NCBI GenBank assembly: GCA_965202985.1
Contig: CBDBCF010000001.1
Location: forward strand, 2,816,001 to 2,880,000
Source: Longimicrobiales bacterium
Lineage (GTDB): Bacteria > Gemmatimonadota > Gemmatimonadetes > Longimicrobiales > Gaopeijiaceae
DNA length: 64,000 nt
Direction of reading: 5' to 3'
The notes below the pieces were generated by a model. The model searched no databases, was not told the origin of the DNA, and saw only the letters and a list, made by a program, of their open reading frames with translations. Positions 1-64,000 of this stretch are shown here, in pieces; within the stretch, counting starts at the first letter, position 1; every line of letters starts with the position of its first letter. Both the position numbers and the translations under genes were made by a program.

Positions 1-1
1 G

Positions 2-1174
2 CTGTACGTTGCCGCGGGGGCCGAGTGGCGGGACGAGTACTTCGAGATCGGCCTGGGGGAAGACGCTTCGTGGCAGATCGGACCCTACGCGGCGCAGGGG
101 TTCAGCGCGGGCTCGAACGGGTTCCCGGGTTTCAGCGACATCGCGCAGGGCGGATGGCACCGGGCCAACGCCGCCGTCTACGCCGACGCCGAGTTCCGTG
201 ATCCGGAGGACGGGCGCTGGGCGCTGGGGGCCGCAGTTCGCTTCGAGAACTTTGCCGGATTCGGGGCGACCAGGACCGGCAAGCTCGCGGGGCGCGTGGG
301 CGTCGGGGGCGGCGTCGGGCTTCGCGCCAGCGCCAGCACCGGCTTTCGGGCGCCCACGCCGGGCCAGCAGAACGCTTTCAACGTCTCGACGCAGTTCGAC
401 CGGCAGCTGCGGGACTTGGTGAACAACGGCACGATCCCCTCGACCTCCGAGGTGGCCAAGCTGCGGGGCGGCGTGCCGCTGGAGCCCGAAGAGTCCGTGA
501 ACCTGGGCGTGGGGGCCGTGCTGGAGCGAGGCGGATTCAGCCTGTCCGCGGACTACTTTCGCATCGTCCTGTCCGACCGAATCGCCCTGACCCGGGTGTT
601 CAAGCTGACGGACCAGGAGCAGGACCGACTTGTGGCGGAAGGGATCACCAGTGCGCGCAACCTGCAGAACTTTCGCTTCTTCACCAACGACTTCGAGACG
701 CGCACGCAGGGCTTCGACGTGGTGGCCGCCTGGGCGCCGTCGCAGGCTGGGGGCGGCGCCGAGTTCAGCTTTGTACTCAACCACACGGACACCAAGGTGA
801 CGAAGCACGCGCCGGACGTGCTGAACGAGACCCGCATCAGGCAGCTGGAAGAGGGCCTTCCGCGCACGCGGTGGAACGTGACGGCCCGGCGAGAGTTCGG
901 AGGCGTGGCCGTGCTGGGCCGGGCCAGCAGCTACGCCGGCTGGTTCGACGCCCGCGACGACCGACCCTACGGCGGAACCGTGCTGGTGGACTTGGAGGCG
1001 TCGTTCTCCGTCGGCGAGTCGCTGCGGCTGACCGTCGGCGGCGACAACGCCCTCAACCGCTACCCGGACAACAACCCCGACGCCGGCTTCTCCGGCAACC
1101 GCTACAGCCCCACGTCGCCCTTTGGTTCCAACGGCGGCTACTACTACGCCCGACTGGCCTACCGCTGGAACTGA
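2..1174 (+). CDS. TonB-dependent outer-membrane receptor, C-terminal part (5' truncated by window edge)
   Basis: Frame is open from base 2 (LYVAAGAEWRDE...). Motifs STGFRAPT, LEPEES and GGDNALNRYP are present, with an aromatic C-terminus (YYARLAYRWN). Confidence 0.9.
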   Translation: MYVAAGAEWRDEYFEIGLGEDASWQIGPYAAQGFSAGSNGFPGFSDIAQGGWHRANAAVYADAEFRDPEDGRWALGAAVRFENFAGFGATRTGKLAGRVGVGGGVGLRASASTGFRAPTPGQQNAFNVSTQFDRQLRDLVNNGTIPSTSEVAKLRGGVPLEPEESVNLGVGAVLERGGFSLSADYFRIVLSDRIALTRVFKLTDQEQDRLVAEGITSARNLQNFRFFTNDFETRTQGFDVVAAWAPSQAGGGAEFSFVLNHTDTKVTKHAPDVLNETRIRQLEEGLPRTRWNVTARREFGGVAVLGRASSYAGWFDARDDRPYGGTVLVDLEASFSVGESLRLTVGGDNALNRYPDNNPDAGFSGNRYSPTSPFGSNGGYYYARLAYRWN

Positions 1175-2723
1175 CCTTCAGCAGCGCGCCGTCGGCGAAC
1201 TCCGCCACCAATTGGACGCCGGGCAGGGCAAGCAGGTCGGACATGTCGTAGTCGACGCCGGCGCAGTAGGCCCGGCCCTCTTCGGCCTGGGAAGGGAAGA
1301 ACAGAATGTAGGCGTCGGCGCCCAGGCCCGAAAGGAAGAACTCTCGCCAAGTGCTCCGTTGGCATGGGATGTACCTGTGACTCGGCGGCGTGGTCGTGTG
1401 GATGTAGGCGGCGGCGGCGTCGTTGCTGACCAGGGTTCTGGACAGTCCGTGCTCGCGCACGTAGCGCAGCGCGTCGGAGTTCGTCCACCGTGGCGCTGCG
1501 TAACCATGATCGAAGCCGGCCAACGCTTTCTTCGTCGTAGGAACAAGGGCCGCTGCCTGCGGCAGCACGAGGATCAGACAGGCCACGGACGCGACGAAGC
1601 GACGTCGGCGACTCCCTGCGTTGCGGGGCAGGTCCACCGCCAGCAGCGCCGCCAGCAAGAAAGACATGTACACGGGGACGAAGAAACGCGGGAGCAACTG
1701 GTGCGTTGCGCCCCACATGACGGCTGGGACAAGCAGCACGACTTGCGCCAGCCCGTAGCCCCCAAAGAGCGCGACGGACGCACCGTTCGCGGGCTGGCCC
1801 GCCCCCGGGCGGCGGCGACCCGTCCGTCGCCCCTGCACAGCCAGTGCAAGCAGGACGATCGCCAGGGCGCCGGCGACCAGCCCCAGAAGCCCGGGCAGCC
1901 AGCCTATGTAAGCCGCCATGTCGGAAGCGAGGTTCACGCCTTGGTCCAGAACTTCCGCCAATGACGGGTCGCCGTATTTGCGGCGGCCTGTCCATGTATC
2001 CGCCACGACCCGGCTGCGGAACGCCCACGCGCACACGGGAAGGCAGGAGACGACGGCGAAGACCGCGATCCGCTTCAGCCTCTCGGTCGAAGCAACGCCA
2101 CGGCGAAACCCAACCACCGCCACCACGACCGGAACAAGCACGACGCCGAAGAACCGGCAAAGGCAAGCCAGAGCGGCGAACACGGCCGCCCACGCCAAAC
2201 AGCGCCGGCTCCGCCTCTGCTCCGCAGTGCGGATGGATTCGTCGACCTTGATCAAGGACAGCGTCGACAGCAGAACGAAGGCCGTTTCGTTCATCGCCCA
2301 CGTGCCTGCCCAAATCAATGGAGCGGAAAACGCAACCGCAAGGCAGCCGACCACGGCAAGAGACGGTGCCTTCAGCCGTCTGCGCATCCACCGGCCGGTC
2401 GCGAATACGGTCGCTCCCAACAGCACCGCGTTCAAGGGGCCGGCTACGGCGCGAGGGTCGAAGACGAACAGGCTTGCGGCGGCAAGCATCGTCGGATACA
2501 GAGGCGGAAAGGTTCGGTACGGGCGGCCGTCGAACCGGACGAATCCGTCGCCCGACAACAGGTTCCTTGCCGTGCCGACGTAGTTGACGGAGTCCCAGTC
2601 CAATGCAACCCCGTGACCGAACTGTTGCAACAGCACGAGTCCGGCCCCGGTCGCCGACAGCAGCGCAAGGAAGACGCCGAAGCGGCCCGGCGGCCGCAAA
2701 GGCCAACCTCTGGTCGGGTTCAT
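1053..2723 (-). CDS. Polytopic membrane protein, ArnT/PMT-like (GT-C) glycosyltransferase family
   Basis: N-terminal DSVNYVGTARNLLSGDG and FPPLYP motifs, many TM segments, and an E/R pattern typical of family 39-like GTs. The C-terminal tail overlaps the TonB gene. Confidence 0.7.
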   Translation of the reverse strand: MNPTRGWPLRPPGRFGVFLALLSATGAGLVLLQQFGHGVALDWDSVNYVGTARNLLSGDGFVRFDGRPYRTFPPLYPTMLAAASLFVFDPRAVAGPLNAVLLGATVFATGRWMRRRLKAPSLAVVGCLAVAFSAPLIWAGTWAMNETAFVLLSTLSLIKVDESIRTAEQRRSRRCLAWAAVFAALACLCRFFGVVLVPVVVAVVGFRRGVASTERLKRIAVFAVVSCLPVCAWAFRSRVVADTWTGRRKYGDPSLAEVLDQGVNLASDMAAYIGWLPGLLGLVAGALAIVLLALAVQGRRTGRRRPGAGQPANGASVALFGGYGLAQVVLLVPAVMWGATHQLLPRFFVPVYMSFLLAALLAVDLPRNAGSRRRRFVASVACLILVLPQAAALVPTTKKALAGFDHGYAAPRWTNSDALRYVREHGLSRTLVSNDAAAAYIHTTTPPSHRYIPCQRSTWREFFLSGLGADAYILFFPSQAEEGRAYCAGVDYDMSDLLALPGVQLVAEFADGALLKVSSSGRPVGRSSSRRWNQRATWGCSGCRRSRRRGCCPGSG

Positions 2724-2915
2724 GCTTGTTCCGCTCCTTGAAGCGACTCCGGCTCGATTCGTCGGACCCGGACGGCACCAAACTTGGATCGGCCACGATA
2801 GCGTTTGACCGCGCGTTGCTCAACGGCGGCCCGAGGCGCGCCCTGTTGGGGCTTGCCTCCGCGCACCATAGATTCCAGGGTGGCGGAGAGTTTCAGGAGG
2901 CGACTTTCGGAGAGG

Positions 2916-4790
2916 ATGAACGTGCGACGCCCAGACGAAGGCGGGTCCACGACGTCCGAACTGCCTCTTCTGCATCGGGCGGCCGTGGCCTACCTCGTCT
3001 TGCCGTTTGTCGTCTGGCTCGTCGGCTGGTTTCGCTGGGAGGTCGGCGTGCCGCTGGCGCTTCTCCTTGCCGCGGGCTTGCGGAGAGCGCTCGCAGGCGG
3101 CTGGAGGGTTTCCAAGCCATCCCGCGCGTCGGTAGCCGTGCTGCTTGCGGCCGCCGCGTGGATCGCCACAACGCCGGCCTTTGGTCTCTTCCAAGGCCAT
3201 TCCGACTGGATCATTCACCGAGCCGTGCTGCTCGATCTGGTCCGGGGCGAATGGCCCACCTACTTGGCCGGCTACGTCGACAACCCACCGCTGTTGCGCT
3301 ACTACCTCGGGTGGTACATGGCGCCGGCGCTGACGGGTCGTTGGCTGGGCGCCTGGGCCCTGAACTGGGCGGTGCCATTGTGGACATGGTGCGGCATTTC
3401 CTTGGCGCTGCTGCTCTTCGCCCGAGGCCTGCGCACTACGGGCGCGGCGCTTGCAGGCGCGGCGGTGCTGATCTTGTTCGGCGGCATGGACATGGCCGAG
3501 CACGCCCTGCGCGAAGGCGTGCCGGAGACGGCTAGCCGCTTGTTGGGTGCGCCCGATCGCGACTCGACCGAGGTCGTCAGGCCCTTCGGATTCGTTCGCG
3601 CCGGTGACAGCCCCATGATGCTGGACTACCAATCGAACCACATGACGTTGCTGGCGACCCCTCAGCACTTCATCCCCGGGGCGGTGGCGGCACTCTTGAT
3701 CCTTCAAGCGGGCGGCCGCCGGCGCTTCTTGGCGGTCCTCGGCATTGTCTTGGCGGCCTGCGTCTTCTGGTCGACGCTTCTCTCGACGGGCTTGCTGCCC
3801 TTGGCGGCCGCCGCGGCGCTTCGGAGAGGACGCATTCGCTCCTTGCTCACTTGGCAAAACACTGTGCTGGCGGTCGCTCTGGCGGGCGTGCTGGCGCTGT
3901 ATTTGACGAGCGGCGATGTGGACTATCCGCGGGGCTGGCTCTGGAGTCTGTACGACAGCAAGCTTCGGATGACGGCCGATCTGCTGTTTCTCTACGCGAG
4001 CGAGTTTCTGGTGCTGGTGTTCCTCCTGTGGCGGCTGGATCCGGATGTGGTACGACAGCCGATCTTCGTTGCGTCGGTGGGCGTGTTGCTGGTTATGCCC
4101 TGGTTCTACTACGGGGGCACGCGTTTCGACGAATGGGGCATCCGGTTCGTGGTGCCGTCTCTGGTCGTCGTTTCCAGCTTCACCGCCCGCGCGTTGGTCG
4201 CGGGCTGGCCCAGGGGACCTGCGGGTCGCCGGCCGAGAGCGGCGTTCGGCGCATTGCTTGCGGTGCTGGGGGTCGGCGTGCTCACCTGGGTTGTCGATGC
4301 CGGGCCAGCGATTGCCCACCCCCAATGGCGGCTGCCCTTCGAGCGCGCGGAAGCTTCTCTGTTGGTCGACGGCAGCTCCCGGGGAGTTCGACAACGAACC
4401 AGCGTTGCCGTCCCCGAACTGCTCGACGCCGTGCTCAGGAAGTCCGGCGTCTCGGCCCCTCCCGGTCGTCTGCTGATTCGGTCGGCGTACGACGTGTACC
4501 TGGAAAACGACCGCTTGGTGTACGTGAAGCAGAACTGCTTGCCGGAAGACCACGCCGACTTCTTCTTGGAGGTCCATCCCCAAGACGCGAAGGCGTTGCC
4601 CGCCGACCTGCAGCGTGTGGGATACGAGACGCTGCACTTTCGTCTGGAGCCGTGGGAGCACCTCAAGCGCGGCGCGTGCATCGTGCCCAGCAGGCCGTTC
4701 GGCTACGCCGCGGCGCGGATCACGACTGGGCAGTTCGTGTCGGGCGAGGGACGGATCTGGGAGGCCGAGGCGGCGATCGGTCGGCCGTAG
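2916..4790 (+). CDS. Polytopic membrane protein (GT-C-like) with C-terminal soluble domain
   Basis: About 12 hydrophobic segments, motifs DWIIHRAVLLDL...WP, LRYYLGWY and PQH, and a soluble C-terminal domain (RSAYDVY...FFLEVHP...TGQF...W). ATG at 2916 chosen as start. Confidence 0.65.
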   Translation: MNVRRPDEGGSTTSELPLLHRAAVAYLVLPFVVWLVGWFRWEVGVPLALLLAAGLRRALAGGWRVSKPSRASVAVLLAAAAWIATTPAFGLFQGHSDWIIHRAVLLDLVRGEWPTYLAGYVDNPPLLRYYLGWYMAPALTGRWLGAWALNWAVPLWTWCGISLALLLFARGLRTTGAALAGAAVLILFGGMDMAEHALREGVPETASRLLGAPDRDSTEVVRPFGFVRAGDSPMMLDYQSNHMTLLATPQHFIPGAVAALLILQAGGRRRFLAVLGIVLAACVFWSTLLSTGLLPLAAAAALRRGRIRSLLTWQNTVLAVALAGVLALYLTSGDVDYPRGWLWSLYDSKLRMTADLLFLYASEFLVLVFLLWRLDPDVVRQPIFVASVGVLLVMPWFYYGGTRFDEWGIRFVVPSLVVVSSFTARALVAGWPRGPAGRRPRAAFGALLAVLGVGVLTWVVDAGPAIAHPQWRLPFERAEASLLVDGSSRGVRQRTSVAVPELLDAVLRKSGVSAPPGRLLIRSAYDVYLENDRLVYVKQNCLPEDHADFFLEVHPQDAKALPADLQRVGYETLHFRLEPWEHLKRGACIVPSRPFGYAAARITTGQFVSGEGRIWEAEAAIGRP

Positions 4791-6579
4791 CCAGGGCCGC
4801 GAGCACGCCCGCCGCAAACAAGTATGCGCCCAGGTGGAGCAGGTGGTCGAACGCCAAGCTGTACAAGACCATGGCGAGCCCCCCTCCGACGACGGCCGCG
4901 CTTGCCGGCGAGCGGGGCGGACTCCAGCGCGTTCGCAAGAGCGACAACAAGAACAGCACGTAGAACGACGCGGGCACAATGCCGGCTTCTCCCGCCAGCT
5001 TCAAGTACATGTTGTGCACGCTCGTCGGTGTGCCCGTCCGGTCGTTGGGAGCGCCGGACAGGCTGAGCATGCTGCCGATTCCGTGACCGACGAAGGGAGA
5101 CTCCAAGAACCGTCGCGCGCCGATCCGCCAAATGGACGCTCTCCGCGCAAAGTCGCCGGTACGGGGCGGATCGACGAATCGATGGTCGCCGGACCAGCCG
5201 TTGCCGCTCATGCGGACGCGAGAGAGCTGCTCGAAGTTGTCCAGAGTCCAGGGCCCGGGACCCGACAGCCGGTTGTTGTCCACGATCAGGACGCTCAGCT
5301 GCGGGAGCGTGCCCAGCTCCGGAGGAAGGCGGCCCGTCAGGGCGTTCTTGCCCAAGTTCAGGAACCTCAGGCGGGCCAGGGCGCCTAGTTGCGGCGGTAT
5401 GGGCCCGGACAGGCGATTCCGGTGGAGGCGGAGGACGGACAAGCGGTCCAGACCGGCCAGCTCGGCAGGGATCTGCCCGCTCAAGCCCATATCCGACAGA
5501 TCGAGCGAGACCACGCGGGGCGGCTCTCCCGCCATCCGGACGCCCCGCCAATGCGCGAGGGGATGCCCATCGGTCCAGTTCAGGCTGGCGCGGCCTTCCG
5601 ACCCGCCCACCAGCACGCCGGCCGTCGCTTGGAGGACCGTGCAGTCGCGACGGAGGCCCGGGTTGGACGGCGGGACCTGGGCGCAGTACATGGCCGGGCC
5701 CGGGCTGACGTGGTATTCGATGTAGGACTTCGTGTTCTTGAAGTCCCGAGCAGTGTGGACGAACAGCCCGAGTGCTGCGGCCACGGGCGCCCACCGCGCG
5801 ACAACGGCCCACGGGCGGAGGCCGGTCGACCCCAGGTGGTGAAGCCATGTTGCCGCAAGGACGATGCATGCCGTGGTGGAGAGGGACGCCAGGGCGGCCA
5901 GAACGCCCAGGGTCGCACCCGAGAGCGCAAGCTTGCGGTGTCTTGGGCCCTGCAGCAGGGCGAGCGCCACGACGACCGTGATGCATCCGACGAACCCGGC
6001 TTCGTTGGGGTCGACAAAGGCGCCGGACATGCGAAAAGCCCGTCGGGAGGGCCACACCACCCACCAATGCCGCAGCAGCGGCGTGGCGACGACGATCGCG
6101 CAGCTTGCCGTCAACACCGTCAGCACGCCCTTCAACAGGAAGTCGGCGCCGGACCTGCGGATGAGAAGCCGACTGCCGAGAACGGCGGCGGACAGCAGGC
6201 CGAAGTAGAACGCTGGACGCAGCAAGAGTCCGGGAAGGCCGACGCTCGAATGCGCAACGGGTTCGGCCCCATAGGACAGCGCACCGATAGCCGCGTACGT
6301 GGCCAAAGCGGTCAAGAGCAGCGCGGCTGGCCTCCCCGGCGCCAGCGACCGCGCCTTGATCGCACCGGCCAGCACCGCGACGCAACAGCCGGCCGCAACG
6401 GCGAACCCGACGACCTTGATCATTGGGAGGCCCCAAAGATACAGGTACGACAGGTTGCACAGAGCGACGACGGCGAGCGCCCAGAACGCCCACGGAAAAC
6501 CGGCGAACGGCTCGATGCCCGTCGGGTTCGGCCTCGCGAGGCCCGCCCTAGTCGCTGACCGGTCTCCTGTCCGCGCCAA
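4720..6579 (-). CDS. O-antigen ligase/Wzy_C-like membrane protein with inserted LRR domain
   Basis: Motifs RMSGAFVDPNEAG, RRASIW, PFVGHGIG and HNMYLKLAGEAG. 24-aa LxxLxLxxNxLSGxIP repeats lie in the large loop. Confidence 0.8.
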   Translation of the reverse strand: MARTGDRSATRAGLARPNPTGIEPFAGFPWAFWALAVVALCNLSYLYLWGLPMIKVVGFAVAAGCCVAVLAGAIKARSLAPGRPAALLLTALATYAAIGALSYGAEPVAHSSVGLPGLLLRPAFYFGLLSAAVLGSRLLIRRSGADFLLKGVLTVLTASCAIVVATPLLRHWWVVWPSRRAFRMSGAFVDPNEAGFVGCITVVVALALLQGPRHRKLALSGATLGVLAALASLSTTACIVLAATWLHHLGSTGLRPWAVVARWAPVAAALGLFVHTARDFKNTKSYIEYHVSPGPAMYCAQVPPSNPGLRRDCTVLQATAGVLVGGSEGRASLNWTDGHPLAHWRGVRMAGEPPRVVSLDLSDMGLSGQIPAELAGLDRLSVLRLHRNRLSGPIPPQLGALARLRFLNLGKNALTGRLPPELGTLPQLSVLIVDNNRLSGPGPWTLDNFEQLSRVRMSGNGWSGDHRFVDPPRTGDFARRASIWRIGARRFLESPFVGHGIGSMLSLSGAPNDRTGTPTSVHNMYLKLAGEAGIVPASFYVLFLLSLLRTRWSPPRSPASAAVVGGGLAMVLYSLAFDHLLHLGAYLFAAGVLAALATADRSPPRPPRSVPRPTRTAQS

Positions 6580-8923
6580 TGGTGTACTCCGGTGGTTCCA
6601 CGCCCAGAAGGTGCCGCACGAAGTAGTCCCAGCGACGGCGCATCATGTAGGGTTCGTTGCCGAAGCCGTGGCCCCGGTTGGGCATCATGATCAAGTCGAA
6701 ATCCTTGTCCGCGGCGATGAGTGCGTCGGCCACCAGCAGCGTGTTGTACACGGGAACGTTCGTGTCCATGGTGCCGTGGGCCAACAGAAGCTTGCCCTGA
6801 AGGTTTTCGGCGATCAGCTGGTTGGCTTGATTGTCGTAGTTCGTCGTGCCGTCGGAGTAGGTCTCCAGCAGGCCCTGCCACTTCTCGCCCCAGTCGTCTT
6901 CGTAGCTGCGGTTGTCGTGGTTGCCGGCCTGGGACACCGCCACCTTGTAGAAGTCCGGGTAGCGCAAGATGCCGGCGGTGCTGGCGAAGCCCCCGCCCGA
7001 GTGACCCCAGATGCCGACTCGGTCCAGGTCCATCCACGGATGACGCTCCGCCAGCTGGCGCACCATCCCCACTTGGTCGGGCAGCCCGTTGTCGCCCATG
7101 TTGCCGTAGTAGGCGTCGTGGAACTCCTTGGAACGCCCCGGCGTGCCCATGGCGTCCACTTCGACCACCACGAACCCCAGTTCGGCCAAGGACTGCTTGT
7201 CCCCGCGGGACGCCCGAAACGAGCGGGATCCCACGCTGCCCGCCTGGGGCCCCGGGTACAGGTAGTTGATCACGGGGTAAGTGCGCGCGGGGTCGAAGTT
7301 CGAAGGCTTGTACATCAGGCCGTGCAAGTCCGTCGTGCCGTCGCGAGCCTTGACCACGAAGGGCACGGGCGGCCGCCAGCTCGTCGCCGCCAAGCGCGAG
7401 ATGTCCGCGCGCTCCAGGTCGACCAAGAGTTGGCCGTTGCGGTTGCGAAGCACGGTCACCGGCGGGACGACCGGCGTCGAGTAGCTGTCCACGAAGTAGC
7501 GATCCGACGGCGAGAAGGAGACCGAATGATCGGCGCTGTCGGGGGTGAGCAACGCAAGGCCCGTCCCGTCGATGCCGATCTTGTACAGGTACCGGAAGTA
7601 CGGGTCGCCGGGCTCGCGGCCCGACCCGGTGAAGTACAGCGTCCTTTCGTGCTCGTCCACGCGAAGCAGCCGGAGCACGTTCCATTCGCCCGCGGTGATC
7701 CGGCCTAGCAGCCGCCCTGTTGCCAGGTCGTACCGATACAGGTGTCCCCAGTTGTGGCGCTTGGAGAACCACAATACCTCGCCGGACTCGTGCAGCACGC
7801 GCCAGTTGGGGAGGCGCGAGCCCGACTCGAAGAAGTGCTCTTCCACCTCGGAGAGCACGTCGCGAACGGCGCCCGTGCGGGGGTCCGCGACGCGCAAGCG
7901 CGCTTCCTTGTGATCCCGCGAACTGGACACGAACGCGAACCGGGAGCCGTCGGGGCTCCACTCGGCGTCCAGCAGCAGGCCGCCGGGGCCTGCCACGTGA
8001 TCGGTGACCGTGGAGCGGTGCGGATCGGGGGGCATGTCCAGGCGCACCACCCGGGAGCCGTCCAAGTGCACGACCACCCGGCTGATGCGGAAGATCAGGC
8101 TGTCGCCCGGCAAGGGATACTTCCACCGTGCCAGTTCGGGCCGTCCGACGGCGGTTGTGGCCATGACCATGTCGCCCACGCCTCGGCCGTCGTGCTGGAA
8201 GGTTGCGATCATGTCCGAACCCGGCGACCAGAGCAGCACCGGCGAATCGCGTCGCATCCAGCCCGCGTTGTTCGTGGCGTAGCCGTAGTCTTCGACGCCG
8301 TCGGTGGTCAAGGGCGTCTCGGCGCCGGTGGCCAAGTCGCGCAGCCACAGGTTGTGAGCGCGGACGAACGCGGCCTTCGTGCCGTCGGGCGACACGACGG
8401 CGTTGGGGTCCTCGTCCCGGGGCGGCGGTCCAGAAAGCCGCGCGCATGTGTACGCCCCCAGGTCGCAGCGCCATCGCGCACCGCCGAACTCGGCCGTCAG
8501 GGCGTCTTCGGCGGTCAGGACGACGCTCTCCGGGAGGTGGTACGGCTCGAAGGTTGTGTCTGCGACGACGCCCAGAGCGGCGGCCACGCGGACGTGGTCG
8601 AAGGCGGGGTCGCGGGTGCCCGCGGCTGGGTCCACTCGCACGAACTCGGTGCCGGCAGACGTGGAGTTCCGGTACCAGAAGCGGTCCGGCGACGAGCCGT
8701 CGGGAAACCATCGCGGTTGCACCGCAGCGCCGAAGACGAGGGGTGCGGTCTGGCGGCCGAGCAGCGACTCGGCGCGCGCGTAGTCTTCGACGGTCGCGCC
8801 AGCCACGGCCCGCTCCTGGACGGCGACGGACGGCGGAGAACCGCCGGCCGCCGACATCGGGTCCAGCATCGAGAGCAAGCCGGCAAGAAGCGCGAAGCCG
8901 GCCGAAGAGGCTGTCGAACTCAT
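6548..8923 (-). CDS. S9 family peptidase (dipeptidyl peptidase IV-like), secreted
   Basis: DPP-IV N-terminal propeller, GHSGGG nucleophile motif, HGTMDTNV (Asp) and NRGHG (His). Start uncertain. Confidence 0.92.
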   Translation of the reverse strand: MSSTASSAGFALLAGLLSMLDPMSAAGGSPPSVAVQERAVAGATVEDYARAESLLGRQTAPLVFGAAVQPRWFPDGSSPDRFWYRNSTSAGTEFVRVDPAAGTRDPAFDHVRVAAALGVVADTTFEPYHLPESVVLTAEDALTAEFGGARWRCDLGAYTCARLSGPPPRDEDPNAVVSPDGTKAAFVRAHNLWLRDLATGAETPLTTDGVEDYGYATNNAGWMRRDSPVLLWSPGSDMIATFQHDGRGVGDMVMATTAVGRPELARWKYPLPGDSLIFRISRVVVHLDGSRVVRLDMPPDPHRSTVTDHVAGPGGLLLDAEWSPDGSRFAFVSSSRDHKEARLRVADPRTGAVRDVLSEVEEHFFESGSRLPNWRVLHESGEVLWFSKRHNWGHLYRYDLATGRLLGRITAGEWNVLRLLRVDEHERTLYFTGSGREPGDPYFRYLYKIGIDGTGLALLTPDSADHSVSFSPSDRYFVDSYSTPVVPPVTVLRNRNGQLLVDLERADISRLAATSWRPPVPFVVKARDGTTDLHGLMYKPSNFDPARTYPVINYLYPGPQAGSVGSRSFRASRGDKQSLAELGFVVVEVDAMGTPGRSKEFHDAYYGNMGDNGLPDQVGMVRQLAERHPWMDLDRVGIWGHSGGGFASTAGILRYPDFYKVAVSQAGNHDNRSYEDDWGEKWQGLLETYSDGTTNYDNQANQLIAENLQGKLLLAHGTMDTNVPVYNTLLVADALIAADKDFDLIMMPNRGHGFGNEPYMMRRRWDYFVRHLLGVEPPEYTIGADRRPVSD

Positions 8924-8943
8924 GGAATGACCTGCGATTGCGG

Positions 8944-9318
8944 CTACCTCGCGACAACACCAGTTGAACGGCTGCCCGATGGGCCAATGTCGCTCCCGCG
9001 CCGAATCATCGCAAAAAGCGGGCATCGACAGTGCTCGGCTGCGGCTCGGCCCGACCAACGGTCAGGCGGGCCGTTTGTCGCCCGCGCCAGCAGCTTGTCG
9101 CCCGAGTCGCAGTCCACCACGGTGTCCGCCGCCTCGTCCACCAGCTCCGATCCCGACCCCGCCAAGATGCGACGCAGCCGCTCCGCCGTCCCTGACCCGA
9201 ACCGCCGCTCCGCCAGGCGAACCACCAGCGCCCGCTTGTCGGCCAGCCCCTGTTCCAACCCCTGCTCGCTGGTCTCTCGCCGGAGTTCCTCCGCTGCTTC
9301 CGCCGCCTGCCAGGACAT
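8944..9318 (-). CDS. Rpn C-terminal small ORF (RpnS-like putative antitoxin)
   Basis: GGAGG RBS just upstream of ATG 9318. MSWQAAEAAEELRRETSEQGLEQG...ERRFG...VVDCDS is uninterrupted. Confidence 0.5.
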   Translation of the reverse strand: MSWQAAEAAEELRRETSEQGLEQGLADKRALVVRLAERRFGSGTAERLRRILAGSGSELVDEAADTVVDCDSGDKLLARATNGPPDRWSGRAAAEHCRCPLFAMIRRGSDIGPSGSRSTGVVAR

Positions 9319-9780
9319 GCCGCCTCCCTCCCTTGGGTGTCTGATCCGCTCCACGATGCGATCAATCGTCGCCGGCGCCACGCCCATCGCGCGTGCCGCC
9401 TCTTCCGCCCACACAGCGTAGCCCTCCCGCACGCCCGCGTGCTCCGGACCGCCGTAGCTTGCTCCGCGGCCGACCTCGAGTCAAGCACCCCGTACGCATG
9501 AGCCGTCTGCCGCCGCGCGACGCTCGGCGATCCCGGCGGCGCCAGCGCGGCCAAGCTGGTCAGCGCGCGCCACGGCTCGGGGCCGATGTGCAGCACAGCG
9601 GACAGGACGGCGGGCGCGCCGCTGCCGTCGGAGTGGTTCCACTGCTCGCTGGCTTTGAGGAAGCGGTAGAGGTGGGCGACGTACTCGAGGCTTCGGAAGA
9701 GCATGTCTAGCCGACGGCGGACTGGTACTCGACGTGGAAGCCGACGGCGCGGCGGCGGTGGCGGAAGGGGACCCACCAAG
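8944..9780 (-). pseudogene. Decayed Rpn family (YhgA-like PD-(D/E)XK nuclease/putative transposase)
   Basis: HVEYQS then frameshift/stop near 9710 to DMLFRSLEY. VLHIGPEPW follows, then a second frame change near 9465 to YGGPEHAGVREGYAVW. Colinear with the intact Rpn at 58900-59913. Confidence 0.8.
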
Positions 9781-9880
9781 CGGCGTCGACGCGCCGGAGC
9801 TCGGCCCCGCGGAAGGGACCCGCGCCCGCCGGCAAGCCTGTCCCATCCAGCTATGGAAGCGGCTCGGTCCGGTACCCTAA

Positions 9881-11455
9881 TTGGCTCTCATGAACGCCAC
9901 GGAGAAGGATGCTCGCCGCACGCCGTACCCGCCTGCCGCCGCGCGGGCGGTCCTGCGCGAGCACTTCGGGTTCGACGGCTTCCGGCCGGGCCAGCAGCGC
10001 CTGGTCTGCGGCGTGCTGTCCGGCCGGGACGCGCTGGGGGTGTTGCCCACCGGCGGCGGAAAGACGCTGTGCTTCCAGCTGCCGGCGTTCGTCCTGGAGG
10101 GGCTCGTCGTGGTGATCAGCCCTCTCATTTCCCTCATGCAGGACCAAGTGGCGCGCGCCCGCGAACTCGGCCTTCGCGCCGCTTCTCTCACGTCCCAGGA
10201 CCCGCGCCCCGAACAGCGCCGCACGGAGCGCCGGATCGCCGCAAATCGGCTGGACCTGCTGTTCTGCTCGCCGGAGCGCCTCGAATCGGACCGGTTGCGC
10301 ACCCTGTTGGGCGCCGCTCGCGTCTCCTTGCTCACCATTGACGAGGCCCACTGCATCTCCGAGTGGGGGCACGAATTCCGACCCGCCTTCCGCCGCATCC
10401 GCGCGCTCCGCTCCGCAACACGTTCGCCGGTGCTGGCGGTCACGGCCACCGCCACGCCCGCCGTCCGAGAAGACATAGTGAAGATGGCCGGCATGAAGGA
10501 CCCCCTCCGTGTCGTCACGTCGTTCGATCGCCCCAACATCCGCTGGCTGGTGGCCAAGTGCCCCGCCGGCCCCGAGCGGATTCGCGCAGTCGTGGAGATC
10601 GTCCGTCGGGCGCCGGCCCGGTGCGCCGACCGGGCGCTCATCGTCTACGCGCCCACGCGGCGCCAAGTCGTCGCCGTCCGCCGCGCGTTGGCCGGCCACG
10701 GCGTGACCGGCGACGCGTACCACGCAGGCTTGCCCGCCGACGAGCGCCAAGCGGTCCAGGAACGCTTCATGTCCAAGCAGTCCAACGTGGTGGTGGCCAC
10801 CTGCGCCTTCGGCATGGGCATCGACAGGGGCGACGTGTGGGCCGTATTCCACTACGCCTTTCCCGGCTCGCTGGAGAGCTACTATCAAGAGGCGGGTCGG
10901 GCAGGCCGCGACGGCGAACCTTCCCTGGCCCTCGGCTTCGTGCACCGCCGAGACTGGCAGATCCCCAAGTCGTTCTTGAACCGGTCGTTTCCGCCGGAAC
11001 GAGAAGTCCTCGCGCTGCTCTGCAAGCTCGCCGCAGCGGACCGCCTTGAAACAGCCGCTCGCCGGGCCGGCAGGCCACACCCCCTTGCCCCGGCCGCGCT
11101 GGCCGGTCCCGGCTCGGCCAACGTGCCCCATCTGAAGTGGCTGGGACGTTCCGGCGCCGTGCGCCTTGCGCCCGCCTTCAAGGAATGGGTCGAAAGCTGG
11201 CCGGACGGCGAGGCGGACGGCCCTCCGTCCATTGCAGGCCCCGCTGCCGCCTTCACCGGCCGCGCCCCGGACCTGTCGGCCCTGGCCACGGCCCGCAAGC
11301 TTGCCTCGGGCCGCCTGGACGCCATGCGCAAGTACTGCAGGAAAAACGGGTGCCGCCGCGCGGAGCTTCTCCGTTATCTTGGAGAAACGCCTGCCCGATT
11401 GTATTGCGGCTCGTGCGACCAGTGCGAGCGACGGCGGCGCGCCCCCGCCTCCTGA
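9881..11455 (+). CDS. recQ: RecQ family ATP-dependent DNA helicase
   Basis: [41 protein letters not shown] and a C-terminal Zn site CRR...CGSCDQC. No HRDC domain. Confidence 0.93.
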   Translation: MALMNATEKDARRTPYPPAAARAVLREHFGFDGFRPGQQRLVCGVLSGRDALGVLPTGGGKTLCFQLPAFVLEGLVVVISPLISLMQDQVARARELGLRAASLTSQDPRPEQRRTERRIAANRLDLLFCSPERLESDRLRTLLGAARVSLLTIDEAHCISEWGHEFRPAFRRIRALRSATRSPVLAVTATATPAVREDIVKMAGMKDPLRVVTSFDRPNIRWLVAKCPAGPERIRAVVEIVRRAPARCADRALIVYAPTRRQVVAVRRALAGHGVTGDAYHAGLPADERQAVQERFMSKQSNVVVATCAFGMGIDRGDVWAVFHYAFPGSLESYYQEAGRAGRDGEPSLALGFVHRRDWQIPKSFLNRSFPPEREVLALLCKLAAADRLETAARRAGRPHPLAPAALAGPGSANVPHLKWLGRSGAVRLAPAFKEWVESWPDGEADGPPSIAGPAAAFTGRAPDLSALATARKLASGRLDAMRKYCRKNGCRRAELLRYLGETPARLYCGSCDQCERRRRAPAS

Positions 11456-12667
11456 ATGCATCCATACCTAGACCGGCGCCACCGCCAGCTACAGTCCGAA
11501 GTCCGCCGGTTCGCCCTGGAATCGATCGTCCCCGAGGCCAGGGAACTCGACGAGACGGCCCGCTTCCCGTGGAAAAACGTCAAGGCCATGGCCGAACGGG
11601 GCTGGCTGGGCGTTCCCGTCCCCACGGAGCTGGGCGGCATGGGCTTGGACGACTTGAGCTACTATGTGGTCGTGGAAGAGCTGGCCAAGCACGACGCCAG
11701 CCACGCCATCACGGTGTCCGCCCACACCAACTTGGGCACCTCGCCGATCCTGAACTTCGGCGACGCCGAGCAAAGGGCCCGCTTCGTGCCGCTCCTGGCG
11801 TCGGGCCAAGTGCTGGGCGGCTTCGGGCTCACGGAACCGGCCGCGGGCTCCGATTCGTCGGGCACGCGCACGAGAGCAGTCCGGGAGAACGGCGGCTACC
11901 GGATCAACGGCAGCAAGATCTTCATCACCCATGCCGGCGTGGGCGAGATCTTCACCGTCACCGCCGTCACGGATCCCGGCGCCGGACACCAAGGCATCAG
12001 CAACTTCGTGGTCTGCAAGCCGACCACCGACTTGGAAGACGCCGAACGCGCGGGCGTGGGACACCGTCCCGAGCTGCCGTACACGGAGGGGGTCAAGGCG
12101 GGCGAGAAGGAAGACAAGCTGGGCTGGCGCGCCTCGGACACGCGCGAACTCCACATGGAAGACGCCTGGGTGGACGCCGCCCAGCGGATCGGCGCGGAGG
12201 GCCAGGGCTTCAGGAACTTCATGAAGACCTTGGACGCCGGGCGCATCGGGATCGCCGCGCTGTCGCTGGGGATCGCCCAAGGCGCGCTGGACCACGCCGT
12301 TCGCTACACGGCGCGGCGTCGTCAGTTCGGCCGGCCCGTCTTCGAGTTCCAGGACGTGCAGTTCGACCTGGCAGGGCTGGCCGCGGAAGTCCAGGCGGCC
12401 CGGCACCTTGCCTACCACGCCGCGTGGCTCAAGCAGCAGGGCCGGCCCTTCGCAAAGGAAGCCGCCATGGCCAAGCTGTTCGCGTCGGAGCTGGCCACCA
12501 GGGCTTCCCGCTCCGCCGTCCAGTACTTGGGAGCCGCAGGGTACACGTCGGACCATCCGGTCGAGCGCATGATGCGCGACGCCAAGGCGTGCGAGATCGG
12601 AGAAGGGACGAGCGAAATTCAGAAGATCGTGATCGGCCGCCACCTGCGGCGCGACGCAAGCACGTGA
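11456..12667 (+). CDS. Acyl-CoA dehydrogenase
   Basis: FGLTEPAAGSD, NGSKIFIT, KLGWRASDT, RRQFG and IGEGTSEIQ motifs. Confidence 0.95.
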   Translation: MHPYLDRRHRQLQSEVRRFALESIVPEARELDETARFPWKNVKAMAERGWLGVPVPTELGGMGLDDLSYYVVVEELAKHDASHAITVSAHTNLGTSPILNFGDAEQRARFVPLLASGQVLGGFGLTEPAAGSDSSGTRTRAVRENGGYRINGSKIFITHAGVGEIFTVTAVTDPGAGHQGISNFVVCKPTTDLEDAERAGVGHRPELPYTEGVKAGEKEDKLGWRASDTRELHMEDAWVDAAQRIGAEGQGFRNFMKTLDAGRIGIAALSLGIAQGALDHAVRYTARRRQFGRPVFEFQDVQFDLAGLAAEVQAARHLAYHAAWLKQQGRPFAKEAAMAKLFASELATRASRSAVQYLGAAGYTSDHPVERMMRDAKACEIGEGTSEIQKIVIGRHLRRDAST

Positions 12668-12683
12668 CGGGACAAGGGTTCGC

Positions 12684-14207
12684 TTGAAGAGAGAGATCCT
12701 CGTAAGCGCTTCGGACCGGGAGTCCTGGGTCGCCTTGAAGGAAGACGGCAAGCTCGCCGAACTCCTGTTCGACCGGCCCGGCGAAGGTCGAATCGCCGGC
12801 GACATCTTCTTGGGACGCGTGGAGTCGGTGCTGTCCGGCATCCAAGCGGCGTTCGTGGACATCGGTTGCGACAAGGGCGGGTTCCTCCACGCGTCAGACG
12901 CGACGGGAGAACAGGACGACCGCGTGCGCAACGGGCGCAACCGCGACGGCCCGCGCATCGAGGACGTCCTGTCGAAGGGCGACGTGGTGCTCGTCAAGGT
13001 CACCAAGGAGGCCATCTCCACGAAGGGGCCTCGGGTCACCACCCGCATCTCCCTGCCCGGACGCTTCCTGGTCTACCTTCCCGCCTCGAGCCACGTGGGC
13101 GTCAGTCGCAAGATCGACCACCGGGGCGAGCGCTCGCGCCTGCGCGACATGGCGCGGACCGTCGTGGACGGACGCCAGGGCGGAGTCATCGTGCGCACGG
13201 CCGGCGAGGAGCTCACCCAGGACAAGCTGGCGAAGGAGTACGAACAGCTGCGGCGCTTGTGGCAGTCGATCCAGCGCCGGGCGGCCCGCGCGCAAGCGCC
13301 CGCCTTGGTGCACGAGGACGCCAAGCTCGTGTCGGGCGTGATCCGCGACCTGTTCACGGACAAGTTCGAGGCCGTCACCATCGACAATCGCCAGGTGTAC
13401 GAGCAGATCGCCAAGTACGTGAAGACGTTCGACCCCGCCCTGCTGGACCGCATCCACCTCTACGACGGCGGAACCCCTCTGTTCGACCACGCCGGCGTGG
13501 AAGAGGACATCCAGCGCACCTTCCGGCGCCGGGTGGACCTGCCGTCCGGCGGACACGTGATCATCGAGCCCACGGAGGCGCTGGTGTCGGTGGACGTGAA
13601 CACGGGGCGCTTCACCGGCAAGGGAAGGGCAAGGAAGAAGGATCCGGAAGAGACGATCCTGAAGACGAACTTGGACGCGGCCCGAGAGATCGCGGCTCAG
13701 CTCCGGCTGCGGGACGTGGGCGGGATCGTCGTGATCGACTTCATCGACATGGAGTCGCCCGAGAACCGCAAGAAGGTCCTGCACGAGTTGCGGAGCCGCT
13801 TGGGGCGGGACCGTGCCCGCACCCGGACGTGGGAGGTGTCGGACCTGGGGCTCGTCGAGATGACCCGGCAACGAGTGCGCCCGCCGCTGCTTCAGTCGTT
13901 GACCGATCCCTGCGCCGCGTGCGGCGGGACGGGGCGCGTCTGGTCGGCGCCGGCCCTGGTGCGCGAAGTCGAGCGGTGCATCCGCCGGGCCGCCGCCCTG
14001 GGCGACGACACGGACCTGCTGGTGCGCGTCCACCCCCAGGTGGCGCTTCAGGTCATGGAGTTCGAGCCCCGCTTCGTGCGCAAGCTGGCGCGTCGCACGC
14101 GGCTCCGCCTGGACCTGCGCGACGACCCGCTCCTGCGGCACGACGAGTTCCGCATCCTGGCCGGCCGCGCCCGGAACGACGTCACCGACAAGTACCGCGT
14201 GGCCTGA
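12684..14207 (+). CDS. Rne/Rng family ribonuclease (RNase G-like)
   Basis: IQAAFVDIG S1 region, KGPRVTT, TEALVSVDVNTG, LRLRDVGGIVVIDFIDM and CxxCxGxG. Confidence 0.95.
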   Translation: MKREILVSASDRESWVALKEDGKLAELLFDRPGEGRIAGDIFLGRVESVLSGIQAAFVDIGCDKGGFLHASDATGEQDDRVRNGRNRDGPRIEDVLSKGDVVLVKVTKEAISTKGPRVTTRISLPGRFLVYLPASSHVGVSRKIDHRGERSRLRDMARTVVDGRQGGVIVRTAGEELTQDKLAKEYEQLRRLWQSIQRRAARAQAPALVHEDAKLVSGVIRDLFTDKFEAVTIDNRQVYEQIAKYVKTFDPALLDRIHLYDGGTPLFDHAGVEEDIQRTFRRRVDLPSGGHVIIEPTEALVSVDVNTGRFTGKGRARKKDPEETILKTNLDAAREIAAQLRLRDVGGIVVIDFIDMESPENRKKVLHELRSRLGRDRARTRTWEVSDLGLVEMTRQRVRPPLLQSLTDPCAACGGTGRVWSAPALVREVERCIRRAAALGDDTDLLVRVHPQVALQVMEFEPRFVRKLARRTRLRLDLRDDPLLRHDEFRILAGRARNDVTDKYRVA

Positions 14208-14241
14208 ACCGTCGGGGCCGGAAACGGAGTAGATTGCGACC

Positions 14242-15873
<1,632 letters not shown>

Positions 15874-16437
15874 CCTTGCAGTGGCGCGCCAATACGGGGC
15901 CGCCGCACAGCTCGCAGGCCGACTCCGCGATGTAGCGGCGCCCGAGCGCCACGTAGTGGGCGGCGCTCCGCTCGGTCCATGCCGCCGCCCGCGGACTCAA
16001 CGCCCGTACACGGCCGGGCACCCCCGCCACCAGCCGCCCGCTCGGCACGTCGGCGCCCCCCTTCACCACGGCGCCGGCGGCCACCACGCAGCCTTCTCCA
16101 AGGCGAGCGCCCTGGAGCACGGAGGCGTTCATCCCCACCACCGTTCGCCGCCCGACCCGACAGCTCTCCAGTACGGCGCCGTGACCCACCGTCGCCTCTT
16201 CCTCCACGATCGTGTCGCCCGCGGCGCTCACGTGCACCACGACGTTGTCCTGCACGTTGGCGCGCGCGCCGATCCGAATGCCGTGCCCCGGATGGTCGCC
16301 TCGCAACACGGCGCCGAACCAGACGCTGGCCTCGTGGCCGATCCTCACGTCCCCGATCAGCACGGCTCCGGGCGCCACGAAAGCGCTTTCCGCAACCCGG
16401 GGCCGGCGCCCTCCGAGCGCGACGACCCTCGGCGCCG

Positions 16438-17697
16438 TCACCCTTCGTCCGCGTGCTGTGGCCGTCGCAGCAGGCGAGCGCGCAACACCTGCGTCTCCGA
16501 CGCCTCCAGGACCTCGATGCGCACTCCCTCGGCTTCGAGCGACGCTCCCGCGTTCGGCACTTCCCCAAGCTCTTCCAGGATGAATCCGTTCAAGGATCGG
16601 TGCTCGCCCGCCGGCAGGTCGCTGCCGAAGGCGTCGTTGACGGCGCGAATCTCCGCAGCGCCGGAGACGACGATCTCGTCGGCGGAAACGCGCACCAGCG
16701 GTTCCTCGTCCACGTCGGTCTCGTCCACGATCTCTCCAACCAGCTCTTCCAGCACGTCTTCCAGCGTGATGAGGCCGTCGGTGCCGCCGAACTCGTCGGC
16801 CACGATCCCCATGTGGACCCGCCTAGCGCGGAACTCCGCCAGCAGCTTGGCCAGCGACAGGGAACCGGGCACGAACATGGGCTCGCGGGCGAACCGGGAC
16901 AGCGGCGCGTCGTGCTGCTGCCCGGCCACGTAGGCGGCGTAAGCCTCCCGCACGTGAAGGATCCCCGTCACGTCGTCGATGTTGTCGCCGTAGACGGGCA
17001 CCCGAGAATGCGGCACGGCGCCCAGCTTGGGGACGATCTCGCCCAGCAAGGCCGAGTCCTTCCAGGCGAAGATGTCCACGCGCGGCGTCATGGCGTCCCA
17101 TGCGTTCCGCTCGTCCAGCTGAAACGCGCGCTCCACCAACCGGTGCTCGTCGGCCTCGACCACCCCTTCCCCGGTCCCGATCTCCAGGGCTTCTCTCACG
17201 TGAAGCTCGGCCGACGAAGCGTCGTTGTCGGCGGTCCCTCCCCGCGGAAGCCGTTCCAGCAGGCGGAGCGGCAGCGCGAGCCACCGAAAGAGTCCCGAGC
17301 CCCGCCGAAGGAACGGCGCCGCCACCAGCGCCAACCGAACGGGACGCCGGCTCCCCAGCCCCCGGGGCACCACGTCGCCCGCCAGCAGCACGACCAGCAC
17401 GAGCGCCGGCGCCGCCCACTTGGCCGCCCCCGGCCCCCAGATGGCCAGCGTCGCCGACAGCCCCGCCGCCACGGCCCCCAGACAGCAGAGCGTGCGCAGC
17501 ACCGACAGCGGCGACGTGGCCACGTCGCCCGCCCGAATCGCCGAGAGCGCGTCGGCCCCGGCGAAGCCCTCGCCGGCCATGATCCGGACCTTGCTGCGGT
17601 CGATCGCCAGAACGGCTGCCAGCGCCGCGGTCAATGCCGCCGACAGAAGCACCATGCCCGCGGCGGCCACCGCGAGCCCCGCGATCAACCACTCCAA
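16438..17697 (-). CDS. Hemolysin/CNNM family CBS-domain protein (TlyC/CorC-like)
   Basis: N-terminal TM region, MTPRVDI, HSRVPVY, DEFGGTDGLITLEDVLEELVGEI and CorC_HlyC tail. Confidence 0.93.
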   Translation of the reverse strand: MEWLIAGLAVAAAGMVLLSAALTAALAAVLAIDRSKVRIMAGEGFAGADALSAIRAGDVATSPLSVLRTLCCLGAVAAGLSATLAIWGPGAAKWAAPALVLVVLLAGDVVPRGLGSRRPVRLALVAAPFLRRGSGLFRWLALPLRLLERLPRGGTADNDASSAELHVREALEIGTGEGVVEADEHRLVERAFQLDERNAWDAMTPRVDIFAWKDSALLGEIVPKLGAVPHSRVPVYGDNIDDVTGILHVREAYAAYVAGQQHDAPLSRFAREPMFVPGSLSLAKLLAEFRARRVHMGIVADEFGGTDGLITLEDVLEELVGEIVDETDVDEEPLVRVSADEIVVSGAAEIRAVNDAFGSDLPAGEHRSLNGFILEELGEVPNAGASLEAEGVRIEVLEASETQVLRARLLRRPQHADEG

Positions 17698-17752
17698 GGA
17701 GCGGCCCCCTCTTCCCTGCGACTCGGAGGCTGGTCGTCGGGCTGGCCGGCCT

Positions 17753-18808
17753 CTATGTCCATTTCCTGCTCTCGCCGATCAGCTCGGCGATCACGTCGCG
17801 GGTGCTCATTCCCTCGGCCTCGCCGTCGAAGTTGACGACGATGCGATGGCCCAGGATCGCCGGTGCGATGTCGTGCACATCCTCCATCGTCGGTACCGGC
17901 GCCCCTCGAAACGCCGCGCGGGCCTTGGCGCCCAGCACCAGGTACTGGGATGCTCGCGGACCCGCGCCCCAGCTTACGTAGCGCTTGGCGACCGCCGCCT
18001 GCTCCTGGCCGCCCGGCCGCGTGGAGCGGGCCAGCCGCACCGCATAGGACACGATCGACGGCGGTACGGGAATGCGCCGCACCAAGCGCTGGAGCTCGAG
18101 GATCTCGTCGCCGTGTACCACGGGTTCGACCTCCACGTCCTGCACTTCGGTAGTCAGCGTGGCGATCCGTTCCTCTTCTCCCCGGTCCGGGTATCCGATC
18201 CGCAGATCGAACATGAACCGGTCCAGCTGGGCCTCGGGCAGGGGATACGTGCCCTCTTGCTCGATGGGGTTCTGCGTGGCCAGCACGAAGAACGGCGGGT
18301 CCAGGTGGTAGGTCTTGCCGGCCGCCGTCACGTCGCGCTCCTGCATGGCCTCGAGAAGCGCCGCCTGCGTCTTCGGCGGCGTCCGGTTGATTTCGTCCGC
18401 CAGCACGATGTTGGCGAAGATCGGGCCAGGCACGAAGCGGAAGACGCGACGGCCAGTGGCCTTGTCCTCTTCGATCACGTCCGTGCCCGTGATGTCCGTG
18501 GGCATCAGGTCGGGCGTGAACTGGATCCGAGAGAACTTGAGGTGGAGCGCCTCCGCCAGCGTCGAGATGATCAGCGTCTTGGCCAAGCCCGGGACCCCGA
18601 CCAGCAACACGTGGCCGTTGGCCATCATGGCGGTCAGGATTCCGTCGACGACGTGTTGCTGGCCCACGATCCGGCGCTCCACCGCGCTCCGAAGCTCGGA
18701 TGCGATCTCGCCGGCGCGCCGAAGGAGCCGAACGTCCCGGTCCGCATCCGGTTCGGGGGCGGCGACACGGGGGACTGGCGGGGCCGGCGGGGAAGAGATG
18801 GCGGTCAT
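17753..18808 (-). CDS. MoxR family AAA+ ATPase
   Basis: GVPGLAKT, RIQFTPDLMP, LADEINRTPPKTQAALLEAMQE and EGTYPLPEAQLDRF. Start taken at ATG 18808. Confidence 0.95.
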   Translation of the reverse strand: MTAISSPPAPPVPRVAAPEPDADRDVRLLRRAGEIASELRSAVERRIVGQQHVVDGILTAMMANGHVLLVGVPGLAKTLIISTLAEALHLKFSRIQFTPDLMPTDITGTDVIEEDKATGRRVFRFVPGPIFANIVLADEINRTPPKTQAALLEAMQERDVTAAGKTYHLDPPFFVLATQNPIEQEGTYPLPEAQLDRFMFDLRIGYPDRGEEERIATLTTEVQDVEVEPVVHGDEILELQRLVRRIPVPPSIVSYAVRLARSTRPGGQEQAAVAKRYVSWGAGPRASQYLVLGAKARAAFRGAPVPTMEDVHDIAPAILGHRIVVNFDGEAEGMSTRDVIAELIGESRKWT

Positions 18809-18956
18809 GGAAGTCCTTGGGCCGGGGGCAGGCGCCGAAGATAGACGACGGGCGAATTGGCGGTCAAGGCGGGCCGACGAAAGGCCCCGTCCATTCCCGA
18901 CGCGGCACGCCGCCGCCGCGACTCCCGTCGCCTTCGAACGAGCCGATCGACCCCGC

Positions 18957-18974
18957 TTGCGAATTTTTTCACAA
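18957..18974. promoter_or_regulatory. Putative Rex operator upstream of atp operon
   Basis: TTGCGAA-TTTT-TTCACAA, one mismatch to the Rex consensus TTGTGAA-N4-TTCACAA. Confidence 0.7.
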
Positions 18975-18984
18975 GCGCTACGTT
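18957..18984 (+). promoter_or_regulatory. Candidate sigma70 promoter of atp operon
   Basis: TTGCGA-N16-TACGTT in the only AT-rich patch of the intergenic region. Confidence 0.45.
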
Positions 18985-19086
18985 TCTTGTGCTGTGCGGG
19001 CGTTTTCCGGTCGCGGGCGCTCGGGCGCGGATCGCCCCAGGCGGGCCGAGTTTCTTCGCGACCGGCGGAGCACGGACGACAGACTC

Positions 19087-19347
19087 GTGAAGGACGTTCG
19101 GAACCCGTCCCAGGAGCCGGCTGGAAGCGGTTCCGGCGGGCTTCACCGCTACGCGGGCTACGGCTTCGCGTGGGCCGGTGCGGCATTGCTGGGAGGCTGG
19201 GCGGGGTTGGAGCTGGACCAGCGTTTTGGAACCGCTCCCTTGTTTGCGCTGCTGGGCGCTCTCGGCGGCGCAGGGGCGGGGCTGTACACCCTCTACGTGC
19301 GGCTTGTCGTGGAGCCTGCCGCAAAGGAGAAGGAAGAACAGGGATGA
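19087..19347 (+). CDS. AtpZ/AtpI family protein (ATP synthase operon gene 1)
   Basis: Two TM helices with G..LDQRFGTAP.F motif. First gene of the atp operon. Confidence 0.85.
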   Translation: MKDVRNPSQEPAGSGSGGLHRYAGYGFAWAGAALLGGWAGLELDQRFGTAPLFALLGALGGAGAGLYTLYVRLVVEPAAKEKEEQG

Positions 19348-19703
19348 AGCGGTCACCGTCCTTCGCGACCACGGCCCTTGGGCTGGTGGCGGCGCTGGCG
19401 CTGGCGGCGTGGCCCCTGGCGGGCGACGGGGGCGGAGGCGCGGTCGTTTGGGCCGGCGCATGGGCGCTGGCGACGCAAGTGCCCCTCCACTTCCTGCTGA
19501 GAGGTTGGCGACGGCGCGCCGACCGGTTCGTCGCGGCGCTGGCCGTGGCGTTCGCGGCGCGCGCAGCGCTCCTCGCTGCATCCGTGGCCGTGCTCGTTGC
19601 GACTGCGTTCGCCCATCCCGCCGCCTTCCTCCTCAGCCTGGCCGTCTTCTTGGTTGCCACCTCCGTCGCGGAGGCGGTCTTGGAGTACCGGGCGGCCGCA
19701 TGA
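19344..19703 (+). CDS. ATP synthase protein I-like 4-TM protein
   Basis: Hydrophobic 119-aa ORF with ATGA overlaps to both neighbours. Confidence 0.7.
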   Translation: MKRSPSFATTALGLVAALALAAWPLAGDGGGGAVVWAGAWALATQVPLHFLLRGWRRRADRFVAALAVAFAARAALLAASVAVLVATAFAHPAAFLLSLAVFLVATSVAEAVLEYRAAA

Positions 19704-20626
19704 CATCCCTTCGGGCCGTCGCCCTTCAGGCATCCCAAGAGGGACATGCCGACCCCGCGCACCCGACTGCGCCGGGCTTCGACCTGGGCGAGATGCTTTC
19801 GCACCACATCCTCAACGCCGCGAAGTACGAGTTGCCGTGGGGCGAGGTCCCCCTCCCGCACTGGACCCCGGTGTCCGTGGGCGGGCTCCAAGTCGACCTG
19901 TCGCCCACCAAGCACGTCGTCCTCATGCTCCTGGCCGCCGCCATCACCACCGTGGCGGTCGTGGCCGTCGCCCGCGCCGTGACCGGCCGCGGCGCGGGCC
20001 GGGCGCCCTCCGGCTTCGCCAACGCCGTCGAAGCCGTCGTCGTCTTCTTCCGCGACGACGTGTGCAAGGGGAACATCGGCCCGGGCTATCAGCGCTTCGT
20101 GCCGTTCGTCCTCACGCTGTTCTTCTTCATCCTGACGATGAACCTCCTGGGGCTGTTGCCCTGGGGCGGCACGGCCACCGGCAACCTGACGGTCACTGCG
20201 TCCCTGGCGGTGGTCACCTTCTTCGTCACGGAGATCTCCGGGTTCCGGGCGCTGGGGTTCGCCGGCTACATGAGAACGATCTTCTTCGCGCCGCCGGGGA
20301 TGAGCGGGATCGGGAAGTTCCTGATCCTGTGCCTCATGACCCCGGTGGAGCTCATGGGCAAGTTCACCAAGCCCTTCGCCCTCGCCATCCGGCTCTTCGC
20401 CAACATGACCGCGGGCCACATGCTCATCTTCTCTCTCCTGGGCCTGATCTTCGTCTTCGCCGACCTCTACGCCGGCAACTGGCTGGTCGTGGGCGGCGTG
20501 GCCGGGGCGTCGTTCGTCATGGTCTCGCTGATCATGCTCATGGAGCTGCTCATCGCCCTCATCCAAGCGTACGTCTTCGCCATGCTGTCGGCCGTCTTCA
20601 TCGGCCTCATGCAGCACGAACACTGA
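19700..20626 (+). CDS. atpB: F0 ATP synthase subunit a
   Basis: NLLGLLP, KPFALAIRLFANMTAGH and ELLIALIQAYVF. Confidence 0.97.
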   Translation: MTSLRAVALQASQEGHADPAHPTAPGFDLGEMLSHHILNAAKYELPWGEVPLPHWTPVSVGGLQVDLSPTKHVVLMLLAAAITTVAVVAVARAVTGRGAGRAPSGFANAVEAVVVFFRDDVCKGNIGPGYQRFVPFVLTLFFFILTMNLLGLLPWGGTATGNLTVTASLAVVTFFVTEISGFRALGFAGYMRTIFFAPPGMSGIGKFLILCLMTPVELMGKFTKPFALAIRLFANMTAGHMLIFSLLGLIFVFADLYAGNWLVVGGVAGASFVMVSLIMLMELLIALIQAYVFAMLSAVFIGLMQHEH

Positions 20627-20658
20627 GCCCACCAAGAACCACCCACCACGGAGAAACC

Positions 20659-20943
20659 ATGCTCTACGCGACGCTGGCGGTCTTCCAGGACGCCGCCGCC
20701 CAGATGGAACTGGACACCGCCAAGAACACCTTTGCCCTGCTGGGCGCCGGGATCGGGGCCGGTCTCGCCGTCGTCGGCGCCGGCCTGGGGATCGGCCGCA
20801 TCGGCGAAGGCGCCACGCAGGGGATCGCCCGCCAGCCCGAGGCGGCCGGCGAGATCCGCAACCTGGCCATCCTGCTGTCGGTCTTCGTGGAGGGCGCCGC
20901 GCTCTTCACGATCGTCATCGCCGCCCTCTTCAAGTTCATCTGA
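20659..20943 (+). CDS. atpE: F0 ATP synthase subunit c
   Basis: GAGLGIG, ARQPEA and conserved Glu (VEG). RBS GGAG upstream. Confidence 0.97.
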
Positions 20944-21527
20944 TGACGACGACTGCGCTGCGCGCGGCGGCGCAGGACGAGGCGGCGCACGGAGCGGCGT
21001 GGGACACCCTCTTCGCCGTCGACACGGGGCTCTCCCTGTGGACCCTGCTGACGTTCGGGGCCATGCTCCTCATCCTGTGGCGCTTCGCGTGGAAGCCGCT
21101 GCTGGGGGCTCTCGACGCCCGGGAGACGGGCATTCAAGAGGCCATCGACGAGGCTCGGAGGCAGCAGGAGGAGGCCCAGCGCTTGGTCAAGGAACAGCAG
21201 GAGAAGCTCGCCGAGAGCCGCCGCCAAGCCCAGTCGATCGTGGCCGAAAGCCGAGAAGCCGCCGATCAGCTTCGGCGAGAGCTGGAAACCAAGGCTCGCA
21301 AGGAGAGTCACGCGATCATCGAAGGCGCGCGCCGCGAGATCCTGCGCGAGCGCGACGCGGCGGTGGAAACGCTCCGCCGGGAATCGGTGGAGCTGGCGAT
21401 GGCCGCGGCCTCGCGCCTCTTGTCAGAGCGCCTGGACGACGACCGGGACCGGCGGCTCGTCATGGCGTACGTGGACGAGATGTCCAAGTCCGGCGGCTTC
21501 TCCAAGTCCGGCGGCTTCCAGGCCTGA
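20943..21527 (+). CDS. atpF: F0 ATP synthase subunit b
   Basis: TM anchor, [13 protein letters not shown] and long coiled coil. Confidence 0.95.
21483..21518 (+). repeat. Perfect 18-bp tandem duplication at 3' end of atpF
   Basis: TCCAAGTCCGGCGGCTTC x2, encoding SKSGGF twice. Confidence 0.9.
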
Positions 21528-21533
21528 GGCGCC

Positions 21534-22109
21534 GTGAGAGACGACACCATCGCCCGGAACTACGCCGAAACGCTCTTCGAGCTGGCGGAGCACCACGAGG
21601 GCGTGGAAGCGTTCGGCGAAGCGATGGCCGCCGTGGCCGACTTGGTCGAAGATCCCAGGGTGCGCCTGTTCCTGGAGACGGCCCGCGTGCCGGCCTCCGC
21701 CAAGAAGTCGGCGCTGGCGGGGGCTCTGGGACCGGCCGCGCCAGCCGCCTTCGTCGCGTTCCTGAAGGTGGTCGTGGACAAGCGGCGACAGCGACTTCTG
21801 TCGGAGATCGGGCGGGAGTACGAGCAGCTGCTGGACCGCCGTCGAGGGCGCCGCTACGTGGAAGTGGCAGTGGCGCGTCCATTGACCGAAGGCGCGGCGG
21901 AGGAGCTGGCGGCGCGGATGTCCAAGGCCACGGGCACGCAAGTCATCCCCCACGTCAAGGTGGTCCCGAGCATCTTGGGCGGCGTCGTGATCCGAGACGG
22001 CGACATCGTCTACGACGGCTCGTTGAGGCGTCAGCTGGGCCTCATGCGACGCCGTCTGCTGGCGGCCGAGCTGCCGCCCGCCCGCCCGCCCGGCCCGGAA
22101 GCGCAATAG
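21534..22109 (+). CDS. atpH: F1 ATP synthase subunit delta
   Basis: [10 protein letters not shown] and [19 protein letters not shown]. Confidence 0.95.
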
Positions 22110-22138
22110 AACCGCGAAACCACAGGAAAGACCACGAA

Positions 22139-23689
<1,551 letters not shown>

Positions 23690-23691
23690 AG

Positions 23692-26002
<2,311 letters not shown>

Positions 26003-26003
26003 G

Positions 26004-38587: not shown

Positions 38588-39145
38588 ATGACGAAGCTCT
38601 CGGACGCCGAACTGGTCGCGTTGGCGAGGTCCGGCGACGGAGACGCCTTCGGGGAGTTGGTCCGGCGATACCAGCGGCCGGCCTACTCCGTGGCCCTGGC
38701 CATCACGGGAAGCCATCACGATGCGGAAGACGTCGCGCAGGAGTCGTTCATCGTCGCCTTGGAGCGGCTGGACGAGTGCCGGAACCCGGACCGGTTCGCC
38801 GGCTGGCTGCTTTCGGCCGTCAGGAACCGGGCGCGCAACGTCGTTCGGCGCGAGAAGGTGCGGCTGGCCGGGCCGATCTCCCACGACGCAAGGGCGGACG
38901 GTCCCAGCCCGGCCCGCGCGGCCGAGATCGCGGCGTTGCGCACCAAGCTGGAGGAGGCGTTGGCGACCTTGACCGAAGTACAGCGGGAGATCGTATTGCT
39001 GCACGACCTGGAGGGGTGGAAGCACGACGAGATCGCCGAGCGGCTCTCGATTCCGGCCGGAACGGTTCGATCCCATCTGCACTTTGCAAGGAAGGCCCTG
39101 CGGGCCCAGTTGTCCGCCTGGAGAGAGGACGGAGGGGACCTGTGA
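38588..39145 (+). CDS. ECF RNA polymerase sigma factor
   Basis: DAEDVAQE, FAGWL and region 4 EIAERLSIPAGTVRSHLHFAR. Confidence 0.93.
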   Translation: MTKLSDAELVALARSGDGDAFGELVRRYQRPAYSVALAITGSHHDAEDVAQESFIVALERLDECRNPDRFAGWLLSAVRNRARNVVRREKVRLAGPISHDARADGPSPARAAEIAALRTKLEEALATLTEVQREIVLLHDLEGWKHDEIAERLSIPAGTVRSHLHFARKALRAQLSAWREDGGDL

Positions 39146-39546
39146 CCGACTTTGGCGACAAGGGTCCGTTGCGCGGCGTGGACCCCGAATGGGGCGACCC
39201 GGGCTACTGGGGCCGGTTCCATGCGTCGATCGTGGACCGGGCCGCCTTCGAGCTGGCGGCCCGCCGCCGCCGGGCGCGCGAATCGGTGCATGCGATCTTG
39301 TCCGGGTGGTCCCGGCCCTTGATCCCCTTGGCCGTGGCGGCGGCGGCGGCCGCGGCGCTGCTGGCGGTGGAAGGCGCCGGCAGGGGGGAGCTGTCCGGCC
39401 CCGAGGCGTCGACGGAGCCGCCGGCCCTAGCGCTGGAAGAAGTCCTGGCCGCCGGCGTCGGAGATGGTTCCCTGCGAGCCGTCCTGGCCGGCGAACTCCA
39501 CGCCACGCAGGCCGCCTTCATGACGGTGGTGGAGGGCAATCCATGA
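39142..39546 (+). CDS. Putative single-TM anti-sigma factor
   Basis: GTGA overlap with the sigma gene, YWGRFHASI motif and one TM helix. Confidence 0.65.
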   Translation: MTDFGDKGPLRGVDPEWGDPGYWGRFHASIVDRAAFELAARRRRARESVHAILSGWSRPLIPLAVAAAAAAALLAVEGAGRGELSGPEASTEPPALALEEVLAAGVGDGSLRAVLAGELHATQAAFMTVVEGNP

Positions 39547-40028
39547 GGGCGCCTCGACCGCGCTACCCGCGGATGGCGTCGGTGTTCCTCCTGTTGACGA
39601 CGACGGCCGCGGGGTTCTGGGCCGGCGTCGCTTGGCAGGGGCGGCGGGCCGCGCAGCCTGCCGAGGCCGACGAGGCTGCGGGCGCGCAACCGTCCGGCGG
39701 GTTGGAAGCACGAGCGGCGGAGCGCGACGCAGAGGCCGAGGGCGATCGGGAGCGGCGACGCTGGGTGATCGACGAGATCGGCCTGTCGCCCGAGACGCGA
39801 GCTGAAGCGGGCGAGATCATTCGGCACTTCCGAACCCGGATGCGGACCTTGGACCAGGAGTTTCAGGAGGCGTACCGCCCGCGTCACGCGGAGATCGTTC
39901 GACGTACCCGGGACTCCATCCGGTCGATTCTGGCGCCGGAGCAGGTGCAGGCGTACGACTCGCTGCTGACCGTCCGCTACGAGGGTCGGGGTCAACGAGG
40001 AAGTCGGGGAAGGGGAGGGAAGCGATGA
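39543..40028 (+). CDS. Periplasmic helical protein (Spy/CpxP-like)
   Basis: N-terminal TM, IGLSPE and ILAPEQ (LTxEQ-like) motifs. Confidence 0.6.
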   Translation: MRAPRPRYPRMASVFLLLTTTAAGFWAGVAWQGRRAAQPAEADEAAGAQPSGGLEARAAERDAEAEGDRERRRWVIDEIGLSPETRAEAGEIIRHFRTRMRTLDQEFQEAYRPRHAEIVRRTRDSIRSILAPEQVQAYDSLLTVRYEGRGQRGSRGRGGKR

Positions 40029-41389
40029 ACAGGTGGATCGCGTTCGCCGCAACGGGTCGCGCGATGCGAAGAAGGCCGGGGTCGGCGCCGACGTGGCGGG
40101 TCGCGCTGGTCGGGACGGCTTTGATGACGGGAGGGATGCTGCCGCAGACGGCGACCGCCCAGGAAGCGGGCGATTCGATCTCCTTGGAAGAGGCGCTCGA
40201 GCTGGCGCTGGTCCACAGTCCTGAGCTGGCCCAGCGGCAGGCGGCCCTGTCCAACGCGGACGGGACCCGGCGGAGGGCGTGGGGCTCCTTTCTTCCCAAC
40301 GTCAGCGTGGGCTCCGGGGCGTCGGTGCAGAGTCAGGACCGCTTCGACCCGAGCACGCAGCGCGTCGTGACCGGAAGCGCCGACTCCTACAACGCTTCGC
40401 TGAACGCGTCGTATCAGCTCTTTCAAGGCGGACGAAAGTTCTCGGAGCTGGATCGGAGCGACGCCCAGATGCTGGAGGCCCAAGCCCGGTTGCGGGATCA
40501 GCGCTTCGTTCTTCTCCTGCAAACGCGGACCCTCTTCGTGAACGCGCTGCGCCAGTCCGAACTGGCGACGGTGGCCGAAGCCCGAGTGGCGCGCGCGGAA
40601 GAGAGTCTCGAGATCACGCGAACCCGCGTCCGGCTGGGAACCGGGACTCGGTCGGACAGCCTGCGGACCCGCTTGGAGCTGGCCAACGCGCGCCAAGCGC
40701 TGCTGCAGGCTCGGAACCAACTGCGGTCGGCGCAGTTCGCTTTGGGACGCCAAGTCGGCGCCGCGGGACCCGCTCTGCCGCGACCGCCCGGCGACTTGGA
40801 CCCGGCGCCTCTGGCGCTGTCCGAGGAAGAGATCGTGGAGTTGGCCGAATCCGTTTCGCCGGCGGTCCTGGCCGCTGAAGCCGCCGCGTCCGTGGCGCAG
40901 TCGGCGGAAGGGAGCGCGCGCAGCTCGTACTTGCCGTCGCTCTCGGTGTCCTCGGGCTACACCTGGGCCAACCAGCAGGCGGCCCTGACCGGCGGCGCCA
41001 CGAGCTGGAACGTCCGCGTGTCGGGCAGCTACCAGCTCTTCGACGGCTTTCAGCGGTCCGCCAACCTGAGCCAGGCCTCGGAGACCCGGCGCGTGGCCCG
41101 TCTGACCGAAGAGGACGCCCGCCGCGGCGTGCGCCAAGACGTGGACGCGGCGATTCGGACGCTGGAAACCCAGGAGCAGGCCATCGCCATCGCCCGCGAG
41201 GCCGTGGCCGTGGCCGAAGAGGACCTTCGCTTGGTGCGCGAGCGGTACGCCGTGCAGATGTCCACGGTTCTGGACGTGATCACCAGCCAGGTGGCGCTGG
41301 ACCAAGCTGAAGCAGATCTGGTCTCGGCGCGGTATGACTACGTGGTAGCCAAGGCGGAACTCGAATCGATCGTGGGGAGGACGTTGTGA
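40025..41389 (+). CDS. TolC family outer-membrane efflux protein
   Basis: Signal peptide, [10 protein letters not shown] and two OEP repeats. Confidence 0.92.
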
Positions 41390-42132
41390 TGGACGGAAGC
41401 GGAAACGGCGCCGGCAACGGCGCAAGCGCGGACCCGGGCGTCGTCATTCGGACGCAGGACCTGCGGAAGTACTACGTGCTGGGCGCCGAGACGGTGCGGG
41501 CGGTCCGGGGCGTGGACCTGGAGATCCGGCGCGGCGAGTTCGTCGCCATCATGGGGCCGTCGGGCAGCGGAAAGTCCACCTTCATGAACCTGATCGGCTG
41601 CCTGGACACGCCCACCGACGGCGAGTACTGGCTCAACGGCCGCCGCGTGTCGGAGCTGTCGGACGACCAGCTGGCGCGGGTGCGGAACCGGGACATCGGC
41701 TTCGTGTTCCAAACCTTCAACCTGCTGCCCCGGGCCACGTCGCTTCACAACGTCGAGTTGCCGCTCATCTACGCGGGAACGCCGGCCAAGGAGCGGCGCC
41801 GGAGGGCCGAAGAGAACCTGAGACGCGTGGGGCTGGCCGACCGCATGGGACACAAGCCGCCGGAGCTGTCCGGGGGTCAGCGGCAGCGCGTCGCGATCGC
41901 TCGGGCGCTGGTCAACGCGCCGGCGCTGCTGCTGGCCGACGAGCCGACGGGGAACCTGGACTCGCAGACTTCGCGCGAGATCGTGGACATCCTTCGGCGG
42001 CTGAACGAGTCGGGCCAGACGATCCTTCTGGTGACGCACGAGCCGGACATCGCCGCCGCCGCGTCGCGCCAGGTGCACTTGCACGACGGGGTGGTGGAGC
42101 GGGACTTCCTCAACTCGGGAGCCATGAACTGA
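41389..42132 (+). CDS. MacB/LolD-type ABC transporter ATP-binding protein
   Basis: [24 protein letters not shown] and ADEPTGNLD. Confidence 0.95.
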
Positions 42133-43664
42133 TGCTTGGCGGACGAACTCTCCGGGCAGGACGCGGCATGCCCGCGGCGCTGGCGCTCGTGGGCTTGGCC
42201 GTTGCCGCGTGCGGGCAAGCGCCGGAAGAAGCCGGGGTCGTGGTGCAGACGGCGCCGGTCGAGGTCCGGGACATGCGGATCACCGCCGAAGCGGCCGGCG
42301 AGCTGGAGCCGGTGCACAAGGTGGAGGTCAAGTCGAAGGCCTCCGGCGAGATCCTGCAGCTGTACGTCGATTCCGGCGACGAGGTCGAGCCCGGCGCGTT
42401 GCTGGCGCGGGTGGACCCCAGGGATGTGGAGAACGCGCACGATCAGGCGGTGGCCGACTTGGACGTGGCTCAAGCGCGCCTGTCGATCGCCCAGGCTCAG
42501 CTGTCACGGTCCCAAGAGCTGCTGGAATCGGAGGTCATCACGGCCCAGGAGTACGAACAGCGTCAGCTGGAGCACGCCAACGCCCAGGCCGCCCTGGTTC
42601 GAGCGCAGACCAACCTGGAGCTGGCCGAACTGCGCCTGACCGACGTGACGATCCGGGCACCCATGGCGGGCACGGTCCTGGAGAAGCAGGTGGAGGACGG
42701 CCAGGTGATCCAGTCCGCCACCGGCAACGTTTCGGGCGGCACGACCTTGTTCGTCATGGCGAACTTGGACGACATGCGGGTCCGCACCTTGGTGGACGAG
42801 ACCGACATGGGACCGCTTACCCCCGGGATGGTCGCGACGGTGAGCGTGGAGGCGTTCCCGGATCGGACGTTCCAGGGCCGGGTGGAGAAGATCGAGCCGC
42901 AGGCGGTCGTGCAGCAGAACGTGACGATGTTTCCGGTGATCGTGCTGCTGGACAACCGGGCCGGGTTGCTCAAGCCGGGCATGAACGCCGACGTGGAAGT
43001 GCTGGTGGACGAGCGGCCCGGCGCGCTGACGGTGCCCAACAACGCCGTGGTGGACCCTCGCGAGCTGGCGCCCGCAGCAGAGGTGCTGGGCCTGGATCCG
43101 CAGGCCGTCGCGGTGGACCGGTCGGCTTGGCCTCCGCTGATGGCGCAGGCCGCGGCCCGCAGCGGCGCGTCGGGGCCGGGAGTCGGCGGGCAGGAGGCCG
43201 TCGCGGGCCGAGGAGGTCCGGGGGCCGCGCTTGGTGGAGAGGGCATGGCGGGCATCCGGGCCCGAATCCAGTCGGGCGAGATCACCCCGGATTCGGCACG
43301 AGCGCTCTTCGCGGCGGCTCGGGGTGCGCGCGGCGGCGCCGGAGCCGGGGCTCGCGGGGGTCGGGGCGCAATGAACTTCGGGGCCGGCGGCGCAATGGCC
43401 GGTGCGGGAGCGCGGCCGGCGGCCGGCGGGTCCACGGGAGAACCCTCGTACCGGCCCGCCATCGCCTTCGTGGTCGACCAGGCCGGCGAGATTGCGGCCC
43501 GCCCGGTGGTCATCGGCCTCAGCGACTGGGACTTCGCGGAAATCCTTGCGGGCCTGGAAGAGGGCGAGGAACTGGCCCTCATTGGCGCGGCCCAGCTTCA
43601 GGCCCAGCAGCAAGAGCGCATGGAGCGGATGCGCAGCCGCATGGGCCGGCCTTTCGGGGACTGA
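42132..43664 (+). CDS. MacA-like periplasmic adaptor (membrane fusion) lipoprotein
   Basis: Lipobox VAAC, VKSKASG, IRAPMAG and LKPGM, with a Gly/Ala-rich insert. Confidence 0.92.
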   Translation: MLGGRTLRAGRGMPAALALVGLAVAACGQAPEEAGVVVQTAPVEVRDMRITAEAAGELEPVHKVEVKSKASGEILQLYVDSGDEVEPGALLARVDPRDVENAHDQAVADLDVAQARLSIAQAQLSRSQELLESEVITAQEYEQRQLEHANAQAALVRAQTNLELAELRLTDVTIRAPMAGTVLEKQVEDGQVIQSATGNVSGGTTLFVMANLDDMRVRTLVDETDMGPLTPGMVATVSVEAFPDRTFQGRVEKIEPQAVVQQNVTMFPVIVLLDNRAGLLKPGMNADVEVLVDERPGALTVPNNAVVDPRELAPAAEVLGLDPQAVAVDRSAWPPLMAQAAARSGASGPGVGGQEAVAGRGGPGAALGGEGMAGIRARIQSGEITPDSARALFAAARGARGGAGAGARGGRGAMNFGAGGAMAGAGARPAAGGSTGEPSYRPAIAFVVDQAGEIAARPVVIGLSDWDFAEILAGLEEGEELALIGAAQLQAQQQERMERMRSRMGRPFGD

Positions 43665-43665
43665 C

Positions 43666-44880
43666 GTGTTCATCGTAAAGGAGACGTTCGTGGTGGCGCT
43701 GGCGTCGATCCGCGCCAACGCGCTGCGGTCCGCACTGACCACGCTGGGCATCGTCATCGGCTCGGCGGCGGTAATCGCCATGGTGGCGCTGGGCGAAGGG
43801 GCTCAACGCCGCGTCCAAGAGCAGATCGAGAACATGGGCACCAACATCCTCACCGTCCGGCCGGGTCAGGGCTTCTTCCGCGGCGTGGCCAGCGGCAGTC
43901 GGCGGCTGGAAGAGGACGACGCCGTGGCTTTGCGCAATCAAGTCGGGGACCGGTACCAGATTGCGCCCGAGATCGAGAGTCGCCTGCAGGTGTCGTACCT
44001 CAGGTGGAACTCGTCGAACTCGGTGGTGGGGACGTGGCCGTCGTACTTCTCGGTCCACGACCACGAGATCGCCCACGGGCGGTTCTTCGACGAGGGCGAG
44101 GTGCAGGGCCGGCGCAAGGTCGCCGTGCTCGGGTCCAACGTGCCCGACGAACTGGGGACGCCTCCCGGCTTGCTCGTGGGCCGCCGCATCCAGATACGGG
44201 GCATCCCCTTCGAGGTCGTGGGCGTGCTCAAGGAGAAGGGCGGCGCGATGTGGATGCAGCCCGACGACCAAGTGTTCGTGCCGTTGTCCACGGCCATGTA
44301 CAGGGTCATGGGAGGACGCGACCGGCTGCGGTCTATCTACGTCGCCGCGCCTTCTCCCGAGCTGCTGGACCCGGCGTGGGCGGACATCGACCGGGTCGTC
44401 CGGCGCGAGCACAGGATCCTGCCCACCGAGGACGCCGACTTCAGCATCCAGCGGTCGTCGGACATCTTGGAAACGTTCGGCGAAACCCAGCAGACGTTCA
44501 ACCTGCTGCTGGCCGGAATCGCCGCCATCAGCTTGCTGGTGGGCGGGATCGGCATCATGAACATCATGCTGGTGAGCGTGACCGAGCGTACCCGCGAGAT
44601 CGGCGTTCGCAAGGCCTTGGGCGCCACCCGCAAGACGATCCTGTTCCAGTTTCTGATCGAGGCGCTGGTTCTGTGCGTGATGGGGGGCGCCCTGGGCGTT
44701 CTGACCGGCGTGGGGAGCGCCGAGGCGATCCGGCGAACAGCGGAATGGAACGCCATCGTGGCGCCCGAAGCCGTCGCCGCGGCGCTGGGCTTCTCGGCGG
44801 CGATCGGACTCTTCTTCGGAATATGGCCGGCTCGGCGCGCCTCGATCTTGGACCCGATCGACGCCCTGCGGTACGAGTAG
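43666..44880 (+). CDS. MacB-like ABC permease
   Basis: LTTLGIVIG, VGGIGIMNIMLVSVTERTREIGVRKALGA and DPIDALRYE. Confidence 0.95.
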   Translation: MFIVKETFVVALASIRANALRSALTTLGIVIGSAAVIAMVALGEGAQRRVQEQIENMGTNILTVRPGQGFFRGVASGSRRLEEDDAVALRNQVGDRYQIAPEIESRLQVSYLRWNSSNSVVGTWPSYFSVHDHEIAHGRFFDEGEVQGRRKVAVLGSNVPDELGTPPGLLVGRRIQIRGIPFEVVGVLKEKGGAMWMQPDDQVFVPLSTAMYRVMGGRDRLRSIYVAAPSPELLDPAWADIDRVVRREHRILPTEDADFSIQRSSDILETFGETQQTFNLLLAGIAAISLLVGGIGIMNIMLVSVTERTREIGVRKALGATRKTILFQFLIEALVLCVMGGALGVLTGVGSAEAIRRTAEWNAIVAPEAVAAALGFSAAIGLFFGIWPARRASILDPIDALRYE

Positions 44881-45741
44881 CTATCGCTCCCGCGGGTAGC
44901 GGATCACGACCCGCAAGCGCCGGCGCACCACGGTGAGTTCGTACGGAACCGGCGAGCCCGAGAGCGCGGCCCGTAGTTCCGTCAACGTCGCCACATCCCG
45001 CCCGGCCAGGGAGACGATGACGTCGCCCGGCCGGAACCCGGCCACGGCCGCCGGAGTCGAGGCCAGCACGTCGGTCAACAGGACGCCGGCCCCCACGCCG
45101 AAGTAGCGTCCCAGCTCGACGCCGAGGTCCCTGGCGCGGGCGCCTCCCAGGACGAATGGGCTCCCGGCCGTGCGCGGCGACGTCACACGAAACCCCATCG
45201 CCACCGGGGGGACGGTGTCGGTGTGCTGGGCCCCGGAGTCGCCCCTGCCCAGCTCGGCTTCGCCGGTGGACAGCACGCGAAGCAGAGAATCCATGGTCCG
45301 GAACAGCCGCGACTGCGCGCGCACGAAGCGGTCCGCGGCCAAGCCGGCGTCGATCGCCGGCGGACGCTGGCCGGCCACCACGGTCAAGGCGTGCTCGGCG
45401 CCGTCTCGAACCACGGTCAGCCGCAGCATCTGGCCCGGCGACAGCTCCGACGCCGCGCGCGCCAGCCCGCCGCCGGAAACCGGTGCGCCGTCCACGGCGA
45501 CGACCACGTCGCCCGGGCGCACGCCTCCGCGGTGGGCGGGGCCGCTCCGATAGACGTCGGCCACGACCACGGACTGGCCGACCGCGTCGAATCGGATCCC
45601 GACCCAACCCCGAGCCTGGGCGAACGCCGGTTCCTGAGCGGTGCCGCTGGCAGCGCACGTGGCCGCCACCGCCGCCAGAAGGGAAGGGGAGCGGAGGCGT
45701 GCGGGCCGGCGGCAGGAGCGGGCGCGGGAGCGGATCGACAT
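44881..45741 (-). CDS. Secreted tandem-PDZ domain protein
   Basis: Signal peptide, GWVGI..GPAHRGGVRPGDVVVAVDG and GVLL..TPAAVAGFRPGDVIV. No protease motif. Confidence 0.8.
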   Translation of the reverse strand: MSIRSRARSCRRPARLRSPSLLAAVAATCAASGTAQEPAFAQARGWVGIRFDAVGQSVVVADVYRSGPAHRGGVRPGDVVVAVDGAPVSGGGLARAASELSPGQMLRLTVVRDGAEHALTVVAGQRPPAIDAGLAADRFVRAQSRLFRTMDSLLRVLSTGEAELGRGDSGAQHTDTVPPVAMGFRVTSPRTAGSPFVLGGARARDLGVELGRYFGVGAGVLLTDVLASTPAAVAGFRPGDVIVSLAGRDVATLTELRAALSGSPVPYELTVVRRRLRVVIRYPRER

Positions 45742-45749
45742 CAAGCGGC

Positions 45750-46403
45750 TCAGTGCCAGCCGTCGCGGCTGATGCTGCGCAGGAGCTGCTGCCGCTCGGC
45801 CACCATCGTCGCGAGGATCTCGTTGAAGACCGGATCGGCCGGCGCCTCTTCCACGGCGGCGCGGCTGGCGGCCCAGATCGTTTCGACGGCGGCTAGGCGA
45901 GAGGCCGGATCCCGGGGGGCCGACACGGGTTCGCCCGACCCGAGAAGACGCTGGTAGTCGTCGTAGGCGGCGGCCCACGCTTCTTCTGCGCTCTGGACGG
46001 CGGCTCGGGCGTCCTCCAAGCTGGCCGGGGCCGCGTCGTCGCGCGCAACCGCGGTCGCGCCGTCGCTGGTCTGCGGCTCGGGCGCGACGCCCACGGTCCA
46101 GCCGAACGCGGTACCGCCCGTGAAGAGCACCAGCGCCGCGGCCGCCTGCACCCACTTGCGCCACGGCTGGTGCTGGCCCACCCGCTCCCGCAAGAGGCCG
46201 GCGGCCGCCAACCGCGCCCGGATCGCCTTCCAGCCGTCGGGCGGCGGCAAGACGTCCGGCAAAGCCCCCAGCGCGGCCGTCTGGGCGCGGAGCGCCTCCA
46301 GCTCGCTGCGCAGCGCAGGGTTTGCGTCCAGGGCTGCCTGCTCCTTCGGCGTCGGCGGCTCGCCGACCAGCCGCGCCAACTGTTCCAGGCTCAACCGCTC
46401 CAT
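45750..46403 (-). CDS. Putative anti-sigma factor
   Basis: Directly downstream of an ECF sigma, GGAGG RBS, one TM (QAAAALVLFTGG) and helical C-terminus. Confidence 0.65.
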   Translation of the reverse strand: MERLSLEQLARLVGEPPTPKEQAALDANPALRSELEALRAQTAALGALPDVLPPPDGWKAIRARLAAAGLLRERVGQHQPWRKWVQAAAALVLFTGGTAFGWTVGVAPEPQTSDGATAVARDDAAPASLEDARAAVQSAEEAWAAAYDDYQRLLGSGEPVSAPRDPASRLAAVETIWAASRAAVEEAPADPVFNEILATMVAERQQLLRSISRDGWH

Positions 46404-46951
46404 GCTTCTGCCTCCCTTGTTTCCAGTTCGTCTTCGTAGCCTGCGAGAAGGACGCGCATCTTCGCGCGCGCCTTGAACAGCTGGGACTTGGACGTGCCCG
46501 GAGTCACCCCCAGCGATTCGGCGATCTCCTCGTGCGTCCACTCCTCCACGTCGTGCAGGATCAACACTTGCCTCATGCCGGGAGGAAGCTGGGCCAACGC
46601 CTCCTCCAGCCTTCGCCCCAGCAGCGGGTCGCCGGTCCGGGGCGCCACGGGCACCACCTCCGGGAACGGCGCCTCCAACTTCTTCCTCTTCTGCTCCTTG
46701 CGCTGGGCTTGAATCGCAGTGTTGACCGCGATCCGGTGCAGCCACGTCGACAACCTGGATTCGCCCCGGAACCCGGGAAGCGCCCGGATCGCCCGGATCC
46801 AAGCCTCTTGGGCGTAGTCGTGCGCCAAGTCGTCGTCGCCCGCAATCCGACGCACAACGGCGTAGACGCGCGGCGCGTACCGGTCGTAAAGGGCGCGGAC
46901 CGCCCGCTCGTCGCCTTCGCACGCCTTGCGAATCAGTTCCGCTTCGATGAT
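46391..46951 (-). CDS. ECF RNA polymerase sigma factor (start codon apparently non-canonical)
   Basis: LAHDYAQEAW, FRGESRLSTWLHRIAVN and EEIAESLGVTPGTSKSQLFKAR. Confidence 0.9.
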   Translation of the reverse strand: MIEAELIRKACEGDERAVRALYDRYAPRVYAVVRRIAGDDDLAHDYAQEAWIRAIRALPGFRGESRLSTWLHRIAVNTAIQAQRKEQKRKKLEAPFPEVVPVAPRTGDPLLGRRLEEALAQLPPGMRQVLILHDVEEWTHEEIAESLGVTPGTSKSQLFKARAKMRVLLAGYEDELETREAEAWSG

Positions 46952-46991
46952 CCCAAGTCCGGTTGCCTGTGCTCGTTCCGTACCTCGATGA

Positions 46992-47018
46992 GACGCGGAC
47001 GGGGCGCGGAAAGGTTGC
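46992..47018 (-). promoter_or_regulatory. Candidate ECF-type promoter
   Basis: GCAAC-N18-CGTC on the minus strand, about 40 nt upstream of the sigma gene. Confidence 0.4.
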
Positions 47019-47049
47019 CGCAGCCGCCGGCCCGTGCAACTTATCGGTG

Positions 47050-48246
47050 ATGAACCTTCCCGGCGCGTCCCACTTGGAGTGTACCTGGACCGGACAGGTC
47101 CTCGAGTCCGAGCAGCTGGCCGGCTTGTCTCCCGCGGAGAAGCCGCTGTTCGCCCGCTACGACTTGGCGTCGCTGCGGCAGCGCTTCGCGCCCGAGGCGT
47201 TGCGGGGCAGGGAGCCCACGTTGTGGCGCTACGCCGAGGTCCTGCCCGTCCGAGACCCGGCATGTCGGATCACGCTGGGCGAGGGGTTCACGCCGTTGCT
47301 GGAGTCCGCCCGGCTGGCCCGGTCGCTGGACGTGGGCCGCTTGTGGATCAAGGACGAGGGCCAGAACCCGACGGGGTCGTTCAAGGACCGGGGGCTGTGC
47401 CTGGCCGTGTCTAGGGCGCTTGAACTGGGGGCCGAGGCCCTGGCGATCCCTTCGGCCGGGAACGCGGCAGGGGCCAGCGCCGCCTACGGAGCCCGGGCCG
47501 GACTGCCCGTGCACGTGGTGGTGCCGTCCGACACGCCGGCGCCGATCCTGGCCGAGATACGCGCTCTGGGCGCCGACTTGCAGCTCCTGGACGGCTTGAT
47601 CTCGGACTGCGCGCGGGTCGTTCGGGAAGGCTGTCGCAAGCACGGCTGGTGGGACCTCTCCACCTTGAAGGAGCCCTACCGGATCGAGGGCAAGAAGACG
47701 ATGGGCTACGAGCTCTTCGAGCAGCTGGACGGACGGTTGCCCGACGCGATCGTGTACCCCACCGGCGGCGGGACCGGCTTGGTCGGCATGTGGAAGGCGT
47801 TCGACGAGATGGAAGCGCTGGGCTGGATCGGGGCGGAACGGCCCAAGATGTTCACGGTGCAGGCGGACGGGTGCGCGCCCATGGTGCGGGCGTGGGAAGA
47901 GGGACGGGACGAAGCGGGGACGTGGGAGAACGCGGTCACGTACGCGGCGGGGCTGCGGGTTCCGGGGGCGGTGGGGGACTTCCTGATCCTGCGGGCGCTG
48001 CGCGAGTCGAAGGGAGGGGCCGTGTCGGTCGCCGACCGCGAGATGGCCAAGTGGGTGGAGACCGTGGGGCGGGCGACCGGGATCTTCGCCGCGCCAGAGG
48101 GCGGCGCGACGGCCGCGGCGGTGCCCAAGCTGCGGCGGATGGGACTGGTCGGCGCCGAAGACGAGGTGGTGCTGTTCAACACCGGCAGCGGTCTCAAGTA
48201 CGTGGGCATGTCGCCTGCGGACGAACGATCGAGCGCGGACGGGTGA
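47050..48246 (+). CDS. thrC: Threonine synthase (PLP fold type II)
   Basis: LGEGFTP, NPTGSFKDRG, SAGNA, EGKKTMGYE and PTGGG. Confidence 0.9.
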   Translation: MNLPGASHLECTWTGQVLESEQLAGLSPAEKPLFARYDLASLRQRFAPEALRGREPTLWRYAEVLPVRDPACRITLGEGFTPLLESARLARSLDVGRLWIKDEGQNPTGSFKDRGLCLAVSRALELGAEALAIPSAGNAAGASAAYGARAGLPVHVVVPSDTPAPILAEIRALGADLQLLDGLISDCARVVREGCRKHGWWDLSTLKEPYRIEGKKTMGYELFEQLDGRLPDAIVYPTGGGTGLVGMWKAFDEMEALGWIGAERPKMFTVQADGCAPMVRAWEEGRDEAGTWENAVTYAAGLRVPGAVGDFLILRALRESKGGAVSVADREMAKWVETVGRATGIFAAPEGGATAAAVPKLRRMGLVGAEDEVVLFNTGSGLKYVGMSPADERSSADG

Positions 48247-48256
48247 GCCGCCTGCC

Positions 48257-48520
48257 GTGACGGGGGAACTGTTCGTCGGGCTGGCGGTGCTGGCCCTGGC
48301 GGCTGGTTGGATTGCGCGGCGGCGCATCGGGCGGCGGATTCGCCCGCGGCGGCCCGGCCTGTCGGACGAGGACGTGCGCCAGATCGAGGAGACCGGCGTG
48401 CTGGTGCAGACGGGGGATTCGCCGGTGGGGGGCGACGAGCCCTTGGACATGAAGGCGATCCGCGAGGAGGAGGACCGCTTCTGGTCGTCGGAGTCCTGGG
48501 ACGAGGCCGAAGAGTACTGA
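48257..48520 (+). CDS. Small membrane-anchored acidic hypothetical protein
   Basis: N-terminal TM and acidic C-terminus (EEEDRFWSSESWDEAEEY). Confidence 0.7.
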   Translation: MTGELFVGLAVLALAAGWIARRRIGRRIRPRRPGLSDEDVRQIEETGVLVQTGDSPVGGDEPLDMKAIREEEDRFWSSESWDEAEEY

Positions 48521-48641
48521 CGCGGGTCCGGCGGGCGCGTGCCCCCCGCGACCGCGTTACCTTCTTGGACCGCCTGCCGCCCGGATTCCCGCCGCTCGGA
48601 TTGCCTGGCGTCTCCCTTCGCCGACTCGAGGTCAGCCGCGC

Positions 48642-49655
48642 TTGACTCGCTTGGTCGTTCCGCGCCCTTCCGTCGCTAGGCGATGTCCCCTGCCGACCTC
48701 GACCGGTGCCGCACCTGGGTCGTGCTTGTCGCTGGCGCTGGCGCTAGCCCTGGCTCCGGCGGGCTGTTCCTCTCCCCAGCCGACGCCGGAGGCCGCTCCG
48801 CCGCCCCTTCCCGGCCCCGCCTTGGCGCTCCTGGAGCCCGATACCGTCCGGGCGCGCAGCCTGGGCGAGGGCGTCTGGTACCGCTTCGTATGGTCGGCTC
48901 GCGGGCCGTGGGCCGTGCACTTGGTTTCCGCAGAGACGGAGCGTTGCGACGTGGGCCTCTCGGTCGTCCCCGCGAGAAGCTCCGAAGAGGGCGGCCGTCA
49001 GCCGATGAGGGTGTCGGAGATGGCGCCCGCTGCTCCGGCCGAAGCGTTGGCGGGCGTCAACGGCGACTTCTTCATGCGCGATGCGGGAGGTCTGCCGGTG
49101 GGCTCCGAGGTCACGTCGACGACGCGACGGCTCTCCGACCGGCCCGCGTTTGCATGGGGCTCCCGAGGCGCCCCGTGGATCGGCGCGCCGTCTCGAAGCG
49201 GCGACGGCTTCGTGGCGTTCGGTCGCGACACCATTGCCGCGGACGGGTCACCCGGCTCGGATGCGCTTCAGGTCGTGGGCGGCTACCCCGAGCTGCTGGA
49301 CCAGGGCCGGCGCGTAGGCGACTTGGCGGTCGAGGCCAGACCGGCGTTCGCGTCCTCGCGCCATCCTCGTACGGCCGTCGGGTTCGACGCCGAAGCGAGA
49401 GTCCTGTGGCTCGTGGTGGTGGACGGCCGGCAGGCCCCCTACTCGGAAGGCATGTCCCTTCCCGAGCTGGCCGACCTGTTCGTGTCCCTAGGGGTGGGCG
49501 ACGCCTTGAACCTGGACGGCGGCGGGTCCTCCACCATGACTTTGGGCGAGCGCGTCGCCAACCGTCCATCGGACCTGTCCGGCGAGCGCCGAGTCGGGAA
49601 CAGCCTCTGGGTGGTCAGGGACCCAGCGGCGTGCGGCGCCGTTTCCCCGCCGTAA
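48642..49655 (+). CDS. Phosphodiester glycosidase (NAGPA) family lipoprotein
   Basis: GVNGDFF, HPRTAVG, VVDGRQ and ALNLDGGGSSTM. Confidence 0.9.
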   Translation: MTRLVVPRPSVARRCPLPTSTGAAPGSCLSLALALALAPAGCSSPQPTPEAAPPPLPGPALALLEPDTVRARSLGEGVWYRFVWSARGPWAVHLVSAETERCDVGLSVVPARSSEEGGRQPMRVSEMAPAAPAEALAGVNGDFFMRDAGGLPVGSEVTSTTRRLSDRPAFAWGSRGAPWIGAPSRSGDGFVAFGRDTIAADGSPGSDALQVVGGYPELLDQGRRVGDLAVEARPAFASSRHPRTAVGFDAEARVLWLVVVDGRQAPYSEGMSLPELADLFVSLGVGDALNLDGGGSSTMTLGERVANRPSDLSGERRVGNSLWVVRDPAACGAVSPP

Positions 49656-49665
49656 GGCTCTGGCC

Positions 49666-52600
49666 CTACCTGTCCGGCGGCCCGGAGTTCCACGACACCG
49701 AAGCGCCCACGTAGCCGCCGCGGGCCGGCCCCGGCTCGAAGTAGCGGCCGCCGAAGGCGTTCACCACCACCGAGGACGCGTATCGGGCGTCGGTGGCGTT
49801 GGTGATCCCCGCGAAGGGCGAGAACCGCACCGAGCCGGCCTGCAGGTCCGTGGCCCCGAAGCGCAGGCCTACGAGGGCGTAGCCGGCGGCTTCGGCTTGG
49901 TTGGCGTCGTCGGCGGGCGTCTGGCCGCGAACCTCTAGGCGGAGTTCACCGAACCAGGCTCCGCGGACGGTGCGCACCGCGGCTTCCAGATGGTGGGGCG
50001 CCACGCCGGGGACTCGGTTGCCGGAGAACGAACGGTCGTCCACTGCGAAGTCGTCGAAGCGCGCGTCCACGAAGCTGTAGGCGATTCGGCTGGACAGCGA
50101 CGGGGACGCCACGGCGCGGACCGACGCCTCCACGCCCCGTATCGTGGACTTCCCGGCGTTGCGGAAGAACCGCCGTCCCGGCGCCCCGGCCACCTCGAAG
50201 GGGACCAACTGGTTCGCCAAGCGCGTCGAGAAGGCGGCCAAGTCGTACGCGATCCCGGCGTCGTCGGGGCCGTCGCCCCCCAGCCCCAGCGACCCCCGCA
50301 CTCCCGCCTCGACCGTCCACCCGTGCTGCGGGTCCAGGCCGGGGTTCAGGCCGCCGGCTCGGTCGGCTTGGTTGGCCAGCTCGGTCGTCGTCGGGGTCTC
50401 GAACGATCGGGCCACGGACGCGAAAAGGCCGTGGCGCCCCAGGTCGGCGTACAGGCCCAGCGACGGGTTGATCGCGCTCATCGCGCGCGTTCCCGAGTCG
50501 TCGGGGTTCTCCGAGTTCACGAACCGGTCGTCGGCCCGGAAGGCGAAGTGGTCGAAGCGCACGGCGCCGGCCATCTCGACGCGGGCGCTCAGGGGAAGTC
50601 GCGCGTGTCCGAATACGGCCGCCGCCCGGACCCGCTCCTGCTGGTCCAGGGTCAGGTCGCCCGCGCTGCCGCCCACGTTGGCGAAGTTCCGGCGGTCGTC
50701 GCTCTGCACCTCCGCGTCGGTGCCGAAGCCCAAGCGCGCCGTGCCTCCGCTCGTAGGCCACCCCTTGGTCAGGACCAGGCGCACCCCGCCGCTGTTCCGG
50801 GTCAGGTCGATCACCTGCGTGGGGATGGGGTTGTCGAGCACCCGCCTGGCGCCGTAGGCCGACGCCTCGGCTTCCAGTCCGCCCAGCGGCCCTTGCCACG
50901 CCGCGCCCGCCTGCATCTGCCGCACGTGCTTGCGGGTTCGCCGGGCCACGTTGAACCCCCAGGCCTGGTTGCTGCCTTGGTCGAAGAGGTCGGCGGGCAG
51001 CGACCCGGGGTTGAGCGCGTCCAAGTCCACGCCCGCCAGCCGGAACGTCAGCGAGCCCCCGCCGGCGCCCAGCGAAGCTCCAACGTTGAGCGTCTGCCGG
51101 GCACCCCCCGCGTAGGGGTTCTCGCCGCTATCGGACGGGTTGTCGCGGAAACCGTCGAGACGGGTCCTGCCGTAGCTGGCGCGGTACTGCACGCCGCCCG
51201 CGGTCCCCGACCCCGAAACCTCGGTGCGCAGCATCCCGTTGGAGCCGCCCGCGAGCACGGCGCCTTGGCGCCAACGGCCGGCAAAGGGTTCGGCGCTTCG
51301 GAACAGGAGTACGCCCCCGGCGGCGTTCCCGTACCAAGCGGCGGCCGGTCCCCGCAGAGCTTCCACGCGCGCCAGAGAGCCGATGTCCAAGTGGTCCAGG
51401 GTGGACTGGCCGTCGGGAAGCGTGGCCGGGATGCCGTCCACGAGGACCTTGATCCCCCGAACGCCGAACTGGGACCGGGCTCCGAAGCCGCGAATCGATA
51501 TGCGCTCGCCCACGGCCAAGTTGTGCCGGTTTTGGACGCGAACGCCCGGCAAGGCGTGAAGGGCCTCCTCGATCGAAGTCCCCGCCGCGCCCTGCGCGAT
51601 TTCCTGCCGGGTCAGGACCGAAGCCGCAAAGGGAAGGCGATCCAGTCGCGCCGGCGACCGCAAGACGGACACCACGATGGGGGCCAGGGTCACCGTGTCC
51701 TTCGCGGGCGGGGCCGGGCGGGAAGCGGTGCGGGGGGCGGTCGTCGTCGGGGAGAAGGCGCTCAAGGCCCCGAACACGCCCAAGGCCCCGAAGACCCCGA
51801 GGGGGCTCCCGACCAGCGTTGGAGTGGCGGCCCCGGCGGAAGGGGCGGACGAGCGAGCGGGGCGTGCGTCCGAGGCTGGAGCGGCGGGTGCGCGGGGCGG
51901 ACTGCCGTCCAAGCGGCGACGTTCCTGTCGCGTCTGGTTGCCGGTGCCGACGCGCAGGTCGAGGGTGAAGTAGGGGTCCTGAGCCGAGATGCGGATCGTT
52001 CGCTCCCTGGCCGCTATCAGGTCCGACAGGTGGTACGCGGTCTCGAAGCGGGCGTTCTTGAGCGTCGCTTCGTCGGCGTCCGCCAGCACCTCCACTTCCA
52101 GGGGCGTGTCGACGGGGACCCAGCAAGCCAAGTAGCGGCCCGAAGCGTCCGTCGCGACGGCCACGCCGCTGTTTCCCTCGCGAAGGGTCGTCACGCCTTC
52201 CTCCGCCGATACGCCGTACCCGCGCCAAAGAACCCGGACCAGCGCGCCGACCATGGGCTGGCCCAGCGAGTCCGCGACTTGGCCGGCCAGCACGCCCGTT
52301 GCGCGCCCCGGATCGGCGCCCGGAACCAAGGCCCTTTCGGCGGGCGGCTTCGCGTGCCGGCAGATGCGGGCCACCGCCCGGCCCACCGACGGCGCCGCGA
52401 AGTTTACCTGGGCCGGCGCCTCGTTCCCCTCTCCGATCTCCACCTGGAAGGGCTCGGCCGAGTAGCCGTAGCGGTCCAGGTACGGATGGGAAAAGTTGAC
52501 CGCGTACACGCCGGGGCGGAGGTGGGTCACCTCGAAGCGGCCTTCTCGGTTCGTGACGACTTCGGCGCCGCCGCCCTCCAGGAAGACGCGCGCGCCCGGC

Positions 52601-53781
52601 AGGCCTTGGCGGAGACTGTCAAAGACGATCCCGGCGATGCGTCCTCCCTTGTCCGCCCGCAGCACCAGCCCTGCGTCGCCGTGGACCTGGAGCACATCGC
52701 CGCCCTGCACGGTGATCCCGTCCAGCGTAGTGGCCATGTGCTTGGTCAGAGGGTTCGTGGAGACGGCGGCCCGGGGCATTCGGATCTCCCACGAATGAAC
52801 GATCCAAGTGCCGTTCGGCAGTGCGCGGAACGACACTCTGCCGCCTGGATTCGCCGAGAGAAGCACGCCCGGGATGTCCAGGTTGCGGTAGCGAAAGTCG
52901 AGCCACTGCAACTGCGCGGTCGCCGGGTCCAGCCACAGCGTGCCGGCCACGTCGGCGACCCGGCGGCCGGGCACGGGCTCGAAGGCCAGGCCGACCAGCC
53001 CCGGTGCGCGGTCCTCGTCCTGTTCCAGCTTGAAGCAGTGCGCGTCCAGGAAGAGATCGGAGAGGAGGACCGCGGCGTCAGGGGCTCGGTACGCGGACTC
53101 GCTCGGCGAGAAGACCGCGAAGCCGTTCCGCATCAGCGAGTCGGCGGGGAGGGCCACGAACGGCGCCTTGCGGTAGCCCTGGTCGAAGGTGCGGTCCTCC
53201 GACAGCACCACGCGGCCTTCGCGGTCCATCTCCCGCCTGACCCCCATCATCTCGTACCGGTACATGCCCCGACTCTGGGTCCACGCGGCGGCGGCCAGCG
53301 CCTTCCGGGCCTCTTCCCAGACGCGGGTCACGGCCAGCCCCTCTTCCGGACGCACGCGGCACCGCCGGTCGGCGCGGGCCTCCAAGCCGTCCAGCGACAC
53401 GGCCTCCACCGCAGCCGCCATGGGCGGGTCGAGCAGCGTCACCGTGTCGCCGGCGGCCAGCTGGAAGGGGCCGGCCTCCGTGGACGCGTAGCCGATCCGG
53501 TCCGCCCGCAGGCGGTATCGTCCCGGTGCCAGCGCGGTCAGCCGGAAGAGGCCATTGTCGCGCGTCAGAACCTGCTCGACCGACCGTCCGCCGGCGTCCA
53601 CCAGCGTCATCATTGCGCCCCCGATGCCTTGTCCGCCCGATTGGGCCGCCTCTACCAACCGGCCCAGCACGACCTGGGCCGGAGAGCCGGTCGCGACGAC
53701 AGGGCTCGCGACGGAGAACAGGCCAGCCGCGACGGAGGCGGCGGCCCAGCAGAGGGCAAAGCGAGTGCGCGGTCGGGGCAG
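49666..53781 (-). CDS. Fusion ORF: carboxypeptidase-regulatory-like (Ig-like) domain protein plus TonB-dependent receptor
   Basis: N-half has GRYRLRADRIGYA, F..HCF, GLPGARV and TDASGRYLAC. C-half has IRGFGARSQFGVRG..DGIPATLPDGQ, EALRGPAAAWYGNAAGG, FETPT and YFEPGP. No stop between halves. Start is CTG 53781 (after GGAGG) or GTG 53862. Confidence 0.8.
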   Translation of the reverse strand: MPRPRTRFALCWAAASVAAGLFSVASPVVATGSPAQVVLGRLVEAAQSGGQGIGGAMMTLVDAGGRSVEQVLTRDNGLFRLTALAPGRYRLRADRIGYASTEAGPFQLAAGDTVTLLDPPMAAAVEAVSLDGLEARADRRCRVRPEEGLAVTRVWEEARKALAAAAWTQSRGMYRYEMMGVRREMDREGRVVLSEDRTFDQGYRKAPFVALPADSLMRNGFAVFSPSESAYRAPDAAVLLSDLFLDAHCFKLEQDEDRAPGLVGLAFEPVPGRRVADVAGTLWLDPATAQLQWLDFRYRNLDIPGVLLSANPGGRVSFRALPNGTWIVHSWEIRMPRAAVSTNPLTKHMATTLDGITVQGGDVLQVHGDAGLVLRADKGGRIAGIVFDSLRQGLPGARVFLEGGGAEVVTNREGRFEVTHLRPGVYAVNFSHPYLDRYGYSAEPFQVEIGEGNEAPAQVNFAAPSVGRAVARICRHAKPPAERALVPGADPGRATGVLAGQVADSLGQPMVGALVRVLWRGYGVSAEEGVTTLREGNSGVAVATDASGRYLACWVPVDTPLEVEVLADADEATLKNARFETAYHLSDLIAARERTIRISAQDPYFTLDLRVGTGNQTRQERRRLDGSPPRAPAAPASDARPARSSAPSAGAATPTLVGSPLGVFGALGVFGALSAFSPTTTAPRTASRPAPPAKDTVTLAPIVVSVLRSPARLDRLPFAASVLTRQEIAQGAAGTSIEEALHALPGVRVQNRHNLAVGERISIRGFGARSQFGVRGIKVLVDGIPATLPDGQSTLDHLDIGSLARVEALRGPAAAWYGNAAGGVLLFRSAEPFAGRWRQGAVLAGGSNGMLRTEVSGSGTAGGVQYRASYGRTRLDGFRDNPSDSGENPYAGGARQTLNVGASLGAGGGSLTFRLAGVDLDALNPGSLPADLFDQGSNQAWGFNVARRTRKHVRQMQAGAAWQGPLGGLEAEASAYGARRVLDNPIPTQVIDLTRNSGGVRLVLTKGWPTSGGTARLGFGTDAEVQSDDRRNFANVGGSAGDLTLDQQERVRAAAVFGHARLPLSARVEMAGAVRFDHFAFRADDRFVNSENPDDSGTRAMSAINPSLGLYADLGRHGLFASVARSFETPTTTELANQADRAGGLNPGLDPQHGWTVEAGVRGSLGLGGDGPDDAGIAYDLAAFSTRLANQLVPFEVAGAPGRRFFRNAGKSTIRGVEASVRAVASPSLSSRIAYSFVDARFDDFAVDDRSFSGNRVPGVAPHHLEAAVRTVRGAWFGELRLEVRGQTPADDANQAEAAGYALVGLRFGATDLQAGSVRFSPFAGITNATDARYASSVVVNAFGGRYFEPGPARGGYVGASVSWNSGPPDR

Positions 53782-53916
53782 GGACGACCTCCGAGTGCGG
53801 GGTCCGGTCTTGCCGGGTAGCGGGTCTACTGGATTCCGGCGCGTGATCCGATCGCCGGGCACGCGGTCCGGCTCCCAAGGTAATACTCGGGTGGACGACG
53901 GGTGCACTGGCGGACC

Positions 53917-53945
53917 TTGCACGCCTGGGCGCAGGCAACTAGGAT
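53917..53945 (+). promoter_or_regulatory. Putative sigma70 promoter of peptide/propeller operon
   Basis: TTGCAC-N17-TAGGAT about 90 nt upstream of ATG 54035. Confidence 0.55.
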
Positions 53946-54034
53946 CAGGATCACAGCTGGGTCGTTTCGGTCCGTATGGCAGTTGGCCTGCGGGGGAGCG
54001 TGCCGGAGTCCAACTTTCCCAACAAGGAGGGAAC

Positions 54035-54421
54035 ATGTCCAAGTGGTCCAAAGAGAACATCGTCAAGGTCGTCGTTGGCCTCACCGTCGTCGCTGCAGCG
54101 GGGTGGGCCGGGGTGCTCTGGACCGAGGCTTGGTCCGTGGGCACCTACGGGGCCTACGTCATCGCACTCGGGTTGCTGGGCGGTATCGTGTGGGCCGCAT
54201 GGAGACTCGGGTCGAGAAGGACGAAGAAGGTTGGGGTGGCGATGGCAGCGCTGGTCGCTGTCGGGGGACTGCTGATCGTTACCCTTGGCGCACCGGAGGT
54301 CTGCGCCGATGGTGGGTGTGCGAACGAGGCGTGCGTCCGAGACTTGCCTTGCCTCGTGACGTGTCCGCCTTGCAACGGCAGCCCATTTGACCCGGGCACA
54401 TGCTGGTACGCAATGCACTAG
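54035..54421 (+). CDS. 128-aa membrane protein with C-terminal Cys-rich peptide (putative secreted disulfide-rich peptide precursor)
   Basis: Strong RBS AAGGAGG, three hydrophobic helices, and tail DGGCANEACVRDLPCLVTCPPCNGSPFDPGTCWYAMH. Confidence 0.75.
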   Translation: MSKWSKENIVKVVVGLTVVAAAGWAGVLWTEAWSVGTYGAYVIALGLLGGIVWAAWRLGSRRTKKVGVAMAALVAVGGLLIVTLGAPEVCADGGCANEACVRDLPCLVTCPPCNGSPFDPGTCWYAMH

Positions 54422-54456
54422 CGTCGCCGCCGAATCCGACCGCCCGGCGCGGGTTG

Positions 54457-55572
54457 ATGGGATACCCAGCGCGACTTGCCTTCTTGCTGGCTCTGGCGGG
54501 GTGTTCGTCGTCCGGGCACGGTGCTGTCGCGCCTTCACTTGCGATCGACGAGTCCGAATCGTGTCGCGATTGCGAGATCGCCTTCCGAACAGTCGCGTTG
54601 CTGGGAGGCGACGACGATCCCGGTTCGGTGTGGGGCAGAGCGGCGGGAGACGGGTGCATGGTCGGGCAGCTGAGCACAGGCGAATTCTTGCTGGGCGGGG
54701 TTGCAGGCGGCGGCGACATCTTCGTCTACGACGAGGACGGGAGGTTCGTGCGGGCTATGAACCGCGAGGGCCAGGGGCCCGGCGAAGTGCAGGGCATGGC
54801 CCGTATCTGGGTAGGACCGGGCGATACGCTCTTCGTGGCGGACGACGGGAACAACCGATTGCAGGTCCTGACCTCTCAAGGCGAATACGTTCGCTCCTTC
54901 GGGATGCCAGCGCCTTATCGCCGGTTCGCTCGTTTAGGTACGGGAGACCTCGTCTTCGCTCGATCCGTGACGAGTCCCGGCGACGACACATTCGTTCTGG
55001 TCGATGCTGTCGGCCGGGAAGTCGAAAGGTTCGGCCCGTCGATGGTCGCCGAGCCGGACCTGGAGCGAGTTCTTGCAAGCCCTCGTCCCGGGACGGAAGC
55101 GACCTTCTGGGCAGCCAGCATGTGGCGCTACGCCGTCCACGAATGGAGCGCGCGGGGCGCGACCGAGCAGTCGCTTACTCTGAAGCGAACGTTGGTGCGG
55201 GAAGCCGACTGGTTTCCGGCGTACCCGGAGTTCGGTGCCGAAGTGTACGAGTCCGCTCCGCCGCCGGCGGCACTGCACCACGTCTGGGAGGACGACGAAG
55301 GGCTTCTCTGGACGTACGTCTTGCTGCCGGACCCGGATTGGCACCCGGGCATTCCGTTCAACCCGCGCCCCGCTTGGCACCGCGACACCTTCGACCACCG
55401 GGTCGAGGTGATTGATCCGTCCTCGGGCCGCCTCGTCGCCGTCGGCCAACACGAGGACAGGTTCTCTCCCGTGTGCGGCAGCAAGCTCATGTACGCGGTG
55501 ACCGAGACTCCAGCCGGCGACCTGCGCGTAAAGGTCGTGGAGCCCTACCTGACGAGAGGGCCTTCCGAATAG
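54457..55572 (+). CDS. 6-bladed beta-propeller (NHL/TolB-like) lipoprotein
   Basis: Lipobox LAGC, REGQGPGE motif, DTLFVADDGNNR and DDEGLLW. Confidence 0.8.
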   Translation: MGYPARLAFLLALAGCSSSGHGAVAPSLAIDESESCRDCEIAFRTVALLGGDDDPGSVWGRAAGDGCMVGQLSTGEFLLGGVAGGGDIFVYDEDGRFVRAMNREGQGPGEVQGMARIWVGPGDTLFVADDGNNRLQVLTSQGEYVRSFGMPAPYRRFARLGTGDLVFARSVTSPGDDTFVLVDAVGREVERFGPSMVAEPDLERVLASPRPGTEATFWAASMWRYAVHEWSARGATEQSLTLKRTLVREADWFPAYPEFGAEVYESAPPPAALHHVWEDDEGLLWTYVLLPDPDWHPGIPFNPRPAWHRDTFDHRVEVIDPSSGRLVAVGQHEDRFSPVCGSKLMYAVTETPAGDLRVKVVEPYLTRGPSE

Positions 55573-55642
55573 CGATTAACCTTCAGTGGCATCTGACGCC
55601 GCTGGTCCACTTTGACGCACTATAAGCGCGAAAGGACATCCG

Positions 55643-57600
<1,958 letters not shown>

Positions 57601-57700
57601 CTCGCCGGGACGAGTGGTCGCAGCCGTGCGCTTCGACTACCCGGAGGACGTCGTTCAAGGGGTCGTTGTCGATTCGAGGCTCGGGCAAGGAGGGGGGCTG

Positions 57701-57730
57701 GGAACTTTTTTCTGGTTTGTGAGGTATAAG
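57701..57730 (+). promoter_or_regulatory. Candidate ECF-type promoter
   Basis: GGAACTTTTTT...GTATAAG in an AT-rich patch just upstream of the ECF gene. Confidence 0.4.
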
Positions 57731-57761
57731 GGGCAAACATTCCTTCAACGGGGAGCGATCC

Positions 57762-58283
57762 ATGAGGGCACAAACGGCAGAAACCACGGTCAGCGAGGAA
57801 CTCTTCGGCAAGCTGGTCATGGAGCACTGGCCGCGGCTCGTGCAGCAGGCCGAGCAGTACCGTGGCCGGGCCGAGACGGCAGAGGACATCGCGCAACGGG
57901 CAGTCATCAACGCCCATGGGCAGCTTCACAGGCTGAAGAATCCCGAGAGGGCCGGGCGATGGCTGGCGAAGTTCGTGCAGTTCGCAGGACTCAAGTCCGT
58001 GGCGAAGCGGGCAAGGCGACGGGAGCTGCTTCAGGCCCACGGCCTGCCGGACCGCGGACACGCCAAGTCGCCGGAGGAGCTCATGCTCCTGGAGCTGGAG
58101 GACGAAGCGCTGGACCGGGCGATCGACGAACTGCCCGAGAGGTGGCGCACCGTCGTCCTTTCCCGCCTAGCCGGACTCTCCGTGAGCGAAACGGCAGCCA
58201 AGCTGGGAATACCCGAGGGCAGCGTGAAGTCGTACACGCACAGGGCCGTCTGCGTTCTCCGCGAGGCGGTGGCGACGACCTGA
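57762..58283 (+). CDS. ECF RNA polymerase sigma factor (divergent, no adjacent anti-sigma)
   Basis: AEDIAQRA, RWL, AIDELPER and ETAAKLGIPEGSVKS. RBS GGGAG. Confidence 0.85.
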   Translation: MRAQTAETTVSEELFGKLVMEHWPRLVQQAEQYRGRAETAEDIAQRAVINAHGQLHRLKNPERAGRWLAKFVQFAGLKSVAKRARRRELLQAHGLPDRGHAKSPEELMLLELEDEALDRAIDELPERWRTVVLSRLAGLSVSETAAKLGIPEGSVKSYTHRAVCVLREAVATT

Positions 58284-58443
58284 ACCACCGCGTTTCCAGA
58301 ACCCCTCCGCGACCGATTCTCGGTTCTTGGGCTCGGGAAACGCGATGGGTCGGGAAGCGAATTCTGCCCGGCCGACGACCTTACCCACGTGCTGCAATAG
58401 GATCAGACGCCCAGCCTAGTACCCAGCGGTGAACTGGTCGGGC

Positions 58444-58895
58444 CTAGGTCGCCACTCGGGCCAGCAACTCCCCGACCGTGTCGCACTCGATGACGTCTGC
58501 CGCCGCGTCCAGCTGGTCGCGTCCGTCCAGGCCGCCGATCACGCCCCGACAGTTGCCCGGCCGCGTCCGCGCCGAACTTCTTGGCCACCAGGCGTTCCAG
58601 GACCTCCCGCCGCCCTGTCCGACGACCTTCCGCTCGCAGCCTTGCCATCTCTTCTTCGATCTGTGTGTACATCTGCCTGCCTCCGTCAAGTTGGTGATCT
58701 TCGACAGTTCCTCTTCCGAACGGCCCCACTGCCGCGCCCAACGCCCACAGCGCGAACGCCTCCGGTATCGATGCGCCACACCATGTCGGCCTGTCGGCGC
58801 GAGCTTGGAGGCCGACGCGCTCGAGGCCAGGTATCGGTCGACGGCGGCGCAGCTCCCGGAACCGGGCCACCTCGGACAGCGGGAGAGAACTTGGC
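58444..58895 (-). pseudogene. Internally deleted tandem copy of the adjacent Rpn gene
   Basis: RRQADMVWRID is joined directly to PEAFALWALGA. The C-terminal ~330 bp are highly similar to 58900-59250, with frameshifts. Confidence 0.85.
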
Positions 58896-58899
58896 TGGA

Positions 58900-59151
58900 C
58901 TAGTTGGCGAGCCGGGCGATCAGCTCCCCGACCGTGTCGCACTCGATGACAGCGTCCGCCGCCGCGTCCAGCTGGTCGCGTCCGTCCAGGCCGCCGATCA
59001 GGCCCGACAACTGTCCGGCCGCATCCGCGCCGAACTTCTTGGCCACCTGGCGCTCCAAGAGGGTCCTGGCTTCCCGGCGGCCCTCTCGGCGGCCTTCCCG
59101 GCGGCCCTCGTCCCGCAGCCTTGCCATCTCTTCTTCGATCTGCGTGTACAT
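58900..59151 (-). CDS. In-frame internal ORF of Rpn (RpnS-like putative antitoxin, 83 aa)
   Basis: GGAGG (59160-59164) 8 nt before in-frame ATG 59151, giving MYTQIEEEMARLRDEG... Confidence 0.6.
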   Translation of the reverse strand: MYTQIEEEMARLRDEGRREGRREGRREARTLLERQVAKKFGADAAGQLSGLIGGLDGRDQLDAAADAVIECDTVGELIARLAN

Positions 59152-59913
59152 CGCTCTTGCCTCCGTCAAGTCGGTGATCTTCGACAGTTCATCTTCCGAA
59201 CGTCCCCACTGCCGCGCCGCGCCCAACGCCCACAGCGCGAACGCCTCCGGGACCCCGGCGTGCTCGGGACCGGGATACGCCTCCAACACCTCGTCCAGCA
59301 CGGCCCGGACCTTCCCCGTGCCGCCGTCCCGCTCGAGCTCCCTCAACCAAGTCAGGATGCGCGGCTTCCGCAAGCTTCGCCCGGGCACCGCACGCATGTC
59401 AAGCACTTGGTACGGCAGCCGGACCGAGAGGTCGCGGAGCTGGGGCAGCGTGGGCGAGATCAGGTCCGCGATGTCGAGGCGGGCGTCCCAAGGACGGGGG
59501 CCGTTGTGGACGACGCAGACGACGACGGGGGGTAGCCGGTGGTCGGCACCGGACGGCGTCTCGCGGATTAGGTTCTCGTAGGCGTCGGTCACGTAGCGGA
59601 GGACGCGGGCGGCCATGGAGGGGTCGACCCGGGACTGGAACTCGAGGAGCAGGACCATAAAGCCGGGGCGGTGTCGGAAGTCGACGCGCCAGATCATGTC
59701 GGCCTGTCGGCGTTCGAGCCGGGAGTCGACATGCTCCGGCGTGACCTTGCGCATCGAGTCGAGGTCGAGTTGGTCAGCCCATTCGGGAGCGAGGTAGTCT
59801 TCGAGGAGTTCTGCGACGGTGGGGGCCTGGGAGAAGAAGAACTTGTAGACCTCGTCGTGCTTGCGGCGTGGTGGGCGGTGGGAGCCGTGAGACTCTCGGT
59901 GGGCGTCGTGCAA
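58900..59913 (-). CDS. Rpn family recombination-promoting nuclease/putative transposase (YhgA-like)
   Basis: HDEVYK, ADMIW, LEFQSRVDPSMAAR, LPPVV..VHNG..PW and EGRREGRREG repeats. Confidence 0.92.
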   Translation of the reverse strand: MHDAHRESHGSHRPPRRKHDEVYKFFFSQAPTVAELLEDYLAPEWADQLDLDSMRKVTPEHVDSRLERRQADMIWRVDFRHRPGFMVLLLEFQSRVDPSMAARVLRYVTDAYENLIRETPSGADHRLPPVVVCVVHNGPRPWDARLDIADLISPTLPQLRDLSVRLPYQVLDMRAVPGRSLRKPRILTWLRELERDGGTGKVRAVLDEVLEAYPGPEHAGVPEAFALWALGAARQWGRSEDELSKITDLTEARAMYTQIEEEMARLRDEGRREGRREGRREARTLLERQVAKKFGADAAGQLSGLIGGLDGRDQLDAAADAVIECDTVGELIARLAN

Positions 59914-60240
59914 CGGGGCCTCCTGTGGGGGCGGGGTTCGCGGATTCGCGGAGGCCCTCGGGGGCGCTCCGGGCCCGGGGGAATGGCTGGGCCGGAAGCA
60001 AGATGCACTCGGAAATTGGGCGTTTGGATAGCTGGATCGGCCTCAATTTCGTCCACGGCGAAACGACCCGGTCTGCACCCGCCTGCCGAAGTCGCCGGCA
60101 GGTGTTGGCGCCGGACGGGCCGCCGTAACTTTGATTCCCCCTTGCCCCGCCGGAGCTGAATGCGATGCGCGCCAAGTCCGTCTGTTCTCGTCTTCTCTTC
60201 ATGGCGACGGCGCCGGCAGCAAGCGCCCGAGGCCGTTAGC

Positions 60241-61542
60241 GTGGACGGCGAAGGGGCGGACGCGGTTGCGCGCGGCTTGCCCCCGCATCCCTTTGCGGAA
60301 CGGCGTTGCGCCGTCCTGTCCCAGCTGGAAGACGGTTCCATGCTGCTCCCTGCCTCGCCGGTTCGCTTCAAGAACGGCGATTCGGAGTACCGGTACCGGC
60401 CCGCGTCCGAGCTCTTCTACCTGACCGGCTGGGAGCTGCCGGAGTGCATCGCGCTGCTCCGGGGCTTCGCCGACGAGGACAGGTTCGTCCTGTTCACGGC
60501 CGAGCCGGACCCGGCCCGGGAGCTGTGGACGGGGAAGCGGCCGGCGCTGGCCGAAACGAAGGAACGGTTCGGGGCGTGCGCCGTCCACCCGCTGGAGCGC
60601 TTCGACGCGCTGGCGCCGGGCCTGCTGGCGGGGGGAGATCGGGTCCTGTATCGGCTGGGCGAGTCCGGCACGTGCGACCGGGCCGTGCGAAGCGCGTTGG
60701 CGAAAGGGCGGGCGCTGTGGGCACGCCGGGGGGCCGGGTTGCGCACCGTGGCCGACCCGGGGACGATCCTGGACGAGATGCGCGTTCGGAAGGACCCGGC
60801 GGAAGTGGCCCGCATCCGGGAGGCGGCGCGCATTACGGCGGAGGCGTTCCCGGAGGGGCTGGCCTGCGTGGCCGACGGGGCGGGGGAGTGGGAGGTGGAG
60901 GCGGCGCTGGAAGCCGGGTTCCGGCAGCGGGGCGCCCAGGGGCCGGCGTTCGCCACGATCGTGGCCGCCGGCGAGGCCGCATGCACCCTTCACTACGTCG
61001 CCAACGACCGGCGCATGAGGGCCGGCGAGCTGGTGGTGGTCGACGCCGGCGCCGAGTTCGGCTGGTACGCCGCCGACGTGACGCGAACGGTGCCGGTCTC
61101 CGGGCGGACGAGCGGGTTGCGGCGGGACGCCTGGGAGGTGGTGCGACGGGCCCAAGCCGCTGCGGTGGGCGCGTGCGGACCCGGCGTGGCCGTGGCGGAC
61201 GTTCATCGGGCGGCGGCGGAGGTCGTGGCCGAAGGGCTGATCGCGCTGGGCGCGGTCCGGGGGCCGGCTGGGCGAGTGCTCGAAGAGAAGGCGTACCGGC
61301 CGTTCTTCCCGCACAACACGTCGCACTGGCTGGGCCTGGACGTGCACGACCCCGGGACCTACGGCGCGCTGGCCCCCGGCATGGTCCTGACGGTGGAGCC
61401 CGGACTCTACTTCCACCCTGGAGCGTGTCCCCGGCGACCGGGGCTGGAAGGAACCGGCATCCGCATCGAAGACGACGTGCTGGTGACCGAGGACGGCGCC
61501 GAGGTCCTGACCGCCGCGGCCCCTGCGCCCGCCTGCCGATGA
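60241..61542 (+). CDS. pepP: Xaa-Pro aminopeptidase P
   Basis: AMP_N (YRYRPASELFYLTG), LHY, DAG, ADVTRT, HWLGLDVHD, TVEPGLY and GIRIEDD. Start uncertain. Confidence 0.92.
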   Translation: MDGEGADAVARGLPPHPFAERRCAVLSQLEDGSMLLPASPVRFKNGDSEYRYRPASELFYLTGWELPECIALLRGFADEDRFVLFTAEPDPARELWTGKRPALAETKERFGACAVHPLERFDALAPGLLAGGDRVLYRLGESGTCDRAVRSALAKGRALWARRGAGLRTVADPGTILDEMRVRKDPAEVARIREAARITAEAFPEGLACVADGAGEWEVEAALEAGFRQRGAQGPAFATIVAAGEAACTLHYVANDRRMRAGELVVVDAGAEFGWYAADVTRTVPVSGRTSGLRRDAWEVVRRAQAAAVGACGPGVAVADVHRAAAEVVAEGLIALGAVRGPAGRVLEEKAYRPFFPHNTSHWLGLDVHDPGTYGALAPGMVLTVEPGLYFHPGACPRRPGLEGTGIRIEDDVLVTEDGAEVLTAAAPAPACR

Positions 61543-62390
61543 GCGCCCTGGTACGGTGTTTGGAGCGCCCCGGCCCCCTGGCGGCCGCCGAACTTCGGCC
61601 GCCGCGTTCCGACTTGGCGCCGGCGCGCAGCATGGATGTGTGGATCGACCTGCACCACTCCCTGCAGCGGCTTTCGCGGGCGGGCGCCTTCGTGTTGCTG
61701 ACCGACGACGCCGTGGGGAGCGCCGAAGAAGAGAGCCTGGCCCACTTGGCGGCCAACTTGGGGGACGGCGGCGGCTTCCGGAGCGTGGTGCCGTTCCTGA
61801 CCTGCAAGCACTCCTTGGACTACTGCCGCCTATTTGCTAGGCGCGCTGCCAGCCTGGGCGTGGCGGGACTGGCCGTGGTGGGCGGCGACGAGTCCGTGGG
61901 ACCGCCTCGGTGCGTACCGCACGGTCAGGACCTGCGCCGGTTGATTCGGGAAGATCAGCCGGAGCTGGCGCTGGCCGGATGGGCCAACCCGCATCGGGAC
62001 CCCGAGCGCCAAGCCCGCTTCGCGGCAGCCCCCGGTTTCAGCGCCGACTTCGTACTGACCCAGGTGGTGTCGCACCACTCCCTGGACCGCGTCGAGCGCT
62101 TTCGGCGCGAGCTGGCCCGACTGGACGTGGCGCTGCCCGTGGTTTGGGGCGTGTTCATGTATCGCAGCGCCAACCCGCGCACGCTGGAACGCCTGGGCCG
62201 GTTCTTCCCCGTGCCGGCGGCCGAGGTTGCCCGCGAGTTCGGGCGTGGCGACCGACCGGAAGAGATATGTGCGCGGTCGATTCGCGCGTTGCGGGACGCG
62301 GGCGCCGACAAGGTCTACGTGAGCAACCTGGGCAGCCGGGACGCCGCCGGCGAACTAGCCCGCGTGGTGGAGGCGGCGGAGAGCAGCTGA
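61539..62390 (+). CDS. Methylenetetrahydrofolate reductase-like protein
   Basis: ELRPP, TD, FLTCK, GGD and LTQ pattern of the MTHFR barrel. ATGA overlap with pepP. Confidence 0.65.
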   Translation: MSALVRCLERPGPLAAAELRPPRSDLAPARSMDVWIDLHHSLQRLSRAGAFVLLTDDAVGSAEEESLAHLAANLGDGGGFRSVVPFLTCKHSLDYCRLFARRAASLGVAGLAVVGGDESVGPPRCVPHGQDLRRLIREDQPELALAGWANPHRDPERQARFAAAPGFSADFVLTQVVSHHSLDRVERFRRELARLDVALPVVWGVFMYRSANPRTLERLGRFFPVPAAEVAREFGRGDRPEEICARSIRALRDAGADKVYVSNLGSRDAAGELARVVEAAESS

Positions 62391-62405
62391 AGGCGGGTCG
62401 CGCGG

Positions 62406-64000
62406 TCAGCGGGGCAGATCGAGCACGAACGCTGCGGCCGGTCCCGGAGACGCAACGACGTGGACGCCGGCGACGTGGGGGGCCAGTTCGGCCACGATCT
62501 CGCGGGCGACCTCGGCGCCTTCGCGGACGACGTGCTCCTTGCCGCGCGACGCGGCCGCGCGCATTCGCGTCACCACGATGTCCGGCACGTGCACGCCGGG
62601 GACCTCGTTTTGCAGAAACTCGGCCTGCGTCGGGGTCTCCAGCAGCTGGATCGTGGCCAGCACCGGAACGTCCGCCCCGTCGGCCGCCGTCTTGGCTTCT
62701 TCCAGGAACGCCAGCAGGTGCTCGGCATCGAAAACGGGTCGCGTGACCGTGAACGCCGCGCCGGCGTCCACCTTCCAGCGAAAGCGTTCCAGCTCTCGCG
62801 ATCGGTCCCGCGCCCCCTGCGAGAGGACGACGCCGGCGACGAATCCCGCCGGCTCGCCCGTCTCGTTGCCCGACGGGTCCCGACCCGTGTTCAGCCCCGC
62901 GACCACGTTGGCCAGCCCGATCGAATCGATGTCCACCGTGGCCCCCGACCCGGCCGGCACGCCGACCGGAAGCCCGCCCGTGTCCAGAAGCAGGTTGCGG
63001 ACGCCCGATGCCGCGGCGCCCAGCAGGTCGGCGATCATTGCCGGCAGGGTTCGGCCCCTGCACGTGCAGTGAAGCACCGGTTCCGCCGCCGGCTCGGCCG
63101 CGTTGCTGCCCGCCACCAGCGCCGCGGCGGCCGAGGCGCTCATCCGGGCGGCGGTTCGGTCCTCGTGCACGACCGCGAAACCGGCCCCGGCCCGGGCAAG
63201 GCGCCGGCAGCGGGACAGCAGCTCGGAGGCGTCCCACCCGCTGGGCGGCACGACGCGGACCAAGGCGACGAACTCTCCCGCGGCCAGCTGTTCCCCCAGA
63301 CGCGACCTCTCCTTCAACGGAGGCGCCGCCTTCCGCGCCGGGCTCTCCGACGGATCGCGGAGCACCCTTGCCGGCGGCGTTCGGGGTTGAAGGGCGGCCA
63401 CTTCCTCGCGGATCCGGCGCACGTGCTCCGGCGTGGTGCCGCAGCATCCGCCCACCAAGCGCACCCCGGCCTGGATGAGGCGGCGGGCGTACATGGCCAC
63501 GTAGTCGGGTCCCGCCAAGTACATCGTCCGATTCCCGACCGCCCGCGGAAGGCCCGCGTTGGGTTGCGCGGCCAGTGGCAAGCGCGTCGCCGCCGCCATT
63601 CGCTCCACGCCGTCCAGGATGACCGCCGGTCCCAGCGAGCAGTTGATGCCCACCACGTCGGCCCCCCACGCCTCGGCCGCCCGCGCCGCCTGCTCCACCG
63701 AAGCGCCGAACGACGTGGCGCAGTCCTCGCCCACCGTCACCTGCGCAACCACGGGAAGGTCGCAGCGGCTTCGCACCGCCCGCGCCGCCTGCTCCATCTC
63801 GGAGAGGTCGGAGAAGGTCTCGAGCACGAAGCCTTCGACGCCGCCCTCCAGCAAGCCGTCCACCTGGCGTCCGAAGTACGCTTCCGCCTCGTCCAGCGAC
63901 GTGGGGCCGAGCGGCTCCAACCGTATCCCCAGCGGACCCACGGCGCCGACCACCGCAGCCCGTCCCGACGCGGCCCGCCCCGCGATCTCGGCGCCGCGGC
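62406..64000 (-). CDS. Bifunctional homocysteine S-methyltransferase/MTHFR (YitJ-like), 5' truncated by window edge
   Basis: GINCSLGP, QPNAGLP and VGGCCGTTPEH, followed by an MTHFR domain (LHCTCRGR, KVDAGA, NEVPG). Confidence 0.92.
   Translation of the reverse strand, partial: RGAEIAGRAASGRAAVVGAVGPLGIRLEPLGPTSLDEAEAYFGRQVDGLLEGGVEGFVLETFSDLSEMEQAARAVRSRCDLPVVAQVTVGEDCATSFGASVEQAARAAEAWGADVVGINCSLGPAVILDGVERMAAATRLPLAAQPNAGLPRAVGNRTMYLAGPDYVAMYARRLIQAGVRLVGGCCGTTPEHVRRIREEVAALQPRTPPARVLRDPSESPARKAAPPLKERSRLGEQLAAGEFVALVRVVPPSGWDASELLSRCRRLARAGAGFAVVHEDRTAARMSASAAAALVAGSNAAEPAAEPVLHCTCRGRTLPAMIADLLGAAASGVRNLLLDTGGLPVGVPAGSGATVDIDSIGLANVVAGLNTGRDPSGNETGEPAGFVAGVVLSQGARDRSRELERFRWKVDAGAAFTVTRPVFDAEHLLAFLEEAKTAADGADVPVLATIQLLETPTQAEFLQNEVPGVHVPDIVVTRMRAAASRGKEHVVREGAEVAREIVAELAPHVAGVHVVASPGPAAAFVLDLPR

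Follow-up and report, generated by a model that had tools for sequence, protein, structure and literature searches.

The small gene at 54035-54421 of the window (the whole 64,000-nucleotide stretch of Longimicrobiales DNA that was analysed) is a real gene, and its product belongs to an unnamed Gemmatimonadota family of knottin-like secreted peptides encoded in a mobile cassette of peptide, oxidase and propeller genes. The copy in the window is derived: its leader has three helices, and a private oxidase is missing. The peptide most likely works like a knottin and is not a member of a plant inhibitor family. The features of the locus are collected in Table 1.

Table 1. Features of the peptide locus, in nucleotide positions of the window
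Position	Strand	Feature	Basis
54024..54030	+	Ribosome-binding site AAGGAGG, 4 nt 5' of the ATG; also kept in the G101 orthologue	
54035..54421	+	Precursor gene, 128 amino acids from the ATG at 54035; three hydrophobic helices and a six-Cys tail	
54062..54205	+	Leader extension specific to this lineage; a helical hairpin is predicted (approximately residues 10-29 and 39-57)	Hydropathy and charge in P0001 and P0003-P0006
54206..54229	+	Basic loop, residues 58-65, five Lys/Arg, predicted cytoplasmic; corresponds to the n-region of the signal peptide in the family	
54230..54307	+	Third helix and c-region ending in V-C-A (89-91); the family signal peptide, internal here; predicted signal peptidase I site after Ala91	
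54308..54418	+	Predicted mature 37-amino acid knottin-like peptide	
54457..55572	+	Propeller 1: DUF5128 six-bladed beta-propeller lipoprotein, lipobox LAGC; candidate partner	PF17170, E = 2e-8
55646..56854	+	Propeller 2: second DUF5128 lipoprotein, of another subfamily (clade)	PF17170, E = 2e-5

Gene, reading frame and conservation

A first-pass annotation, made from the sequence alone, had proposed a small gene behind a strong ribosome-binding site, coding for two transmembrane helices, a signal-peptide-like unit and a six-Cys tail. All of these elements were recovered. The precursor has hydropathy maxima at residues 12-28, 39-55 and 66-82, a basic RRTKK at 61-65 and APEVCA at 86-91, followed by the 37-residue tail, in which the Cys residues are spaced C-x4-C-x5-C-x3-C-x2-C-x9-C (4-5-3-2-9). 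This spacing was unique to the peptide gene among 49,711 six-frame segments of the genome. The precursor holds seven Cys in total (residues 90, 95, 100, 106, 110, 113 and 123).

In the list of open reading frames the gene is covered by a 288-amino acid frame that opens at TTG 53555. The earlier view that this longer frame is spurious was borne out, because its upstream part has no codon periodicity (GC by codon position 0.65/0.71/0.71, versus 0.60/0.55/0.78 in the peptide gene); the same part overlaps a divergent gene on the other strand. Two later starts were considered: Val53 was rejected, its codon being GTC in G101, and Met70 is unlikely, as it leaves no basic n-region. An assembly error is an improbable source of the long leader, since contigs from two public runs (one sample, possibly the source) span 53700-54714 with zero differences and zero gaps. 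A 78-amino acid frameshifted variant, P0007, is present in the protein collection and absent from the contigs of the two runs.

A full-length orthologue was found in one of three same-genus genomes (G101, 67% identity), and the protein collection supplied three more relatives at 64-77% identity. The six-Cys tail is under purifying selection: for G000, the genome that contains the window, versus G101, dN/dS is 0.17 in the tail (Fisher P = 0.0004). The signal segment gives 0.53 and the extension 0.58, and selection on the extension alone is not significant (P = 0.14).

NCBIfam held no matching family for the peptide, and the Pfam matches were all sub-threshold. The Atlas search returned no usable match for the window protein, and P0019 matched only unnamed clusters at 0.79-0.81. 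Neither a sigma-70 promoter nor a terminator was found within 53600-57300.

Leader extension, topology and cleavage site

Export of the Cys-rich tail, another claim of the first-pass annotation, agrees with the charge distribution of the window protein, whose Lys/Arg residues number three ahead of helix 1, zero in the first loop and five in the second. The positive-inside rule underlies the cytoplasmic placing of the basic loop; read in this way, the charges very probably put the N-terminus inside, followed by a hairpin, the basic loop inside and the tail outside. The identical three-helix pattern was seen in P0003-P0006.

Judged by their distribution, the two extra helices are a recent, derived leader add-on in close relatives and not the design of the family. 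They are confined to five close relatives (P0001 and P0003-P0006) and absent both from distant members and from G124, the nearest member outside the genus (59% identity). The extension is read as derived because most members have a plain signal peptide. A search of five close genomes found it in the orthologue only, and nowhere else at a convincing score. It carries an in-frame 27-nt indel relative to G101. Upstream of four propellers of G000 (C2:248030, C2:257698, C2:907405 and C1:1156095) lie other small Cys-rich exported ORFs whose long N-terminal extensions include a hydrophobic stretch before the signal peptide, and extended leaders may be a trend in these cassettes.

The helix 3 segment aligns with the plain signal peptides of relatives. 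When assessed by eye and hydropathy, residues 58-91 display n-, h- and c-regions with small residues at -3 and -1, as expected of a signal peptidase I substrate; the site reads V-C-A here and A-C-A in four relatives (P0003-P0005 and P0008), and 22 of the 28 full-length members have a small-x-Ala site before Cys I. On these features cleavage is predicted after Ala91 and is likely. Cys90, at -2 of the predicted site, is present in 9 of the 28 full-length members, always as x-C-A, the others having Tyr, Phe, Thr or Ser at that position; the -2 position of a signal peptidase I site is free to vary, and the pattern fits this. Cys90 as a lipoprotein anchor was rejected, given that there is no lipobox and that the residue is absent in 19 of 28. 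The available text of one review (PMC9360617) gives no instance of cleavage by signal peptidase I after a helix that is internal.

The peptide family

A profile search of 1.84 billion representatives recovered 23 proteins with E values of 0.001 or lower, which stand for 23 clusters at 50% identity. Non-seed members comprise 60-86 amino acids, mostly 60-65, with a plain signal peptide and then six Cys. Source names place members in Longimicrobiales, an order of Gemmatimonadota. The family is present in 14 of 301 genomes of the host's taxonomic family and in 12 of 401 genomes of the phylum sample, in four families, and totals 21 loci in 19 genomes, a count that leaves out the false positives L050, L051 and L063.

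The Cys pattern holds among the homologues: six Cys are kept across the family, with the spacing 4-5-3-2-9 in 20 of 44 members. Locus L072 (G410:C17, oriented 1017-1686) holds three divergent six-Cys peptides in tandem between a thioredoxin-like gene and a propeller gene, and the spacing of one G410 member, 4-5-4-2-5, is identical to that of the fungal knottin 6H0I. Mature parts are net negative in 40 of 44 members and net positive in two. Cationic antimicrobial Cys-rich peptides carry a net positive charge, which is not the case for this family, and the acidity of the peptides argues against membrane lysis; the peptide may either signal or do harm.

A metagenome scan gave 254 pattern matches, none of them confirmed, and a word-index search with P0008 gave no candidates. 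In a literature search that was thin on subscription journals, no description of the peptide family or of the cassette was found.

Fold of the mature peptide

Three methods rank knottins first, and a knottin fold of the mature peptide is, on the models and alignments, quite probable. A family profile built from 21 mature peptides gave six PDB hits at E = 10, the best of which was 6H0I (E = 0.03; the six Cys of the family all align) and which also included tomato 2HLG (E = 6.4); Cys-rich profiles match by composition. According to the available text of PMC6889267, 6H0I is a cystine knot with the pairing I-IV, II-V and III-VI. By transfer of this pairing through the alignment, we infer the putative disulfides Cys95-110, Cys100-113 and Cys106-123. 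The generic knottin spacing given in that text (C-x2-7-C-x3-10-C-x0-7-C-x1-17-C-x4-19-C), a permissive pattern, is found in 43 of 44 members, that of the window included. PDB sequence searches with A1 and P0010 returned nothing meaningful.

The AlphaFold model of the window peptide (44 alignment rows, pLDDT 68) was compared with 48,161 chains. Just two reached Z = 2, both cystine knots: an engineered cystine-knot peptide (Z = 2.7, r.m.s.d. 2.1 Å, 30 aligned residues) and the wolfberry carboxypeptidase inhibitor (Z = 2.6, r.m.s.d. 2.6 Å, 33 aligned residues). For a second model, that of a divergent G410 member (pLDDT 78), 17 chains reached Z = 2 or more; the top three, 8SE8, 2HLG and 6JIC (Z = 3.4, 3.2 and 3.1), are carboxypeptidase-inhibitor-type knots at r.m.s.d. 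1.7-2.8 Å, and the lower hits are mostly knotted venom peptides, with EETI-II (rank 6, Z = 2.4) and some defensin-type peptides among them. Foldseek with the G410 model likewise returned cystine-knot peptides and 6H0I (rank 3), at TM about 0.6 and E = 0.55-4. Most alignment rows are common to both models. The knottin-like fold put forward by the first-pass annotation, with AlphaFold and Foldseek as checks, has weak though consistent support: knottins head the profile and chain searches, but for the window model neither Foldseek nor its VIA follow-up gave a hit, and all fold scores lie below the significance marks of the tools.

The annotation had also likened the tail to squash and potato inhibitors. 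Here the part concerning the fold stood, carboxypeptidase-inhibitor scaffolds being the top hits and, on the models, apparently a closer match than squash inhibitors. The part concerning motifs did not. In squash trypsin inhibitors the loop from Cys I to Cys II supplies the reactive residue, an Arg or Lys; the window peptide has no basic residue in this loop, and the position is not conserved. The motif of the plant carboxypeptidase inhibitors is likewise missing, as detailed below.

Oxidase and propeller neighbours

The usual gene order is peptide, DsbA-like oxidase and DUF5128 propeller. In 16 of 21 loci the peptide gene has a DsbA- or thioredoxin-like neighbour. This neighbour is DsbA-like and directly 3' of the peptide in 15 of them, and in G410 a thioredoxin-like gene is located upstream of the three peptides. 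All five oxidase genes checked against Pfam match PF13462/PF01323; the remaining ones were assigned from motifs by eye. This dedicated gene had been overlooked at first, and it is absent at the window locus: G000, G101, G124, G043 and G252 are without a cassette oxidase. G000 has three DsbA-type genes elsewhere, one of them beside a gene labelled by eye as VKOR-like.

A propeller follows the peptide in 19 of 21 loci, and a different exported protein does so in the other two (G589 and G425). Small Cys-rich ORFs before propeller genes, which the first-pass annotation had suggested looking for in related genomes, do therefore occur there. Both propellers of the window belong to PF17170 (34.2 and 24.4 bits versus a curated cut-off of 22.9). 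Propeller 1 accompanies the peptide in G101 and G124; propeller 2 is not conserved behind it, other genes being found at that place in these two genomes. The cassette is considered mobile because its flanks differ in every genome and because in G124 the peptide-propeller pair (L004) lies between two copies of one small gene, presumably DUF2283-like. These flanking copies suggest insertion by recombination or duplication.

A quick tree was computed for 107 of 124 propellers, 17 rows having been dropped as too short or weak. Of 18 peptide-adjacent propellers in it, 11 belong to the propeller-1 clade (SH-aLRT 98) and five to another clade (SH-aLRT 88). Fourteen rows had been recruited by likeness to propeller 1, and the fair comparison is that of propellers reached through the peptide: 5 of 12 fall in the propeller-1 clade, versus 2 of 81 of G000's own. 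Two of these five are paralogues of a seed locus; without them the count is 3 of 10. Peptide-adjacent propellers do not form one clade (11 changes on the quick tree), which speaks against the partner reading.

In the propeller-1 clade, 10 of 21 propellers have no peptide upstream (scanned up to 1.5 kb). Two of these ten, both intact, still have a remnant of the peptide gene in front of them, namely a decayed C-terminal remnant in G096 (L022) and the first signal-peptide residues in G059 (L032). At L061 (G337), a frameshifted peptide copy precedes an intact propeller. The propeller-1 orthologue of G055 (L020, 85% identity) has no peptide gene and is preceded by what appears, by eye, to be a helix-turn-helix regulator-like gene; the GGAGGGAAC-ATG context in front of it is also that of the window's peptide gene. 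G000 is in general rich in orphan propellers (45 PF17170 matches; 98 propeller-profile hits in 70 clusters), which weakens the argument from asymmetry. At least 12 of the profile hits are, by eye, preceded by other small exported Cys-rich ORFs with different spacing. Complex prediction for the peptide with propeller 1 gave no verdict (score 0.00, the fold of the partner being uncertain) and carries no weight here. A literature search on DUF5128 found no paper.

Proposed mechanism and alternative explanations

The gene, its family, the selection acting on the tail and the order of the genes are established. Going beyond these, our tentative proposal is that the tail of the precursor faces the periplasm, folds as a cystine knot, is freed by signal peptidase I and acts as a ligand of the propeller lipoprotein. 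The N-terminus would stay inside, helices 1 and 2 would form a hairpin and, with the basic loop also inside, helix 3 would carry the tail outward. A DsbA-type enzyme, encoded in the cassette in most relatives and supplied in trans here, would oxidise the six Cys. Cleavage after Ala91 would yield a free, acidic 37-residue knottin, and the cognate propeller would read or neutralise it, as one half of a signal-receptor or toxin-immunity pair. The two-helix extension would alter the export route and not the product. The ligand role itself has a nearly even chance of being right, because of the linkage, the partial clade specificity and the propellers that outlive their peptides; a partner outliving its peptide is typical of signal-receptor and toxin-immunity systems. 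A broader scheme, in which Gemmatimonadota have a peptide recognition system whose mobile cassettes match each hypervariable secreted knottin, a true cystine knot, with its own DsbA and with a propeller that serves as its receptor or immunity protein, while orphan propellers eavesdrop or protect and the three-helix form is released by internal cleavage, is speculative and, as a whole, somewhat doubtful.

The main rival to the ligand reading is protease inhibition: the secreted knottin would inhibit an extracellular protease, like plant metallocarboxypeptidase inhibitors, and the propeller gene would be a mere neighbour. The identity of the top fold hits (8SE8, 2HLG and 6JIC) fits this idea, as does the C-terminus of the window peptide, where an aromatic tail of five residues follows the last Cys; 26 of 44 family tails begin with an aromatic residue. 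However, the plant inhibitor consensus CX3CX4DCX5CX2C, as given in the available text of PMC10687636, occurs in 0 of 44 members and its loosened form in 9. In the same text, four conserved hydrophobic terminal residues are the inhibitory element of the plant inhibitors; the window's own tail alone is compatible with such an element, the family tails ranging from 1 to 10 residues and ending in 16 different residues. Moreover, no protease gene is conserved in the cassette. With the motif missing and the tail not conserved, the inhibitor role advanced by the first-pass annotation is unlikely.

The peptide could also stay in place, as an uncut three-helix inner-membrane protein presenting a tethered knottin to the periplasm and, for example, holding or signalling to the propeller. 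All five close relatives have three helices, the extension indel keeps the frame, and the odd seventh Cys could form a covalent link. On the other hand, an A-x-A-type site is conserved after helix 3 at a normal c-region length, the seventh Cys is also present in the plain-signal members P0008, P0014, P0024 and P0025, at a -2 position that is removed by cleavage, and the extension evolves as fast as the signal region; tethering is accordingly hard to favour and we regard it as improbable. Even less can be said for the propeller as a peptide-modifying enzyme of a ribosomal peptide pathway, e.g. one that amidates in the manner of a peptidyl-hydroxyglycine lyase-like propeller. Its profile does match NHL propellers, including the amidating enzyme (E = 6e-6), and the order precursor, oxidase, partner recalls a biosynthetic cluster. 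Peptidyl-hydroxyglycine lyase needs three Zn-binding His, yet across 21 propellers no His column comes close to invariance (13 of 21 at most); just 4 of 44 peptides end in Gly and propellers persist after peptide loss, so that such an activity is very unlikely. The tail might finally bind metal through its thiols, as a Zn ribbon or metallothionein-like peptide with no disulfides. The CxxC pair and a weak zinc-ribbon hit in one of 44 members (E = 0.01, below the cut-off) point in that direction; the export signal, the DsbA-like neighbour in 16 of 21 loci, the even number of conserved Cys (six) and the disulfide-rich peptides among the family's fold hits point away from it and make metal binding highly improbable.

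Surroundings in the window

Divergent from the peptide gene, a stop-free frame at 49666-54144 (minus strand) joins several PF13620 (carboxypeptidase-regulatory-like) domains to a TonB-dependent receptor via a long Pro/Ala-rich linker; it is either a true fusion or the result of a lost stop. At 55482-55557, a much deeper contig (depth 100-200 versus 15) occurs in both runs; it matches the 3' end of propeller 1 apart from 3 differences and then runs on into other sequence, as from a relative that is more abundant and has another gene downstream. An insertion-sequence remnant at 57071-57260 is suggested by transposase-like ORF text and by the very high depth of contigs at the edge 57071-57100. 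Further downstream lie an orphan ECF sigma factor (57762-58283) and an Rpn/YhgA-like gene (58900-59913, minus strand) with a duplicated 3' end just downstream of it (region 58400-59913).

Significance

Peptides of 35-45 residues can be synthesised, and the structural gap for bacterial knottins is therefore directly testable. The family offers new stable scaffolds, and the cassette is the first clue found to what DUF5128 propellers do, a group that has multiplied enormously in these bacteria. The pair of plain-signal and three-helix precursors represents a natural experiment on internal signal-sequence cleavage in bacteria.

Comparison with known peptides and systems

The KNOTTIN database lists bacterial knottins, none of which had an experimental structure according to the available text of its 2017 description (PMC5753296). 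The likeness to our family, compared by description only, consists in knottin-like sequences in bacteria. Two papers on sponge peptides (PMC13418204 and PMC12426817) treat knottins, in the text available, as eukaryotic products and describe no such cassette. The rust fungus protein MLP124266 (6H0I) has six Cys in register with the family profile; judging from the accessible part of PMC6889267, it differs in being fungal, in its disordered N-terminal half and in its eight Cys, and E = 0.03 is no proof of common ancestry.

Plant metallocarboxypeptidase inhibitors (tomato 2HLG, wolfberry 6JIC and engineered 8SE8, the last of which is built on such a scaffold according to the available text of PMC11111691) are the best structural matches of both models. 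Like the family, they are secreted six-Cys peptides in which Cys IV and V form a CxxC and the C-terminal tail is short. The Gemmatimonadota peptides, in contrast, are bacterial, have a variable tail and are encoded with DsbA and propeller genes, and PF02977 had no match among the 44 members at E = 1.

The peptide-propeller loci also resemble the NVEALA arrangement of Bacteroidota, in which a small exported Cys-containing protein is encoded directly upstream of a DUF5128-type propeller lipoprotein at many paralogous loci. NVEALA differs in Cys pattern and phylum; no family member matched it, and a literature search on NVEALA found no paper. Some disulfide-bonded exported peptides have a dedicated thiol oxidoreductase in their operon. 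The family shares with them the private oxidase, whereas a dedicated transporter and a double-glycine leader are absent and the peptides are acidic. Finally, the extended signal peptides of autotransporters have one more hydrophobic segment before an otherwise ordinary signal peptide, whereas the extension in the window is a full two-helix hairpin.
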